NCBI GenBank assembly: GCA_963777505.1
Contig: CAVZQN010000006.1
Span: forward strand, 256,001 to 320,000
Source of the DNA: an uncultured bacterium
GTDB taxonomy: Bacteria > Acidobacteriota > HRBIN11 > JAKEFK01
Direction: 5' to 3'
Length of the DNA: 64,000 nucleotides
The position numbers were made by a program, and so were the translations under genes. The notes under the pieces are model-generated. The model worked only from the letters and a program-made list of their open reading frames with translations, was not told where the DNA came from and searched no databases. The stretch's first letter is position 1; each line of letters begins with the position of its first letter. This document shows, piece by piece, positions 1 to 64,000 of the stretch.

Positions 1-367
1 TTAGTGCTTCATGTAATCGAGTTGCGGTTCAGGATGGTCATTCAGAATGCGTTTCAATCAAGCTTGCATCAAAAGCAACTTTTGAAGAAGTGAAATCAGG
101 CCTGGAATGAATTTTCTGCTGAACCTCAGCAATCTGAAACTTCCAACTGCACCTTTGCGTCCGATTTATTATTTTGATGAACCTAATTATCCGCAGCCGA
201 AACTTCATCGAAATCTGGATAAAGGAATGGCTGTCAGTATTGGACGGCTACGGAAGTGTCCTTTGTTAGATTACAAATTTGTTTTACTGTCACATAATAC
301 AATCCGTGGTGCAGCAGGGGGTGCAATTTTAAATGCAGAACTGGCACTTCAAAAGGGACTTCTCTAA
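1..367 (+). CDS. asd: Aspartate-semialdehyde dehydrogenase, C-terminal part (5'-truncated by window edge, two apparent indels near 95-135)
   Basis: The frame from nt 3 reads SASCNRVAVQDGHSECVS; ORF 107-367 ends PQPKLHRN...GRLR...SHNTIRGAAGGAILNAE, all typical Asd motifs. Confidence 0.9.
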
Positions 368-393
368 ATCAAGACCTAAAAACGGGAGATCAA

Positions 394-1258
394 ATGCGAA
401 AAGTTCTTTTCTTAGTTCTATCACTCTTGCCTTTTTTGCTTAGCAGGCTGTTTTGAATCAAAAGAAGAATATGTGTTGAATCCGGATGGCTCTGGAAAAG
501 TAATCATCGTTGGTTCATTTGAAACCGGAATGCCAGGAGCGCCTCCAAGTACTGACCCAAAAGATGCTTCCAAGACAGGTGAAGGAGCTGCTGGAAAAAT
601 CGAAGGGAATCGATGCATGGACAAATGTGACCTACGAACAAACCAAAGAAGGACGCATCGCGTTTAAAGGTACAGCTTACTTTCCGAAAATTTCCAGTTT
701 GGATTTAGAAACTTTTGGTAAGGAGGCCACATTCACAAAAGAAGGAAATAGTTTAATGCTGCAAATTGAAGATAGGGAGGACGGTGACGAACCTCCTACA
801 AAGCCGACCCAGGCTGAAATTAAGAGCTCAGATCGAGCAGTGCAAAACAAGAGTGGAAGCAAATGAAAGCGATGATGGGTCCAATTCTTGAAAAAATAAA
901 ACAGGAATTAATTTACAAACTGCCATCGGCTGTGGAGTCTTCGACGAACATGAAAAAAATCGACGCAACAACAGTTAGCGTTCAAATGGATGGAGCTAAG
1001 TTGATTGCTGCGATGGATTCAATGATGGGTGATGATGCATGGCTCAAAAAACAAGCAGAAGAAGGAAGATTCGCACCAGGCGGAAGCGGTCCTGCAATGG
1101 ATGAGGAAGTGAATGCAAGAATGTTTGGAGAACGAGGACCGATTATGGTCAAAATTTCAGCAGCAGCGAAGCCACAATTTGATTACAAAAAAGAAGTGGA
1201 TGCCGCGAAAGCTGGCTACGCAAAATTTCTGGAAAAACTCACAAGCGATTCACAATAA
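394..1258 (+). CDS. Putative lipoprotein of unknown function, split by about 3 apparent indels
   Basis: ATG at 394, signal peptide and a lipobox LAGC after frame correction, then FESKEEYVLNPDGSGK; ORFs 473-667, 510-866 and 863-1258 tile into one product. Confidence 0.6.
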
Positions 1259-1371
1259 GTAATTTCGTTCGATTAAAGTACCCGTTTGTTCGTAAAAAAT
1301 AGACTTTCATGTCGAACAAACTTTATTCTTCTACTTCAATGCAATAATTGTAAAAGCTTTTGGTGTCCTGC

Positions 1372-2658
1372 ATGAGAAAGTTTTGTTTATTGATTCTGCT
1401 TTTTTCAGTAACTCTTTTTGCGACACCACTTCCTGTAAAAAGAACTATTTTTGCAGCCAGACAATCGGTCCAATTTAAAGTTCATCCAGACTTTTCAATG
1501 AATACCAGAACAAATCAGGCTCTTGCCGTTTGGGAGCGTCACCCTGGCAATCATCCCGGCCATAGCACATGGGGGCGTCTGATTAGTCGCCCAGGGAAAT
1601 GCAGTAGGTTCAGAATTTCAAATTGTGTCAGGCCCAAATACCTACTACCCTTCAGCAGATTACAATTCTGCGTTAAATGAATTTGGCCTGACATTTTCAA
1701 ACGAGCCACGAGCTCATTTCGTTGTTTACGTTCAAAGACTCAAAGCGAATGGACGTCCCATTGGAACGCCAATACAGGTATCAACTGATGATCCAGGATC
1801 CGCCTTTATCAATGATTTTCCTAATATTGTTTTTAATAGCGGAACAGGGAACTATACAGTCTTCTGGCTTCGCAATGGTTCGGAAGCAGGACTGTATGGA
1901 GCCGTCTTGCGTGGCGATTTAAGTTTTGTAAACCGGGGCATTTTTATTCGAAGAACTGAAGATGCAGAAAGTCTTCCACGTGCACCGATCATTTTAGATC
2001 TCGCTTATCATCCACTGACAGGTAAGATTGTGATTTTGTTTTTTCAATATCGTCCGGGATTTGGAACGACTTCAACCCCGGATTTAGATTATTTTCTTGG
2101 TGTGTTTAACCAGGATCTTTCCGGAATTCAGCCTTCAAATTTTCAAAAAATAAATCCGAAACGTTGTCAAAGGAAATGGTATCGGGCAGATCGATTTTTT
2201 ACCAGATGGAACAGGGATCGTTGCGTATGGAGATTCTTCTAATATCAAACTTCGAAAAATTTCGCCCGCGTTGAAATTAATTGGCCCTGCTTATCCCGCT
2301 TTTAAATCTCCATTAACAAACCAGAAGTTATTTCATCCCGTGATTACCTTCTCAAATGGTGCTTCAGGAATTCAGGGAATCATCCTCGCCGCGCAAGATC
2401 CACTTAACAATGAAGGGAATGGAACGATTTGGGCTCAGATGTTAAATGCACAAGGCCGGCCTTTGGGATCCCCTTTTTCGATCGAAAAAGAATTTTGATC
2501 GAATGGGTGGACAAGATTTGATTCCATTACGGTTAAGTCCAACATCGACCACTTATCGTTTTGTGTCAGTTTACGTGCAAGGTGTGCAGCAAAATCTTCC
2601 GCCAGCTCAGAATGAATCCTCAGGTTTGGTTCTTTTGAACTTCGGTTTTACAAACTGA
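1372..2658 (+). CDS. Secreted hypothetical protein, split by apparent indels
   Basis: Signal peptide MRKFCLLILLFSVTLFA; ORFs 1360-1680, 1625-2242, 2271-2498 and 2446-2658 tile and share repeated motifs (VQRLKANGRPIG / AQMLNAQGRPLG). Confidence 0.6.
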
Positions 2659-2821
2659 TTCCTGGGCGTCTTTGCGGTAAATCTTTTCGGATAGACCAGC
2701 ACAATCGCTTAGCTCAACGACGTTGCCACTTCTGATTGTGAAAAGCTTCACTCTCGTCGAGAAATCCTTACGACACCGTTACTGGCATGATCGATTGCTC
2801 AGCCCTGGCTGAGGCAACTTT

Positions 2822-3028
2822 ATGACAAGAACCACCGAAAATGATAAAGACGTCCGGGAGGACACTATGAGTAATCGTCGAACATTGCGTAAAGCGATCG
2901 CTGATGTTTTGAAGCAGGCTTCTGTATCTGAAACAAAAAAGCAAAATGAGGCGTTAGAACAGGACCATACAGGTTCTGAACGCACTTCAAAAGTTGCGCG
3001 GCCTCTTCGTTACGACCGCGGAGAATGA
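2822..3028 (+). CDS. Small hydrophilic hypothetical protein
   Basis: 68-aa ORF with GAGG upstream; alternative ATG at 2867 after GGAGG; no recognisable domain. Confidence 0.35.
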   Translation: MTRTTENDKDVREDTMSNRRTLRKAIADVLKQASVSETKKQNEALEQDHTGSERTSKVARPLRYDRGE

Positions 3029-3119
3029 CAGTGAAAATGTTACTCGGCATTTCAGGACTCTGTATCTCGATTGAAACTCTGCAGTAACTTTTGTATTGCT
3101 AATCCAGCCCTTTAATCCT

Positions 3120-3175
3120 CTCCCCTTGACAATCTACAGGAGCGAGATTATTCTTCTGTAGAACGTCTAGGGGAG
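3120..3175 (+). promoter_or_regulatory. Sigma70 promoter with flanking inverted-repeat operator (putative PadR autorepression site)
   Basis: TTGACA 3126-3131, 17 bp, TATTCT 3149-3154; arms 3120-3142 and 3153-3175 are inverted copies with 4 mismatches in 23. Confidence 0.7.
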
Positions 3176-3178
3176 TCA

Positions 3179-3514
3179 ATGAGTGAAACAAAAACTGAAT
3201 TGCTGCAAGGCACATTAGACATGTTGATTCTGAAAACTATTGCCCTGGAGCCGATGCATGGCTATGGGATAGCGGTAAGGATTCAGCAAATCTCAAAGGA
3301 AGTTCTTCGCGTGAATCAGGGTTCGCTTTATCCCGCGTTACGTCGTCTCGAAAAGCGGGCATTGATTGAAGCGGAATGGGGTGAATCAGAAAATAATCGC
3401 CGCGCAAGATTTTACAAGCTGACGAAAGCGGGACGCAAACATCTTTCCCAGGAGACGCAAGAATGGGAAAAGCTTGTGGAAGCTGTTTCTCGAATTTTGC
3501 AGACACAAAGCTAG
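3179..3514 (+). CDS. PadR-family transcriptional regulator (acidobacterial type)
   Basis: [13 protein letters not shown]...PMHGYGIA...[11 protein letters not shown]...[16 protein letters not shown]. Confidence 0.95.
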
Positions 3515-3520
3515 TACGCT

Positions 3521-6190
3521 ATGCAATTACTTTCTCGCCTCAAACAATATTGGAACGATTTATTTTCGCGAAAGCGCAATGAAGCGGAATTAGATGAGGA
3601 ATTTGCCTTCCATCTTGAGATGCAAGAAAAAGAAAATCTTCGCGCAGGAATGTCATCCGAAAGTGCATCACGCGCGGCCTTGATCGAATTTGGTGGAGTT
3701 GAGCAAATCAAGGAAGAAGTTCGTGGTCAGCGTCTGGGGTTTTGGTTAGAAACAATTTTTAAAGATGGAGTCTTCGGAGTTCGAATGCTACGCAAGACTC
3801 CCGCTTTGACGTTTGTTTCTTTAATTACATTGTCTCTTGCAATTGGTGCCTGTACGGCTCTATTCAGCATTTATAACGCAATCCTGTTGCGCCCTTTGCC
3901 GTATCCGGAGCCGCAAGAGTTGGTGCAGATCTGGGATACAAACAAATCAAAAGGCATTACAAAAATTGGTATAAGCGCTGGAAACGTTGAAGATTGGAAA
4001 GAACGTTCACGAGGCTTGAATGGAATTGCTGCCTACTACACGATGGGCCGCACTCTAACAGATGCGAATCAATCTGAAGTCGTTTTGACAACTCAAGTCA
4101 GCGCAGATTTCTTTCGCGTTTTTCGCACGGATCCATTTTTAGGCCGTACATTTTCGGAAAAGGAATCACAGGAAGCCAAATACAATAACGCGCTTGGCGC
4201 AATGAATTCTGATCCGGTTGTTGTGTTAAGCCACAGTTTATGGCAGCGACGCTTCGGAAGTGACCCTCAAATTCTTGGCAAAAATATCGTTCTTGATCGC
4301 CGAATGTGGAAAGTCATCGGTGTGATGCCGGAACATTTTGCAATGCCACAACCCGGAATTCAGTTATGGATCCCATGGGGGCTGCGTCATGATTTAGCTC
4401 GCGATCAGCATTACGCAGGCGGAGTTGCTCGTTTAGCTTCTGGAATGACTCTTTCCCAGGCGGAAGATCAAATGAATCGCATCGCACAACAGCTTGCATC
4501 TGAATTTCCTGAATCGAATTCTGGATGGGGTGTTCGACTGATTCCATTACATGAGTCGATGATTGGCGATGTGAAGCAAACATTGTGGGTGTTGATGTCG
4601 GCAGTCGGTCTGGTGATGTTAATTGCATGCGTTAATGTTGCGATTTTGCAGCTTAGCAGAGCAAGTGCTCGCATTCATGAAAGCTCAGTAAGGCTTGCGC
4701 TTGGCGCATCGCGCGGACGTTTAATCCGACAATTCATGATCGAAAGTTTGATTCTTGCAATTGCAGGCGGACTCCTGGGACTTACGATTGCGTATGTCTG
4801 CATCGATTGGCTTCAGAAAATTCAGCCGAGTCTTCCAAGACTTTCAGAGGCCTCAATCGATGGTTCTGTTCTTTTCATTTCTTTTGCAATTACAACTCTC
4901 GCAGCACTGTTGTTTGGCCTGGTGCCAGCTTTTGTTGGTGCCGGAAATAAGAAACAGCAAGTCATTCAGGCTGATGGATTGCGTTCTACATCGCGGGCTT
5001 CTACGCAGCGTTTGCGCAGCATTCTTGTTGCGATTGAAGTCGCACTTGCAGTGGTTTTACTTGCATCATCCGGAATGTTGATCCGCAGTTTTATTCGATT
5101 GCAGGCTGTTGATCCAGGATTTAATCCCAACAATGTTCTTGTAGTTCCAATTTTTCTGGACATGGAAAAATATGGTTCGGGTGAAAAATCTCGCGGATAT
5201 TACAAGCGTTTGATCGCTGATCTGCAAGCGTTGCCTGGAGTGACTTCGGTTGGTGGAGCTACTGCGCTGCCTGCGAGTCCGCTTGGGCCGGACTTTGAAC
5301 GTCCAGTGTGGAGTCATGAGAGTCTGCCAGTAGAACAAAATAAGAAAAGTGCAGATGTCAGAATGGTAACCACAGATTATTTCCGCACATTACAAATTCC
5401 CATCGTGAAAGGTCGCCCTTTTTCAACGCTTGATGGTCCTGAGGCGCCATCGGTTGTGGTCATCAATGAATCTCTTGCGCGCCAAATCTGGCCTGGTGGT
5501 GATGCGATCGGCAGGAAAATCGTCGTTGATTATAGCTCCGCAGGCACGTATCCATACGAAGTTGTCGGAATCGTAAATGATGTTCGTTTTTACGGATTAC
5601 GGAGTCAGCCGCGACCTGAAATTTATTTCCATCATCCTCAACGTCCCTATCTGATTTTGAACATCGCAGTTCGTACAAAAAATGATCCACGTTTATTGAT
5701 CGGACCAGTTCGCAAAGTCCTTCAAATGATTGATCCTCAAAAGCCGCCGCACAACATCACGCCATTGGAGGATCTGGTGGATGCGACTGTTGTGCGCGAT
5801 CGATATGCAATGATGCTTGTATCAAGTTTTGCAATCGTTGCATTAATGCTTGCGTTGCTTGGAATTTATGGAGTGCTTGCATTTTATGTGCGTCAAAGGA
5901 TTCAGGAAATAGGAATTCGATTAGCACTCGGCGCAAGTCAAAACCAGATTGTGAGTTGGATAGCATTGCAAAGTGCGCGCTTGATTCTTTTTGGAGTTGC
6001 TGCAGGACTGTTTGCAGCAATCTTGTTTACGCGATTGCTAACCGGAATGTTGTACGAAGTCAGCCCTTTTGATGTTTCATCGCTTGTTGCTGCCGCTTTC
6101 GCATTAATCGTCGCAGCATTTGCAGCAACATGGATCCCCGCCCGCCGTGCATCCCGAATCGATCCTTCCATTGCCCTGCGATACGAATAA
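3521..6190 (+). CDS. Duplicated MacB/FtsX-type orphan ABC permease (ADOP family) with N-terminal prefix domain
   Basis: ELDEEFAFHLEM prefix, two MacB_PCD+FtsX halves, EIGIRLALGA, C-terminal ARRASRIDPSIALRYE; follows padR. Confidence 0.92.
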   Translation: MQLLSRLKQYWNDLFSRKRNEAELDEEFAFHLEMQEKENLRAGMSSESASRAALIEFGGVEQIKEEVRGQRLGFWLETIFKDGVFGVRMLRKTPALTFVSLITLSLAIGACTALFSIYNAILLRPLPYPEPQELVQIWDTNKSKGITKIGISAGNVEDWKERSRGLNGIAAYYTMGRTLTDANQSEVVLTTQVSADFFRVFRTDPFLGRTFSEKESQEAKYNNALGAMNSDPVVVLSHSLWQRRFGSDPQILGKNIVLDRRMWKVIGVMPEHFAMPQPGIQLWIPWGLRHDLARDQHYAGGVARLASGMTLSQAEDQMNRIAQQLASEFPESNSGWGVRLIPLHESMIGDVKQTLWVLMSAVGLVMLIACVNVAILQLSRASARIHESSVRLALGASRGRLIRQFMIESLILAIAGGLLGLTIAYVCIDWLQKIQPSLPRLSEASIDGSVLFISFAITTLAALLFGLVPAFVGAGNKKQQVIQADGLRSTSRASTQRLRSILVAIEVALAVVLLASSGMLIRSFIRLQAVDPGFNPNNVLVVPIFLDMEKYGSGEKSRGYYKRLIADLQALPGVTSVGGATALPASPLGPDFERPVWSHESLPVEQNKKSADVRMVTTDYFRTLQIPIVKGRPFSTLDGPEAPSVVVINESLARQIWPGGDAIGRKIVVDYSSAGTYPYEVVGIVNDVRFYGLRSQPRPEIYFHHPQRPYLILNIAVRTKNDPRLLIGPVRKVLQMIDPQKPPHNITPLEDLVDATVVRDRYAMMLVSSFAIVALMLALLGIYGVLAFYVRQRIQEIGIRLALGASQNQIVSWIALQSARLILFGVAAGLFAAILFTRLLTGMLYEVSPFDVSSLVAAAFALIVAAFAATWIPARRASRIDPSIALRYE

Positions 6191-6239
6191 AATTAACCAC
6201 AAAGACACAAATATAATTGTCGTGTTATGTGGTGATTTA

Positions 6240-8554
6240 ATGCGATATAGCGCCGGAATTTTTTGTATAGCTGCCTCGACGTTATTGCTTGAGGTCACTT
6301 TGTCCCGCATTTTTTCCGTTTTGTTCTTTCATCATTTTGCATTCTTAATCATCAGTACCGCATTGTTCGGATTCGGATTCAGTGGAGTTTATTTATTCTT
6401 TCGAAAACCCTCACCTAAGAAACTCAATTTCCATCTCGCACTTTCATCGTTGTTGTTTGCTTTGAGTACACTCATTGTTTACCGGATCATCCTGTATGTT
6501 CCAGGTGGAACCAGCGCAGTCTTGCAACAGCCTGAACAGATAATACGGTTGTTGGCACACTATGCTCTGCTCGCAATTCCCTTTTATTTTTCCGGATATG
6601 TTGTCGGGTCAATATTGAGTTCATTTCCACAAGAATCAGGGAAGCTGTATGGATTTGATTTGATTGGAGCTTCTCTAGGAAGTCTTTCCGTTCTGTGGCT
6701 TGTGCCAGCAGCTGGCGGATCGGGTGCAGTGGTTATAGGGTCACTGATTGCTGGACTTGCTGCCTTAATTTTTTCATATAAGCATAAGATTCTCTTCTCA
6801 TTTTCTTTAGTTTTTGTTGCTGCTGGAATATTTGTTCTCTTGCAAGTGGAAAAAATTTTCCCATTTCCAATTCAACGGATCGTAGAAAGCAAATATGGCG
6901 GACGTCACGCGAGAGCTGAAATACCAGAATATTCTTCATGGAGTCCCGTTTCACGAATTGATGTTTATCCAGCAACGGGCCGCAACAAAATCATGTTGTT
7001 AGATGGCGGATCGAATGTCTCGTTTCTGGTGCCTTTTGATGGCAAAGAACTTCAGCCGCGTTACAACTTTAGGGTCGTTCCATTTGCAATCGATCATCGT
7101 TCCAGTGCTTGCATTATCGGTCCTGGAGGCGGTGAAGATGTTCTAAACGCGCTGTCATACAAAGTTGAATCCATTGACGCTGTTGAAATGGATCCTCTAA
7201 TCGTTGATCTCGTTCAAGGTCATTATCGTGAGTTCATCGGAGGCATCTTTAATTATCCTGGCGTCAGGACAGTCAATGATGAAGGAAGAAGTTATCTTGC
7301 GAAGATCCGGACGGCAATTCGATCTTATTCAGCAGGTACATAACATCTCTCCCATGGCTCTTGCATCGGGAGCGCTAAATTTATCGGAAAGTTATCTTCT
7401 TACAAAAGAAGCCTTCCACGAATACTGGGATCATCTAAAACCTGACGGCATGCTGGCAATTAACCGCTGGGGTGTTGTACGTGCTGCTTCAACTGTTTCT
7501 GTTGTTTTGCAAGAAGAAGGAATTCAAGATCCGGAAAATTATGTCGTTGTAACTTCCCGGAAGAAAAGTGGGGCCGACACGAGTTTTTATTTGAAGAAAG
7601 GAAAACTCAGCAATGAGGATTTGAACGCATTAATAAAATCTCTAGATAATTCTTGGTCTACAAATTGACTATGCTCCTTTGCCAAGGTGGCAGAAAAAAC
7701 AAAATGTTTACTATCGTTTGCTGGCCATTAACAGCCGCGATGAATTCATACGTCAATCAGATCTAGATTTATCGCCTCCCACAGATGACCGTCCGTTCTT
7801 TGATCATTTTCAAAGGTTCGGCAGCTTTCAGAAAAGCACTTCCATACTTCCCAATGAGCTGAATCGTGCTCTTCAGTTTGTAAACATCGGTGATCTTGCG
7901 CTGGTGACTTTGTTGGGAGAGGCTGCTGTCCTTTCATTTCTATTTATTCTTGTTCCTGTTATCCGTTTTGGAAAACGTCCCGCCGCGATTTCTCGCTGGA
8001 GCGTACTTGCATACTTTTTGGCGCTGGGATTCGGTTTCATCCTGATTGAGATCTCGTTGATTCAAAAACACATTTTGTTTTTAGGACAGCCTGTATATTC
8101 AATTACTTCGGTTTTGTGTTCGATCCTCCTTTCTGCGGGCATAGGAAGTTATCTATTTCAACGGATTTTTCGTGAGGGATCTGAATCGCGATGGCTCACA
8201 ATGCTGCCAATTGCTCTTGGCCTTCTATTGACGTTTGAACTTGTATTAATGCCCATTGTGTTTCGAACGTTTTTAGGAGCAGAAAAAGTGTTGCGATTTT
8301 GCATTTCGGGATTGCTAGTTGCTCCGATGGGACTCATCCTTGGAATACCGTTTCCGCTGGGTATCCGAATTCTTGGAAATAAAGCGCCTGAAGCAATCCC
8401 ATGGGGCTGGGCACTCAACGCATATGCTACTGTAATCGGGTCGATTCTATCTGTAATTCTTGCGATTACATTTGGATTCCGGATGAATTTTATTCTTGCG
8501 TTCGTTGTTTACGGAATTGGATTTCTTACGTTCCGTGTTTCAGTAAAGAAATAA
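6240..8554 (+). CDS. Membrane-embedded spermidine-synthase-like / SAM-binding protein, split by two apparent indels
   Basis: LLEVTLSRIFS N-terminal TM block, LYGFDLIGA, IIGPGGGEDV...AVEMDP...DEGRSYL, SESYLLT, PPTDDRPFF, WGWALNAYATV; ORFs 6120-7343, 7204-7668 and 7679-8554 tile. Confidence 0.8.
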
Positions 8555-8589
8555 ATTCTTAGTTAAATTGAGGTTCTGTGTGCTCAAAT

Positions 8590-9901
8590 TCAATTGAGAA
8601 GCCGCATAATTTCACGGAATCCTTTTTCAACTGCATAGTCCATTGCGGTTTTTCCCTCAGAATTGATTGGTTTTTTGTCGGCACCCGCACGAATGAGCAT
8701 TTCTGAAATCAATTGATCTCCGTTTTTAGCCGCCTGTATGAGCGCTGTATTTCCGCAATTATCAACGATGTTAAGATCTGCACCTGCTTCGATGAGCTCC
8801 ATGGCAATTCTTTGATGTTTGTTTGATATTGCCGACATCAAAGCTGTGTTTCCTCCGTGATCTCTTCGATCCAGGTCAGCTCCAGCATTAATTAATTGTT
8901 TGACAACCAGCTCAAAATCACCTGGTGTTGCGCCAATGATCTCCAGAGCTTCGTCAGGATAATCTGTTGCAGCAATTAATGGAGTTTGCTCATAGACAGA
9001 TCCCTCATTTATATCGGCTCCTCTTTGTATCATCAGACGGACAACCGATGATTTTCCAATCGATGCAGCACTGTATATCGGTAGGCCATGCAAAATCATT
9101 TTTGGATGTTTATCCAAAATCAATTCAAGTAGTTCCAAGTTACCAAGGCCGACCGCATGACCCCATGACTGTTCACCGTCATCGGTGAAAAATTCAGGAT
9201 TAGCACCTTGTTTAACAAATTGGATGGCTCTAGCACTCTGTTTCTTTTGCAAAGCATCATATAAGTCATAATCAATCTTGTTGAAGCCGTACACGATGTT
9301 GCGAAGATCATGAACGATCCGTAAAATATCTTCATCGCCTTCGGTGCAACCAAGAACGAAATCAGTCTTCCTTGACTCCATTTGCAAAGAAACTTCATAC
9401 CCTGTGCCGTCAAGACAAATTAAGTCTCTTGGTTGGGGAGGCAGCTCAAAGTCCCAAATAAATCGAATCTTACTTTCGAGGCTGTTACTTGGCGGTAAAG
9501 AGATCTGCCACCGCTTGACCTTCAACATACCAATGGCGCTATTCAACTCAAGGTTAGGGTATGTTTCCTTCAATTTCCTCTAACTGACTCGAAATCTTTC
9601 CATGAGTTGGTGCGACAGCAAACACCTTCACGGTACGATCAGGATTTCTAATAAACGTAAATTGCAATTCATCAAAAAACGATGGAGTGATCCTTACACT
9701 TAATATCCACTGTTTATTTTGCGCTGATTGAGCGTCTAACAATGGCATGACAGCATCCAATGCTATGTCATAGTTTTGTCCGGCCCAGTTCAGAGGAACA
9801 TCGAAGTAAGGCGGGCATTTTTGAAAATGAGGTGTTGAAGGTGAGGCCAGTCTTGCAGTGCTGATCATTAACAGCAAAACGACGATTACTATCTTGCTCA
9901 T
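8590..9901 (-). CDS. Secreted ankyrin-repeat protein, one apparent indel near 9560
   Basis: Signal peptide MSKIVIVVLLLMISTA from ATG at 9901; ankyrin repeats GADIN...TPLIAA, GADLDRRDHGGNTALMSA, GADLNIVDNCGNTALIQA. Confidence 0.8.
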
Positions 9902-9941
9902 TCGAGAAATTATCTTATAACTTTGCGTCTCTGCGGTTAAA

Positions 9942-10023
9942 TGCGAAAGGGGAGACTCGAACTCCCACCCCTTACGGGACTGGATCCTAAGTCCAGCGCG
10001 TCTGCCAATTCCGCCACTTTCGC
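9942..10023 (-). tRNA. tRNA-Leu(TAG)
   Basis: GCGAAAGTGGCGGAATTGGCAGACGCGCTGGACTTAGGATCCAG...GGGAGTTCGAGTCTCCCCTTTCGCA; long variable arm; CCA not encoded. Confidence 0.96.
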
Positions 10024-10131
10024 GAGTGAATAATCTTAAACCACTAAGACGCAAAGAGTAAGCACCAAAAGAAAAACCGCAGAGAAGGCTGAACTCATAG
10101 AATGAATTTTCTGCGTTCTCTGCGGTTGAGC

Positions 10132-10661
10132 TTAACGACGCCGGATGCCACCTCTGTAGCCGCTGCCACCTCTGTAGCCGCTGCCACCTCTGTAGCCGCT
10201 GCCACCTCTGTAGCCGCTGCCACCTCTGTAGCCGCTGCTACCTCTGCCGTGTTTCCGCTGTATCCTCTGTATCCAGAATGTTGTTTCTGAATCGGCCGGT
10301 TGTAGCGACTTCCGTAATATCCGTTTCGATACCCGTGACCATAGTTTCTGTAGCCATGGTTTCGATAACCATAACCATAGTTTCGATAGCCATAACCGTA
10401 GTTACTATAACCATAGTACGGTCGGTAGTAACCATACGGATTATATCCATATCCATACCCATATCCGTAATAAGGCGGATAATAGTTATAGTACGGAGCG
10501 TAATAGCCTGGAGAGCCATAAGAAAATCCGAAACCAAAGGATGGGTAATACCCGCCGCAATAGCCCGAATTGTATCCGTAGTAACCTGAAGCAGACGAAG
10601 ACTCAACGGAGCACAACAAAATAGCTGCAACAAAAAAGGCAGCAACTCCGAACTTCTTCAT
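10132..10661 (-). CDS. Secreted Gly/Tyr-rich low-complexity protein with a YRGGSG-repeat tail (one apparent indel near 10250)
   Basis: AGGAGGT SD 6 nt before ATG 10661, signal peptide, GY-rich body; the shifted frame gives YRGGSG repeats ending IRRR-TAA at 10132-10134. Confidence 0.65.
10146..10246. repeat. 18-bp tandem repeat GCCGCTGCCACCTCTGTA, about 5.5 units (coding)
   Basis: Directly visible tandem array inside the Gly/Tyr-rich gene. Confidence 0.9.
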
Positions 10662-10824
10662 ACTCACACCTCCTGGTTCATATTATAGATCTCAAACCGC
10701 AGGTATTCCCAATGTTTCACCACCGGACACGAGGAATCCCGAAAATGAACGTGTCGGGGCGAATCCTCCCAAGCTCATCCTCGACAAAACTGTTGGCAAA
10801 TCTCTTGCTATAGAGTCGTTTGTT

Positions 10825-11106
10825 ATGAGAGACAAAATGGTATTAATTACTGCACTGCTCCTGGCGATGATGCTTTTTGCACTGCAGAACTTCTTAAAAC
10901 AGAACCTATTGTCTCCTTCCAACTTGGAAACAGTAGGAAAGTTCCAGCGGATGTTCCAGGTCAGCGGAATTGTTAGCCCTTTTGAATTTGTACCTCAAGT
11001 TCATCCGATCGCAAATAAGAAGAATCCTGCACGAAAAAATCCAGTTGTTGCGTGTCCAAAGCATCGTGAAGTTTTGCCTTGCGCTAGCATGCGAACCGCT
11101 ACCTAA
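10825..11106 (+). CDS. Possible small exported hypothetical protein
   Basis: 93-aa ORF with hydrophobic N-terminus; no recognisable domain. Confidence 0.3.
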   Translation: MRDKMVLITALLLAMMLFALQNFLKQNLLSPSNLETVGKFQRMFQVSGIVSPFEFVPQVHPIANKKNPARKNPVVACPKHREVLPCASMRTAT

Positions 11107-11108
11107 AT

Positions 11109-11126
11109 TTTTGCAAGTTTGCAAAA
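11109..11126. promoter_or_regulatory. Palindrome TTTTGCAA-GT-TTGCAAAA, candidate enhancer-binding-protein site
   Basis: Perfect 8-bp arms about 65 bp upstream of a sigma54 -24 element. Confidence 0.45.
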
Positions 11127-11188
11127 TAAATTTACTATTCAGCAAAATCGCCCCCTGATTTTTCTACCGTACCGTCGTGCCGCCAGAT

Positions 11189-11204
11189 TGGCATAACGGT
11201 TGCT
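11189..11204 (+). promoter_or_regulatory. Sigma54 (-24/-12) promoter
   Basis: TGGCAT-AACGG-TTGCT with exact GG-N10-GC spacing, upstream of AGGAGG and ATG 11238. Confidence 0.75.
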
Positions 11205-11237
11205 ATCTCCATTCACGAAATCAAACAGGAGGAAACA

Positions 11238-12203
11238 ATGGTAGGAAGAGTATCAGGTGATCAGATTCGTCCAGTTCAATCTTCGGAAGTCGAAGAGATT
11301 CATCAAGAAGGTTTTGTAGAAGGGCAGGTAGTTCATCAGGATCTGGAACGGCCGTCTCGTTCTGATGGCGCAATGCGTAAAAGTGAAACCAATCTTGAAG
11401 GCCAATCGAAACAAGCAGAATTGGACAAACAACTACTGCAAGGCCGTGCTGATGCAATTTTCAAGGCATGTGAAGGTGTTGGAACAGATGAGAATACAGT
11501 TTTTCGAAGTCTGAGCGGATTAAGTCAAAAACAGCGGACTGAGTTAAACGAAATGTATCAACAAAAATTTGGAATGAGTTTGGAGGATCAACTGCGTAGT
11601 GAAATGAGTGGTCCGGAGCTTGATAAAGCTCTTGGTCTACTTCATGGAAATGGCGGGAGTCCGGTAAAGCCATCCATTGAAAGTCGCGCGGATTCAATTC
11701 ATAAGGCATGCGAAGGACTCGGTACGGATGAGCAAACTGTTTTTCGAAATCTTTCTGGAATGTCAGCAGACGAACGCCGGGAGCTGAATGAAGTTTACAA
11801 ACAAAAATTCGGAATGAGTCTTGAAGAACAATTAAAGAGCGAAATGAGCGGTCCGGAGTTACAAAGAGGTTTGGATTTATTAAATGGAAAAGGCCAATCT
11901 CAGGATTTGGAACGTTCTTCGAGCAAGAGTTCCGGTGCCGAAAATGTTAATGGATCCGCAAATGTTCAAGCAGGGCAAAACTTGAAAATGGGAAGCCGCG
12001 GTCCGGAAGTAGAGGAATTTCAAAAGCAGATGAACCAATGGAGAGCCTCAAAGGGATTACCTCCAATTGCTGTAGATGGAATTTTTGGAAAAGGAAGTGC
12101 CGAAGCAGTCAAGCAGTTTCAGCTTGCAACAGGACTCAGCTCTGACGGAATCGCTGGACCCAATACAAAATCGCAGCTGAATCGAGAGCTATCAATCATC
12201 TAA
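11238..12203 (+). CDS. Tandem annexin-repeat protein with C-terminal peptidoglycan-binding domain
   Basis: Two repeats 80 aa apart, each with ACEGxGTDE...Y..KFGMSLE..L.SEMSG; C-terminal LKMGSRGPEV...VDGIFG...AVKQFQ..GLSSDGIAGPNT (PG_binding_1-like). Confidence 0.85.
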   Translation: MVGRVSGDQIRPVQSSEVEEIHQEGFVEGQVVHQDLERPSRSDGAMRKSETNLEGQSKQAELDKQLLQGRADAIFKACEGVGTDENTVFRSLSGLSQKQRTELNEMYQQKFGMSLEDQLRSEMSGPELDKALGLLHGNGGSPVKPSIESRADSIHKACEGLGTDEQTVFRNLSGMSADERRELNEVYKQKFGMSLEEQLKSEMSGPELQRGLDLLNGKGQSQDLERSSSKSSGAENVNGSANVQAGQNLKMGSRGPEVEEFQKQMNQWRASKGLPPIAVDGIFGKGSAEAVKQFQLATGLSSDGIAGPNTKSQLNRELSII

Positions 12204-12231
12204 TTGCCTGATAATTTAACTACCTATGTGA

Positions 12232-12266
12232 AGGGCTGGCGCTATAAAAAGCGTGCAGCCCTATTT
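12232..12266 (+). terminator. Possible hairpin terminator after the annexin gene
   Basis: AGGGCTG...CAGCCCT imperfect stem with a weak T tail. Confidence 0.35.
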
Positions 12267-12308
12267 ACAGTTACAAAAGTTTTTTCGTGATGTCGTACAA
12301 TTGGTGTC

Positions 12309-12875
12309 ATGGAATGGGAGGGTTGGCGCGATGATGCGCTCGAATGGTGCCAGGGGAAGCGCTGGGAATGGCGAGCACCGCTGCTAGCGTATTTGGGATA
12401 CGCAGGATTTCGTACTCTAACGAATCACGAATATAGCAGCTTGTTTTCAGGAATCAATTTCGGCATCCATGAACTTGGCCATGTTCTAATTTCATTCGCC
12501 GGGGAATTCTTAATGATGGCGGGTGGCAGCATCTTTCAAGTTGTTGTACCACTGGCGGCTGCATTGATTTTTCTCCGTCAGCGCGATTACTTTGGAATTG
12601 CAGTTGCCTTTTCCTGGTTCAGTTTAAGTTTATTTGAGCTCGCCCGATACATCGGAGATGCACGCGCCCAGCAGATTCCATTACTAGGCTTGACCTCTGA
12701 TCCACAACACGATTGGCACTATTTGCTTTCGAAATTAGGAATGCTTCAATCGGATCTGTTATTCGCGGGTCTCACTCGTCTTGTTGGAGTAATAATTTTG
12801 ATCGTTTCTCTACTTATGGGTGTGTGGCTTTGTTTGCAGATGAGTCAACTGGCTCGCTACGGAAAAAGAGCATGA
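12309..12875 (+). CDS. Membrane protein with HExxH motif (M50-like metallopeptidase candidate)
   Basis: GIHELGH, AGGSIFQ, YIGDAR, HDWHYLL; several TM helices. Confidence 0.7.
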   Translation: MEWEGWRDDALEWCQGKRWEWRAPLLAYLGYAGFRTLTNHEYSSLFSGINFGIHELGHVLISFAGEFLMMAGGSIFQVVVPLAAALIFLRQRDYFGIAVAFSWFSLSLFELARYIGDARAQQIPLLGLTSDPQHDWHYLLSKLGMLQSDLLFAGLTRLVGVIILIVSLLMGVWLCLQMSQLARYGKRA

Positions 12876-14548
12876 TTTCAAAACTGAGAATACGTTGCGC
12901 AATTTTCATGATGTTTCTATCAACGATTGTGTTTGATTGTTTTGCCACTCAACTTCCTGGAGGCTTCCGCGAAGAACTACTTACGTATGGATTGAATCTT
13001 CCAACGACAGCAGAGTTTTCACCAGATGGACGTCTCTTCATTCTAGAAAAAAACGGCACGATTCGGATATTTAAAAATGGTGCTTTGCTTTCAAGGCCCT
13101 TTCTGAGAGTTCCTGCAAGCACACTCGGAGAGCAAGGCTTGCTTGGAATTGCTTTTCATCCGCAATTTCAAAGGAATGGCTATTTCTACCTTTATCGTAC
13201 GACGCGCGCAACTCCAGCTACGAATATAGTAGAGCGATATCAAGCATTTGGGGATCGGGCATCTTTTGAGAGCAGAGTCCCAATCATTCAAGGCATTCGT
13301 GCTGATGGACTGAACCATAATGGGGGATGTGTAAGGTTTGGTCCCGACGGAAAACTGTATGTCTCAACAGGGGATTCAACGCAGGGGCATCTTTCTCAAT
13401 TGCTCACCAGTTTGAATGCGAAGATTTTGCGCGTTAATCCCGATGGAACCATTCCAGCAGACAATCCTTTTGCAAATCGAACCGATGCCCGCCCTGAAAT
13501 TTTTTGTTATGGCCTTCGCAATCCATGGAGATTTGTATTTCATCCGATTTCGAAGTTGATGGTCATCGGCGATGTCGGTGATGCGCGGTTTGAAGAAATC
13601 AACATTGGAATTCCCGGCGCCAATTATGGATGGCCGACAGCCGAGGGTCCTTCAAATGACCCTAATTTCATCAATCCTTCGTACTCATATGATCACTCCG
13701 AAGGTGGAGCCGCTGTAACACCAGGATTCTTTTATACCGGCAGAAAATTTCCAGGACGCTATTCAAACAAGTTATTCTTTTCCGATTTTGCGCGAAACTT
13801 TATTAAGACAGTAAAGCTGGATCCGCTAGGAACGGCAGCTCCGATCGTTGAATTTTTTGCAACAGATGTTGATACTCCGGTTCATTTAACACAAGCGCCT
13901 GATGGTTCATTCATCTATGTAAGTATTTACACGGGTGAAATTCGGAGAGTTCGATTTGCGGGTGGAACGAACAGACAACCTTCTGCAAAAGCTGGCGTCT
14001 CAAAACGGGCAGGCCCTGTTCCACTTACAGTTAAATTTCACTCGCGAGGTTCATCAGATCCTGATGGAGATCCATTAACATACTCATGGGATTTTGGAGA
14101 TGGCAGTTCATCCTCACTTCCGGAACCGCTTCATATATATAACAAGAAGGGCAACTTTTTTTCTGTTCTGACTGTGCGTGACAGTAAAGGCGCGACCAGT
14201 CAGGCGCGATCTTTAAAAATTGTTGCAGGAAATAATGCGCCTCTTGCAACCATTCTTGCGCCAACTGCCGGAAAGAAAGTTCGTTTCGGAGAGATTGTTC
14301 AATTGCGGGGAAGAGCGGTTGATTCTGAAGATGGTCCATTAACAGGTGAAAGTTTGATCTGGAATATTAAACTCTTGCATAACGAACATTCCCACCCTTA
14401 TGGAGCGCCTACCGGAAATCCACAATCGTTTGTTGTCCGATATCCGCAGAATGAAGAAGGCAATTTCGGATTCAGAATTCAACTTCGCGCAGTTGATTCT
14501 GGCGGCCTAAGCCAATCGGATTTCGTTGTGATTTCGATCGAACGATAA
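12872..14548 (+). CDS. Glucose/sorbosone dehydrogenase-family (PQQ beta-propeller) protein with PKD domain
   Basis: GEQGLLGIAFHP, NHNGG..RFGPDGKLYVSTGD, GTIPADNPF, YGLRNPWRF, NYGWP; PKD motif SSDPDGDPLTYSWDFGDG. Confidence 0.9.
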   Translation: MISKLRIRCAIFMMFLSTIVFDCFATQLPGGFREELLTYGLNLPTTAEFSPDGRLFILEKNGTIRIFKNGALLSRPFLRVPASTLGEQGLLGIAFHPQFQRNGYFYLYRTTRATPATNIVERYQAFGDRASFESRVPIIQGIRADGLNHNGGCVRFGPDGKLYVSTGDSTQGHLSQLLTSLNAKILRVNPDGTIPADNPFANRTDARPEIFCYGLRNPWRFVFHPISKLMVIGDVGDARFEEINIGIPGANYGWPTAEGPSNDPNFINPSYSYDHSEGGAAVTPGFFYTGRKFPGRYSNKLFFSDFARNFIKTVKLDPLGTAAPIVEFFATDVDTPVHLTQAPDGSFIYVSIYTGEIRRVRFAGGTNRQPSAKAGVSKRAGPVPLTVKFHSRGSSDPDGDPLTYSWDFGDGSSSSLPEPLHIYNKKGNFFSVLTVRDSKGATSQARSLKIVAGNNAPLATILAPTAGKKVRFGEIVQLRGRAVDSEDGPLTGESLIWNIKLLHNEHSHPYGAPTGNPQSFVVRYPQNEEGNFGFRIQLRAVDSGGLSQSDFVVISIER

Positions 14549-14573
14549 AGTCGAACCGCAAAGACGCAAAGAG

Positions 14574-16826
14574 TCAAACAGTGGCTGCGGGTAAATCCAA
14601 TTCCGCCACGTTCTTGCGAAATTCAATGGCAGGAATTAACAAGGACGCAACCATGCCGCCTTCGGGCGCATTGTGAATCGTAAATTCGTGAGATGTACCA
14701 TACAACGAATCGAGAATTGCGCGGATCGTGGTTAATCCAACTCCTTGTCTAAGCTTATGCAGTTGCGGAAGGCCTGGTCCATTATCTCGAACTTCCATCA
14801 ATAAGCGGTCCTCATCGCGCTTGCAGACAATTTCAATCACGCCCGGACCATTCATTCGTGAAATTCCATGACGAATCGCATTTTCGACCACAGGCTGCCA
14901 AAGAAGATGAGGGACGAGGTTGTTCATAGTTTGCGGCTCAATACTCATTTTGACATGCAGTTTGTCCTGAAATCTCATGTGTTGAATTTCCAAATAACAC
15001 TTCATGTATTCCAGTTCATCTTTCAGCCTTGTTTCCTGGATCGACGTATTTTCCAGAGTTAGCTTCAAAAACTCCTTCAGTCGAAGAAGCATTTCTTCAG
15101 CCGTTTGAACATTTTCATGAAGAAGCTGAGAAATTGAATTCAGGGCATTAAACAAAAAATGTGGGTGCAGTTGCATTCGTAATACATCGATTTGAGCCTG
15201 GAATAACCCACTCTGCAACCGGATCGTATTGAGTTCTTCAGATTTATATTTCCGATAATGATCAATTGCCGCACCGGCTGCCACCATGATCCAGTAAACA
15301 AAAAAGCTAAATGCGAACCGTGACTGGGAAATATTTTGAAACAGGTATTCAAAGTAACCAACGTTAGAAGTGAAAAGCCAGAGTACAAATAGATGGATTG
15401 ATGAAATCGTAAACCAGATTGCTGTACTCAGTGCAAAATGACCTCCAAGAGATTGCAGCAACACTTTACGTTCTATTGGGAACCACCTGGCTGTTCGTAA
15501 AATCAATGGAGTGACTGCCGCCCAACAAATCCACGTGGTTGCTTGGATCATTTGAGTTGTCCAGCTTACGGGATTCGCAAGGTTGTGTGCTTCTCTACCT
15601 GCAAAATAAAATCCCATTAATGTCCAGAATGCGGGAATCCATACCCAGTTCCAAACCGAGTGAATCTTCTTTTTCTTTGGTTGCTCCTGCAATTCAAAAT
15701 ATTTGAAACAGCTTTCGATATCTTTTTCAGGTTGGCGCTGGGACTCTGGTTCAGCACAACGAACTGAAAATGTGAGCATGACGCACCCTGATTGAAAATC
15801 GGATGTTGCTCTCATGTCATAGAACTCTTGCAGGGTTGATCCAATTGTCTCAAAGACCCTGTTATATGCCTCTGGAGAAAGTGCGGAACTGTCAGGCTGA
15901 AAAGAAATTTCAAAATTCAATTTCTTATCTTCCTGTCTGGCTTGAATCTGAATCGATAGGTCTTGCAATGTTGGATTACTGGCTGAAGAAAAGCAGTCAA
16001 TAAAAATTTGCACTGGATGAAAAAGAACAAGAACCGGAACCATTTGATTGTTTAATGGAGAATCGGAGTGGACTTTGAGAGAGATGCTTCTGTTTTTCAG
16101 AATGTTTTCAAGTTCCAGGTATGTCTTAACAAACTCTAATTCCTGTTTTAATGGAACAAACAGAGTCCCTGAGTTTTCAAGGCTGAATCGAAGGAAATTT
16201 CCAAGCCGTGCTATGGCTCGTTCCGCTCTTAATGAATTTTCATGGATCAGTTTCACAATGAAATCAAGAGTTCCATATAAGAATTGCGGATTTAGTTGTT
16301 TCTTGATTTTGTCTAATTTGGTTTGTTTCAACAGCGATTCAAGCCGTGAAGACTTGAGTTCTTCATTCCCATATTTTTTTCTGTATTCAACTGCATGACA
16401 TAACACCAGAATGCCGACATAAATCAACATCCGCCACGAAATATAGTAGATGCAAAACCAATGTTCATTAAGAAGATCTTTCAACAGTGTGTTGGAGGAC
16501 TCAAATTTCCAGCTGATGGTCATTTGAGTAAGCAAATGCAAAATCGAAAATCCGAAAGAAAGTGGCAGGTGGATGGCTGCAAGCAGTTTCCATGAGATGG
16601 CTCCTGCAGGAAAGCGACGTGCCAGCTTTTGGATTGGAATTAAGAAGATCAACCACAAATACCAACCTGAAAGTTCCCAGGCGAACAATTTTGTCCATGG
16701 AAATGGATCAGTTTCGGATCCAAATCTTGAATAAGCTTGAAGCACAAAAATGACAGCAAGGACTGTTGCGATGATGAATGCTAGAGAAACACGTCTGATG
16801 TCCTGAGTCTTGAATCGGAGATGCAT
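14574..16826 (-). CDS. Internally duplicated LytS/YehU-type sensor histidine kinase (first module degenerate)
   Basis: Two TM+kinase modules: first QLNPQFLYG with no N/G boxes, second QLHPHFLFNALN...QPVVENAIRHG...DNGPG...GVGL. Confidence 0.85.
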   Translation of the reverse strand: MHLRFKTQDIRRVSLAFIIATVLAVIFVLQAYSRFGSETDPFPWTKLFAWELSGWYLWLIFLIPIQKLARRFPAGAISWKLLAAIHLPLSFGFSILHLLTQMTISWKFESSNTLLKDLLNEHWFCIYYISWRMLIYVGILVLCHAVEYRKKYGNEELKSSRLESLLKQTKLDKIKKQLNPQFLYGTLDFIVKLIHENSLRAERAIARLGNFLRFSLENSGTLFVPLKQELEFVKTYLELENILKNRSISLKVHSDSPLNNQMVPVLVLFHPVQIFIDCFSSASNPTLQDLSIQIQARQEDKKLNFEISFQPDSSALSPEAYNRVFETIGSTLQEFYDMRATSDFQSGCVMLTFSVRCAEPESQRQPEKDIESCFKYFELQEQPKKKKIHSVWNWVWIPAFWTLMGFYFAGREAHNLANPVSWTTQMIQATTWICWAAVTPLILRTARWFPIERKVLLQSLGGHFALSTAIWFTISSIHLFVLWLFTSNVGYFEYLFQNISQSRFAFSFFVYWIMVAAGAAIDHYRKYKSEELNTIRLQSGLFQAQIDVLRMQLHPHFLFNALNSISQLLHENVQTAEEMLLRLKEFLKLTLENTSIQETRLKDELEYMKCYLEIQHMRFQDKLHVKMSIEPQTMNNLVPHLLWQPVVENAIRHGISRMNGPGVIEIVCKRDEDRLLMEVRDNGPGLPQLHKLRQGVGLTTIRAILDSLYGTSHEFTIHNAPEGGMVASLLIPAIEFRKNVAELDLPAATV

Positions 16827-16971
16827 GGCAGGCCAATATCATACAAAAATATCTCGATAAAAATTTGGAAGAATACTCAAGCGGGACGATTTTGGCGTCA
16901 GAGGGAACTATTGCGACTCTGGACGGAACTCTTTAACGCAAAGTACGCCGAGTTGGATTTAAAAGAAACTA

Positions 16972-17000
16972 TTGACGCCTTCATCACACTTCACTATACT
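16972..17000 (+). promoter_or_regulatory. Sigma70 promoter of the Cys-leader operon
   Basis: TTGACG 16972-16977, 17 bp, TATACT 16995-17000. Confidence 0.8.
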
Positions 17001-17009
17001 AAAGTGCGT

Positions 17010-17093
17010 ATGAAGCTTTCCAGACAATATCAGATTTGTAGGTGCTGCTTTTATTGCATCTGTACAAGCCTGGTAGCAGGGTCTGGAGGCTGA
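17010..17093 (+). CDS. Cysteine-rich leader peptide MKLSRQYQICRCCFYCICTSLVAGSGG
   Basis: 5 Cys in codons 10-18; starts 9 nt after the -10 box with no SD; 3' end overlaps the antiterminator strand; lies upstream of a sat-like gene. Confidence 0.75.
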   Translation: MKLSRQYQICRCCFYCICTSLVAGSGG

Positions 17094-17197
17094 ACCGGCA
17101 GTCTTAACTAAAAAATCCTGACCCACTATCAGGCGATCCTGATGGTGGGTTTTTTATTTTAGCCCGCTATCGAAAATAAATCGGTAGCGGTTTTTTT
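17069..17197 (+). promoter_or_regulatory. Transcription attenuator: antiterminator plus two tandem intrinsic terminators
   Basis: 17069-17087 is complementary to 17116-17133; T1 stem 17121-17133/17138-17150 + TTTTTATTTT; T2 stem 17164-17173/17181-17190 + T7. Confidence 0.8.
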
Positions 17198-17209
17198 ATT
17201 GGAGGCACA

Positions 17210-18133
17210 ATGATCTCCCCGCATGGTGGAAACTTAGTCAATCGGATTCCCAATTCTACGGAAGTTGTTCGATGGCACGAATACGCAATATTTCAGCACA
17301 AAATTTTAATCGATGAATTTAGTGCAATGGAACTGGAATTGCTTGCAACCGGTGCATACAGTCCATTAACAGGCTTTATGCAGATTCAGGATTACAGAAG
17401 GGTTCTTCTTGAAGGCCGGTTGAGTTCAGGACTTCAGTGGACTCTTCCGGTGACGTTGTCTGTATCGCGAAGTGAAGCATCGAAGTTGAAGATCGGTGAA
17501 GACATAACGTTGCAGAATCAACAGGGCATCAATCTCGCTGTGATGCGAGTTGACGAAATTTTTCCTGCAGACAAACAGCTCGAAGTTGAAGCGCTATATA
17601 AAGGTGCAGGCCTGTCGCATCCTGGTGTTCTTCATGTTCATCAACAAGAAGAGATATTGCTTGCTGGTCCGATTATTTATCTTGGAACTCGCAAGCCGCA
17701 GGATCGATTTGCCGATTATTATCTCAGTCCTGCTGACACACGATCACATTTTCAGGAGCTTGGATGGAACAGAATTCTTGCATTCGAGCCGCGCAATCCC
17801 AGCATTCCCGGCAATCATTTGCTTTCAAACGCAGCAGATCATTATGATGGCGTGTTTCTTCATACATTGGCCGGCGATTTTTCCGGAAAAGACTTACCGG
17901 CAGATGTGAAAATCCGATGCAGTGAAATCCTTCTTCAAGAATATTATCCGCCACATAAGACTTTACTCGCTGTTTCGCCTTTGATTCTTAGAGGCGCTGG
18001 TTCGCGAGATGTTATTCATGAAGCAATCGTTAGAAAAAATTTTGGCGCAACTCACATGATTGCAGGCGGTGAACATTTGGATCTTGCTGAACAAACTGAA
18101 GTTGATTTCACGCGGCTCGTGGCAACAGCTTAA
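17210..18133 (+). CDS. Sulfate adenylyltransferase (Sat)-like protein, C-terminally truncated with degenerate catalytic motifs
   Basis: PHGGNLVNR, LLATGAYSPLTGFM, HPGV, AIVRKNFGATH; QTRNPxHxxH appears as EPRNPSIPGNH and GRDHAG as GGEHLD; only 307 aa; GGAGG SD at 17201. Confidence 0.8.
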   Translation: MISPHGGNLVNRIPNSTEVVRWHEYAIFQHKILIDEFSAMELELLATGAYSPLTGFMQIQDYRRVLLEGRLSSGLQWTLPVTLSVSRSEASKLKIGEDITLQNQQGINLAVMRVDEIFPADKQLEVEALYKGAGLSHPGVLHVHQQEEILLAGPIIYLGTRKPQDRFADYYLSPADTRSHFQELGWNRILAFEPRNPSIPGNHLLSNAADHYDGVFLHTLAGDFSGKDLPADVKIRCSEILLQEYYPPHKTLLAVSPLILRGAGSRDVIHEAIVRKNFGATHMIAGGEHLDLAEQTEVDFTRLVATA

Positions 18134-18179
18134 CGAACTGAAATCTCATAATGGAATTAGAAGTCATTTCGTTAAAACT

Positions 18180-18250
18180 GCCGCTGTGACTGAGTGGTTA
18201 AGTAGCGGTCTGCAAAACCGCGTACGTCGGTTCAATTCCGGCCAGCGGTT
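18180..18250 (+). tRNA. tRNA-Cys(GCA)
   Basis: GCCGCTG/CAGCGGT acceptor stem, GCGGT-CTGCAAA-ACCGC anticodon arm, GTCGG-TTCAATT-CCGGC T arm, U73 discriminator; no encoded CCA. Confidence 0.93.
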
Positions 18251-18458
18251 CTTACATCTTAGCGACAACACCCGCGCGTCTCAGCTAGCGCATGCCGCTT
18301 GCATTCAGCTAAGATTTGTTTGTGGCAGGAAATACTCTAATCCGTAGAAGGCTGAGTGCTGGGCAAGTCGCTAGCAAGCGGCACGATTCGCGCGTTGCCG
18401 TTGAATTCCAGCTATAGGCCGCAATGATTGGCGAACACCATAGCCATATTTAGGAACT

Positions 18459-18992
18459 ATGAAAGCTGACGACCTCGAATTCAGATCGAGCCAGAGCCCG
18501 GTCGTGCGGATTTTCTTTTTCGTTTTCGGTCTTTTGCCGCTTTTAGCGCCTTATGAACTTCTCCTTAAACCCAAGTGGAACACGTTTTTCTCTCCGTTCT
18601 TTTTTCTTGCTTTGGTTATTTCGATTGGGGCGGTCGGTGTTACTGTTTTTTTTCTCTCAGCGGCGCTCTTGGGATTAAATAAAGTTGTTCGATTCAATGC
18701 GGCGCAGCGAGAGGTGGTCTATGGTTTCGGAGCGCCGCTTCTCAAGTGGCGAAGGAAACTCGTCCCTTTTGCTCAGATCGTCGATTTACGAGTTGAGACC
18801 CAAACCTGGGATAGTGGCCCAGATACCTATGACCTTAGTCTTGATACGGTGGACGGTCACTCAATCCGGTTTGGAAAATTCGTAACCAGGGATGATGCTG
18901 AGAAGACGCGGACAGCTATACGGACGATCTTGGGGACCGGAATGCCTGTTACGGACATTTTCGATGTTGGAGCTACAAAAGAATCGGATTAA
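18459..18992 (+). CDS. Hypothetical membrane protein (2 TM plus soluble domain)
   Basis: 177-aa ORF with two hydrophobic helices; looks more GC-rich than its neighbours. Confidence 0.6.
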   Translation: MKADDLEFRSSQSPVVRIFFFVFGLLPLLAPYELLLKPKWNTFFSPFFFLALVISIGAVGVTVFFLSAALLGLNKVVRFNAAQREVVYGFGAPLLKWRRKLVPFAQIVDLRVETQTWDSGPDTYDLSLDTVDGHSIRFGKFVTRDDAEKTRTAIRTILGTGMPVTDIFDVGATKESD

Positions 18993-19001
18993 GAAGTGAG
19001 C

Positions 19002-19475
19002 TTAACGAGCCAACAAAGCGTTGATGAGATAAACGAAGAACAAGACGATTCCTAATACAACCAACCCAAAAAAACCGGCGACGACTGCAAGGAAAATCCA
19101 GTGTCGTATTGTGCTTTGTGCTGGTTGTTCTGCGTATTGACGAAACATTGTCATGTTCCGTGTATTTGCTTTAAAGATAAAATCGAAGACATCACCAACG
19201 AACGGAATCGCCCCGATTGTAATATCCAGAAGAGTATTCACAATCATTCGGAGAATGACTATCTTGGGCAGTTTGAATTGAAAGGCGCGAAATAAGAGCA
19301 TCAGACCCATCGCTCCGCTGATGATGTCGCCGGCTCCGGGAATCAGGCCGATTAATGCCTCGGCTCCAAAACGCCAATTCACACCTGGAATCTTAAAAGC
19401 ATTGTCGAGAAACCAGGCAATTTGGTCTAATTGGTTCTTGACCTTTTCTAATTCAAGGTCTTTTTGTTTGTTCAT
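19002..19475 (-). CDS. DUF4112-family membrane protein
   Basis: LDNAFKIPG..WRFG.EALIGLIPGAGD...IGAIPFVGDVFDFIFKANTRN. Confidence 0.88.
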   Translation of the reverse strand: MNKQKDLELEKVKNQLDQIAWFLDNAFKIPGVNWRFGAEALIGLIPGAGDIISGAMGLMLLFRAFQFKLPKIVILRMIVNTLLDITIGAIPFVGDVFDFIFKANTRNMTMFRQYAEQPAQSTIRHWIFLAVVAGFFGLVVLGIVLFFVYLINALLAR

Positions 19476-19621
19476 GTAGAATTACAGAATAAGACTCATC
19501 CGGGAAGCAACTCTCGCACGTAACACTATAGAGGTGGCTTCCTGCGGTAGCAATGCCCTGAGACTGTTTTCGGACAGTTTCTCCTAACGCATTCCTGCCG
19601 TTCAGAGTTAATTTATGTCTT

Positions 19622-21241
19622 ATGGATGCGTATTACGATGATCTAATTGAATATGTTCTTGAAGAACTTCCGGAGGACCGTTATCTTCAACTTCGCACAC
19701 ATCTAGATTCAGGATGCGTCGAGTGTAATAAGGAAGTTCGGCAGCTTCAAGAAGCATTCCATTTTCTACCTGGCGCTCTTCCTGCCTATAAGATGAAGGC
19801 AGAACTGAAGACAAAATTACTGGATGCAATCAATTCAGAAAGTGTTCAGGGAGTTGGTTTGCAATCCAGAATGCAGCATTCTTTAAAAGTTGCAACTGAT
19901 TTGCGAGTTGTTCGCACAACGGAAACGATGGATTCAGAAAAACCATTTGAACAATCTTCAATTCGTAACATCCGGATAGCGGTTTTGTATTTTGAAAATC
20001 TGAGTGAGGAAAAAGAAAACGATTATTTTCGTGCTGGTATGACTGAAGACATTATTACAGAACTGTCTAAAGTGCGCGCTTGGGAAGTTCGGCCTCGAAC
20101 TCAGGTTGTTCAGTTTAAGGATCAGTCGATTGACATCCGTAATATTGGCCAAGATCTCGGAGTGACGCATGTTCTTCATGGAAGTATCCGTAAGTCAGGG
20201 AATAGGCTGCGGATTTCGTCACATCTTGTCGACGCATCGAGCGCATCTTCAGTTTGGAGCGAACGCTACGATAGAGATTTAAGCGATGTTTTTGAAATAC
20301 AAGCTGAAATTGCTCAGAAAATTGCGGCCGCTTTAAAGGTGCATCTTACTCAAGCAGAACAAAAACAAATTCAAACGCCACAGACTAAAAGCTTGCAAGC
20401 ATATGATCAATATCTTCGTGGCCGCGAAAGCATCTTTCTGCTTACCCGCGAAGGCATCGATACCGCGATTACATATTTTGATAATGCAATAAGAATCGAT
20501 GCGCGGTACGCGATGGCTTATGCAGGTTTGGCCCAGGCTTATGCATTAAAGCTCAGTTTTTTTGGAGGCTCTGAAGAACTTGCCGACCGTGCGATTGAAA
20601 GCGCGAAACGAGCTTTAAATCTGGATCCTGATCAAGCCCAGGCTGAAGCCGCGCTGGGCCTTTCCTATTTATTAAAACGCATGAGTGCCGAAGCCACTGA
20701 AGCCTGCAAACGCGCAATCGAACTGAATCCGTTGGACTCGCTTGCACAATGGATTTCAGGAAGGCTTTTTTACCGTTTGAATCAATATGAAGAAGCCATC
20801 GAACGATTTCAAAAAACTGTTGAACTTGTTCCCGATTTCTATACGGCCTATTCCGATTTAGCTCAAGCTTATGAAAACCTTGGTAATAAGGAATCCGCAC
20901 AGGAAATGCGAAAGAGAACTATTGAAGCCTGCAAAAGTTATTTGAAAACGGATCCAAATGAAGCGCGTGCTCATATATTTCTGGCCACAGCAAGCGCATG
21001 GCTTGGAGATAAAGAGTCAGCATTAAAAGCAGGAAAGAATGCGGAGGAATTAAGTCCGGATGATCCGGTAATGATGTACAATCTTGCCTGCCTTTATAGC
21101 CTTCTCAATGAGGGCGATCTTGCGGTTGAATGGCTAAAAAAATCGGTACAGCACGGCAGAAGAGATTTTGAGTGGATGAAGCGTGATCCTGCTTTAATGA
21201 ATATCCGCAATCATCCCGTTTATCTTGAATTGATTCAGTAG
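19622..21241 (+). CDS. zf-HC2 anti-sigma-like N-terminus fused to a TolB-N-like domain and TPR array
   Basis: LIEYVL.EL...HLDSGCVEC; IAVLYFENLS...YFRAGMTEDIITELSK...GSIRKSGNRLRIS...WSERYDR; TPRs; YNLACLYS. Confidence 0.8.
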   Translation: MDAYYDDLIEYVLEELPEDRYLQLRTHLDSGCVECNKEVRQLQEAFHFLPGALPAYKMKAELKTKLLDAINSESVQGVGLQSRMQHSLKVATDLRVVRTTETMDSEKPFEQSSIRNIRIAVLYFENLSEEKENDYFRAGMTEDIITELSKVRAWEVRPRTQVVQFKDQSIDIRNIGQDLGVTHVLHGSIRKSGNRLRISSHLVDASSASSVWSERYDRDLSDVFEIQAEIAQKIAAALKVHLTQAEQKQIQTPQTKSLQAYDQYLRGRESIFLLTREGIDTAITYFDNAIRIDARYAMAYAGLAQAYALKLSFFGGSEELADRAIESAKRALNLDPDQAQAEAALGLSYLLKRMSAEATEACKRAIELNPLDSLAQWISGRLFYRLNQYEEAIERFQKTVELVPDFYTAYSDLAQAYENLGNKESAQEMRKRTIEACKSYLKTDPNEARAHIFLATASAWLGDKESALKAGKNAEELSPDDPVMMYNLACLYSLLNEGDLAVEWLKKSVQHGRRDFEWMKRDPALMNIRNHPVYLELIQ

Positions 21242-21309
21242 GGGCGGGCCTTAGACCCGCCCGCGATAAACAAGATAGAAAAACGGGCAGGTTTAAGACC
21301 CGCCCCTAC
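21238..21309. repeat. GTAG-type REP doublet (GTAGGGGCGGG...CCCGCCCCTAC)
   Basis: Two inverted palindromic units, the first overlapping the TAG stop; a related unit sits at 39501. Confidence 0.75.
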
Positions 21310-21332
21310 CGACTTGTGGTTAAATAATACAT

Positions 21333-22712
21333 ATGTACTTCAAACAATTTTATCTTGGTTGTCTTGCACATGCTTCCTACTTAATTGGTGATGAAGGACA
21401 AGCCGTTGTTGTGGATCCTCAAAGAGATGTAGATGAATATATTGAGGAAGCGTCAAAACAAGGTTTGAAAATTTCACATGTAATTGAAACGCACTTACAT
21501 GCAGATTTTGTTTCCGGACATCGCGAATTGGCCAAGCGAACGGGAGCCCAAATTTACTTTGGTGCGCGAGCAAATGCTGAATTCGAACACATCGCAGTGA
21601 AAGAAGGTGATGAAGTGCGGATCGGCAAAGTTGTGCTTCGATTTCTTGAAACTCCAGGACATACTCCGGAATCTATTTCAATACTTGTAATCGATGAAAA
21701 TGAATCGAAAGATCCGGCCGCCGTATTAACAGGAGATACACTCTTTATTGGAGATGTAGGTAGACCCGATTTGCTGGGTGCGCGCATGAGCGCTGCTGAA
21801 TTAGCGGGCATGCTTTATGATTCATTGCACAACAAACTTTTGAAATTGCCAGACTCAGTGAAAGTGTTTCCTGCTCATGGCGCTGGTTCGATGTGCGGTC
21901 GAAATATTTCAAGTGAGCGGAGTTCAACAATCGGCGAACAGCGGAAAGTGAACTATGCGCTTCAACCGATGGCGCGTGATGAATTCATCCGCATTATGAC
22001 AACCGATTTACCCGAGGCTCCAGCATACTTCAGTGAAGATGTGCAGTTGAATCGTAAAGGTCCAGCAATCCTGGAAGAACTTCCGCCGGTTGAAGCGCTT
22101 TCACCACAGCAAGTTAATGAAAAGCGAAATGAATGTTTAATTTTAGATACACGCCCTTCTGATCAGTTCGGTGTCGGTCATATTCCCGGATCGCTGAACA
22201 TTGGTTTAGGTGGACAATTTGCAACATGGGCTGGAACTCTGATTCCAATTAATACTCCATTTATTATTGTTGCGGAAACGGAGGAGCATGTTAAAGAAAG
22301 CAGGATCCGTTTAGCGCGAGTCGGACATGAAAATGTGATCGGCTATCTGGCTGGTGGAATTTTAGCGTGGTATCAAGCTGGATTTCCAATTGCAAGCACC
22401 GAACAAATCACGGTTCAGGAATTACAGCAAAGAATTGCAGAAGGTTCGGTGGATCAAGTGGTTGATGTTAGACGAGTGGGAGAATGGAATTCAGGTCACA
22501 TTTCAAAAGCGACTCATATTCCATTGAATACCCTGGCCAAGGAAGTTGTATCCAAATTGGATCCTGACAAAAAAACAGTCGCAATCTGCGCAGGTGGATA
22601 CCGTTCGTCAATGGCAACCAGTATTCTCGAGCAGCTCGGATATACCCGCATCTCGAACGTCATTGGCGGTATGAATGCATGGAGCACCTCCAAGCTGGAA
22701 GTGGTAAACTAA
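21333..22712 (+). CDS. MBL-fold hydrolase / persulfide-dioxygenase-like protein with two rhodanese domains
   Basis: ETHLHADFVSG, TPGHTPE, TGDTLFIGDVGRPDL, PAHGAGSMCG, C-terminal ICAGGYRS. Confidence 0.92.
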   Translation: MYFKQFYLGCLAHASYLIGDEGQAVVVDPQRDVDEYIEEASKQGLKISHVIETHLHADFVSGHRELAKRTGAQIYFGARANAEFEHIAVKEGDEVRIGKVVLRFLETPGHTPESISILVIDENESKDPAAVLTGDTLFIGDVGRPDLLGARMSAAELAGMLYDSLHNKLLKLPDSVKVFPAHGAGSMCGRNISSERSSTIGEQRKVNYALQPMARDEFIRIMTTDLPEAPAYFSEDVQLNRKGPAILEELPPVEALSPQQVNEKRNECLILDTRPSDQFGVGHIPGSLNIGLGGQFATWAGTLIPINTPFIIVAETEEHVKESRIRLARVGHENVIGYLAGGILAWYQAGFPIASTEQITVQELQQRIAEGSVDQVVDVRRVGEWNSGHISKATHIPLNTLAKEVVSKLDPDKKTVAICAGGYRSSMATSILEQLGYTRISNVIGGMNAWSTSKLEVVN

Positions 22713-22739
22713 CCATCTCCCCCTTAAATTAAGACATTC

Positions 22740-24845
22740 ATGAATCAAAAGGATTCCGAGTCGAGCTCCGGTTCTGCAACCTCGACAAACAATAGTTCTG
22801 AAGAAACTTCCGAAGTTCCCTCTTCTACGAATTCTGCAAAAGGTGTATCCGAATCAATACCGGCAAAGGCAGCATCGGAGACAAACAAGACTCCTGAAGA
22901 TAGTTCGGCAAAGAATGCAACTCCTGCCGATGTTATTTCTCAGACAGTAGCTGACGTTGTTCCGTCCGAACACGACAAGGAGCCTCACGGAAAATATTTA
23001 GCATTTCTTTGTTTAGGAGCGCTTGGTGTTGTTTATGGTGATATAGGCACAAGTCCTTTGTACGCACTGCGTGAATGCTTTCATGGGCCGCATGCAGTAG
23101 CCCCAACAATAGCAAACACATTGGGAGTTTTGTCGCTCATTACATGGTCTCTCATTATCGTGATTTCGATTAAGTATCTTGTATATGTAATGCGAGCCGA
23201 TAACAAAGGTGAAGGCGGGATTCTAGCACTGATGGCATTAGTTCGGCCTGAACGGAGTCATCCAATGAAGCGCTGGATTCTAACCGCGATCGGGTTGTTT
23301 GGAGCTGCGCTTTTATACGGTGATGGAATTATTACTCCGGCGATTACAGTGCTCAGTGCGGTAGAAGGTCTCGCTATTGCGACACCTTTCTTCAAAGATA
23401 AAGTCATTTACATCACATGCTTTGTACTGGTTGTACTTTTTTGGCTTCAGAAACATGGAAGCGCCAGAGTAGGTTCTTTCTTTGGGCCACTAATGATGGT
23501 CTGGTTCGGTTCTTTGATCTTTCTTGGGATTTATCAGATTTCAAGAAACCCTGGTGTTTTTGTTGCATTAAATCCCGTCTACGGCTACCAGTTTTTTTTG
23601 CAAAATGGCTGGCATGGATTTCTGGTGCTTGGTACAGTCTTTCTTGTTGTTACAGGAGGCGAAGCATTATATGCCGATATGGGCCATTTCGGCAGAAAAC
23701 CGATACGGATTGCTTGGTTTTCGCTTGTCATGCCAGCACTACTGTTGAACTATTTCGGACAGGGTGCGTTATTGATTGAAAATCCTTCAGCCGCACCAAA
23801 TCCTTTTTATTTAATGCCACCTGCTTGGGCATTGTTGCCCATGGTTGTTCTTGCAACCCTTGCAAGCTGTATTGCGTCTCAGGCAGTTATAACTGGCGCA
23901 TTTTCATTGACAAGACAAGCTGTTCAACTTGGTTATTCCCCGCGCGTACAAATCCGGCATACTTCGGCTAAAGAGATTGGCCAGATTTACATTCCTGGAG
24001 TTAATTGGGCATTAATGATTGCAACTATATGGCTTGTTTTAGAATTCAAAACTTCCAGTGATCTTGCAGGTGCATATGGAGTTGCTGTAACAACTACAAT
24101 GGTTCTGACCACAGTTTTGCTTTATTTTGTCGAACGCTATGTTTGGAAATGGAAAGTTCTACCTTCATTACTATTGACCTCAGGCTTTCTGGTTATTGAT
24201 TTAGCATTTTTTGGCGCGAATATTATCAAATTTTTCGCAGGAGGTTGGTTCCCTCTTGCAGTAGGTGCATTGATTTTTACAATCATGACAACATGGCGCC
24301 GCGGCCGGATGATTTTAAATCAACGACTCAGTGAAATCGCACTTCCAGATCATTTGTTTATCGATAGTTTGAAAGCTGAAAAACCGTCGCGTGTTGCAGG
24401 CACAGCGGTGTTTATGGATCGAACACCCGATGCAACCCCGCATGCACTTCTTCACAACATTAAGCACAACAAAGTTTTGCACGAGCAGGTAATCCTTTTA
24501 ACAATTGTGACTGAGGATGCACCTCATGTTAAAGAAGAGAAACGAGTAAAAATTGTTCCGCGAGGGGAACGGATCTTTAGAATGGTGATTAAGTTTGGAT
24601 TTATGGAAGATCCTGATGTTTCCAGGGTGCTAAGAAACGTTGAACTCGATGGGAAGAAATTAGTTCCGCAACATATGTCGTTTTTCTTAGGACGTGAAAA
24701 ATTGATCGCCACTGATCGACCAGGAATGGCGGTCTGGCGGGAAAAATTGTTTGCATGGATGTCGCAAAACGCGACCGGTGCTGCGTACTTCTTTAATCTC
24801 CCACCCGATCGAATCGTGGAACTCGGCGCATCAATCGAACTCTAA
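22740..24845 (+). CDS. kup: KUP/HAK/KT potassium transporter
   Basis: GVVYGDIGTSPLYA, ADNKGEGG, YGDGIITPAI, TGGEALYADMGHFG, GQIYIP; Ser-rich N-terminal extension of about 80 aa. Confidence 0.96.
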   Translation: MNQKDSESSSGSATSTNNSSEETSEVPSSTNSAKGVSESIPAKAASETNKTPEDSSAKNATPADVISQTVADVVPSEHDKEPHGKYLAFLCLGALGVVYGDIGTSPLYALRECFHGPHAVAPTIANTLGVLSLITWSLIIVISIKYLVYVMRADNKGEGGILALMALVRPERSHPMKRWILTAIGLFGAALLYGDGIITPAITVLSAVEGLAIATPFFKDKVIYITCFVLVVLFWLQKHGSARVGSFFGPLMMVWFGSLIFLGIYQISRNPGVFVALNPVYGYQFFLQNGWHGFLVLGTVFLVVTGGEALYADMGHFGRKPIRIAWFSLVMPALLLNYFGQGALLIENPSAAPNPFYLMPPAWALLPMVVLATLASCIASQAVITGAFSLTRQAVQLGYSPRVQIRHTSAKEIGQIYIPGVNWALMIATIWLVLEFKTSSDLAGAYGVAVTTTMVLTTVLLYFVERYVWKWKVLPSLLLTSGFLVIDLAFFGANIIKFFAGGWFPLAVGALIFTIMTTWRRGRMILNQRLSEIALPDHLFIDSLKAEKPSRVAGTAVFMDRTPDATPHALLHNIKHNKVLHEQVILLTIVTEDAPHVKEEKRVKIVPRGERIFRMVIKFGFMEDPDVSRVLRNVELDGKKLVPQHMSFFLGREKLIATDRPGMAVWREKLFAWMSQNATGAAYFFNLPPDRIVELGASIEL

Positions 24846-24862
24846 CCGCTGAGGCGCAAATT

Positions 24863-27688
24863 TTACTTCGCTAATTGGCGCAAGACGTATTGGAGAATTC
24901 CGCCGTGCTGGTAGTAGTCAATCTCAATTGGAGTATCAATCCGGAGGGTCACTGCAATGCGGTCAGTTTGCCCAGTCTTTCGATAGATCACAAGTGTTAA
25001 ATCTTGTTGCGGTTTGATTTCTTTTCCCAACCCTTCGAGAGCATAAATTTCTGATCCATCCAATTGCAATGTTGTTGGACTCACTCCTTCTTTAAACTGA
25101 CATGGAAGGACTCCCATTCCAACAAGATTACTGCGATGAATTCTTTCAAAGCTCGCTGCAACAACTACGTTAACACCAAGAAGTCGCGTTCCTTTTGCAG
25201 CCCAATCCCGTGAGCTACCGGTACCGTATTCCTGACCGGCGAAAATCATCAAAGGTGCATTCGACTCTTTATAACGCATCGCTGCATCGTAGATTGTCAT
25301 TACTTCACCGCTTGGATAATGAACGGTATATCCGCCTTCTTTGCCGGGCACCATAAGATTTCTGATGCGCACATTTGCAAAAGTACCACGAGTCATCACG
25401 CGATCATTGCCGCGTCTTGATCCATAGCTATTGAAATCATTTTTGCTGACGCCATTTTCAATCAAGTATTTTCCTGCTGGAGAATCTTCTTTGATTGAAC
25501 CCGCAGGACTGATGTGATCGGTGGTTACTGAATCACCAAAAATAGCCAGAGGTCTTGCACCCTTAATCTCTGAAATTTGACCTGTTGCCATTGTAAAGTC
25601 TTCAAAGAATGGAGGTTCTTGAATGTAGGTTGAGTTCGGATCCCAGTTGTAAACGACTCCTTTGCTTGTTGGAATATCATTCCACATAGGATTTTGTTCT
25701 GCGAAGCTGCTGTAAAGTCTCCGATAGGTTTCAGGATCCATCGCATGCTTCATGCATTCATTGACTTCTTCCACCGTTGGCCAAATGTCACGAAGGAATA
25801 CAGCGTTTCCATTTTTTCCGGTACCGAGCGGTTCAGAAGTCATATCAATAGGAACGCGCCCTGCAAGGGCGAACGCTACAACAAGTGGCGGGCTCATCAG
25901 AAAATTCGCTTTGATACTTTGATGAACGCGTGCTTCAAAATTACGATTTCCACTTAGAACACTTGCTCCGATTAAATCTTTTGTCGTAACCACTTCTTCA
26001 ATCTGAGGATCGAGTGGTCCGGAATTTCCGATACAAGTAGTACATCCGTAACCAACAAGGTTGAAACCCAGTTCATCTAAATATGGTTGAAGTGCTGTTT
26101 TGGCCAAATAATCGGTGACGACGCGTGAACCTGGTGCAAGCGAAGTTTTTACTGCAGAATTTACAGTTAAACCCTGCTCGACTGCTTTTTTCGCGAGTAA
26201 TCCTGCAGCAATCATGACACTGGGATTCGAGGTATTCGTGCAAGAAGTGATCGCTGCAATCAAAACACTACCATGACCGATCTCAGCAATGCCCTCAGGA
26301 AACGAGCCTTTACGAACACGATCGGGTGTCGGCCGATTGTTAATCATTTCGGTTTCAGTCCACAGACTTGTATCTTTCGATTTTCCGTCCGGTGGAAGAA
26401 CCTGTTGATCCCCTCCGCCTTTCGCAACTGGATGATCGCCTGTCTTTACAAGAAATCTGTCATCCAAATTGCTTTTGTTATATCCGTTTTCAGCAACGGG
26501 TTTTTGCAGCAGATCTGTGAATTTCTGTTTGAGCTCTGAAAGTGTGATGCGATCTTGCGGACGTTTAGGTCCTGCAACACTCGCTTCAACATCATTAAGA
26601 TCCAGTGTCAGTACTGTGGAATAGTCACATTCTCCGGAGCGCGGAATTCCAAACATATTTTGTGCTTTGAAGTAGTTCCGCATCGTATCCACAAGTTCTT
26701 TGGAGCGTCCGGTTGCAAGCATGTATTTACATGTTTCTTCATCGATAGGAAAGTAGCCCATCGTTGCTCCATATTCAGGAGCCATATTTGCAATCGTGGC
26801 ACGATCTGTTAGAGCGAGTGATGCAGCGCCTTCTCCATAAAATTCGACGAATTTTCCTACAACCTTTGCTTTTCTTAGCATCTCTGTTACATGCAGCACC
26901 AGATCAGTCGCTGTGATTCCTTCCTTCAGGCGGCCACTCATATCAACACCAACTACATCCGGAGTTAAGAAATAAACCGGTTGTCCAAGCATCCCTGCTT
27001 CAGCTTCAATACCTCCAACTCCCCAGCCAACAATTCCAAGACCATTAATCATGGTTGTATGTGAATCGGTTCCAACAAGTGTGTCCGGATAATACGTTCC
27101 ATCTTTTTCCAGTACACCTTTTGCGAGAAATTCAAGATTCACTTGATGAACGATTCCAATGCCCGGAGGTACAACACCAAATCCGCGGAAAGCCTGTGTT
27201 CCCCATTTTAGAAATTCATATCTTGAACGATTTCGATGAAATTCCATCTCCATATTTTTCTTAAATGCTTCCGCAAATCCTGCAAAATCTACCTGCACTG
27301 AATGATCAATAACAAGATCTACCGGCACCAAAGGTTCAATAATCGCTGGATTTTTTCCCATCCGGCCAACTGCTGATCTCATTGCTGCGAGATCTACAAG
27401 CAGTGGGACTCCTGTAAAATCCTGGAGAACAATTCTGGCAACTACAAAAGGAATTTCGTCCGTTCGAATCGCATTAGGCTTCCACCTCGCAAGTGCCATC
27501 ACATCGTCTTCTTTAATTTTTTTACCGTCGAAATTGCGAAGCACTGACTCCAAAACAATTCGAATACTCACCGGAAGTCTCGATATTTCGCCGCTTACTT
27601 TCTGTAACTGAGGTAATGAATAGAATTGTGCTTTTTTGCCAAAACCTGTATCAAAACTTTGATATGTATCGAAGAGAGAATGCGGCAT
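24863..27688 (-). CDS. acnA: Aconitate hydratase AcnA
   Basis: [54 protein letters not shown]. Confidence 0.97.
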
Positions 27689-27731
27689 TTTCTGAACTCC
27701 TTTTATAAATTATAAACCGCAGAGAGGCTAA

Positions 27732-28445
27732 GTGAATACAATAGAGACCCAAAGGAAGGTTGTCATCACGCGAGTCTCTGTAATCATCCCCGTATTGAAC
27801 GAAGAGAAATCGATTGCCGCCGTTATCAACGACATTCCTCCTGATTTAGCCAATGAAATTATCGTTGTTGACAATGGATCGACCGATGGAACTGCCGAGC
27901 TTGCGTCAAATTTGGGATGCAAGGTTTTGCATGAACCCAGGCGTGGATATGGCTTTGCATGTCTGAAAGGGATCGAAGCCCTGAATCAGCCTGACATTGT
28001 TGTATTTTTAGATGGTGATTACAGTGACTTTCCATCCGAAATGGTTCAACTGACGGATCCCATTAATCAGGATCGGGCTGATCTTGTGATAGGGTCACGA
28101 ACGCTCGGTAATTCGGACAAACATGCGCATCCACCTCATGCAAGATTTGGAAACTGGCTGGCTACATCAATGATCAGAGTTTTTTTCAACCATCGATATA
28201 CAGATCTTGGCCCGTTTCGAGCGATCCGATATCCTTCATTACAATTGCTGAACATGGAGGATAAAACCTGGGGTTGGACTGTTGAAATGCAAATCAAAGC
28301 GCTTCAAAAAGGTCTCAGGGTCATCGAAGTTCCGGTTTCGTATCGCCGGAGAATCGGAAAATCTAAAATCAGCGGTACAATTTCAGGCTCAATTAAGGCA
28401 GGAGCTAAAATCATCTCGACGATCCTTAAATACTCGATTCATTGA
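27732..28445 (+). CDS. Glycosyltransferase family 2 (start uncertain)
   Basis: VSVIIPVLNEE, IVVDNGSTDGT, FLDGDYSD, YTDLGPFRAI, WGWTVEMQ. Confidence 0.9.
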   Translation: MNTIETQRKVVITRVSVIIPVLNEEKSIAAVINDIPPDLANEIIVVDNGSTDGTAELASNLGCKVLHEPRRGYGFACLKGIEALNQPDIVVFLDGDYSDFPSEMVQLTDPINQDRADLVIGSRTLGNSDKHAHPPHARFGNWLATSMIRVFFNHRYTDLGPFRAIRYPSLQLLNMEDKTWGWTVEMQIKALQKGLRVIEVPVSYRRRIGKSKISGTISGSIKAGAKIISTILKYSIH

Positions 28446-28572
28446 CGTGTCCTTGCTACGGACGTTCCTTATAGTTTATTATCCTCAAGTCAGATACTGT
28501 CCGAAAACAGGGACTCCCTGCCAATTCGCCAGCATTACAAAGCGTTTTCATACATTCACCAGGAGGACTTAG

Positions 28573-28833
28573 ATGTCAGATGTTGTTATTAAAGTGCTTA
28601 AAAATGGACCCCTTCGCATCGAAGGTAGGGTTCAAATGATTGATTGCAACGGCAATGTAATGGCTTTTGAAAAGGATAAGTTCTCATTGTGCCGTTGTGG
28701 ACATTCTTCGAAGAAGCCTTTTTGTGATGGTACCCATAACAAAGTTGGTTTTATTCATGAAGATTGTTTTGTCCCAGAACCTACTCCTCCAGCACCAGTG
28801 CCAACACCAATAGCGCCCCCTAAATCAGAATGA
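28573..28833 (+). CDS. CDGSH iron-sulfur domain protein
   Basis: NGPL...[17 protein letters not shown]; AGGAGG SD. Confidence 0.93.
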
Positions 28834-30636
28834 CTGAACGTATGAAAGTTCGTGAAGATATTCGTAATCTAGCGATCATCGCGCACGTAGATCACGGAAA
28901 AACTACGCTTGTAGATGCCATGCTCTGGCAAAGCGGCATCTTTCGTTCGAATCAAAAAGTAAATGAACGCGTAATGGACAATATTGACCTTGAGCGCGAA
29001 AAGGGCATCACCATTATGGCCAAGAATTTGGCTGTATGGTTCAACAGTGTAAAGCTCAACATTGTAGACACTCCAGGCCATGCTGATTTCGGCGGTGAAG
29101 TTGAACGAACTCTCAACATGGTTGATGGTGTCATGCTTCTTGTTGACGCCTCCGAAGGTCCGCTTCCACAAACACGTTTCGTTCTGAAGAAAGCTTTGGA
29201 AATGAATCTCCCTGCAATCGTTGTTATTAACAAGATTGATCGGAATGATGCTCGCATTCCCGAAGTTCGAAACGAAATTTACGATCTGTTTATTGATCTT
29301 GATGCGAATGAACAGCAAATCGAATTTCCAATTTTGTATACAAATGCCCGGGCAGGTCTAGCAAAATTGAAAATGGAAGAGGAATCACGCAGCTTAATTC
29401 CGTTATTTGAAACAATTCTGAAAACAATTCCAGCTCCGACCCACAATTCGGCTCAGGAGCTTCAATTACTTGTTACGAATGTTGATTACGACGAATATGT
29501 TGGACGTCTTGCGATTGGCCGCATTGTAAATGGCACAATCCGCGCTGGAGAAAATGTCACCGCATGTAAGCTGGATGGAAGTTTTGAAAATTTCAAAGTG
29601 ACGAAGCTGCATGTTTTTGATGGACTTCAACTTGCTCAGGCTGAAGAAGCCTCCGCAGGCGATATTGTTGCAGTTGCAGGAAATGAAAATTTTACAATCG
29701 GTGAAACGATCGCTTTTGCAGCCAACCCAAAAGCGCTGCCTGCTTTTCAAGTTGATGAACCCACGATTTCGATGAATTTTTCCGCAAACATTTCACCATT
29801 TTCCGGACGTGAAGGAAAATACGTTACAGCCCGTCATCTAAAAGAACGACTCGAACGGGAATTGTTAAAGAATGTAAGTCTGAGAATGGAAGTCATTGAA
29901 GGCGCAACTGAAACGTTTCGTGTAATGGGTCGTGGAGAGCTTGCAAATGGCAATCCTAATCGAAATGATGCGCCGTGAAGATTACGAATTTGAAGTTTCA
30001 AAACCTGAAATCATTACCAAAACTGAAGATGGAATTCTATTGGAGCCTGTGGAACGATTGATTATTGATTGTCCTGAAGAATTCATTGGAGTTTCCACAC
30101 AGAAAGTCGGAATGCGCCGCGGAAAATTATTAAACATGGTGAATCACGGCAAGGGACGCGTTCGTCTTGAATTCAGAATTCCAACACGTGGTTTAATCGG
30201 TTTCAGATCAGAATTTCTGACGGATACGCGCGGTACAGGAATTATGAACCATTTATTCGAAGAATATGAACCCTGGTCGGGGGATATTACAACCCGATCG
30301 AATGGTGTACTCGTTTCGGATCGAGATGGCCGTGTGACGGCGTATGCATTAAACAATCTTCAGGATCGCGGTGATCTGTTTGTGAAGCCGGGTCAGGATG
30401 TCTATCGCGGTCAAATTTGTGGAAAGAACTCCCGTTCTGCTGATCTTTATGTGAACGTGACAAAAGAAAAAAAGCTGACTAATATGAGGGCTTCCACTTC
30501 CGATGATGCAATCCGGTTGATCCCATATCAAGAAATGGGATTGGAAAAGGGCCTGGAGTTCATTAACCTAGATGAACTTGTAGAAATTACGCCCGATTCA
30601 ATCAGGATGAGGAAGAAAAATATCGTTCGATCATAA
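28830..30636 (+). CDS. typA: Translational GTPase TypA/BipA (one apparent indel near 29940)
   Basis: [39 protein letters not shown]; continues in ORF 29932-30636 with [16 protein letters not shown]. Confidence 0.95.
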
Positions 30637-30641
30637 GCGGC

Positions 30642-31745
30642 ATGGAAAAACGGCGAATTCAGATTAAGCATCTCGGGTTCCCCGTGGGCCGCTTTCCTAC
30701 CGGTCCTAAAAACTCCATCACAGATGTATCAGGTGTACGAGTTGGCCACAGCACCATCGTTCGTGGTTCAGGCTCTCGTGTTCCTGGAAAAGGTCCTGTC
30801 CGGACAGGTGTGACTGCGATTGTTCCTGATGGCAACATCTATATGGAACGTGTTATTTCCGGCGCGTACATTCTCCATGGCGCAGGAGAAGTGAGCGGAC
30901 TGATTCAAATTCAAGAATGGGGAATTATCGAAACACCTATCCTCCTTACGAATACTTTGAGTGTCGGACGTGTAAGCGATGCTTGTGTGAAATGGATGTC
31001 AGACAAATATCCGCAAATGGGAAACGATTACGAAGTTGTAATTCCAGTTGTTGGGGAATGTGATGATAGCTTTTTAAATGATGCTGTTGGACGTCATATC
31101 AAGGCAAGACATGTCTTTGATGCATTAAACGGTGCTTCTGATGCAACCGTTCCTGAAGGCTCTGTTGGAGCCGGAACCGGAATGGTGTGCTGTGATTTCA
31201 AAGGAGGAATCGGAAGCAGCTCCAGAATCATTATGATGGCAGATCATCCCTACAATATAGGTGTACTTGTTCTTACAAACTTTGGAAGGATAGGCGACCT
31301 TCGTATTCTAGGAATTCCGGTTGGACAAAAATTGCTGAATTCTTTTTCCGCAATCAAGAAACGGTCCGATAATTTTGGTTCCATTATCGCCATCGTTGCA
31401 ACTGACCTACCGTTGAACAAGACTCAACTTGATTGGCTTTGCAAACGTTCAGCACTCGGTATCGGACGCTGCGGAAGTTATGCATCCTATACAAGTGGTG
31501 AAATCATTGTAGGCTTTGCAACCGCAAACAAGATTCTTCGTGAACCGGAATCTGCGATTATGCAGCAGGATTTTTTGTATTCACAATTTATGGATGATCC
31601 GTTTGAAGCTACGATTGAAGCTACAGAAGAAGCAATCATTAACAGTCTTATTAATAATCACGACATGGTTGGAGCCGATGAAAATTTTGTTCCAGCTTTG
31701 CCTGTCGATAAATTAACCTCAATGCTTCGACGCGCAATAGGCTAA
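30642..31745 (+). CDS. DmpA-like (P1/S58) aminopeptidase
   Basis: NSITDVSGVRVGH, VRTGVTAI, PVVGECDD, GSVGAGTGM, FKGGIG, GSII autoprocessing site. Confidence 0.92.
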   Translation: MEKRRIQIKHLGFPVGRFPTGPKNSITDVSGVRVGHSTIVRGSGSRVPGKGPVRTGVTAIVPDGNIYMERVISGAYILHGAGEVSGLIQIQEWGIIETPILLTNTLSVGRVSDACVKWMSDKYPQMGNDYEVVIPVVGECDDSFLNDAVGRHIKARHVFDALNGASDATVPEGSVGAGTGMVCCDFKGGIGSSSRIIMMADHPYNIGVLVLTNFGRIGDLRILGIPVGQKLLNSFSAIKKRSDNFGSIIAIVATDLPLNKTQLDWLCKRSALGIGRCGSYASYTSGEIIVGFATANKILREPESAIMQQDFLYSQFMDDPFEATIEATEEAIINSLINNHDMVGADENFVPALPVDKLTSMLRRAIG

Positions 31746-31779
31746 CTCAGTGTCTTTGCGGTTCTAAATTCGGAGGGAT

Positions 31780-33844
31780 ATGCGAACTCTATTTCTGATG
31801 CTGTTGATTTTTCAATCTGTATTTGTCTTTGCTGAAACTGATAAGAAACCGATCACTGTTGAAGATGTTTGGAATGTAAAGCGCATCGGCGCTCCATCGC
31901 TTTCACCAGACGGAGGATGGATTGCTGTCGATGTAACGTCTTTTGACATGAAGGAAAACAATTCAACATCGGATATCTGGTTGATTCCAACATCTTCCTC
32001 AGCAGGCGAAAAACGGCAATTGACATCGCATGCATCTAAGGATGGCGGGCCGTTATGGTCTCCGGACGGCAAAACAATTTTGTTTCTTAGCAAACGGGAA
32101 GGTGATGATAACGCACAAATTTATCTGATCTCCCCTTCCGGCGGCGAAGCAAGACGTCTGACAAAAATTCCAACAGGTGTCGCATCTCCAAAATGGTTTC
32201 CAAATAGTAAACAGGTCGCATTTATTTCATGGGTGTGGCCTGATTTGAAAACGGATGAAGAACAGGCAGCACGATCAAAAGAACGCAAAGAAGCGAAGGT
32301 AAAAGCACACATCATTGATACAACCAATTATCGATACTGGGATCACTGGCTCGCAGATGGACGCCGCGCACATTTGTTCGTTGTAGATATTGAAACTGGA
32401 AAACATCGCGATTTGTTTCTAGATACTGACTATTATTTTTACTGGTACGAAAACTCAACCGATCTTTCATCAAACCACTACGACATTTCTCCTGATGGTA
32501 AAGAAGTTGCCTTCGTAGTCGACTCTACTCCTGATCCTGGTCAGGATCCAAACGCAGACATTGTCACATTGCCGGTTGAAGGTGGGAAAGGCACAAACGT
32601 CACCGCGGAAAACAAAGCATCCGATTCCAATCCTGTTTATTCTCCCGATGGTAAATGGCTCGCATATACAAAACAAAGTATTCTGCGTTTCTATGGTGAT
32701 CGTGAACGCGTGGTGCTTCATGATCGAAAATCAGCAACGAATAAAGTACTAACAGAGAAGTGGGATCGATCGGCTGGTTCACCTATATGGCATCCTGATA
32801 GTCAACGATTGTATTTCACTGCAGAAGATCGAGCGAGAGTCCCAATCTTCGAGTTGAATATTTCGGACGGTTCTCCACAAATGATTACATCTCAAAATGG
32901 AACCGTTTCTTCCTTCGATATCAGCGCCGACGGAAAAACTCTGGCGTATGTTCGTAGCTCAATCAGCGTGCCAGGAAGTCTTTTTGCAGCAAATACTGAT
33001 GGCAAAAATGAAAGAAAAGTTGAAACGTTTAACGATCAGCTTGTAAATAATTGGAAGCTTGGTGAAGTCAAAGAAATGACTTACAAAGGTTGGAACGATG
33101 AGCCCGTTCAAATGTGGGTGATTCATCCACCCGATTTTGATCCAAAGAAAAAATGGCCGCTGCTTCATGTGATCCATGGAGGTCCACATGCCGCAACGTT
33201 GGATCAATTTCATTACCGGTGGAACCTTCAGCTTTTTGCAAGCCGCGGGTTCGTTGTTTCCGGGGTGAATTTTCATGGCTCAACAGGTTTTGGTGAGAAA
33301 TTTACAGATGCAAACACAGGACAGTACGGCTTGAAGGAATTTGCAGATGTAGAAAAAGGAACCGATGCATTGCTTGCCACAGGTTATATCGATGAAAATC
33401 GATTAACTGCTTCTGGTGGTAGTTTCGGCGGTTACATGGTTGCCTGGATCAATGGTCATACCAATCGGTATAAAGCGCTCGTTTGCCACGCAGGCGTTTA
33501 TAACTGGATTTCTCAAATGGCGTCGGATATTTTAGTTGGACGTGATCGAGCACTGGGTGCATTTCATTGGGATAATCCTGAAAAGGTAGCCGCACAATCC
33601 GCACATACGTTATGCAAAGAATTTCAAAACTCCAACTCTTGTCATTCATGGCGAACGTGACTTCAGAGTTCCTGTCACGCAAGGTTTTGAATATTATGGA
33701 ACGCTTCGAATGTTGGGTGTCCCAACCAGGCTTGTTTATCTGGAAGAAGAAAATCACTGGGTGTTGAAACCGCAAACTTCAAAGTTATGGCATCAAGAAT
33801 TTTTTAACTGGATTGAAAAATACGCCGCACCTGACCCTATTTAA
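31780..33844 (+). CDS. S9 family peptidase with PD40 beta-propeller (one apparent indel near 33610)
   Basis: SPDG repeats, IHGGPH, GGSFGGYM; the shifted frame continues TPTLVIHGERDFRVP...EENHWV to TAA at 33844. Confidence 0.92.
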
Positions 33845-33952
33845 TGTTAAGTGGCCTCATTATGCTACGTGTGTAATGTGTTTTATGTTACAGCTTAGTA
33901 TTGACAATTAGAAAGTGTGGTACGTGTTACAACCTTTGCCTAAATTAGTACC

Positions 33953-34966
33953 ATGCTTGAAATCGATGGTTCTTATGGCGAAGGTGGCGGACAAATTTTA
34001 CGCACATCTTTAGCACTTTCTCTTTTAACAGGCAAACCTTTTCGTATCACAAATATTCGTGCGCGAAGAAAAAATCCAGGTTTGCAAAAACAACATTTAA
34101 CAGCTGTAAACGCTGCCGGAACGATCAGCAATGCTGAAGTAAAAGGCGCAATAATGGGAGCTTCGGAATTTGAGTTTGCTCCTTCGGCAGTCAAAGCTGG
34201 AAATTACAATTTTTCAATTAACTCTGCAGGAAGTACCACATTAATCTTTCAAACAATATTGCCAGCATTAATGGTTGCCGATGCTCCATCCCAAATTTCA
34301 TTTGAAGGAGGAACTCATAATCCGCTTGCTCCTCCGTATGATTTTTTGAAGAAAGCATTTGTTCCTGTAATAAACAGAATGGGCCCCAAAATTGAATTGG
34401 ATTTTGATCGATATGGATTTTTCCCTGCAGGCGGAGGGCGGTGGAGCGCAAAGATTACGCCTTCAGCGAAGTTGAATGCAATTGACTGTGCTTCGCGCGG
34501 TCCGATTATGCATGTGCAGTGCAAAATTCTGACTGCCCAATTGCCAGAAGATATAGCTGTACGCGAATTAGCCGTATTGATGCAAAACGGAATCAAGCAA
34601 GAGAAATTCGAAATAGTTCGGGTCGATGAATCGAATGGTCCGGGAAATGTTGTCATGATTGAATCGAATTCCGAAAATATAACTGAATTGTTTACGGGTT
34701 TCGGTGAGCGTGGCATAAAAGCAGAATCAGTGGCGGAGCATGCGCTGCGTCAGTTTGAATCCTACAAAACAAGTGATGTGTTTGCGGGGGAATATCTTGC
34801 CGATCAATTACTTCTTCCGATGGCAATTGCAGGCGGCGGATCATTTTCTACTTTGCGGTTGAGCGGCCATTCTGTAACGAATATGCAAACCATCCAGAAA
34901 TTTCTTGATTGCAATTTCCACTTCCAGGAAGTGAAAAATAATCACGTCAACGTTAACGTAGGCTAA
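33953..34966 (+). CDS. rtcA: RNA 3'-terminal phosphate cyclase
   Basis: IDGSYGEGGGQILRT, NIRARRKNPGL, GGTHNP.APP, GFFPAGGG, EYLADQLLLP, H..TN. Confidence 0.93.
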   Translation: MLEIDGSYGEGGGQILRTSLALSLLTGKPFRITNIRARRKNPGLQKQHLTAVNAAGTISNAEVKGAIMGASEFEFAPSAVKAGNYNFSINSAGSTTLIFQTILPALMVADAPSQISFEGGTHNPLAPPYDFLKKAFVPVINRMGPKIELDFDRYGFFPAGGGRWSAKITPSAKLNAIDCASRGPIMHVQCKILTAQLPEDIAVRELAVLMQNGIKQEKFEIVRVDESNGPGNVVMIESNSENITELFTGFGERGIKAESVAEHALRQFESYKTSDVFAGEYLADQLLLPMAIAGGGSFSTLRLSGHSVTNMQTIQKFLDCNFHFQEVKNNHVNVNVG

Positions 34967-34990
34967 GGTCTTCGCGTCTTTGCGGTAAAA

Positions 34991-36472
34991 CTACTTGGAT
35001 GAGCGTGCTTCACGTACCATTGTTTTTACTTCTTCAAACAAGGTCGGCGCATGATAAGGAATGCCGTCTTTGATCGTCCAGAGTATTCCGCCTTTCCCGT
35101 CGCGTTGTGCATCTAAGGCAGGATGAATTCCGGACGGCATCAGGATGCTCAAATTTTCTAACGGATTTCCATTCACAATGATGAGGTCTGCTAAATATCC
35201 TGCTTTTATTCGACCAAGTTCATTTGCTTTGCCCAGAACCTTTGCGCCATTTCCTGTGGCATGTTGAATGACCTGCAGTGGATGAAAGCCGGCTTCTTGA
35301 TGAAGTTGTAATTCACGAAGGTATCCGAATCCAAACATCTGATAAATAAAACCTGCATCTTCACCGGTAGTAATTACGCCTCCCATTCGTTCAAAGTCGC
35401 GGAGGGCTTGCATCCAGATCGAATAATTTTCCCGCCAGTAAACTTCATCTGTTGTTGTCCAGCCATAAAAATACGATCCATGATTTTCTGGATTCGGTGC
35501 GAAAAATTGTTCCAGGGTTGGATGCAGAAAATCTTTAAACCATGGTTGTGTAATGGCGCGTTGTAAATCACGGGAAGCTTCATAAATACATAATGTCGGA
35601 TCCCATGCGACATTTGCTTCAACCAGCCGCTTTAACACACTCTGAAGTTTTTCTGGATTGGCTTCGCGCCAGAGTCGTCCTGCATACCGGAAACGATGAA
35701 GTTCGTTGTTGTAATTAAATTCTGGTGGAAAACTTTGGACGGCATCCAGTGCTGCATCAGGCACTCCATACCAATGTTCAATCGTGGTTGTCCCGCCATC
35801 CGCATCATCCCATGCATTGGCATCTTTTACGCCGACGTGATGCGCAATTTTCAAGCCTTGTTTTTTGGCCTCATCAGCCATGATGCGAAAATCGTCGCGA
35901 TCCAAGTGATGGATTTTCACCCCATCAGCACCCTTCTTTTTGAGGTCCCGGATATTTGCGCGAATTTCGGCCTCATTTTTTCCACCCGGAAACCACATGT
36001 ATAAAAGGAGACGTGGAGCTACGATAGTATTCGTAGATGATTTTTCTCGTTCTTTTATCGCCTTTGGAATCTCACTGCCAACATCCCGGTGAGTCGTTAT
36101 TCCTGAACCAAGCCATAAGTTGTATTGATACTGAAATGGCATCGGCTTTCCGGCTCTTTCATCTTGCAAGTGTCCATGCATGTTAATAAGGCCGGGAAGG
36201 ACATATTTATCGGAAGCATCAATGATAACGGTTGCTTCTTTTCTGTAATCGGCACTCGGATTGGATGTCGTTACTTCATCGATTTTATTTCCACGAATGA
36301 CGATATCCATCGGGCCTTCTGCTGGAGTTCCGACACCATCGACAACTGTGGCCTGAATAATCACAATGACATCCGATTTTTTCCCGTGTTGTGGGTCTTT
36401 ATTCTGAGCAAACAACAGTGAAGGAATGAGAAGGAATGGTACAAGCAATAAAAAGCGATAATGTGTGTTCAT
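34991..36472 (-). CDS. Secreted amidohydrolase-family protein
   Basis: Signal peptide; LPGLINMHGH, TIEHWYG, GRIKAGYLADLIIVNGNPL. Confidence 0.88.
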   Translation of the reverse strand: MNTHYRFLLLVPFLLIPSLLFAQNKDPQHGKKSDVIVIIQATVVDGVGTPAEGPMDIVIRGNKIDEVTTSNPSADYRKEATVIIDASDKYVLPGLINMHGHLQDERAGKPMPFQYQYNLWLGSGITTHRDVGSEIPKAIKEREKSSTNTIVAPRLLLYMWFPGGKNEAEIRANIRDLKKKGADGVKIHHLDRDDFRIMADEAKKQGLKIAHHVGVKDANAWDDADGGTTTIEHWYGVPDAALDAVQSFPPEFNYNNELHRFRYAGRLWREANPEKLQSVLKRLVEANVAWDPTLCIYEASRDLQRAITQPWFKDFLHPTLEQFFAPNPENHGSYFYGWTTTDEVYWRENYSIWMQALRDFERMGGVITTGEDAGFIYQMFGFGYLRELQLHQEAGFHPLQVIQHATGNGAKVLGKANELGRIKAGYLADLIIVNGNPLENLSILMPSGIHPALDAQRDGKGGILWTIKDGIPYHAPTLFEEVKTMVREARSSK

Positions 36473-36562
36473 CAGCGCGTATTATAAACCGCAAAGTTAC
36501 AAACACTATAGTGGTTTACTCAAAGGCGCCGCTCACTCCATTAAAGGTTTGACTAATGGTTT

Positions 36563-37171
36563 TTAAAGGCCAGGATCTTCTGCAAATTGGACCGTAATTT
36601 CTTTCATGGAATTGGCAGGAATCTCGATTTCACGTACTTCAGATTGGTACCCTGGCAGACGGAGTTCGAGTTTATGTTTGCCTTTGATTATGTACTGATT
36701 TTCGATATTGGTTGATCCGAAGTTGCGTCCATCTAAGAAAACGGATGCGCCCGGCGGTGTACTGAGTATTGTCAGCATTGCGAGATTGTCGCGCTTAACG
36801 ACATCCAATAAATTCACGATCTTTTTGGAAACAAGTTCTTCGTTCATTTGATAATCCGGGTTCCATTCAAGTAACTTTAAGAAAGCTGTTTTTGCACTTG
36901 ATTGATCATTGTTATTAAACTGCGCCTGCCCCAGCATGTCACAGCTTCTGGTGAGAAATCCGATTTCTGTCTCATTGAGTCCCTCTTGCTTTGCTTTTGT
37001 TTCCAAATTCAAGATGAACTTTTCGAACATTGGAATGGATTCTGTTTGGTCAGGCGAATTAAACTTCGCTTGAGCCTCTTCAAATTGGACAGAATAGTCC
37101 GCGGCAAAAGACCAGGTAAAAACGAATAACAAAAGTGTTATGAGAATTCTTTTCATTGGCGCCAATCGCAT
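36563..37171 (-). CDS. Secreted TPR + PEGA-domain protein
   Basis: Signal peptide; LTILSTPPGASVFLDG...GKHKLELRLPGY. Confidence 0.8.
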   Translation of the reverse strand: MRLAPMKRILITLLLFVFTWSFAADYSVQFEEAQAKFNSPDQTESIPMFEKFILNLETKAKQEGLNETEIGFLTRSCDMLGQAQFNNNDQSSAKTAFLKLLEWNPDYQMNEELVSKKIVNLLDVVKRDNLAMLTILSTPPGASVFLDGRNFGSTNIENQYIIKGKHKLELRLPGYQSEVREIEIPANSMKEITVQFAEDPGL

Positions 37172-37414
37172 TCAATATTTAATTTCTGCCGGTGATGGCT
37201 CCTTTAGGCCCTATTGTACCCATCCTTTTTAGATCTTCTTTAGCGGCCACTATAATCCAGAATATGCACAAACACACGATATATGCATTGTTCTTTTTCC
37301 TGGTATTTTCAAGTTTCATTTTTTGCCAAGGACATAGCAACATCTCTTACATGGGAGAAGTTTATCGGAGAAAATAGTTTTTAAAGTCCTCAGTCACGCA
37401 CTATTATTAAGGAC

Positions 37415-38113
37415 ATGCAACTCAAAGGAAAAACAACGCTGGTCACAGGCGCGAATCGAGGAATCGGCTTCGAAGTTTGCCGACAACTCGGGAAAGAAGG
37501 CGCTATGATCCTGATGGGAGTGCGGGATCTTGATGGCGCTTCCAAGAGCCTCAAACAACTGATTGACGAAGGAATTGCCGCTTCTCTTGTGCAAATTGAT
37601 GTTTCGGATTTGAACTCCGTTCATAACTTTTTGAAAACCAACACAGGACAAATCGATATCCTGGTCAACAATGCCGCAATCTTGGATCGTGCACCGAATT
37701 TACTTTCGGTGGAAGATCGTGAATTCGAGACTGTGATCAGAACAAATCTTATTGGAGCAGCTATTCTGGCAAAGAATTTAGCGGTTCAAATGAAGAAGCG
37801 TCGATGGGGACGCATCGTAAATGTATCTTCAGGAATGAGTTCGTTAGTGCGAGGATTTGGTGCAGACTCGCCTGCATACCGTGTTTCCAAGCTTGCGTTA
37901 AATGGTGTAAGCATTTCCCTTGCACAAGCACTGAAAGGAAGCGGTGTTCTTGTGAATTCTGTTGATCCTGGTTGGGTAAGGACGGAGATGGGTGGAAAAT
38001 CAGCTTCACGATCAGTCGAAGAAGGCGCTAAATCTGTTGTATGGGCGGCATTGCTATCCGATGACGGGCCTACCGGGGGATTTTTCTACGACGGTAGACC
38101 TGCCGAATTGTAG
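37415..38113 (+). CDS. Short-chain dehydrogenase/reductase (carbonyl-reductase-like)
   Basis: VTGANRGIG, LVNNA, YRVSK, VNSVDPGWVRTEMGG. Confidence 0.93.
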   Translation: MQLKGKTTLVTGANRGIGFEVCRQLGKEGAMILMGVRDLDGASKSLKQLIDEGIAASLVQIDVSDLNSVHNFLKTNTGQIDILVNNAAILDRAPNLLSVEDREFETVIRTNLIGAAILAKNLAVQMKKRRWGRIVNVSSGMSSLVRGFGADSPAYRVSKLALNGVSISLAQALKGSGVLVNSVDPGWVRTEMGGKSASRSVEEGAKSVVWAALLSDDGPTGGFFYDGRPAEL

Positions 38114-38121
38114 CTTACAAT

Positions 38122-39498
38122 ATGACCGTGTTAAATCTTCGAGAAATTCTTGCTGAATGCGCTCAACAACGCGAAGAGTATGAAACTCTTCTTCGTGAGT
38201 TGGTGGAAATTCCATCAATTTCAAGTGATCCGGAACGGGAACCGGATGTACATCGTGCGGCTGTACGCGCCGCTGAACTGATTGGAAAATTTGGTGGCAC
38301 CTCATCAATCATTCATTCAAATACGAATGTTCCTTTTGTTCACGGTTCGTTTTTCTCTTCTTCGAAAAAACATCCAATCGTCTCGGTTTATAACCATCTT
38401 GATGTTATTCCCGCTTCAAAAGAAACGGAACCTTGGAAAACTGAGCCTTTTGTTTTTTCCAAACAAGGTGACAGGTATTTTGGACGCGGTACAACAGATG
38501 ATAAAGGACCTGCCTTAGTTGCTTTATTTAGCGCGCGACTGGCGCAGAAAATGGGAATTCCAATCAACATTCAATTATTGTGGGAATGTGAAGAAGAAGT
38601 TGGTTCCCAGAATTTTTCTGAAATTCTGCAAAAGGCAGGCAAAGCTGCAAAAACTGATTCGGTAGTCATTTCAGATACGATGTGGTTGTCACGCAAAAGA
38701 CCCACGATTACTGCAGGCCTCCGTGGTTTTGTCGGACTCCGCTTGCAATTGGAAACCGCAACATCAGATCAGCATTCCGGCGATGTTGGCGGAGCGGCCA
38801 GGAATCCGCTGGGAGAGCTTATGGGGCTCGTTTCGGAAATTTATGATCCACGTAGCGGACATGTGAAGATTCCGGGATTCTATAAGGATGTCATTGCACC
38901 AACAAAAAATGAATTGCGCGATTTCGTCCGCTCCGGCTTTACTTCATCGTGGTTTAAGAAGACTTACAAATTCAAATCGATGCGTACGAAAGATTCGCTC
39001 GAAATTATGAAAAGAATTTGGGCGGAGCCGACTTTTGAAATTCATGGAGTCAGCGGCGGTTATAGTGGACCAGGACTAAAATCGATCGTACCTCCTAGTG
39101 CTGAAATAAAAACTTCATTCCGTCTCGCGCCTGGACAAGATTCGGAAAAAGTTGCGCGAATGGTCCGCGATTTTGTTCGTAAGAAAAATCCCGATGTAAA
39201 AGTAATTATTCATAAAGGCTCCGGGGCATACTTAACTAAAACAACCGGACCTCTCGCAGATGCGGCAAAAAAATCTATCAAGTTTGCTTTCGGAAAAGAA
39301 CCTGTGTTTGTTCGTGAAGGCGGATCAATCGGCTCCCTTATTTCAATACAGAAGATTTTGAAATGCCCTGTGATGTTTTTAGGACTTTCACTTCCGGAAC
39401 ATGGTTATCACGCTCCTAATGAAAACTTTGATTGGCATCAAGCATCTCGCGGTATAGCTGCATTCCTGTACTATTTTGATCAGCTCAGCAAACTTTAG
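38122..39498 (+). CDS. M20 family dipeptidase
   Basis: YNHLDV, GRGTTDDKG, ECEEEVGS, EGGSI, HAPNENF. Confidence 0.92.
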   Translation: MTVLNLREILAECAQQREEYETLLRELVEIPSISSDPEREPDVHRAAVRAAELIGKFGGTSSIIHSNTNVPFVHGSFFSSSKKHPIVSVYNHLDVIPASKETEPWKTEPFVFSKQGDRYFGRGTTDDKGPALVALFSARLAQKMGIPINIQLLWECEEEVGSQNFSEILQKAGKAAKTDSVVISDTMWLSRKRPTITAGLRGFVGLRLQLETATSDQHSGDVGGAARNPLGELMGLVSEIYDPRSGHVKIPGFYKDVIAPTKNELRDFVRSGFTSSWFKKTYKFKSMRTKDSLEIMKRIWAEPTFEIHGVSGGYSGPGLKSIVPPSAEIKTSFRLAPGQDSEKVARMVRDFVRKKNPDVKVIIHKGSGAYLTKTTGPLADAAKKSIKFAFGKEPVFVREGGSIGSLISIQKILKCPVMFLGLSLPEHGYHAPNENFDWHQASRGIAAFLYYFDQLSKL

Positions 39499-39500
39499 TT

Positions 39501-39526
39501 GTAGGGGCGGGTCTAAGACCGCCCGT
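39501..39526. repeat. Single GTAG-type REP unit
   Basis: GTAGGGGCGGGTCTAAGACCGCCCGT, same family as 21238-21309. Confidence 0.7.
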
Positions 39527-39608
39527 ATTGACTGGCATGCCCGTCAAGATTAAAAGTGGTACTTTTCAAATGTAATAATCAAAGATACAGTTTGTTCAGG
39601 AGGACTTT

Positions 39609-40025
39609 ATGCCTATCACATCGCAATTTTCATTAGTGTTAGAAGTGCCGGCCGCTGAACCCGAAGAAGCTTCGCGCCATTTCGCTTCCAAGCTTTCCGT
39701 TGAAACAGATCCATCAGATGTGATGCTTGATTTGCAACGCGGACAAGATGGCTTCGTAATCTTAGATGTTCGTCCAAGTGATGATTACGAAGATGGACAC
39801 ATTGAAGGTGCAGTTCATATTCCGTATCGCCAAATCAACGCAGAAACGAGCAAACAATTACCGAAGGATAAAGTAATTGTCACCTATTGCTGGGGACCCG
39901 GTTGTAATGCTTCAACGAAAGGAGCATTGCGCCTAGCTTCACTTGGATTCCGGGTGAAAGAAATGATCGGAGGCCTCGAATATTGGAAACGTGACGGCGG
40001 TAAAATAGTCGGAAAATCAGCCTGA
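39609..40025 (+). CDS. Rhodanese-like protein
   Basis: ETDPSDV, LDVR, GHIEGAVH, YCWGPGCN, EMIGG.EYW. Confidence 0.92.
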   Translation: MPITSQFSLVLEVPAAEPEEASRHFASKLSVETDPSDVMLDLQRGQDGFVILDVRPSDDYEDGHIEGAVHIPYRQINAETSKQLPKDKVIVTYCWGPGCNASTKGALRLASLGFRVKEMIGGLEYWKRDGGKIVGKSA

Positions 40026-40030
40026 TCCGG

Positions 40031-40243
40031 TTACGATTTTCGTGAGCCGGCAACCAGAACGACAATTCCGCCTACAAGTAACAGTCCTCCAAGAACCGGC
40101 GGCAATGGAATCGTCTTCTTTTCTTCTTTTGTGGCTTCCAGCGGACCGATATCGATTATCTTTTCTTTTTTCGTAAACGTAATTCCCTGGTACACAAAAG
40201 AAAGTATCCCCAGGACAATCAGGATGACACCAAGTATCTTCAT
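40031..40243 (-). CDS. Small 2-TM membrane protein (DUF3185-like)
   Basis: GGAGGG SD, MKILGVILIVLG...TKKEKIIDIGPLEAT...PLPPVLGG. Confidence 0.8.
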   Translation of the reverse strand: MKILGVILIVLGILSFVYQGITFTKKEKIIDIGPLEATKEEKKTIPLPPVLGGLLLVGGIVVLVAGSRKS

Positions 40244-40354
40244 ACTCCCTCCAAATATTGATGCTTCATTTATAGCCAATGACTCGAAGGAATTCTGTCG
40301 TGGGCGAAAGTCATTTGACGTCACACAGAATGTGACAGGTAGAAGGAAGGGAAG

Positions 40355-40427
<73 letters not shown>

Positions 40428-40502
40428 ATTCGGTGTTTTAGGGAAATAGATTATATCGATTCAAAGAACAAAGCGAAAGGCAAACTGTTTCCGTTGCCAC
40501 CC

Positions 40503-40578
40503 GCAGGGGAGCAGGGGAGCAGGGGGAGAAGGGGAGCAGAAAGTACGAATAACGAATAGCGATTTACGAATTACGAAT
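40503..40578. repeat. Short tandem repeats: about 4.5 x GCAGGGGA then about 5 x TTACGAA-like heptamers
   Basis: Directly visible between the SurA-like gene and tRNA-Ala. Confidence 0.8.
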
Positions 40579-40586
40579 GAAACTAG

Positions 40587-42497
40587 TTAGGTTTGCTTTG
40601 GGTTGACGGCGTCTTCGTTAATCCAAATTTCTTTTTCGTATTTCTTGCGCAACATCGCTCGATAACCCTGCAAAAATGTATTTTGTTTCGTTGAAATTAA
40701 TTGATCCCTGACTCCATTCTTATCTTTTGCATATTCGGCAGGATTAAATTCCTTCTTTTCCTTCAATTGAAATACGACCACATCCTTTCCCGCTTTCATC
40801 GGCTGACTGATTTCGCCAGGCTTCATCGAAAAAGCTTTCTCATTGACTTCTTTCGCTTGACCAAGATCGCTGATGTAACCTTCTTTCGTAAATTCATCGC
40901 TTGTTTTCAGCGAAAGATTTGCTTTTTCAGCAGCAGCTTTCAAATCGGTTGAAGCTCCAACGCTTTCAAAGAACTTGCGTGCTTCTTCAGTGGCTATCTC
41001 AGTAGCTTTCAATTCTTTATACTTCTCAGTCACCTTGGCTTGCACTTTTTCGAACGGATCAATTTGAGTTGACCGCGTATCCTGTAATTGAATGATTGCA
41101 AGATCCTGAAAGACATTCACTGGTTCACTGATGTCCCCTTTCTTTAACTCGAACGCTTTATTTCTGAAAGCCGGACTTAACCCTGGAATGTCTTGATCGA
41201 TTGAAAAGAAATCAGTTGTTTTCAATTCAACGAGCTGTATCTTTGCGATCTCCGCCAGTGATTTTTTGTTCTTGGTAATTTCTTCATGAAGTTTCTTGGC
41301 CTGTTCTTGCGCATTTTTGATCGCTTGCGGCTGAGACAATTCACGATAGATTTGGTCCTTTACAAGCGCAAAATCCATTTGATATGCAGGTTGTTTACCG
41401 AGTGTTTGAATAATGTGATATCCGAATTGCGTTTTTACAGGATCGCTAATTTGATTTGGCTGAAGGGTGAATGCAGCTTTTTCGAACTCAGCTACCATAC
41501 TTCCACGGCCAAAAAATCCGAGGTCACCGCCCTTCTCTTTTGAGCCGGGATCATCCGAATATTCCGCGGCAAGTGCTGCAAAATCAGCCCCTCCACGAAG
41601 TTTTGTAACAAGCTCTTGTGCTTGTTGTAATACTGCAGCTTCATCTTTTCCTTCTGTTTTCAACAGAATATGACGTGCTTTCACTTGTTCAGGTTTGGAA
41701 AACCGAGCTTTGTTTTGATCGTAAAATTCTCGGAGCTTTGGTTCTGATATCTGAACTTTGTTCTTTTCAGACTGATGAGAGATCCACAGATATTGAACTT
41801 TTCTCTGCTCACCCGTTTGAAAATCATTTTTGTGCGAGTCGTAATAGGCACGAAGTTCTTCCGTTGTAGGCTGCACATCTTTCAACTTCGGAGCTACTTC
41901 AAATTTAACAAAATCGATTTTGGCGGTCAGATTCTGTTTGCGATATTGATCTTCAATTTCTTTTTCGCTGACCAGCATGCCTGCAGTCAGTACTTCATAG
42001 AATTTTGAGACCATGATATCTTCCTGAACCGCGTTTTCAAATGATTTCACATCCATACGAAACGCAGCATCAACGATCCGTTCATATTCCTGCATTCCAA
42101 CGAATTGTCCATTTCGTTTCAGGAATTCATATTGCATGATTTGCTTTGATGCTTCTTCATCACTTACCGTAATTCCAGCTTTTTTAGCTTCGCGAAGCAT
42201 TAATTCCTGATCGACCAGTCCTTGTATTGCCTGCTGCCGAAAGAAAGCGAGAATCTGAGGACTGACTTCACCGCCACCCTGACTGTACATCTGTTCTTGC
42301 TGACGGCGAATGTTTTGATACGCATTCTGAAATTCAATAAGGCTGATTTTTTCTTTACCAACTGAAGCCATGTGCAGGGAAGGATTGTTTTGGTTCATGT
42401 CTGCAAAATTGCCTGCATAAAACGCAATGAAGACAATGACAACAGTCCACAACACAATTTTGATTAAAGTTTTTCGGGAACGAATGCTATCTAACAT
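40587..42497 (-). CDS. PpiD/SurA-like membrane-anchored peptidyl-prolyl isomerase
   Basis: N-terminal TM, SurA_N region, VKARHILL...[20 protein letters not shown]...[11 protein letters not shown]. Confidence 0.9.
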
Positions 42498-42528
42498 ACA
42501 ATCTTCCTAAGCTCCAATTTATTTTCTA

Positions 42529-44079
42529 TTACAACCGGGTCAGCTCAATTTTCCCATCATGAAATATTGAGTGGCATCCATTCCATTCGGGATTTCTTGA
42601 AGGATAATCCTCGCGGAAGTGTGAACCGCGGCTTTCTCGCCGTTGCAGGGCAAATGAACCCATTAATTTAGAACAATCTACAAGATTTAGCAATTCCAAT
42701 TCTTCGACGGATGTTGGATCAAATTGCGGGATATCTTCCATGAAATCAAGCGCATTTTTGATCCCTGATTCGGTCCGAAGCAATCCAAGGTGCTTCCAAT
42801 TTACTGATTGCAGTCGGGTTCTTAGCTGATCCGCATTCGCGCGTAAATATCCAACGGTCAAAGGATCGTGCTCATACGATTGAGGCACTGTAAATGATTG
42901 TTCAATCATGTTTGAACCGGCTCGCGCGCCGTAAACCAATCCTTCAAGCAACGAATTACTTGCAAGCCGATTTGCGCCATGGACTCCGTTACACGCGACT
43001 TCACCGGCTGCATATAAGCCTGGAATCGATGTTTCACCAACCAGACCTGTACGAACACCTCCCATCCAGTAATGTGCACTTGGGCTTACTGGAATCATGT
43101 CCTGAGCAAGGTCCAGTTCATAATTTTGCAAAAATTGCTGAATGTTTGGAAAGCGATGATTCAATTTTTTTCTTCCGATGCTGGTCGCGTCCAAATAAAC
43201 CCAGGATCCACCTGCTGAAAACATTTCACTTACGATTGCGCGGCTTACGATATCGCGAGGAGCAAGATCGGCAAGTGGATGATACTTTTTCATAAACGTT
43301 TTCCCTTCAGCATTTTTAAGCACCGCTCCTTCACCGCGTAAAGCTTCAGTCAGTAAAAATCGCGGCGCGCCGGCCTGGTGAAACGCTGTCGGATGAAATT
43401 GGAAAAATTCAAAGTCCATCATTTCGGCGCCAGCTCGAAGCGCCATTGCGGTGCCGTCACCGGTTGCTGCCGGAGGATTCGTAGTGTGACTATAAATCTG
43501 ACCCGCCCCTCCTGTTGCAAGTAAAACGGAACGTGCAAGCGAAATACTTTTTTCTCCTGTGTTCTGATCCATCAGTATTACGCCACAGGAAGTACCATTC
43601 TGAATAATCAAATCCATAGCGGGCTTATGTGAAATGATTTCAATGCCTGAAGTTTGGCGAACCCAGTTTAATAGTGCGCGGACAATCTCTTTTCCTGTTG
43701 CATCTCCGGCATGAAGAATTCGATTTTGTGAATGAGCTCCTTCGCGGCCGAAAACAAATCTTCCCTCAGATTGATCGAATTGAGCGCCCCAATTCACAAG
43801 CTCTTCAATTCGTTCCGGACCTTCTTCAACAAGTACCCGGACTGCCGGCTCGTAACTAAGTTCATCTCCTGCATTCAACGTATCCTGTAAATGGAATTCG
43901 ACAGTATCTCCTTCTTGCATCGCTGCAGCGATACCGCCCTGAGCCCATTGAGTATTGCTTTGCCACGGCTCTCCTTTGCAGAAAACTTTTACTGAACCAC
44001 TCTTTACAAGTTCGAGTGACGCTCGCAAACCTGCGATGCCAGAGCCAACTACAATGTAATCGCAACGATCAATCTTCAT
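42529..44079 (-). CDS. nadB: L-aspartate oxidase
   Basis: VVGSGIAGL, WAQGGIAA, REGAHS, QFHPT, EALRGEG, APRDIV, GVHGANRLASNSLLE, ESRGSHFR. Confidence 0.93.
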   Translation of the reverse strand: MKIDRCDYIVVGSGIAGLRASLELVKSGSVKVFCKGEPWQSNTQWAQGGIAAAMQEGDTVEFHLQDTLNAGDELSYEPAVRVLVEEGPERIEELVNWGAQFDQSEGRFVFGREGAHSQNRILHAGDATGKEIVRALLNWVRQTSGIEIISHKPAMDLIIQNGTSCGVILMDQNTGEKSISLARSVLLATGGAGQIYSHTTNPPAATGDGTAMALRAGAEMMDFEFFQFHPTAFHQAGAPRFLLTEALRGEGAVLKNAEGKTFMKKYHPLADLAPRDIVSRAIVSEMFSAGGSWVYLDATSIGRKKLNHRFPNIQQFLQNYELDLAQDMIPVSPSAHYWMGGVRTGLVGETSIPGLYAAGEVACNGVHGANRLASNSLLEGLVYGARAGSNMIEQSFTVPQSYEHDPLTVGYLRANADQLRTRLQSVNWKHLGLLRTESGIKNALDFMEDIPQFDPTSVEELELLNLVDCSKLMGSFALQRRESRGSHFREDYPSRNPEWNGCHSIFHDGKIELTRL

Positions 44080-44080
44080 A

Positions 44081-44160
44081 AAATCAAAAATTAAAAATAA
44101 AAAATCAAAAATAGAGAAAATATCTCAGTTTTTTATTTTTGATCTTTAATTTTTTATTTT
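44081..44160. repeat. AT-rich heptamer tandem arrays in inverted orientation (AAATCAA/AAATTAA ... TTTTGAT/TTTTTAT)
   Basis: Fills the intergenic space up to the nadB start codon. Confidence 0.75.
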
Positions 44161-44164
44161 AAGT

Positions 44165-44905
44165 CTATACGCCCATTGAAAGTCGATTCGCAAGTGATTG
44201 TGGAAGTCCTGCGCGCAAAATTTTTCCTTGCGTTCTGGGAACAGAATATTCCACTCTCTTAAATGTAATCGTTCTTCGTTCGGAATCGTACATCGCAAAG
44301 CTTGCGAGAGGATTTTTGTCGCGAGGCTGGCCGACTGAGCCTGGATTGATCAGGTATTTGAAACCATTAACGAGTTCAACTTTGACTCTTTCAGAATTTG
44401 GGCGGAAAGTGTAAAGACGTTGATTGCTGACAGCGTAAATTACAGGCAGATGTGTATGGCCGAAAAAACAGATTCTGAAATCCATTACTTGAAAAACTTC
44501 ATACGCATCGTAATCGCTAAAGATATAAGCATCTTCATCAATTGGCGTTCCATGTGAAACCATAATTTCGCCATCTACCATCAATGGACCTTGAGGAAGT
44601 CGAATCAGATAAGCACGGTTGTCTGCTGTGAGCTTTTTCTGGGTCCACAATGCAGAAGTCATTGCCGCTTTATTGAAATTCTCACCCGATTCAAGACCTG
44701 AAGCCACTTTGTCATGATTGCCTCGAATGACAACAGCAGGTTTCAACTTTCGAATGATATTGATGATCTGATTTGGATTTGCGCCGTAGCCAACAAGATC
44801 CCCAAGAACGAGAATACGATCGAACTTTTTTCTTTTGACTGTGGCCAGCACTGCAGAAAGTGCTTCCAGATTCGAATGGATGTCACTTAGGATCAAATAT
44901 TTCAT
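44165..44905 (-). CDS. Metallophosphoesterase (calcineurin-like)
   Basis: SDIHSN, GDLVGYG, RGNHD, GHTH, INPGSVGQPRD. Confidence 0.93.
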   Translation of the reverse strand: MKYLILSDIHSNLEALSAVLATVKRKKFDRILVLGDLVGYGANPNQIINIIRKLKPAVVIRGNHDKVASGLESGENFNKAAMTSALWTQKKLTADNRAYLIRLPQGPLMVDGEIMVSHGTPIDEDAYIFSDYDAYEVFQVMDFRICFFGHTHLPVIYAVSNQRLYTFRPNSERVKVELVNGFKYLINPGSVGQPRDKNPLASFAMYDSERRTITFKRVEYSVPRTQGKILRAGLPQSLANRLSMGV

Positions 44906-44973
44906 ATCATCTGGGTTTAGGCCTTGGGGGGAAGGTCACTATACCAAAACGCATTCTCATAATCAAACAAGAT

Positions 44974-45060
44974 TTCAACACAAAGTCACCAAGACACAAG
45001 GTAACACTAAAAAAGATTAAAATTAAATTGTTTTTAGTGCCTTTGTGTCTTCGGGTTGAA
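44974..45060. repeat. Full doublet of the dispersed AACCRCAAAGACRCAAAG-family repeat
   Basis: TTCAAC..AAGACACAAGG..CACTAAAAA / TTTTTAGTGCCTTTGTGTCTTCGGGTTGAA inverted arms; many half-copies elsewhere in the window. Confidence 0.75.
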
Positions 45061-45101
45061 AATTCCTCTCGCTATTTCACATGATACAATGTGCAAACGA
45101 C

Positions 45102-45602
45102 ATGAAAAGGGTTGCAGTCTATCCTGGTACGTTCGATCCGATTACAAATGGTCACATCGATCTAATCAAGCGCGCTTTGGGATTTGTTGATGAATTAATT
45201 ATCGCAATTCTCATCAATTCTGAAAAAAAACCGCTTTTCTCAGTGAAGGAACGGATCGGATTGATGAAGAATGTTTTGCCTCAAAGCAAAAGAATTCGTA
45301 TCGATCAATTTGATGGGCTTCTTGTAGATTATGCGAGCAAAGCTGGTGCACAAATTATTTTGCGAGGCCTTCGAGCCGTTAGCGATTTTGATTATGAATT
45401 TCAGATGGCTTTAATGAACCGCAGATTAGAGCCGCAGATTGAAACAGTTTTTCTGGTGCCTGCAGAACAATATACATACGTTAGTTCGAAGCTTGTTAAA
45501 GAAATTACTGCCCTGGGAGGAGCTGTTACTGGATTAGTTCCACCTGAGGTAGAAAAAAGAATGAAAGAAAAATTTCATCGGATGAAAGGGACAAAAGTAT
45601 GA
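45102..45602 (+). CDS. coaD: Phosphopantetheine adenylyltransferase
   Basis: YPGTFDPITNGH, RGLRAVSDFDYEFQMALMNR, SSKLVKE. Confidence 0.97.
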   Translation: MKRVAVYPGTFDPITNGHIDLIKRALGFVDELIIAILINSEKKPLFSVKERIGLMKNVLPQSKRIRIDQFDGLLVDYASKAGAQIILRGLRAVSDFDYEFQMALMNRRLEPQIETVFLVPAEQYTYVSSKLVKEITALGGAVTGLVPPEVEKRMKEKFHRMKGTKV

Positions 45603-46774
45603 AACTTGCTGGACGCATTCAAAAAATTACAGAATCACCAACAATTGCAATGAGTTCTCGCGCTGCAGCGATGAAAGCATCGGGGATTGATGTGATCGAT
45701 TTCAGTGCAGGAGAACCCGATTTCGCGACGCCCGAAAATGTGAAAGCTCAAGGTATTGAAGCGATCCACTCCAATTTCACAAAATACACTCCGACAGCTG
45801 GAATTAAGAAATTACGTGAAGGTGTCGCCGCGCGTTTTCAAAAAAAATATGATCAAACATTTGGCGCGGAAGAGGTGATTCTTACCAACGGTGGCAAACA
45901 AGCCCTCTACAATTTGATGTGTTGTCTCGTACAAGAAGGCGATGAAGTTCTAATCCCTGAACCATACTGGGTAACGTTTCCGGATCAGGTGCGGCTTGCT
46001 GGCGGGAATCCGGTTTTTGTACCTACCAGGCAGGAAGAACAATTCCTCATCAAGCCTGAAGAAATCGAAAAGCGGATTACATCAAACACTCGAGTGTTGA
46101 TCTTGAACAGCCCGAATAATCCTTCTGGTGCTGTTATTCCACGCGGCACAATGGAAGAAATCGTAGATTTATGTTCACGGAAGAATCTCGCACTCGTTTT
46201 TGATGAATGTTATGACTGCTTTGTATTTCCTCCGCACAAACATACTTCGCCGTTTGAATTTTCTAAAGCACGCGAATTTACTTTCGTTGTCAATACTTTT
46301 TCAAAAGTGTATGCAATGACTGGCTGGCGACTTGGCTTTGCAATCGGTCCTAAAGATGTCATTTCTGCATGCGATAAATTGCAAAGTCATACAACTTCAA
46401 ATCCCTCCTCAATCAGTCAATGGGCTGGAGTTGAAGCTTTAAGTGGTGATCAAAGTTCTGTGCAGACGATGTATGAGGAATATTTACGCCGCCGTGAATT
46501 TATTATGAACGCTGTTTCGGCAATGCCGGGTGTTCATTGCAATGAACCAATGGGAGCTTTTTATCTCTTTCCAAATATTAAATCGCATCTTGGGAGAGAG
46601 ATTCCGGATTCCATTGCGTTTTGCAAAATCCTGTTGGAAGAGTCTCATGTCGGTACGGTACCAGGGTCCGCATTTGGAGTTGAAGGCCACTTTAGGATTT
46701 CTTATGCGACCTCTATGGAAAATCTCAAAGAAGGTTGTAAACGGATTCACGAATTCTTAAAAAATAGATTGTAG
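45599..46774 (+). CDS. PLP-dependent class I/II (aspartate) aminotransferase
   Basis: AGEPDF, NSPNNPSG, DECY, SKVYAMTGWRLG. Confidence 0.93.
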   Translation: MKLAGRIQKITESPTIAMSSRAAAMKASGIDVIDFSAGEPDFATPENVKAQGIEAIHSNFTKYTPTAGIKKLREGVAARFQKKYDQTFGAEEVILTNGGKQALYNLMCCLVQEGDEVLIPEPYWVTFPDQVRLAGGNPVFVPTRQEEQFLIKPEEIEKRITSNTRVLILNSPNNPSGAVIPRGTMEEIVDLCSRKNLALVFDECYDCFVFPPHKHTSPFEFSKAREFTFVVNTFSKVYAMTGWRLGFAIGPKDVISACDKLQSHTTSNPSSISQWAGVEALSGDQSSVQTMYEEYLRRREFIMNAVSAMPGVHCNEPMGAFYLFPNIKSHLGREIPDSIAFCKILLEESHVGTVPGSAFGVEGHFRISYATSMENLKEGCKRIHEFLKNRL

Positions 46775-46780
46775 TATTTC

Positions 46781-46879
46781 AAGGCCCGGCTCTGCGGCGA
46801 TGGAGTGCGAGAGCCGGGCCTTATCGTTCTAATTCTAGAGGCCCGGCCCCCGCTCCCCGCATCCGCGGGGCCAGGCCTC
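46781..46879. repeat. GC-rich palindromic doublet (two related 42-bp hairpins in inverted orientation)
   Basis: 46781-46822 aligns without gaps to the reverse complement of 46838-46879; each has an AGGCCCGG...CC(G/A)GGCCT stem. Confidence 0.7.
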
Positions 46880-46906
46880 AACAAGGCAGGACGCCGTACG
46901 GCACAT

Positions 46907-47644
46907 ATGTCCATCAAAGGTTTTTTTGTAGGAATATTCAAATTTTTTGCTCACGTAGTTGCGCTTATTTTAGTGGGCGCGCTGAGCACATTTATTACAT
47001 TGCGCTGGTTTACTACGGGTGACGAAGTTGTTGTCCCCGATCTCACGGGAAAAGCGCCGGTTGAAGCAATCCGTACTTTAGGTGCCGAAGGTCTTCAACT
47101 GAAAATTCTTCCCCAGAAACGGTATAGCAAAGAAATTCCAGCTGATCACATCATTACGCAGGAACCACTGGCTCATACAAGAATTAAGTCAGGACGCAGT
47201 GTTGAAGTTTATATGAGTCTTGGACCTGAAAAAATTATTATTCCGGATCTAGCCGGGCAAACCACTCGTGTAGCCATGATGACACTTGAGCAATATAAAC
47301 TCTCGACAGGAAAAATCGTCTATGTTTCCGCACCGGGGGCTGAATCCGATCAAGTTCTTGCTCAGTTTCCACTCGCAGGAACTGTTGTGACGGATGTCCG
47401 TACTGTCAGTATCCTTGCTAACAGTAGTTTGTATGTGAATCCAAAGGCTTTTGTGATGCCTGATGTTATCGGTCAGCCTTTTGATGATGTAAGTGAGTTC
47501 TTCAAAACGGCCGGCCTTCGAGTCAGCACTGCACAAGCGATTGACTATCCTGGAATTGCTCACGGAACTGTGGTTAAACAATCGCCGCCGGCTGGATATA
47601 AAGTCAGCGCAAATACCCCAATCAGTTTATACTTTAGCAAGTAA
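46907..47644 (+). CDS. PASTA-domain membrane protein (3 repeats)
   Basis: N-terminal TM; VVPDLTG, IIPDLAG, VMPDVIG repeats; lies upstream of rpe. Confidence 0.88.
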   Translation: MSIKGFFVGIFKFFAHVVALILVGALSTFITLRWFTTGDEVVVPDLTGKAPVEAIRTLGAEGLQLKILPQKRYSKEIPADHIITQEPLAHTRIKSGRSVEVYMSLGPEKIIIPDLAGQTTRVAMMTLEQYKLSTGKIVYVSAPGAESDQVLAQFPLAGTVVTDVRTVSILANSSLYVNPKAFVMPDVIGQPFDDVSEFFKTAGLRVSTAQAIDYPGIAHGTVVKQSPPAGYKVSANTPISLYFSK

Positions 47645-47691
47645 ACCGGAGAGAGATGACTTAGCGTCTTTGTGGTAAACAATAAATACAG

Positions 47692-48363
47692 ATGGATAAA
47701 CGAATAGCACCTTCAATACTATCGGCTGATTTTGCCAGATTAGCAGATCAAATTTCGATGGTTGAATCCGCAGGGGCTGACATGATTCACGTGGATGTAA
47801 TGGATGGACATTTTGTACCCAACATTACAATCGGTCCTGTTGTTGTGGAATGGATCCGAAAAGTAACATCACTTCCACTGGATGTTCATTTGATGATTGA
47901 AAATGCAGATGCGTATATCGAGTCATTTGCAAAGTCTGGCGCAAATTTGATCAGTGTGCATTTTGAAGCATGCACTCATTTGAATCGCACACTTCAACTA
48001 ATCCATTCTTTTTCTTGCAAAGCAGGCGTCGTGTTGAATCCGAGTAGTCCAGTGGAATGGCTGACCGATGCGATTTCAGATGTTGATTTCGTCCTTTTGA
48101 TGAGTGTTAATCCTGGTTTTGGCGGACAAAAATTCTTGCCACGAGTCCTTCGCAAAGTTCAATACCTTCGATCGATGCGCAGCGATCTCGGACAGAGGTT
48201 TGCGATCGAGATTGATGGAGGAATTGGATTAAACAATTTACAGCAAACATTTGATGCTGGTGCTGAATGGATTGTAGCGGGATCTGCCATTTTTCAAAGT
48301 CCGGATCCTAAAGAAACAGTCCGGAAAATGAAACAAATGGCTCAGGAGTCCCAGATCGCTTGA
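47692..48363 (+). CDS. rpe: Ribulose-phosphate 3-epimerase
   Basis: IAPSILSADF, HVDVMDGHFVPN, DVHLM, MSVNPGFGGQ, IDGG. Confidence 0.97.
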   Translation: MDKRIAPSILSADFARLADQISMVESAGADMIHVDVMDGHFVPNITIGPVVVEWIRKVTSLPLDVHLMIENADAYIESFAKSGANLISVHFEACTHLNRTLQLIHSFSCKAGVVLNPSSPVEWLTDAISDVDFVLLMSVNPGFGGQKFLPRVLRKVQYLRSMRSDLGQRFAIEIDGGIGLNNLQQTFDAGAEWIVAGSAIFQSPDPKETVRKMKQMAQESQIA

Positions 48364-48755
48364 AAACCCGCTCCAAAATTCGCGTACGTTATGCAGAAAC
48401 CGATCAAATGGGTGTCGTCTATCACAGCAATTTCCTGGTTTACTTTGAGGTGGGTAGGACCGATTATTTCCGGGAGTTCGGTTTTACATATCTTGATCTT
48501 GAAAAAGATGGTGTATTTATGCCCGTGACTGAATCTTTTTGTCAGTATGATCGGTCAGCATTTTATGATGATGTTCTTGAAATCGTCACTATGCTGGAAA
48601 TGGTTTCGCGTCTTAAATTGAAATTTACTTATGAAGTCATTAGAAATGATTCCGAAAAAATTGCCACCGGCTACACAATGCATGTCCCGGTGAATTCTGC
48701 AGGAAAACCGTGTAAAATACCTCCCGCTTATCTATCCGCTTTTCAAAAACAATGA
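48360..48755 (+). CDS. YbgC/4HBT-family acyl-CoA thioesterase
   Basis: RVRYAETDQMGVVYHSNF..YFEVGR. Confidence 0.92.
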   Translation: MKTRSKIRVRYAETDQMGVVYHSNFLVYFEVGRTDYFREFGFTYLDLEKDGVFMPVTESFCQYDRSAFYDDVLEIVTMLEMVSRLKLKFTYEVIRNDSEKIATGYTMHVPVNSAGKPCKIPPAYLSAFQKQ

Positions 48756-49717
48756 ATATCATCGTTACCGGTGCTGCCGGTTTTATAGGTTCACATCTCT
48801 GCCAACGGCTTGTATCTCAAGGATACAGGGTCACAGGAATTGATTCATTTCTTGATTACTATCCCCGTTGGATAAAAGAAATGAATATAGCTGATTTGAA
48901 AAACAATTCTTCATTCAAGTTTATTGAAAATAATATTCTTGAATTGGATTGGAATTCTCTCCTCGAAGATGTCGATATTGTCATTCACCTGGCGGCACAG
49001 GCAGGGGTTCGAGCTAGTTGGGGGAAGAGTTTTCTTATTTATACAAAAAATAATATCGAGGCGACGCAATTGATACTTGAAGCGTCTAAAGAAAAGAAGC
49101 TGAAGAAACTTGTCTTTGCTTCGACCTCTTCCATCTATGGTGATACCGATGAAATACCAATGAAAGAAAGCTCTGTTGTGAAACCGGTTTCACCCTATGG
49201 TGTGACGAAACTGGCCGCGGAAGGTCTGTGTAATCTATATTGGAAAAATTACGGAGTGCCTTGCGTTTCCCTTCGCTACTTCACAGTATATGGACCCAGG
49301 CAGCGTCCGGATATGGCATTTTATCGTTTTATTCTTGCCTTATTTGAGAACCGCGAAATCACAATTTTTGAGGATGGAAATCAAACGAGGGATTTCACTT
49401 TTGTCGACGACATAATTACAGGAACTGAGCTTGCTGCAACAAAGGGTATCAATGGCCGCATATATAATCTTGGCGGAGGCAGCAGAATTAGTGTGAATGA
49501 AGCGATCGCAATGTTACAGGAAATTTCAGGCAAGGAATTAAAAGTGAATTACGCTGAAAAACAAAAAGGAGATATGCGTCATACATTTGCTTCCACAGAA
49601 CTAGCACAACAAGATTTGGGTTATTCACCACAAATCAAACTCAATGAAGGGTTGACACAGGAATATCGCTGGCTTGAAGATCTCTACCGAAGAGGTTTAA
49701 CTTACCGTGCGAACTGA
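48752..49717 (+). CDS. NAD-dependent nucleotide-sugar epimerase/dehydratase
   Basis: VTGAAGFIGSH, HLAAQAGVR, SPYGVTK, FTVYGPRQRPDMA. Confidence 0.93.
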   Translation: MNIIVTGAAGFIGSHLCQRLVSQGYRVTGIDSFLDYYPRWIKEMNIADLKNNSSFKFIENNILELDWNSLLEDVDIVIHLAAQAGVRASWGKSFLIYTKNNIEATQLILEASKEKKLKKLVFASTSSIYGDTDEIPMKESSVVKPVSPYGVTKLAAEGLCNLYWKNYGVPCVSLRYFTVYGPRQRPDMAFYRFILALFENREITIFEDGNQTRDFTFVDDIITGTELAATKGINGRIYNLGGGSRISVNEAIAMLQEISGKELKVNYAEKQKGDMRHTFASTELAQQDLGYSPQIKLNEGLTQEYRWLEDLYRRGLTYRAN

Positions 49718-49747
49718 ACACAAAATCGGAGGCTGTAAAACAGCATC

Positions 49748-50572
49748 ATGAAATTGAAATACTGGGTAGCAATAGCCGCAATGTTGTGTGTCGTGGCTTG
49801 CGGGAAAAAAAAGGCGGATGTGGATCTACTCCAGCAAAGCGACAAAGTATTATATGAACTTGGAACCGTTAATTTGGAAAGCGAAGATTATGACAAAGCT
49901 CGCACTGCATTCAAGGCTGTATTCGATAACTTTCCTAAGAGCGAATATCGCATTCTTGCAAAATTAGGCTATGCCGAGAGTTTCTACAAAGACGGTGGCG
50001 ACGGAAACTGGATCCTTGCAATTTCGGAATATCAAGATTTTATTGCGCAATTTCCATTCAGTCCCAAAGCGGCATACGCACAATATCAAATTGGCGCTTG
50101 TTATTATCAGATGATGGAAAAACCAGATCGTGATCAAACGAATACACGTAAAGCGTTAGATGAATTTCGAAAAGTGATTGACGGTTATCCAACCGGTGAA
50201 TATTACAAATCTGCGTACGATCGATTATTAGAATGTTACGCGCATCTTGCTGAACATGAATACATCATTGCGCGTTATTACAATCGCACAGGAAGACACA
50301 TTGCAGCAGTGGACCGTTTAAAAGAATTACTAAAAGACTATCCTGAGACTGTTCACCTTGCTGAGCACTATTTCTTTCTTGCACAATCTCTCGAAGAACT
50401 TGATCAGACATCGGAAAGTTGTGTTTATTACAGTAAAGTTGTTGAAAAATGGCCTAACTCTGAACTTTTTCAGGATGCGAGAGATGGTGCAGTTAGAGTT
50501 TGTGATACAGCTCCCCAAACACAGCCAGCAGTTCAAACCCAACCTTCAACTCAAAGTCAACCATCGGAATAA
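49748..50572 (+). CDS. bamD: Outer-membrane assembly lipoprotein BamD
   Basis: Lipobox VVAC, TPRs, PDRDQTNT, LAEHEYIIARYY. Confidence 0.9.
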   Translation: MKLKYWVAIAAMLCVVACGKKKADVDLLQQSDKVLYELGTVNLESEDYDKARTAFKAVFDNFPKSEYRILAKLGYAESFYKDGGDGNWILAISEYQDFIAQFPFSPKAAYAQYQIGACYYQMMEKPDRDQTNTRKALDEFRKVIDGYPTGEYYKSAYDRLLECYAHLAEHEYIIARYYNRTGRHIAAVDRLKELLKDYPETVHLAEHYFFLAQSLEELDQTSESCVYYSKVVEKWPNSELFQDARDGAVRVCDTAPQTQPAVQTQPSTQSQPSE

Positions 50573-50761
50573 AAACTGAATTATCGATACTTGATGTCGT
50601 TTTAGTACCATGCATTGAGCAGTCAGCATCGAGAACTGCTACAAACATCGCTTGACAAGTGTAATACTCCTTGTGATAGTGTTTATGGGGAACGACCCTA
50701 AAATTTCATCGAGGTTCGTCCAATAACAAAACGCATCTTACAGACAAGGGAGAGCGGAAAA

Positions 50762-52006
50762 ATGATGAAAGCCTGGCTAAAACTATCGTTTGGCTTAATG
50801 GCTTGCTTTTTCCTCATAAGCTACGGCACCTGTATTGCGCAAACTGAAGAGCAAACTCAGACTCAACAGGTGCAAGAACAGGCGACCCCAGAGGAGACTC
50901 AGTCGGCTCAGCAACAAGAGGCAAGCCCACAACCTAAATCTGGCGAACTACCAGCACCGCTTGAAGCGGAAATGGTGGTCGCTGCACATTGGTCTAAAAA
51001 TCCATATCCGCGCACGGTCGCAGCAGGCGCACGTGTGCATATTGTAGAACGTCGCGACACTTTATGGGATCTGGCGCAACGTTACTACGGCAATCCATTC
51101 CTATGGCCGCAAATTTGGGATGCAAATAAATACATTCCAAATGCACATTGGATTTATCCTGGTGATCCGGTCATCATTCCGCCACTGACACCAATCAGCG
51201 ATCAGATGATTGCTCAGGAAGCACAACCCGGTGACACGGGTCCCGGTGAACCTGGTGGTCCTGGCGGACCTTCCATTCCTGCACCAGGAATACAAACGTA
51301 TCCAATAGCTCTGGATGTCGATCTTTATTGCAGCGGCTATATTGTCCCCGAAGTCGGTGGCTATAGAGTCAAAATTATTGGCAATGAAGAGAATACTGAA
51401 AAAATAGGGCTATCTCTCTTCGATATTGTTTACATAAATCAAGGTGAAGCCGATGGTATTTCTCCGGGGGATGAATTCACAGTCCTTCACCATATGCGGA
51501 ATATCCAACATCTAGTCACGCTTGAACGTCTAGGAGAGTACGTTGTTCAGACAGGAAGATTAAAAATTGTCGCAACACAGGAAAGAACATCCACGGCTCA
51601 AATTACATATTCCTGTGATACAAGTCTTGCCGGCGATTTTCTGGTTCCGTTTGAACCAAAAGAAGTTCCTAATCTAGCGGATTTACCACCCGTAGATCGC
51701 TTCAGCCTGGAAGGACCTAATCAAAAAGGTTATCTCGTATTTGCAAAAGATGACCTCACAAGTTTAGGCGACCAAAATGAAGTGCTAATTGACATAGGTG
51801 CTGCCGAAGGGATTTCAGTCGGTACTCGCCTGGTTGTGTACAGACATCAAACCAGAGGCTATGAAGGTACCGGTTTTGAACGTGATATACCAAGACGTGT
51901 GCTCGGCGAAATGGTGGTTTTTTCAGTTCAAGATTCAACATCAACAGGACGCATCATCCAGATGTACGACTACATGGAACCGGGGGATTCTGTAGAAGTA
52001 CGTTGA
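50762..52006 (+). CDS. Secreted LysM peptidoglycan-binding protein (TsaP-like architecture)
   Basis: Signal peptide; HIVERRDTLWDLAQRYYGNPFLWPQIWDAN..I.NAHWIYPGD. Confidence 0.88.
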   Translation: MMKAWLKLSFGLMACFFLISYGTCIAQTEEQTQTQQVQEQATPEETQSAQQQEASPQPKSGELPAPLEAEMVVAAHWSKNPYPRTVAAGARVHIVERRDTLWDLAQRYYGNPFLWPQIWDANKYIPNAHWIYPGDPVIIPPLTPISDQMIAQEAQPGDTGPGEPGGPGGPSIPAPGIQTYPIALDVDLYCSGYIVPEVGGYRVKIIGNEENTEKIGLSLFDIVYINQGEADGISPGDEFTVLHHMRNIQHLVTLERLGEYVVQTGRLKIVATQERTSTAQITYSCDTSLAGDFLVPFEPKEVPNLADLPPVDRFSLEGPNQKGYLVFAKDDLTSLGDQNEVLIDIGAAEGISVGTRLVVYRHQTRGYEGTGFERDIPRRVLGEMVVFSVQDSTSTGRIIQMYDYMEPGDSVEVR

Positions 52007-52026
52007 AGATTTGTTCTATTTCTTCA

Positions 52027-52057
52027 GACGGGCGGGGTAACCCGCCCGTTTGTTTTT
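52027..52057 (+). terminator. Intrinsic terminator
   Basis: ACGGGCGGG-GTAA-CCCGCCCGT followed by TTGTTTTT. Confidence 0.85.
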
Positions 52058-52142
52058 GGACTTGATCCTTAGTTGACTCGCGACTTTGACGAGATTCTGA
52101 ACGTTATGCTATTCTCAAGTCCGCTGTTTCGGGGGGTTTTGG

Positions 52143-54209
52143 ATGTCCACATTTGAGAAAGTCGGAGGTTTTCTCCTTTTTGAAAAAGTCGAAGAGGATA
52201 GACTTTCGAAAGATATGCTTGCTGGACAAATTTCCGGCAATCAAATTCAGCAAGTATGTGTTATCAAACGTTTTGACTCCTCGCTGTCAACCCTGCCCGA
52301 TTTCATTCTTGATCTAAATCAAGAATACGAGGGTATGAAATCCCTCTCTAACCCGAACATCATCAAACCATCACAATTTGTTCAGGATAAGAAAGAATTT
52401 GCAGCAGTCTTTGACTATGTTGAAGGAAAAAGTCTACGGACAGTTCTAAACAAGTGTGCACAGGACGGGTATCCATTCACCGTAGATCATGCCTTGCTTG
52501 TTGCGAGTCGACTCTGCACTGCATTGGAATATTTACATTCGAAAAAAGTAAATGAACAACGCATCATTCATGGTTATGTTTCACCGGAAGCAATTCTTGT
52601 CACGTATGATGGTGAAATCAGACTTCAATATCTCGGTCTTGCGCACGCGCTCCTAAAATTCCCTGCAGGTAAAGAAAAATTATTTCATGATTACAAAAAT
52701 TATCTTGCCCCTGAACTTTTGAGCCATCAGAAATGGGACAGGACCATCGACATTTATGGTGCGGGATTAGTTTTATATGAAATGCTCACAAGCGAAGTTC
52801 TGGACCGCACACAAACGCTTGAGAATGCAATCAATGATGCAATGATGAATTCAAACTCGGGTGAGAAAATTCCTCTACCCGATGATTTGAAAAAATTATT
52901 GTATCAAGCACTTTCACTCGAACCTTCAAATCGTTTTGCCTCTGTTGCTGATATGCGAAAAGCATTGGATCTGATGTTGTTTTCGAGTGAATTTTCGCCG
53001 ACAACTTTTAATCTAGCATTCTTTATGCATTCATTATTTCGTGAAACTATTGAAGAAGAGAGTAAAAAGATCGGACTCTATAAAAAAACCGACTATTCGG
53101 CTCATTTGAAACCTGAACCAGTTAGCGTTCCAGCGCCTCAGCCATCACAACCAGTCAAAAAGCCGGAGCCTGTTGCAGCCAAAGTTAAGGAAGCAACCGG
53201 GCCTGTCACACCATCGAGTCGTGTTGTTGAACGGCAGCCGCGAACAGCACACCCTCCTGTAGAGCAGCCAATTGTTTTTGCATCCACAGAAGCAAGAGAA
53301 AAATCGCGATTACCAATCTTTGCCGGACTGTTGCTGATCATTGCTGTTGGAGCAGCAATCTTTTACTTTTTCGCACTAAAACCAGGGAAAACTCCTACAG
53401 CAAAAGTGTCTCCGCCGCCGATCATTCAAGGATTGACCCCTGAACAAATGAAAATACAGGAAGAAGAACGGAAGAAATTAGAACAAGATGCTTTAACCGC
53501 GCAACAGGAAGCTCGCAAAAAGGACGAAGAACTAAAAGCATTGCAGGCTAAACTTGATGCGCTTTTAAAGGCACAGCAAGAACAGGCTAAAAAGAAAACA
53601 GAAGCTGAAAAACCGACGGTGGATGTTGTAGCAATCAAAAAGCTTCAGCAAGAAGCAAAGCGTTTAGAGGAAGAGAAAAATCAGCAGCAGGCACTTGCTG
53701 AACAAAAACTAAAGGAAGCTCAGGCAACTCCAAATCCGCCTGATCTACAACCTGTAACAGAACAAGCGCCGGAGAATATCGCTTCCACAACACTCCCTGT
53801 TCCTGCTCCGACTGATGGCATTAACCAGGATCCTCCTCCAGTTGAAGTACCTCAGCAGAAAGAAATTCCGGTTGAAATCGAACCAATAAAACCAGCGGTT
53901 GTAGAAGGACAGATCGTTGATCTTACGCCTGATGTAGTTAAGCCTGAAATTGTAAGCCGGGTAAATCCTTCGTATCCGCCTATTGCTCAACAAAAGAAAA
54001 TCGAAGGGACTGTAATCATAGGCGTTCTTGTTTCCGAACGCGGTGAAGTAGCTGAGGTAAAAGTACTGCGCAGTGGTGGAGGTGGTGGTCTGAATGAAGC
54101 AGCGCTTACTGCAGTTCGTAAATGGAAATTTCGCCCCGCAGTTAAAGAAGGCAAACGCGTTAAAGTGTGGATGACCTACCCCATCGTCTTCAAACTCAGC
54201 AAAGCTTAA
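52143..54209 (+). CDS. Ser/Thr pseudokinase - TM - coiled coil - TonB C-terminal domain fusion
   Basis: Kinase fold with YLAPE and DIYGAG but HRD replaced by HGY and DFG by YLG; TM helix; C-terminal YPPIAQQKKIEGTV...AVRKWKFRPA. Confidence 0.82.
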   Translation: MSTFEKVGGFLLFEKVEEDRLSKDMLAGQISGNQIQQVCVIKRFDSSLSTLPDFILDLNQEYEGMKSLSNPNIIKPSQFVQDKKEFAAVFDYVEGKSLRTVLNKCAQDGYPFTVDHALLVASRLCTALEYLHSKKVNEQRIIHGYVSPEAILVTYDGEIRLQYLGLAHALLKFPAGKEKLFHDYKNYLAPELLSHQKWDRTIDIYGAGLVLYEMLTSEVLDRTQTLENAINDAMMNSNSGEKIPLPDDLKKLLYQALSLEPSNRFASVADMRKALDLMLFSSEFSPTTFNLAFFMHSLFRETIEEESKKIGLYKKTDYSAHLKPEPVSVPAPQPSQPVKKPEPVAAKVKEATGPVTPSSRVVERQPRTAHPPVEQPIVFASTEAREKSRLPIFAGLLLIIAVGAAIFYFFALKPGKTPTAKVSPPPIIQGLTPEQMKIQEEERKKLEQDALTAQQEARKKDEELKALQAKLDALLKAQQEQAKKKTEAEKPTVDVVAIKKLQQEAKRLEEEKNQQQALAEQKLKEAQATPNPPDLQPVTEQAPENIASTTLPVPAPTDGINQDPPPVEVPQQKEIPVEIEPIKPAVVEGQIVDLTPDVVKPEIVSRVNPSYPPIAQQKKIEGTVIIGVLVSERGEVAEVKVLRSGGGGGLNEAALTAVRKWKFRPAVKEGKRVKVWMTYPIVFKLSKA

Positions 54210-54231
54210 TCTTTGCGTCTTTGCGGTTGAG

Positions 54232-57200
54232 TTACTGAATCAGGGCTTGTGCTTCCTCGAACCTTGCGGACAGAACAGTTGAGACACCTGGTTCTGCCAT
54301 TGTGACACCATACAACTGATCGGCAGCTTCCATCGTGCCTTTTTGGTGGGTGACTACAATAAACTGAATTTGCTTTTTCATTTCTGAAATGACTGCAAGA
54401 AATCGTTGCACGTTGACATCATCGAGCGCAGCATCGACTTCATCCATTACGCAGAAGGGACTTGGGTTGTATTGAAACAATGCCATCAAAAATGCGATTC
54501 CGCTGAGCGCTTTTTCACCACCGCTAAGAAGATTCACGTTCTGAAGCCTCTTACCAGGCGGTTGTACATGAATATCAATTCCGCTGTCATGAACATTTTC
54601 CGGATCGATGAGCACCATCTCTGATTTACCGCCATTGAACAACCTTTGGAAGAAATTGTGGAAATGTCCTTGAACTGCATTAAACGCGTCATGAAAACGC
54701 CGTAGAGAAGTTTCATCGATTCTCTTAATTGTTTCTAACAAGGTTTCAATGGAAAGTTTAAGATCTTCATATTGAGTCTTCAAGAAACGATGACGTTCTT
54801 CCATCTGAACATATTCATCAAGCGCCAATTCATTGATCGAACCGAGCCGTTCCATGCGCTTTTCTGTTTCCTGCATTCTATTGCGAAGTTCCTCGTCATT
54901 GAGGTTAAGAAATTCTGATTCGGGAAGCTGAAGTTCAGCCAGTTCGATTCCCATTTCTTCTCTACACCGCAACAGAAGATCTTCTTGCTGAGTATCAATG
55001 CGAGCTTTTTCCACTTCAGCGGTACTTCTTTCCTGTCTCACGGTATCCAGAACTGTACGGGCTTCTTGTACTCCATTGTCCTGGGCAGTAATTTCGGTCG
55101 TCAGATTTTCTTTTTGCTGTTCTTGATTTCCAATTGATTGTTTTTGCTCATCACGCGACCGCAGTATTTCTATTTGTTGCTGTTCAAGTTGATTGCAAAT
55201 AATTTCCGTTTCACCGATTTCCTGTTCACGCTGTCGTACGATTTCCACATTATCTGCAATTGAACGCTGAACATTTTCATGCTGTTCTTTTAAACGATCG
55301 ATTTCAGCAAGTGCTGATCTGTCTCGCTCCTTTAATTCCGCGATTTGAATCCGTGATTCATGTACGCGCGCTTGAAGATCTGATTGTTCGCGTCTTTTGA
55401 TTTCCAGCTGCAGTTCATCTTCCTGGAATTGTGATTCACATTCTTGCCGCTTTGACGTTTCCTGTTCAAGTTGCATCAGGAATTGTTGCGATCTTGCATG
55501 TACAGCTTCACGTTCATTAACAAGCAGAGAAATTTCAGTATTTAATGCTTCAATAATGTTCGATTCGCGCGAAAGTTCCTTTTCTAATTGATCGGTCTCC
55601 ATTTTGACCATCATTCGATCTTTGTTTTTGGAATCACGTACTTCACTCAACCTTACCAATTCTCGATTCGAGACATCAAGACGATCCTGAATCGCACGAA
55701 CTTGATTTTCGAGATTGAGGAGGTGTTCTTCTACGGCTTCCATTTCAACCGTAAGTTCCTTTTTTTGCCGTTGAATCGAAATGAGTCCAGGCATATCGTC
55801 TGATTTCGCGCCGCCTGCATACACAGTTGGAGAAAGGATCACATCACCTTGAACTGTAACGAATTGATAATCCGGGTACCGTTTGATTAAACCTTGGGCC
55901 GATTCAAGATTGTCCACCAACACTGCCGTTTGTATAAAAGGGGCAACTGCTGGCAGAGCTTCATCACGGATTGCGACCTTTTCATGAAGTGTTCCAATGA
56001 CACCTGTTTCGTTACGGAGTTCATCAGGCAATTGCGGTGGATTCAAATCATGGCCGTTTTTAATTACAAAACCGCAGTATCCGAGATTTTCCTGTTTCAG
56101 AAGATCGATCGATGAAAGCGCATTTGATTCTTCATTCACAATTAAGTAATTCAATTTGTCAGCAAGAAAATTCTCAACTGCAGTTTCATACCGCGGTTCT
56201 GTTTGAATAAAGTCCATCATCATTCCAAGGGTATGAGCCGCAGGGCGATTTGATAGATCGCGAGCTGATTCGTTATAGAACTTTGATGAATGCTGTTGCG
56301 CATCCAGCTTCTGAAGTTCCATCCGCAGATCCTGCTGCCGCTTAAATGCGTTTTGGAGTTGTCCCTGCAACGCATCCCATTCAACTTTATCGTGGTCACA
56401 GCGTTGATGGATCTCAGATTTTGTATGATCAAGATAACCTAGCTCTTCTTCAATCTGCTGGCCGGCTGAGCGTTTTATGTCAAAAGCATTATTAAATTCC
56501 TGCTGCGATTTACGGACGTTTTCAAGCTCAACTTCTTTCTTACTGATAAATTCAACAAGATGTTCATGCTGCGTATGAAGCCGCGTTTGTTCATTTTTTA
56601 ATTGCGATGCGCTGGATAGTAAATCCAGAATTTCTTTTCGCAATTGCTGAACCCGCTGTTCAAGATTGTTTGATTCGGTTGTCTTTTGATCGAGTTGAGC
56701 AAATAACTGAGTATGATGCTGCACCAGCTCATCTGTCTGTGACTTCAGCTCCAACTCTTCCGCAGTTTTGGACTGCATTGTTTGCTGCAAATTAATTTCT
56801 TCCTGGGACAGACGCGTAATATCCGTTTCTTTTTCCTGGATGTTGTTACGCAATTCGCTGATACGCTGGCGTTTATATTGAAGATTGCTCTGATTTTCCT
56901 GAATCTGCATTTCGATTTGATGAAGTGTCGATTGAGCCTGGAATAGCCGGCTTTCAAGTTCTGCAAAACGCAGCTTCATTTCATTCAGCACAAGTTCACG
57001 TTGCTGTAAATTCTGGAGCGCACTTTGTTCTTCTTCAAATTTTTTACTGAGTTGTTCTTCCAGTCTCTGGCGATCTTCCTGGATTTGTTGGTACTTTCGA
57101 ATAAATACGATGCGTTGAATTGTTCCTTTCTCTTCTTTCAGCATTTGATAGCGGCGTGCTTTGGCAGCCTGCCGCTTTAAGCTGGAAAGTTGCTTTTCAA

Positions 57201-57789
57201 CTTCAGTCAAAATGTCCTGGATGCGTTCCAGTTGAAGCTGATTTTCAGCTAATTTCATTTGAGCGGCACGTTTTTTATGCTTGAATTCTGCCACTCCAGC
57301 AACTTCTTCAATGAGGCCTCTTCGTTCAATTGGTTTTGACTCAAAAAGAAAATTGATGCGGCCTTGTTCGAGAATTGAATACGCAAGCGGATCAAATCCT
57401 TCATTGAGGAAAAAAGCATGAATGTCTTTGAGACGGCAAATGTCGCCGTTCATCTCGTATTGGCTGTCACCTGACCGGAAAAGACGACGTGCAATCGAAA
57501 TTTCAGGCGCTGCTGGATTGTCTTTTTCAGTCTTCCAGACCAGGGCAACCTGAGCCATGTTTACGGGTTTACGATTTTTTGAGCCCGTAAAGATGACTTC
57601 TTCCATTTTGTCGCTGCGTAAAGATTTTGCGCTTTGTTCGCCGAGCACCCAATTGAGTGCATCCACGACATTGCTCTTTCCGCAGCCATTAGGGCCGACA
57701 ATCGAAGTGATGCCCTGGTTGATCTTTATGATCGTTTTTTCACAAAAAGACTTAAATCCCAATATCTCAATGCGGTCTAAAAATAGCAT
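54232..57789 (-). CDS. smc: Chromosome segregation protein SMC
   Basis: GFKSF, GPNGCGKSN, long coiled coils with hinge, LSGGEK, DEVDAALD. Confidence 0.96.
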   Translation of the reverse strand: MLFLDRIEILGFKSFCEKTIIKINQGITSIVGPNGCGKSNVVDALNWVLGEQSAKSLRSDKMEEVIFTGSKNRKPVNMAQVALVWKTEKDNPAAPEISIARRLFRSGDSQYEMNGDICRLKDIHAFFLNEGFDPLAYSILEQGRINFLFESKPIERRGLIEEVAGVAEFKHKKRAAQMKLAENQLQLERIQDILTEVEKQLSSLKRQAAKARRYQMLKEEKGTIQRIVFIRKYQQIQEDRQRLEEQLSKKFEEEQSALQNLQQRELVLNEMKLRFAELESRLFQAQSTLHQIEMQIQENQSNLQYKRQRISELRNNIQEKETDITRLSQEEINLQQTMQSKTAEELELKSQTDELVQHHTQLFAQLDQKTTESNNLEQRVQQLRKEILDLLSSASQLKNEQTRLHTQHEHLVEFISKKEVELENVRKSQQEFNNAFDIKRSAGQQIEEELGYLDHTKSEIHQRCDHDKVEWDALQGQLQNAFKRQQDLRMELQKLDAQQHSSKFYNESARDLSNRPAAHTLGMMMDFIQTEPRYETAVENFLADKLNYLIVNEESNALSSIDLLKQENLGYCGFVIKNGHDLNPPQLPDELRNETGVIGTLHEKVAIRDEALPAVAPFIQTAVLVDNLESAQGLIKRYPDYQFVTVQGDVILSPTVYAGGAKSDDMPGLISIQRQKKELTVEMEAVEEHLLNLENQVRAIQDRLDVSNRELVRLSEVRDSKNKDRMMVKMETDQLEKELSRESNIIEALNTEISLLVNEREAVHARSQQFLMQLEQETSKRQECESQFQEDELQLEIKRREQSDLQARVHESRIQIAELKERDRSALAEIDRLKEQHENVQRSIADNVEIVRQREQEIGETEIICNQLEQQQIEILRSRDEQKQSIGNQEQQKENLTTEITAQDNGVQEARTVLDTVRQERSTAEVEKARIDTQQEDLLLRCREEMGIELAELQLPESEFLNLNDEELRNRMQETEKRMERLGSINELALDEYVQMEERHRFLKTQYEDLKLSIETLLETIKRIDETSLRRFHDAFNAVQGHFHNFFQRLFNGGKSEMVLIDPENVHDSGIDIHVQPPGKRLQNVNLLSGGEKALSGIAFLMALFQYNPSPFCVMDEVDAALDDVNVQRFLAVISEMKKQIQFIVVTHQKGTMEAADQLYGVTMAEPGVSTVLSARFEEAQALIQ

Positions 57790-58042
57790 GATTCCACTAT
57801 ATCCCGTGGTAGTTTTGAAAGTCGCCACAAAGTATAGCATGTGAGACGAAGGCCATCAAGCATTTCGCGAAAAATGAATAAAGTAGAAGGATGATGTTAG
57901 CAGAACTGCCGCCGAAGATGCTGATGAACCCGGGCTAGGTGATTGCTTTTTGACACCTTATGCGGTTTCCATTACAATTGCCGCAGAGCTTGCTATAAGT
58001 CCGTTGGATTCCCAAAACTAGTGAAAAGGAGTTTATAAAATC

Positions 58043-59023
58043 ATGGATTTCAAGGGAAAGTCCGAGAAGATTTGGTACAACGGAGAGTTTGTAGATTGGG
58101 ATGACTGCAAAATTCACATAGCGTCCCATGTAATTCATTATGGTTCAGCGGTTTTTGGTGGAATGCGTTGTTATAAAACACGCAATGGTTCGGCTGTTTT
58201 TCGGATGCAGGATCATACGAAGCGTTTAATTGATTCGTGCAAGATTTACAGAATGGACCCGGCTTATACGCAGGAAGATTACAATGAAGCGGTCCTTGAA
58301 ACGATCCGCATGAACCAAATGAAAGAATGTTATGTTCGGCCGATTGTGTACCGCGGCTATCATAGTCTTGGAGTCAATCCATTTCCCTGTCCTGTGGACT
58401 CTGCGATTCTAATTTGGGAGTGGGGCAAATATCTTGGGGAAGAAGCCTTGGAGAAAGGCGTCGATGTTTGCGTCTCATCGTGGAATCGGATGGAGCCCAA
58501 TACCCTTCCTGCCCTTGCAAAATCGAGTGCCAATTACATGAATTCTCAATTGATCCGTATGGAAGCAATTGTTGGCGGATTTGTTGAAGGGATTGCACTG
58601 GATCCATCAGGTCATGTAAGCGAAGGAAGCGGCGAAAATGTATTCCTCTATTGGAGAGGCAAGATCTACACACCGAATCTAGCATCGAGTGTTTTATGCG
58701 GGATTACTCGATCTACAGTGATTCAAATTGCGGAAGATCTTGGTTATGAAGTTGTTGAAGATGCAATACCGCGAGAGCTTTTATATATAGCGGATGAAGT
58801 TTTTATGACAGGAAGTGCTGCTGAAATTACGCCGATCCGCTCTATCGATAAAATTGAGATTGGCAATGGAAGACGTGGTCCTGTTACGGAGAGAATACAG
58901 AGGGAATTTTTTGGAATCATATCGGGTGAAAAGCCCGATCGTCACGGATGGTTGACTCCGGTTTATGCCGAAGAACACGAATCCGAGGCGGTGGCCGTAG
59001 AGAAGGTAGCTCACGGAAAATAG
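58043..59023 (+). CDS. ilvE: Branched-chain amino acid aminotransferase
   Basis: HYGSAVF, AKSSANYMNS, SEGSGENVF, GITR, TGSAAEITP. Confidence 0.95.
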   Translation: MDFKGKSEKIWYNGEFVDWDDCKIHIASHVIHYGSAVFGGMRCYKTRNGSAVFRMQDHTKRLIDSCKIYRMDPAYTQEDYNEAVLETIRMNQMKECYVRPIVYRGYHSLGVNPFPCPVDSAILIWEWGKYLGEEALEKGVDVCVSSWNRMEPNTLPALAKSSANYMNSQLIRMEAIVGGFVEGIALDPSGHVSEGSGENVFLYWRGKIYTPNLASSVLCGITRSTVIQIAEDLGYEVVEDAIPRELLYIADEVFMTGSAAEITPIRSIDKIEIGNGRRGPVTERIQREFFGIISGEKPDRHGWLTPVYAEEHESEAVAVEKVAHGK

Positions 59024-59051
59024 TTAAGAAGGGTCTCGGAGGATTTCGCAT

Positions 59052-60245
59052 ATGCATATTAACGATCTGTTGAAGATCGCAACGGAGAAGGGGGCTTCAG
59101 ATCTTCACTTAAAAGTTGGTTCGCACCCGGTGTTACGGATTACGGGCGAGCTTGTACCCCAGGTCGATTTAAAGCGGTTGATGCAGGAAGACACGATTGC
59201 GATGGCTTTCAGCATTATGAATAACCGCCAAAAGCAAAAATTTAAGGATCATCTGGAGATTGATATTGCATATAGCGTCCCCGGATTGGGCCGTTTTCGA
59301 TGCAACATTTTTCAACAACGCGGAACTGTCGGTCTCGTACTGCGCGTAATTCCTGTCAAAATTTTAACAATTCGTGAATTGTTATTGCCGCTTGTTCTTG
59401 AAAAAATTTCGATGGAACAACGTGGTTTGATTCTTTGCACAGGAACAACAGGTTCCGGTAAATCTACATCACTTGCAGCTCTCATCGATTACATTAACGC
59501 TCATCGTAAAGCTCATATCATTACGATCGAGGATCCAATCGAATTCTTGCATCGTGATAAAAAGAGTTTAATCAATCAACGTGAAGTTGAAGTAGATACA
59601 AAAAGTTTCGCAGGGGCATTGCGATCTGCATTACGTCAGGATCCTGATGTAATTCTGGTCGGTGAAATGCGTGATTATGAAACGATTGAAACGGCAATCA
59701 CGGCTGCTGAAACAGGTCACCTTGTTCTCAGTACGTTGCATACATTGGATGCCACTGAAACGATTAACCGTATTATTGCGGTTTTCCCACCTCATCAACA
59801 AAAGCAGATTCGGTTACAGCTGGCCCAAGTTTTGAAAGCTGTTATCTCACTCCGCTTGATGCCTAAGGCGGATGGGCAGGGCCGAGTGCCTGCAACAGAG
59901 GTGCTGGTTTCAACTGCTCTGATCCGCGACTACATTATTAATAAAGAAAAGACTCGTCTGATTACGGACGCAATTGCTCAGGGTGTTTCTCAATACGGGA
60001 TGCAAACCTTCGATCAATCCCTTTATGCTTTGCTAAAGAAAGGGATGATTACTTACGAAGAAGCTTTGTTAAGAGCGACAAATCCCGAAGAATTCAAATT
60101 GCGTTTGCAGGGTATTTCTTCAACCAGCGGTATGACGCAGGAACAGATCGAAGAATTTACTTTACGCGACGGTACGGGAAAGGATTCGGTCGATTCAAGC
60201 GGATCGTTGGGCGACGACTTCCCGATGGACGAACTCGAACGGTAG
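59052..60245 (+). CDS. pilT: Type IV pilus retraction ATPase (PilT/PilU family)
   Basis: ASDLHL, GTTGSGKST, TIEDPIE, ALRQDPDVILVGEMRD, AETGHLV.STLHT, GMQTFDQ. Confidence 0.93.
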   Translation: MHINDLLKIATEKGASDLHLKVGSHPVLRITGELVPQVDLKRLMQEDTIAMAFSIMNNRQKQKFKDHLEIDIAYSVPGLGRFRCNIFQQRGTVGLVLRVIPVKILTIRELLLPLVLEKISMEQRGLILCTGTTGSGKSTSLAALIDYINAHRKAHIITIEDPIEFLHRDKKSLINQREVEVDTKSFAGALRSALRQDPDVILVGEMRDYETIETAITAAETGHLVLSTLHTLDATETINRIIAVFPPHQQKQIRLQLAQVLKAVISLRLMPKADGQGRVPATEVLVSTALIRDYIINKEKTRLITDAIAQGVSQYGMQTFDQSLYALLKKGMITYEEALLRATNPEEFKLRLQGISSTSGMTQEQIEEFTLRDGTGKDSVDSSGSLGDDFPMDELER

Positions 60246-60263
60246 AACCTTTGTGTCTCTGCG

Positions 60264-60719
60264 GTGAGTTCTAATCCTGCGCGCGAGAAAGCACTTTCGT
60301 ATCTAGGGCGTTTTTCAAGAACACGAAAGCAGGTCGCAGACTATCTTAGACGGAAAGAATTCACTCCCGATCAAATCCAGGATGCGATCGCGTATCTTGT
60401 CGAGCATCGGTATCTAAACGACGATGCTTTTGCTGAATCTTTTGTTCTAGAAAAAATCCGTCATAAAGATGGACCGATGAAGATCCGTCAAATGCTGTAT
60501 TTGAAAGGGATTCCTACCGACCTAGCGACCCGGATATTGAATGAAAAGTATCCAGTTGAAATCCAGGAGGAAAGTGCTGCCGCGCTCATGCGCCAGAAAC
60601 TTCGTTCAGGCCAAATCGCTTCTAAATTAGGCCGGAGCGATCGTGAGAAGTTATTCCGTTTTGTTGCTTCCCGCGGTTTCAACCGGTATGTTATTATTCA
60701 AGCTTTTAAATCGCTGTAA
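60264..60719 (+). CDS. recX: Regulatory protein RecX
   Basis: ALSYLGRFSRT, YLNDDAFA, GPMKIRQ.L..KGI, SRGF; lies before alaS. Confidence 0.88.
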   Translation: MSSNPAREKALSYLGRFSRTRKQVADYLRRKEFTPDQIQDAIAYLVEHRYLNDDAFAESFVLEKIRHKDGPMKIRQMLYLKGIPTDLATRILNEKYPVEIQEESAAALMRQKLRSGQIASKLGRSDREKLFRFVASRGFNRYVIIQAFKSL

Positions 60720-60742
60720 TTCGCTGCGTCTCCGCGGTTTTT

Positions 60743-63385
60743 ATGAAAACAAACGAAGTTCGTAAAACATTTCTCGATTTTTTTAAAGATCGTGGCCATA
60801 CGATCGTTCCATCTTCATCATTAATCCCTCACGGTGATCCAACGCTGCTTTTTACAAACGCAGGAATGAATCAATTCAAAAATGTCTTTTTGGGAATTGA
60901 AAAGCGCGATTATCCGCGCGCTGTTTCGTGCCAGAAATGTGTACGTGCAGGTGGAAAGCATAATGACCTTGAAAATGTAGGAAAGACCGCGCGCCATCAT
61001 ACATTTTTCGAAATGCTTGGAAATTTTTCCTTCGGCGATTACTTCAAAAAAGAAGCAACAGCCTGGTCATGGGAACTTGCGACACAAGGTTTTCGAATGG
61101 ATCCGGAACGAATTTGGATTTCAATTCACCATTCCGATGATGAAGCTTTTCAACTCTGGTCAAAACATGTTGGTGTTCCCGCTGAGAGAATTGTGCGCCT
61201 CGGAGACAAAGATAATTTCTGGGCTATGGGCGATACAGGTCCATGTGGGCCATGCTCCGAACTTTACTACGATCAGGGTCCCGAATTCGGTTGCCAACGC
61301 GCTGAATGCAATCTTGAATGCGACTGCGGACGGTATACAGAATTTTGGAACCTTGTGTTTATGCAATTTAATCGCAATGAAAAAGGGGAATTGATTCCAC
61401 TTCCAAAGCCTTCGATTGATACGGGTGCAGGGCTTGAGCGCACTACAACTTTAGTTCAGGGAGTTGAGAGCAACTTTGAAATCGATTCAATTTTCCCATT
61501 GATTGAACTTGCAGGAAATCTTTCGGGAGTGAAATGGAAAGCTTCCGAAGCGACAGATGTAGCTCTCAAGGTTCTGGCAGATCATTCACGCGCCACAACA
61601 TTTTTGATTGCTGAGGGCATCACTCCTTCAAATGAAGGGCGTGGTTATGTCTTAAGAAGGATTATTCGAAGGGCACTTCGTTACGGGCGGCTGCTGCATT
61701 TTGGTGACGCTTTCCTTTATAAGATCACAGATAAAGTTGTGGATCTTATGCAGGATGTTTATCCGGATTTAACTCCTGCCCGTGAATATGTTTCACAGGT
61801 CTGCAAATCAGAAGAAGAAAAATTCAAAAGTGTTGTAGAAAATGCAACTTCGCAGCTTGAAGAAGTCTTTGAAATAGCAACGGAACAAAAAAGATCAAAA
61901 CTCACTGGAAAAGAAGTTTTCAAACTATACGATACGTTTGGTCTGCCACTCGATTTTGTTCAAGAAATAGCGACGGAACGAAATTTTGAAATCGATATTT
62001 CAGGCTTTGAAGAAGAAATGGAGAAGCAGCGCAAAGCTGCGCGAGCAGCCTGGAAAGGTGACAATGCCTTTGAAGCTCAGGAAGTTTACCGAAACTTGAG
62101 CCAAACCTTCCAAACGACTTTCACTGGCTATTCTTCGGTTCAAGAAACAAATTGTGAAATCGTTCAGATTTTGCAGGACTACAAAACCGTTGGAAAAATT
62201 TCAAAAGGGGAAACGGCTGAAATCATTCTAAATAAAACATGCTTTTATGCTGAATCCGGTGGACAGCTTGGTGATCGCGGTGAACTTGTAAGTTCATCCG
62301 CTAGAGCAAAGGTGGTGGATACGCAGGTTCCAGTACAAGGCTTAATTGTTCACCAGGTAGAAGTAGTGGAGGGCTCATTCGAAACGGGGCAATTTGTAAA
62401 TGCAACTGTTGATCCTGTATTCCGCGCTTCGGTCCGTAAAAATCACACTGCGACGCATGTGCTTCATGCAACTTTGCGCGAAACATTTGGGGAACATGTT
62501 AAACAGGCAGGCTCGCTTGTCGCCCCAGATCGCTTGCGATTTGATTTCACTCACTATGGCGGACTAAAAGCGGACGAAATTCGCGATCTCGAACACCGTG
62601 TGAACGAGCGTGTGTTGTCGAACTATATTGTGAATACCGAAGTTACAACAGTTGAAAAAGCGATGTCGGAAGGGGCAATGGCTCTCTTTGGCGAAAAATA
62701 TGGCGATGATGTTCGAATGGTCACCATCGGTGAATTCAGTAAAGAACTGTGCGGTGGCACACATTGCGCAACAACAGGTGAAGTAGGCGCATTTTTAATT
62801 GGACGCGAATCAAGTACTGCAGCTGGGATTAGACGCATTGAAGCAGTAACAGGTCAAACAGCCCTCGATTATGTTCAACAGGAACGAAAGTTAATTCAAG
62901 ATTTAACATCCTCATTGAAAATTTCGCGCGAAGATTTATTGCAACGAATTCAAGAACTGATCGATCGCAACAAAAAGCTTGAAAAGGAAATTGAAAAATT
63001 AAAGACAAAAGGAATACAGACTGAAGCGGACATTGCGCTGTTCCGCGATGAAAAGCTGCAAGATGGAAAACGGATCTACGTTCGTGTGTTTGAAGATTCC
63101 GAATCGGATCAATTAGGAAATTTTGTTGATGAAACATTTAGATCCGGGGCTTTTGCGGCCGTTGTCGCTTCCTCCGTTTCAAATGGTGCCATTGCCGTTA
63201 GAGTTGGTGAAGATAAGGATGCTGCCAAATTGTTGCGCAACTATTTCGCTCCAAAATTCGGGGGCGGCGGCGGCGGAAGGAAGGATTTTGCTAAAGGCGG
63301 CCTGAAAAAGACCACGGAATTGCCACCTACTGAGTTCCTCGAGGAGCTCGTTCAGTTAAGTAAGAAGTACTTCTCTGAAGGTTAA
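60743..63385 (+). CDS. alaS: Alanine--tRNA ligase
   Basis: LLFTNAGM, RHHTFFEMLGNFSFGDYFK, GPCGPCSE, NHTATH, ELCGGTH, GGGGG. Confidence 0.98.
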   Translation: MKTNEVRKTFLDFFKDRGHTIVPSSSLIPHGDPTLLFTNAGMNQFKNVFLGIEKRDYPRAVSCQKCVRAGGKHNDLENVGKTARHHTFFEMLGNFSFGDYFKKEATAWSWELATQGFRMDPERIWISIHHSDDEAFQLWSKHVGVPAERIVRLGDKDNFWAMGDTGPCGPCSELYYDQGPEFGCQRAECNLECDCGRYTEFWNLVFMQFNRNEKGELIPLPKPSIDTGAGLERTTTLVQGVESNFEIDSIFPLIELAGNLSGVKWKASEATDVALKVLADHSRATTFLIAEGITPSNEGRGYVLRRIIRRALRYGRLLHFGDAFLYKITDKVVDLMQDVYPDLTPAREYVSQVCKSEEEKFKSVVENATSQLEEVFEIATEQKRSKLTGKEVFKLYDTFGLPLDFVQEIATERNFEIDISGFEEEMEKQRKAARAAWKGDNAFEAQEVYRNLSQTFQTTFTGYSSVQETNCEIVQILQDYKTVGKISKGETAEIILNKTCFYAESGGQLGDRGELVSSSARAKVVDTQVPVQGLIVHQVEVVEGSFETGQFVNATVDPVFRASVRKNHTATHVLHATLRETFGEHVKQAGSLVAPDRLRFDFTHYGGLKADEIRDLEHRVNERVLSNYIVNTEVTTVEKAMSEGAMALFGEKYGDDVRMVTIGEFSKELCGGTHCATTGEVGAFLIGRESSTAAGIRRIEAVTGQTALDYVQQERKLIQDLTSSLKISREDLLQRIQELIDRNKKLEKEIEKLKTKGIQTEADIALFRDEKLQDGKRIYVRVFEDSESDQLGNFVDETFRSGAFAAVVASSVSNGAIAVRVGEDKDAAKLLRNYFAPKFGGGGGGRKDFAKGGLKKTTELPPTEFLEELVQLSKKYFSEG

Positions 63386-63434
63386 ATTCAGCTCTATACC
63401 CCCGTAAAGTCATAAGAATGAGACACTTAGCCCG

Positions 63435-63464
63435 TTGACATTCACCCTCCTAGAATGCTAAGAT
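63435..63464 (+). promoter_or_regulatory. Possible sigma70 promoter
   Basis: TTGACA 63435-63440, 18 bp, extended TGc-TAAGAT. Confidence 0.45.
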
Positions 63465-63543
63465 TTACGAGCCTGATGAACTCAGACAAATATGAATTGG
63501 GGACTTGTGTCTCTGTATTTTGGGACTTTAGTTTAACTGAATT

Positions 63544-64000
63544 ATGAAACAATTCTACAATTTTGCCTTTTTGGCTGTGCTTATGTTTTCAGGATTCTCT
63601 TTTGCGGATCCAGTTCTTTTCAAAATCGATGCAAAAGGCAATAAAGTCTTTTACAATAACCCGCCAAAAATTAAGTCGAATCGTTTGACTGAAGGCGGGC
63701 AAGTAGCCCTTGGATATTCGAATAAAGTCGCGCTTTATTCGGATCTTATTCAAACAATTTCTGGACGTCACGGAGTTGATCCGGAATTGGTTAAAGCTGT
63801 CATTCAGGTAGAGTCGAACTATAATGATCGTGCCGTATCTCATAAAGGAGCCATGGGGCTTATGCAATTGATGCCAGCAACTGCGGCAAGATATGGAGTC
63901 GTTTCCGCCTTTGAACCATCACAAAACATTGAAGGCGGAGTACGATATTTAAAAGACCTTCTACAACTTTTCAATAACGATATTCGACTCACTGCAGCAG
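63544..64000 (+). CDS. Lytic transglycosylase (SLT domain), 3'-truncated by window edge
   Basis: Open frame from ATG 63544: signal peptide, then AVIQVESNY...AVSHKGAMGLMQLMPATA...NIEGGVRYL. Confidence 0.9.
   Translation, partial: MKQFYNFAFLAVLMFSGFSFADPVLFKIDAKGNKVFYNNPPKIKSNRLTEGGQVALGYSNKVALYSDLIQTISGRHGVDPELVKAVIQVESNYNDRAVSHKGAMGLMQLMPATAARYGVVSAFEPSQNIEGGVRYLKDLLQLFNNDIRLTAA

Follow-up and report, generated by a model that had tools for sequence, protein, structure and literature searches.

Control of transcription through the translation of a short leader peptide is textbook knowledge for Trp, His, Leu, Thr, Phe and Ile/Val, the classical attenuators being those of the trp, his, leu, thr, phe and ilv operons of proteobacteria and of the trp operons of Corynebacterium and Streptomyces. 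To our knowledge, attenuation in response to cysteine has so far been limited to the polycysteine ORFs of mycobacteria, which act on translation, and to a motif predicted before cysS in Rhodobacterales. In the mycobacterial 'Cys ribulon' leaderless short polycysteine ORFs sense cysteine by ribosome stalling and the stalled ribosome unmasks the next gene's ribosome binding site, that is, the control is translational (10.1101/834739, in the part of the work available); as far as the accessible part of the study of Seliverstov et al. goes, terminators were not found at these ORFs (PMC1262725). The Rhodobacterales motif, uORFC-8-2, is described in the available section of its source as a predicted Cys-codon attenuator with an intrinsic terminator, the Cys codons lying inside a stem (PMC8632094). 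A leader-peptide attenuator with two adjacent Rho-independent terminators is represented by erm(K), as cited in PMC4335068. Going by these portions of the literature, both terminator attenuators with Cys codons (as predictions) and leader-peptide attenuators with two terminators (erm(K)) are already known. For the attenuators predicted in Acidobacteriota almost no functions are assigned in the corresponding part of PMC2965389.

The locus described here lies on the forward strand of the window, a 64,000-nt stretch of DNA from an uncultured soil member of the Acidobacteriota. With the classical attenuators it shares a short ORF in which codons for one amino acid are clustered, the 1:2, 2:3 and 3:4 pairings, an intrinsic terminator before the structural gene and a stop codon that lets the terminating ribosome block region 2. 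It differs from them in the amino acid sensed, which would be cysteine, in its two tandem terminators with a second antiterminator (4:5), in its host, which a 75%-identical database protein places in the Acidobacteriota, in the lack of an SD before the leader and in a regulated gene that encodes no recognisable biosynthetic enzyme. Ribosome-mediated attenuation sensing Cys-tRNA, with Cys codons and an intrinsic terminator, is predicted for uORFC-8-2 as well; however, that motif has two tandem Cys codons and one terminator and precedes cysS in alphaproteobacteria, whereas in the window five Cys codons and two terminators precede a truncated gene similar to ATP sulfurylase (Sat), and no sequence relation of this element was seen to the motif as given in the available part of PMC8632094. 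The remark of an earlier note on this DNA that it knew of no described example does not hold up, since uORFC-8-2 had been predicted before. In common with the mycobacterial ORFs there is a Cys-rich short ORF at the 5' end of the mRNA, leaderless there and possibly here, but in the window two strong intrinsic terminators stand between leader and gene. The SD of the Sat-like gene lies outside the conserved helices, whereas unmasking of the ribosome binding site marks the mycobacterial family in the part of the source at hand. With erm(K) the locus has leader-peptide attenuation and two adjacent intrinsic terminators in common; the stalling ribosome is antibiotic-bound in erm(K), as far as that source was available (PMC4335068), and would be short of an amino acid here.

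The leader ORF, the terminators and their alternative pairings

The sigma-70-like promoter TTGACG-17-TATACT noted earlier was found at 16972..17000 (+), with TTGACG at 16972-16977 and TATACT at 16995-17000. It matches 10 of the 12 consensus positions and is the best of six promoter-like sites in 16000-19500; since shuffled sequences give 5.2 such sites on average, the match alone is not significant. The leader ATG (17010) stands 9 nt past the end of the -10 box and no SD was found upstream of it, thus the leader ORF is possibly leaderless, or almost, and, for the same reason, its translation is an assumption.

The leader ORF (17010..17093, +) encodes a 27-aa peptide, MKLSRQYQICRCCFYCICTSLVAGSGG, in which the string C-R-C-C-F-Y-C-I-C was recovered exactly. 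Its five Cys codons (17037-39, 17043-48, 17055-57 and 17061-63) fall within 9 of the 27 codons. A genome-wide scan gave 149 ORFs of 8-45 aa with an ATG start and at least four Cys in nine residues, and the leader was the only one among them with at least five Cys and a strong terminator behind it. Since the arrangement is unique among these Cys-dense ORFs and is kept in a second species, it exceeds chance. Other Cys-rich small ORFs near terminators (C1:53450, C3:397135, C4:517546) were judged by eye to lie in apparent coding regions. The search with the leader DNA revealed no second copy in the genome itself, and a profile search with the peptide returned two long Cys-rich proteins, which are unrelated.

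Hairpin H1 (1:2; 17014..17091, +) is formed by a 5' arm at 17014-17045 and a 3' arm at 17056-17091, encloses Cys codons and is present in the MFE structure of the naked leader; its folding energy is -31.6 kcal/mol in the window genome (G000) and -30.7 kcal/mol in the sister species (G001). Antiterminator 1 (2:3; 17068..17134, +) is a helix between region 2 (17068-17076 and 17079-17083) and the 5' arm of the first terminator (17120-17134). This terminator, T1 (3:4; 17120..17160, +), has 14 pairs between 17120-17133 and 17138-17151, is followed by TTTTTTATTTT and has an energy of -23.4 kcal/mol. Antiterminator 2 (4:5; 17140..17172, +) joins the 3' arm of T1 (17140-17151) to the 5' arm of T2 (17161-17172), with no U-run behind this helix. 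T2 itself (5:6; 17164..17197, +) consists of 10 pairs between 17164-17173 and 17181-17190 followed by TTTTTTT (-15.5 kcal/mol in the window genome, -19.1 kcal/mol in the sister species). T2 resembles T1 and may be a duplicate of it, by which the 4:5 complementarity could have arisen without selection. The leader stop codon (17091-17093) is 4 nt past region 2, and in both species it sits where a terminating ribosome covers that region. The two terminators cannot serve the upstream gene, because that gene is divergent in the window genome and, in the sister species, is provided with a terminator-like hairpin of its own. The two terminators and the mutually exclusive pairings proposed earlier were thus recovered computationally, and they are kept in the sister species.

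The footprint of a stalled ribosome was assumed to extend from -15 to +12 around the A site. A stall then masks region 1 and leaves region 2 free at four of the five Cys codons in the window genome (Cys18 being the exception) and at all five in the sister species. The 2:3 pairing is the MFE structure of the RNA left free by the stalled ribosome in both species (-31.3 kcal/mol for Cys10-16 in the window genome, -35.5 kcal/mol for Cys11-17 in the sister species), and 4:5 appears in the MFE structure once the stalled transcript is lengthened as far as the T2 loop, again in both. The full-length MFE structure includes T1 and T2 whichever codon holds the ribosome; therefore the switch would have to be kinetic, and the stalled states were modelled with shortened co-transcriptional folds rather than with the full-length MFE. 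In such shortened folds the 5' arm of ordinary terminators is often paired upstream (median 58% of its nucleotides), and a null test on this fraction was not discriminating: the candidate scored 11/12, at about the 95th percentile, and the trp attenuator 3/11. It was replaced by a comparison of duplex energies with the terminators of the genome. The 2:3 duplex (-14.8 kcal/mol) ranked 11 of 274 among genome terminators. The 4:5 duplex (-16.9 kcal/mol) ranked 2 of 274 genome terminator arms, only T1's own arm being better, and an energy of this grade was reached by 0.67% of 2987 random terminator pairs.

Conservation in the sister species and in wider searches

The sister species is the only other one of the genus, and it keeps the promoter (TTGACT-17-TATACT), the five-Cys leader, T1, T2 and the SD. 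The Sat-like proteins of the two are 58% identical, the coding sequences 62.6%, third codon positions 41.8%, and the spacer matches in 10 of 24 positions; the stretch from the -10 region through the leader ATG is identical. The leader of the sister species, MKYSRQDQVHCYCICCCIRLRLVARSGD, has five Cys codons within 7 codons of a 28-codon ORF and is in frame with the window leader across a 3-nt indel, the positions of the Cys codons being shifted. The Cys tract is identical in only 17 of 30 positions, yet each leader has five Cys codons; the peptide is conserved at its N- and C-terminal residues. In this one relative the Cys codons, whose conservation had been proposed as a check, are thus kept in number.

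Both arms of T1 are identical in the two species (40/42 positions, all 14 pairs invariant), T2 shows a single one-sided change, from A-U to G.U, and a U-run stands behind both terminators in each. In the 2:3 helix 13 of 17 pairs are invariant, and all 12 pairs of 4:5 are kept; paired cells reached 93.8% (state A) and 93.9% (state B) between the two genomes. For stem covariation, the other check that had been suggested, the comparison of only two diverged species gave four pairs changed on both sides, all of them in H1, and none among the 34 pairs of 2:3 and 4:5 together, which are mostly invariant.

Leader contigs from four soil runs, which are DNA contigs of near-identical strains, differed from the window by six substitutions and two indels over 909 nt, positions being assigned for two of the six leader substitutions. 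Among the listed sequencing runs that contain the stretch, none is recorded as RNA. In six coding pieces from strain contigs 66 of 1320 nt differed (3-6%), so the leader is nearly invariant in strains whose coding pieces have diverged to this extent. The sole placed variant within the leader ORF is synonymous (Cys13, TGC>TGT); those in the Sat-like gene are 29 synonymous and 9 nonsynonymous. Over-extended gene calls of five relatives (P0008, P0010, P0011, P0012 and P0018) translate the 3' arm of T1, T2, the U-run and the SD, which indicates, as far as these translated stretches can tell, that the double terminator is kept in them too.

With the leader DNA, matches in 13 genomes of the class were obtained only in the window genome and the sister species, and the protein search in 401 genomes of the phylum returned the truncated Sat form from the same two only. 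A scan of genome contigs with the exact T1 pattern gave one locus (L085), probably the sister species. The metagenome scan with N-terminal patterns from the protein alignment of the two species gave at least 18 loci; those listed were all full-length Sat of 31-41% identity, and none of them belonged to the truncated clade. When 450 nt upstream of Sat were scanned in 37 loci, a Cys-run leader was found in the sister species only. Candidates rejected in these searches were an ORF "MFSSSL..SSCMSCGTC" in six soil loci, which the alignment identified as an off-frame reading of a conserved upstream gene, and scattered-Cys ORFs at eight other loci, which were taken by eye for the termini of genes lying upstream or for long frames rich in GC.

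The Sat-like gene and the second tRNA-Cys

The Sat-like gene (17201..18133, +) starts with the SD GGAGG at 17201-17205, 4 nt past the U-run of T2, and its ORF (17210-18133) encodes 307 aa, compared with 382-399 aa in the nearest full-length relatives. The PUA_2 domain is complete, while the match to the ATP-sulfurylase profile covers just positions 2-125 of 212. In Sat the HxxH motif is the nucleotidyl-transferase motif. Like Sat (EC 2.7.7.4; PDB 8a8d, 2gks, 1i2d), the window protein combines a PUA-like domain at the N terminus with the first half of the catalytic domain; unlike Sat, it is without HxxH, GRDHAG and the last ~90 residues. In the alignment with 8a8d (E 6.9e-49) I and N occupy the two His positions, HxxH being replaced by IPGN in the window protein and by [IL]PG[NT]x across the comparison. 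All 19 truncated sequences have RNPS[ILM][PS]G[NT]x where full-length Sat has RNPxHRAHE, and HMI[AV]xxExxx stands in place of HFIVGRDHAG. The truncated clade comprises 18 database clusters of 301-326 aa with 58-97% identity, followed by a gap down to 44%, where full-length Sat begins. The AF2 model of the protein has a mean pLDDT of 73.4, and a separate C-terminal Sat piece was not found elsewhere in the genome. The enzyme is probably inactive.

The gene proposed earlier as sat-like is thus present where expected and is homologous to the enzyme of the first step in sulfate assimilation. Its link to sulfate activation is weak, since the catalytic motifs are missing and the PAPS_reduct, NIR_SIR and APS_kinase families were not found in the genome, which is 95.9% complete; for the same reasons the physiological logic of a control by cysteine is not closed. 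With low confidence we suggest that the protein may be a non-catalytic ATP sulfurylase relic which has a ligand or a binding partner and works in sulfur scavenging, and, with no more confidence, that its host lineage has lost sulfate reduction.

Further downstream lies tRNA-Cys(GCA) (18180..18251, +; G1.U72, U73), a divergent second copy starting 46 nt past the stop of the Sat-like gene with no terminator-like site between. The canonical tRNA-Cys is elsewhere in the genome, adjoining tRNA-Gly, and among the 39 tRNA genes found no elongator tRNA other than tRNA-Cys is present in duplicate. SepRS was not found in the genome, so a tRNA-dependent route to cysteine offers no explanation for the second copy. 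In the window species the tRNA is possibly co-transcribed with the Sat-like gene. However, it is absent downstream at the locus of the sister species, where a convergent DUF4112 gene follows directly; the match there to the divergent tRNA has only 81% identity and is at another site. The tRNA thus seems, from this comparison, to be a lineage-specific extra outside the conserved unit. Of the three coinciding cysteine links emphasised in the earlier note, the one through the codons stands, that through sulfate activation is weak, and the tRNA, although present at the distance given and with no terminator before it, is not conserved.

Proposed mechanism and rival explanations

We consider it probable that the element belongs to the classical ribosome-mediated transcription attenuators of the trp/his type and senses charged tRNA-Cys, and most likely it turns the Sat-like gene on when charged tRNA-Cys runs short. 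The elements are in place, conserved and able to adopt the alternative folds; from them we infer that the leader is translated, that it responds to cysteine, that folding follows a kinetic order and that the induced protein has a role under these conditions. Transcription would start a few bases upstream of the leader ATG. With ample Cys-tRNA, the ribosome would reach the stop at 17091-17093 and cover region 2; if the leader were left untranslated, H1 would sequester the same region. In either case T1 would form, with T2 as a backup, and transcription would end before the Sat-like gene. Under a shortage of Cys-tRNA, the ribosome would stall on the Cys codons (17037-17057) and mask region 1, so that region 2 is available to the 5' arm of T1; the 3' arm of T1, left without its partner, would then join the 5' arm of T2 as soon as the latter has been transcribed. 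A single stall would in this way disarm both terminators and the polymerase would read into the Sat-like gene. The same genome has a leader with Trp codons (..HYYWWYRY) followed by a terminator and TrpE, so the organism uses leader-peptide attenuation. The Cys-sensing attenuator postulated before can accordingly be retained as a Cys leader with exclusive pairings before the Sat-like gene, and the tRNA has to be left out of the conserved unit.

It is very unlikely in our view that the leader instead stands alone, as a small gene encoding a Cys-rich peptide or as an sRNA of ~150-190 nt, and ends at a double terminator of its own. Expression of the Sat-like gene would then depend on constitutive leak or on a promoter that escaped recognition, and the pairings would be by-products of similar terminators. 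A promoter, a short ORF and two strong terminators do make a complete short transcription unit, the ends of the peptide are conserved, and the likeness of T1 and T2 could yield 4:5 through duplication. However, the conserved ends coincide with the arms of H1 and the diverged middle keeps only the number of Cys codons; the stop codon is located exactly for a terminating ribosome to cover region 2 in both species; there is neither room nor a promoter-like site between T2 and the SD; and relatives of the peptide were not found in two protein collections, in which such short ORFs are seldom called as genes. An RNA switch binding a ligand or a protein (a riboswitch or the target of an RNA-binding protein), which would control T1 and T2 without translation of the leader, is hardly to be expected at all. 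The leader does fold far better than its shuffled versions (z -5.7 and -6.7) and the compensatory changes in H1 would suit such a switch, but the interior of H1, unlike an aptamer, is the least conserved part and contains an indel, what is conserved inside it being the reading frame and the five Cys codons. Moreover, no Rfam family reached its threshold, the best match being the trpB motif with 24.7 bits against a gathering score of 59, resting on the terminator.

Another explanation, a feed-forward device in which the Sat-like gene and tRNA-Cys form one operon with the sensed tRNA as part of the designed output, is unlikely, though it draws on the 46-nt gap, which has no terminator-like and no good promoter-like site, and on the tRNA being the sole duplicated elongator. 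Against it, the attenuator is fully conserved in the sister species where the tRNA is missing, and the extra tRNA together with a 177-aa ORF resembles an insertion of ~870 nt specific to the lineage of the window genome. By eye, CATAAT at 18147-18152 could be a weak -10 of the tRNA's own, and a lack of cysteine would not be eased by additional uncharged tRNA. Quite unlikely, too, is a more far-reaching version in which the strand exchanges (2:3, then 4:5) run as a domino and yield, in this lineage, an orphan pseudo-ATP-sulfurylase with a new role under cysteine starvation and a dedicated, divergent tRNA-Cys, where the PUA-like domain might be used on RNA or on a sulfur ligand; if true, it would be a cysteine-starvation module without counterpart in known sulfur regulons.

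Taken as an attenuator sensing charged tRNA-Cys, the locus would add the Acidobacteriota to the groups with terminator-based sensing of cysteine and offers a compact, testable design in which two terminators are relieved by one stall. The conserved truncated ATP-sulfurylase relic is then likely a cysteine-starvation protein, and its being flagged in a genus where the remaining sulfate assimilation was not found gives a handle on its function.

Elements of the leader region and their conservation

The promoter, Cys leader, two terminators, sat-like gene and tRNA-Cys described in the earlier note were all found where it had placed them. Six promoter-like sites occur in 16000-19500, of which TTGACG-17-TATACT (16972-17000, forward strand) is the best; since shuffled sequences give about the same number, the promoter match alone proves nothing. 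On the same strand it is followed by a leader ORF of 27 codons (17010-17093), which encodes MKLSRQYQICRCCFYCICTSLVAGSGG with five Cys, and by two tandem terminator-like hairpins, T1 (17120-17151, 14 pairs, then TTTTTTATTTT) and T2 (17164-17190, 10 pairs, then TTTTTTT). A GGAGG Shine-Dalgarno (SD) motif (17201-17205) precedes an ORF of 307 aa (17210-18133), in which PUA_2 and only positions 1-125 of the 212 of the ATP sulfurylase (Sat) profile were matched. Among the 149 short ATG ORFs of the genome (G000) with at least four Cys in nine residues, the leader at 17010 is the only one with at least five Cys that has a strong terminator after it. The upstream LytS-type histidine kinase gene (14574-16826) lies on the reverse strand, divergent to the leader, thus T1 and T2 do not end any upstream gene. 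In its 750-aa product the His_kinase (LytS-type) match occurs twice and HATPase_c once, as if the sensor module had been duplicated within the protein.

Among the species genomes compared, the only close relative of G000 (95.9% complete) is G001, from the same genus. The Sat-like protein of G001 is 58% identical and likewise short (303 aa), and TTGACT-17-TATACT, a 28-codon ORF (MKYSRQDQVHCYCICCCIRLRLVARSGD, five Cys), T1, T2 and GGAGG lie upstream of its gene. The two species share 62.6% identity in the coding sequence and 41.8% at third codon positions; T1 is identical at 40/42 positions, T2 at 34/41, the spacer from the leader stop to T1 at 10/24 and the Cys tract at 17/30. Despite a 3-nt indel in the Cys tract, the leader stays in frame and retains five Cys codons, the pattern that would be expected if the Cys codons, rather than the peptide sequence, were selected.

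At the strain level, contigs of four soil metagenome runs from four studies cover 16943-17226. The leader contigs differ from the window by six substitutions and two single-base indels over 909 nt, and six pieces of the coding region differ at 66 of 1320 nt. Two of the six leader substitutions could be placed (the other four came without position): a synonymous TGC to TGT change at Cys13 and, flanking the T2 stem, a G to A change at 17162. One indel is in the T2 loop, the other in the SD-ATG spacer. The listed variants of the Sat-like gene comprise 29 synonymous and 9 nonsynonymous changes, indicating a gene under purifying selection and not a decaying pseudogene.

Predicted alternative helices in the leader RNA

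In both species the naked leader folds much better than shuffled sequences (z -5.7 and -6.7), into T1, T2 and, ahead of them, a long hairpin (H1, pairing regions 1 and 2) that encloses the Cys codons. Whichever codon of the full-length leader was covered by a ribosome footprint, T1 and T2 never left the minimum-energy fold, thus any switch must be kinetic, as in trp. With the RNA extending only to the T1 loop and a ribosome parked on a Cys codon, region 2 (17068-17083) paired with the 5' arm of T1 (17120-17134). The fold containing this 2:3 helix reached -31.3 kcal/mol in G000 and -35.5 kcal/mol in G001, and the helix formed for four of the five Cys codons in G000 and for all five in G001. Since the leader stop codon lies just past region 2, a normally terminating ribosome covers this region. 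When the RNA was extended to the T2 loop, the 3' arm of T1 (17140-17151) paired with the 5' arm of T2 (17161-17172) in both species, giving a further helix (4:5). No U-run comes after either of the alternative helices. Measured against 274 strong terminators of G000, the 2:3 duplex (-14.8 kcal/mol) ranked 11th and the 4:5 duplex (-16.9 kcal/mol) 2nd, only the own partner of T1 being better; 0.67% of 2987 random terminator pairs attained the 4:5 energy.

Mapped onto the alignment of the two species, the terminating state comprises 58 pairs with 93.8% of the cells paired; four pairs are altered on both sides, all of them in H1. The read-through state comprises 34 pairs with 93.9% of the cells paired and none altered on both sides, its helices being invariant. 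Such invariance at this divergence, though not covariation, would fit arms that each serve two partners. Apparently the two terminators are relieved by a chain of two predicted antiterminators, and T2 may be a duplicate of T1. No Rfam family attained its threshold with the leader.

The truncated Sat-like protein and the tRNA-Cys

The Sat-like protein belongs to a clade of 18 database clusters (301-326 aa, 58-97% identity), one member of which (75% identity) is labelled Acidobacteriota bacterium; identity falls to 44% between this clade and full-length Sat (382-399 aa). In the whole clade [IL]PG[NT]x replaces HRAH, GRDHAG is lost and the proteins end about 90 residues early. No C-terminal Sat piece was found elsewhere in G000, and among 401 genomes of the phylum only G000 and G001 have the short form. 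Searches of G000 detected no PAPS_reduct, NIR_SIR or APS_kinase; in the controls each of these families was recovered from 11 to 14 of the 14 reference genomes. In G001 PAPS_reduct gave only a marginal match (21 bits); another genome of the same family gave two, both near 160 bits. Two CysK/M-like genes of G000 score slightly under the cut-off of their family, and no clear CysE was seen. The motif loss, the truncation, the conserved clade and the missing reduction families together indicate a conserved ATP sulfurylase relic. The genus appears to have lost sulfate reduction and may depend on reduced sulfur; our guess is that the protein serves sulfur scavenging by binding a ligand or a partner.

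Five database gene calls of the clade (P0008, P0010, P0011, P0012, P0018) are over-extended upstream. Their first 10-25 residues (e.g. VGFLFCPLSKK or MAGFLFGG) are the translated T1 3' arm, T2, U-run and SD, as in G001, which indicates that the putative double terminator is preserved in these relatives as well. In six soil metagenome loci (L051, L052, L054, L055, L056, L060) a conserved small gene, by eye about 70 aa and starting VKHDKVTIKIPRPLY, directly precedes full-length Sat and possibly encodes a ribbon-helix-helix regulator. The Cys-leader-like ORF in these loci was rejected as an off-frame ORF inside that gene, mimicking a Cys leader.

The earlier note had counted the tRNA-Cys(GCA) gene (18180-18251, forward strand, 46 nt past the Sat-like stop codon) among the outputs of the attenuator. 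This link was not supported. No tRNA is present at the G001 locus, where a convergent DUF4112 gene comes directly after the Sat-like gene; the sole G001 match to the window tRNA-Cys is 81% identical and lies at another place. The tRNA and an ORF for a predicted membrane protein of 177 aa without Pfam match (18459-18992) therefore seem to have been inserted in the G000 lineage, within a segment of about 870 nt (18134-19001). Of the 39 tRNA genes found in G000, tRNA-Cys is the sole duplicated elongator: the canonical copy (contig C11, 85572-85644) adjoins tRNA-Gly, and the divergent copy in the window has G1.U72 and a 3-bp D stem. G000 also encodes tRNA-SeC. Since there is neither a terminator nor a good promoter between the Sat-like gene and the tRNA (a CATAAT box at 18147-18152 is a candidate weak -10), their co-transcription in G000 is possible. 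The tRNA-Cys is nevertheless outside the conserved device.

Relation of the proposed attenuator to known ones

The scan of G000 for short ORFs also found a second leader, MIYCSTINHYYWWYRY, with tandem Trp codons, preceded by a TTGACA-type promoter and followed by a terminator and a TrpE gene with Anth_synt_I_N and Chorismate_bind (297 bits) domains (locus L084, contig C8, 164103-165668, outside the window). This is a classic trp attenuator; the organism thus employs such control. Its terminator arms resemble those of T1. Elsewhere in G000 the leader DNA matches best (79% identity over 38 nt) to a terminator at 1522034-1522065 of contig C4, the 5' arm of which (..CCCACUAUC) is much like that of T1.

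Seliverstov et al. (2005; PMC1262725) describe Cys-run leader peptides without terminators before the cys operons of Mycobacterium and P. acnes and before B. longum cbs, and Canestrari et al. (10.1101/834739) report that leaderless Cys ORFs of that kind work translationally. The earlier note knew of no described example; Brewer et al. (2021; PMC8632094) had already predicted, before cysS in Rhodobacterales, a uORF with Cys codons and an intrinsic terminator. Two adjacent terminators in a leader-peptide attenuator are known from erm(K), as cited in PMC4335068. Literature searches on leader-peptide attenuation in Acidobacteria, tandem-terminator attenuators and truncated (Acidobacteria) or pseudoenzyme ATP sulfurylases brought up no description of the element or of the truncated clade.

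The alternative folds and the elements kept in both G000 and G001 speak for the proposed attenuator, and on this computational basis it is well supported in two species, though without support for the tRNA link. It represents a cysteine form of classical attenuation, located before an orphan pseudo-sulfurylase in a phylum where this form is new.
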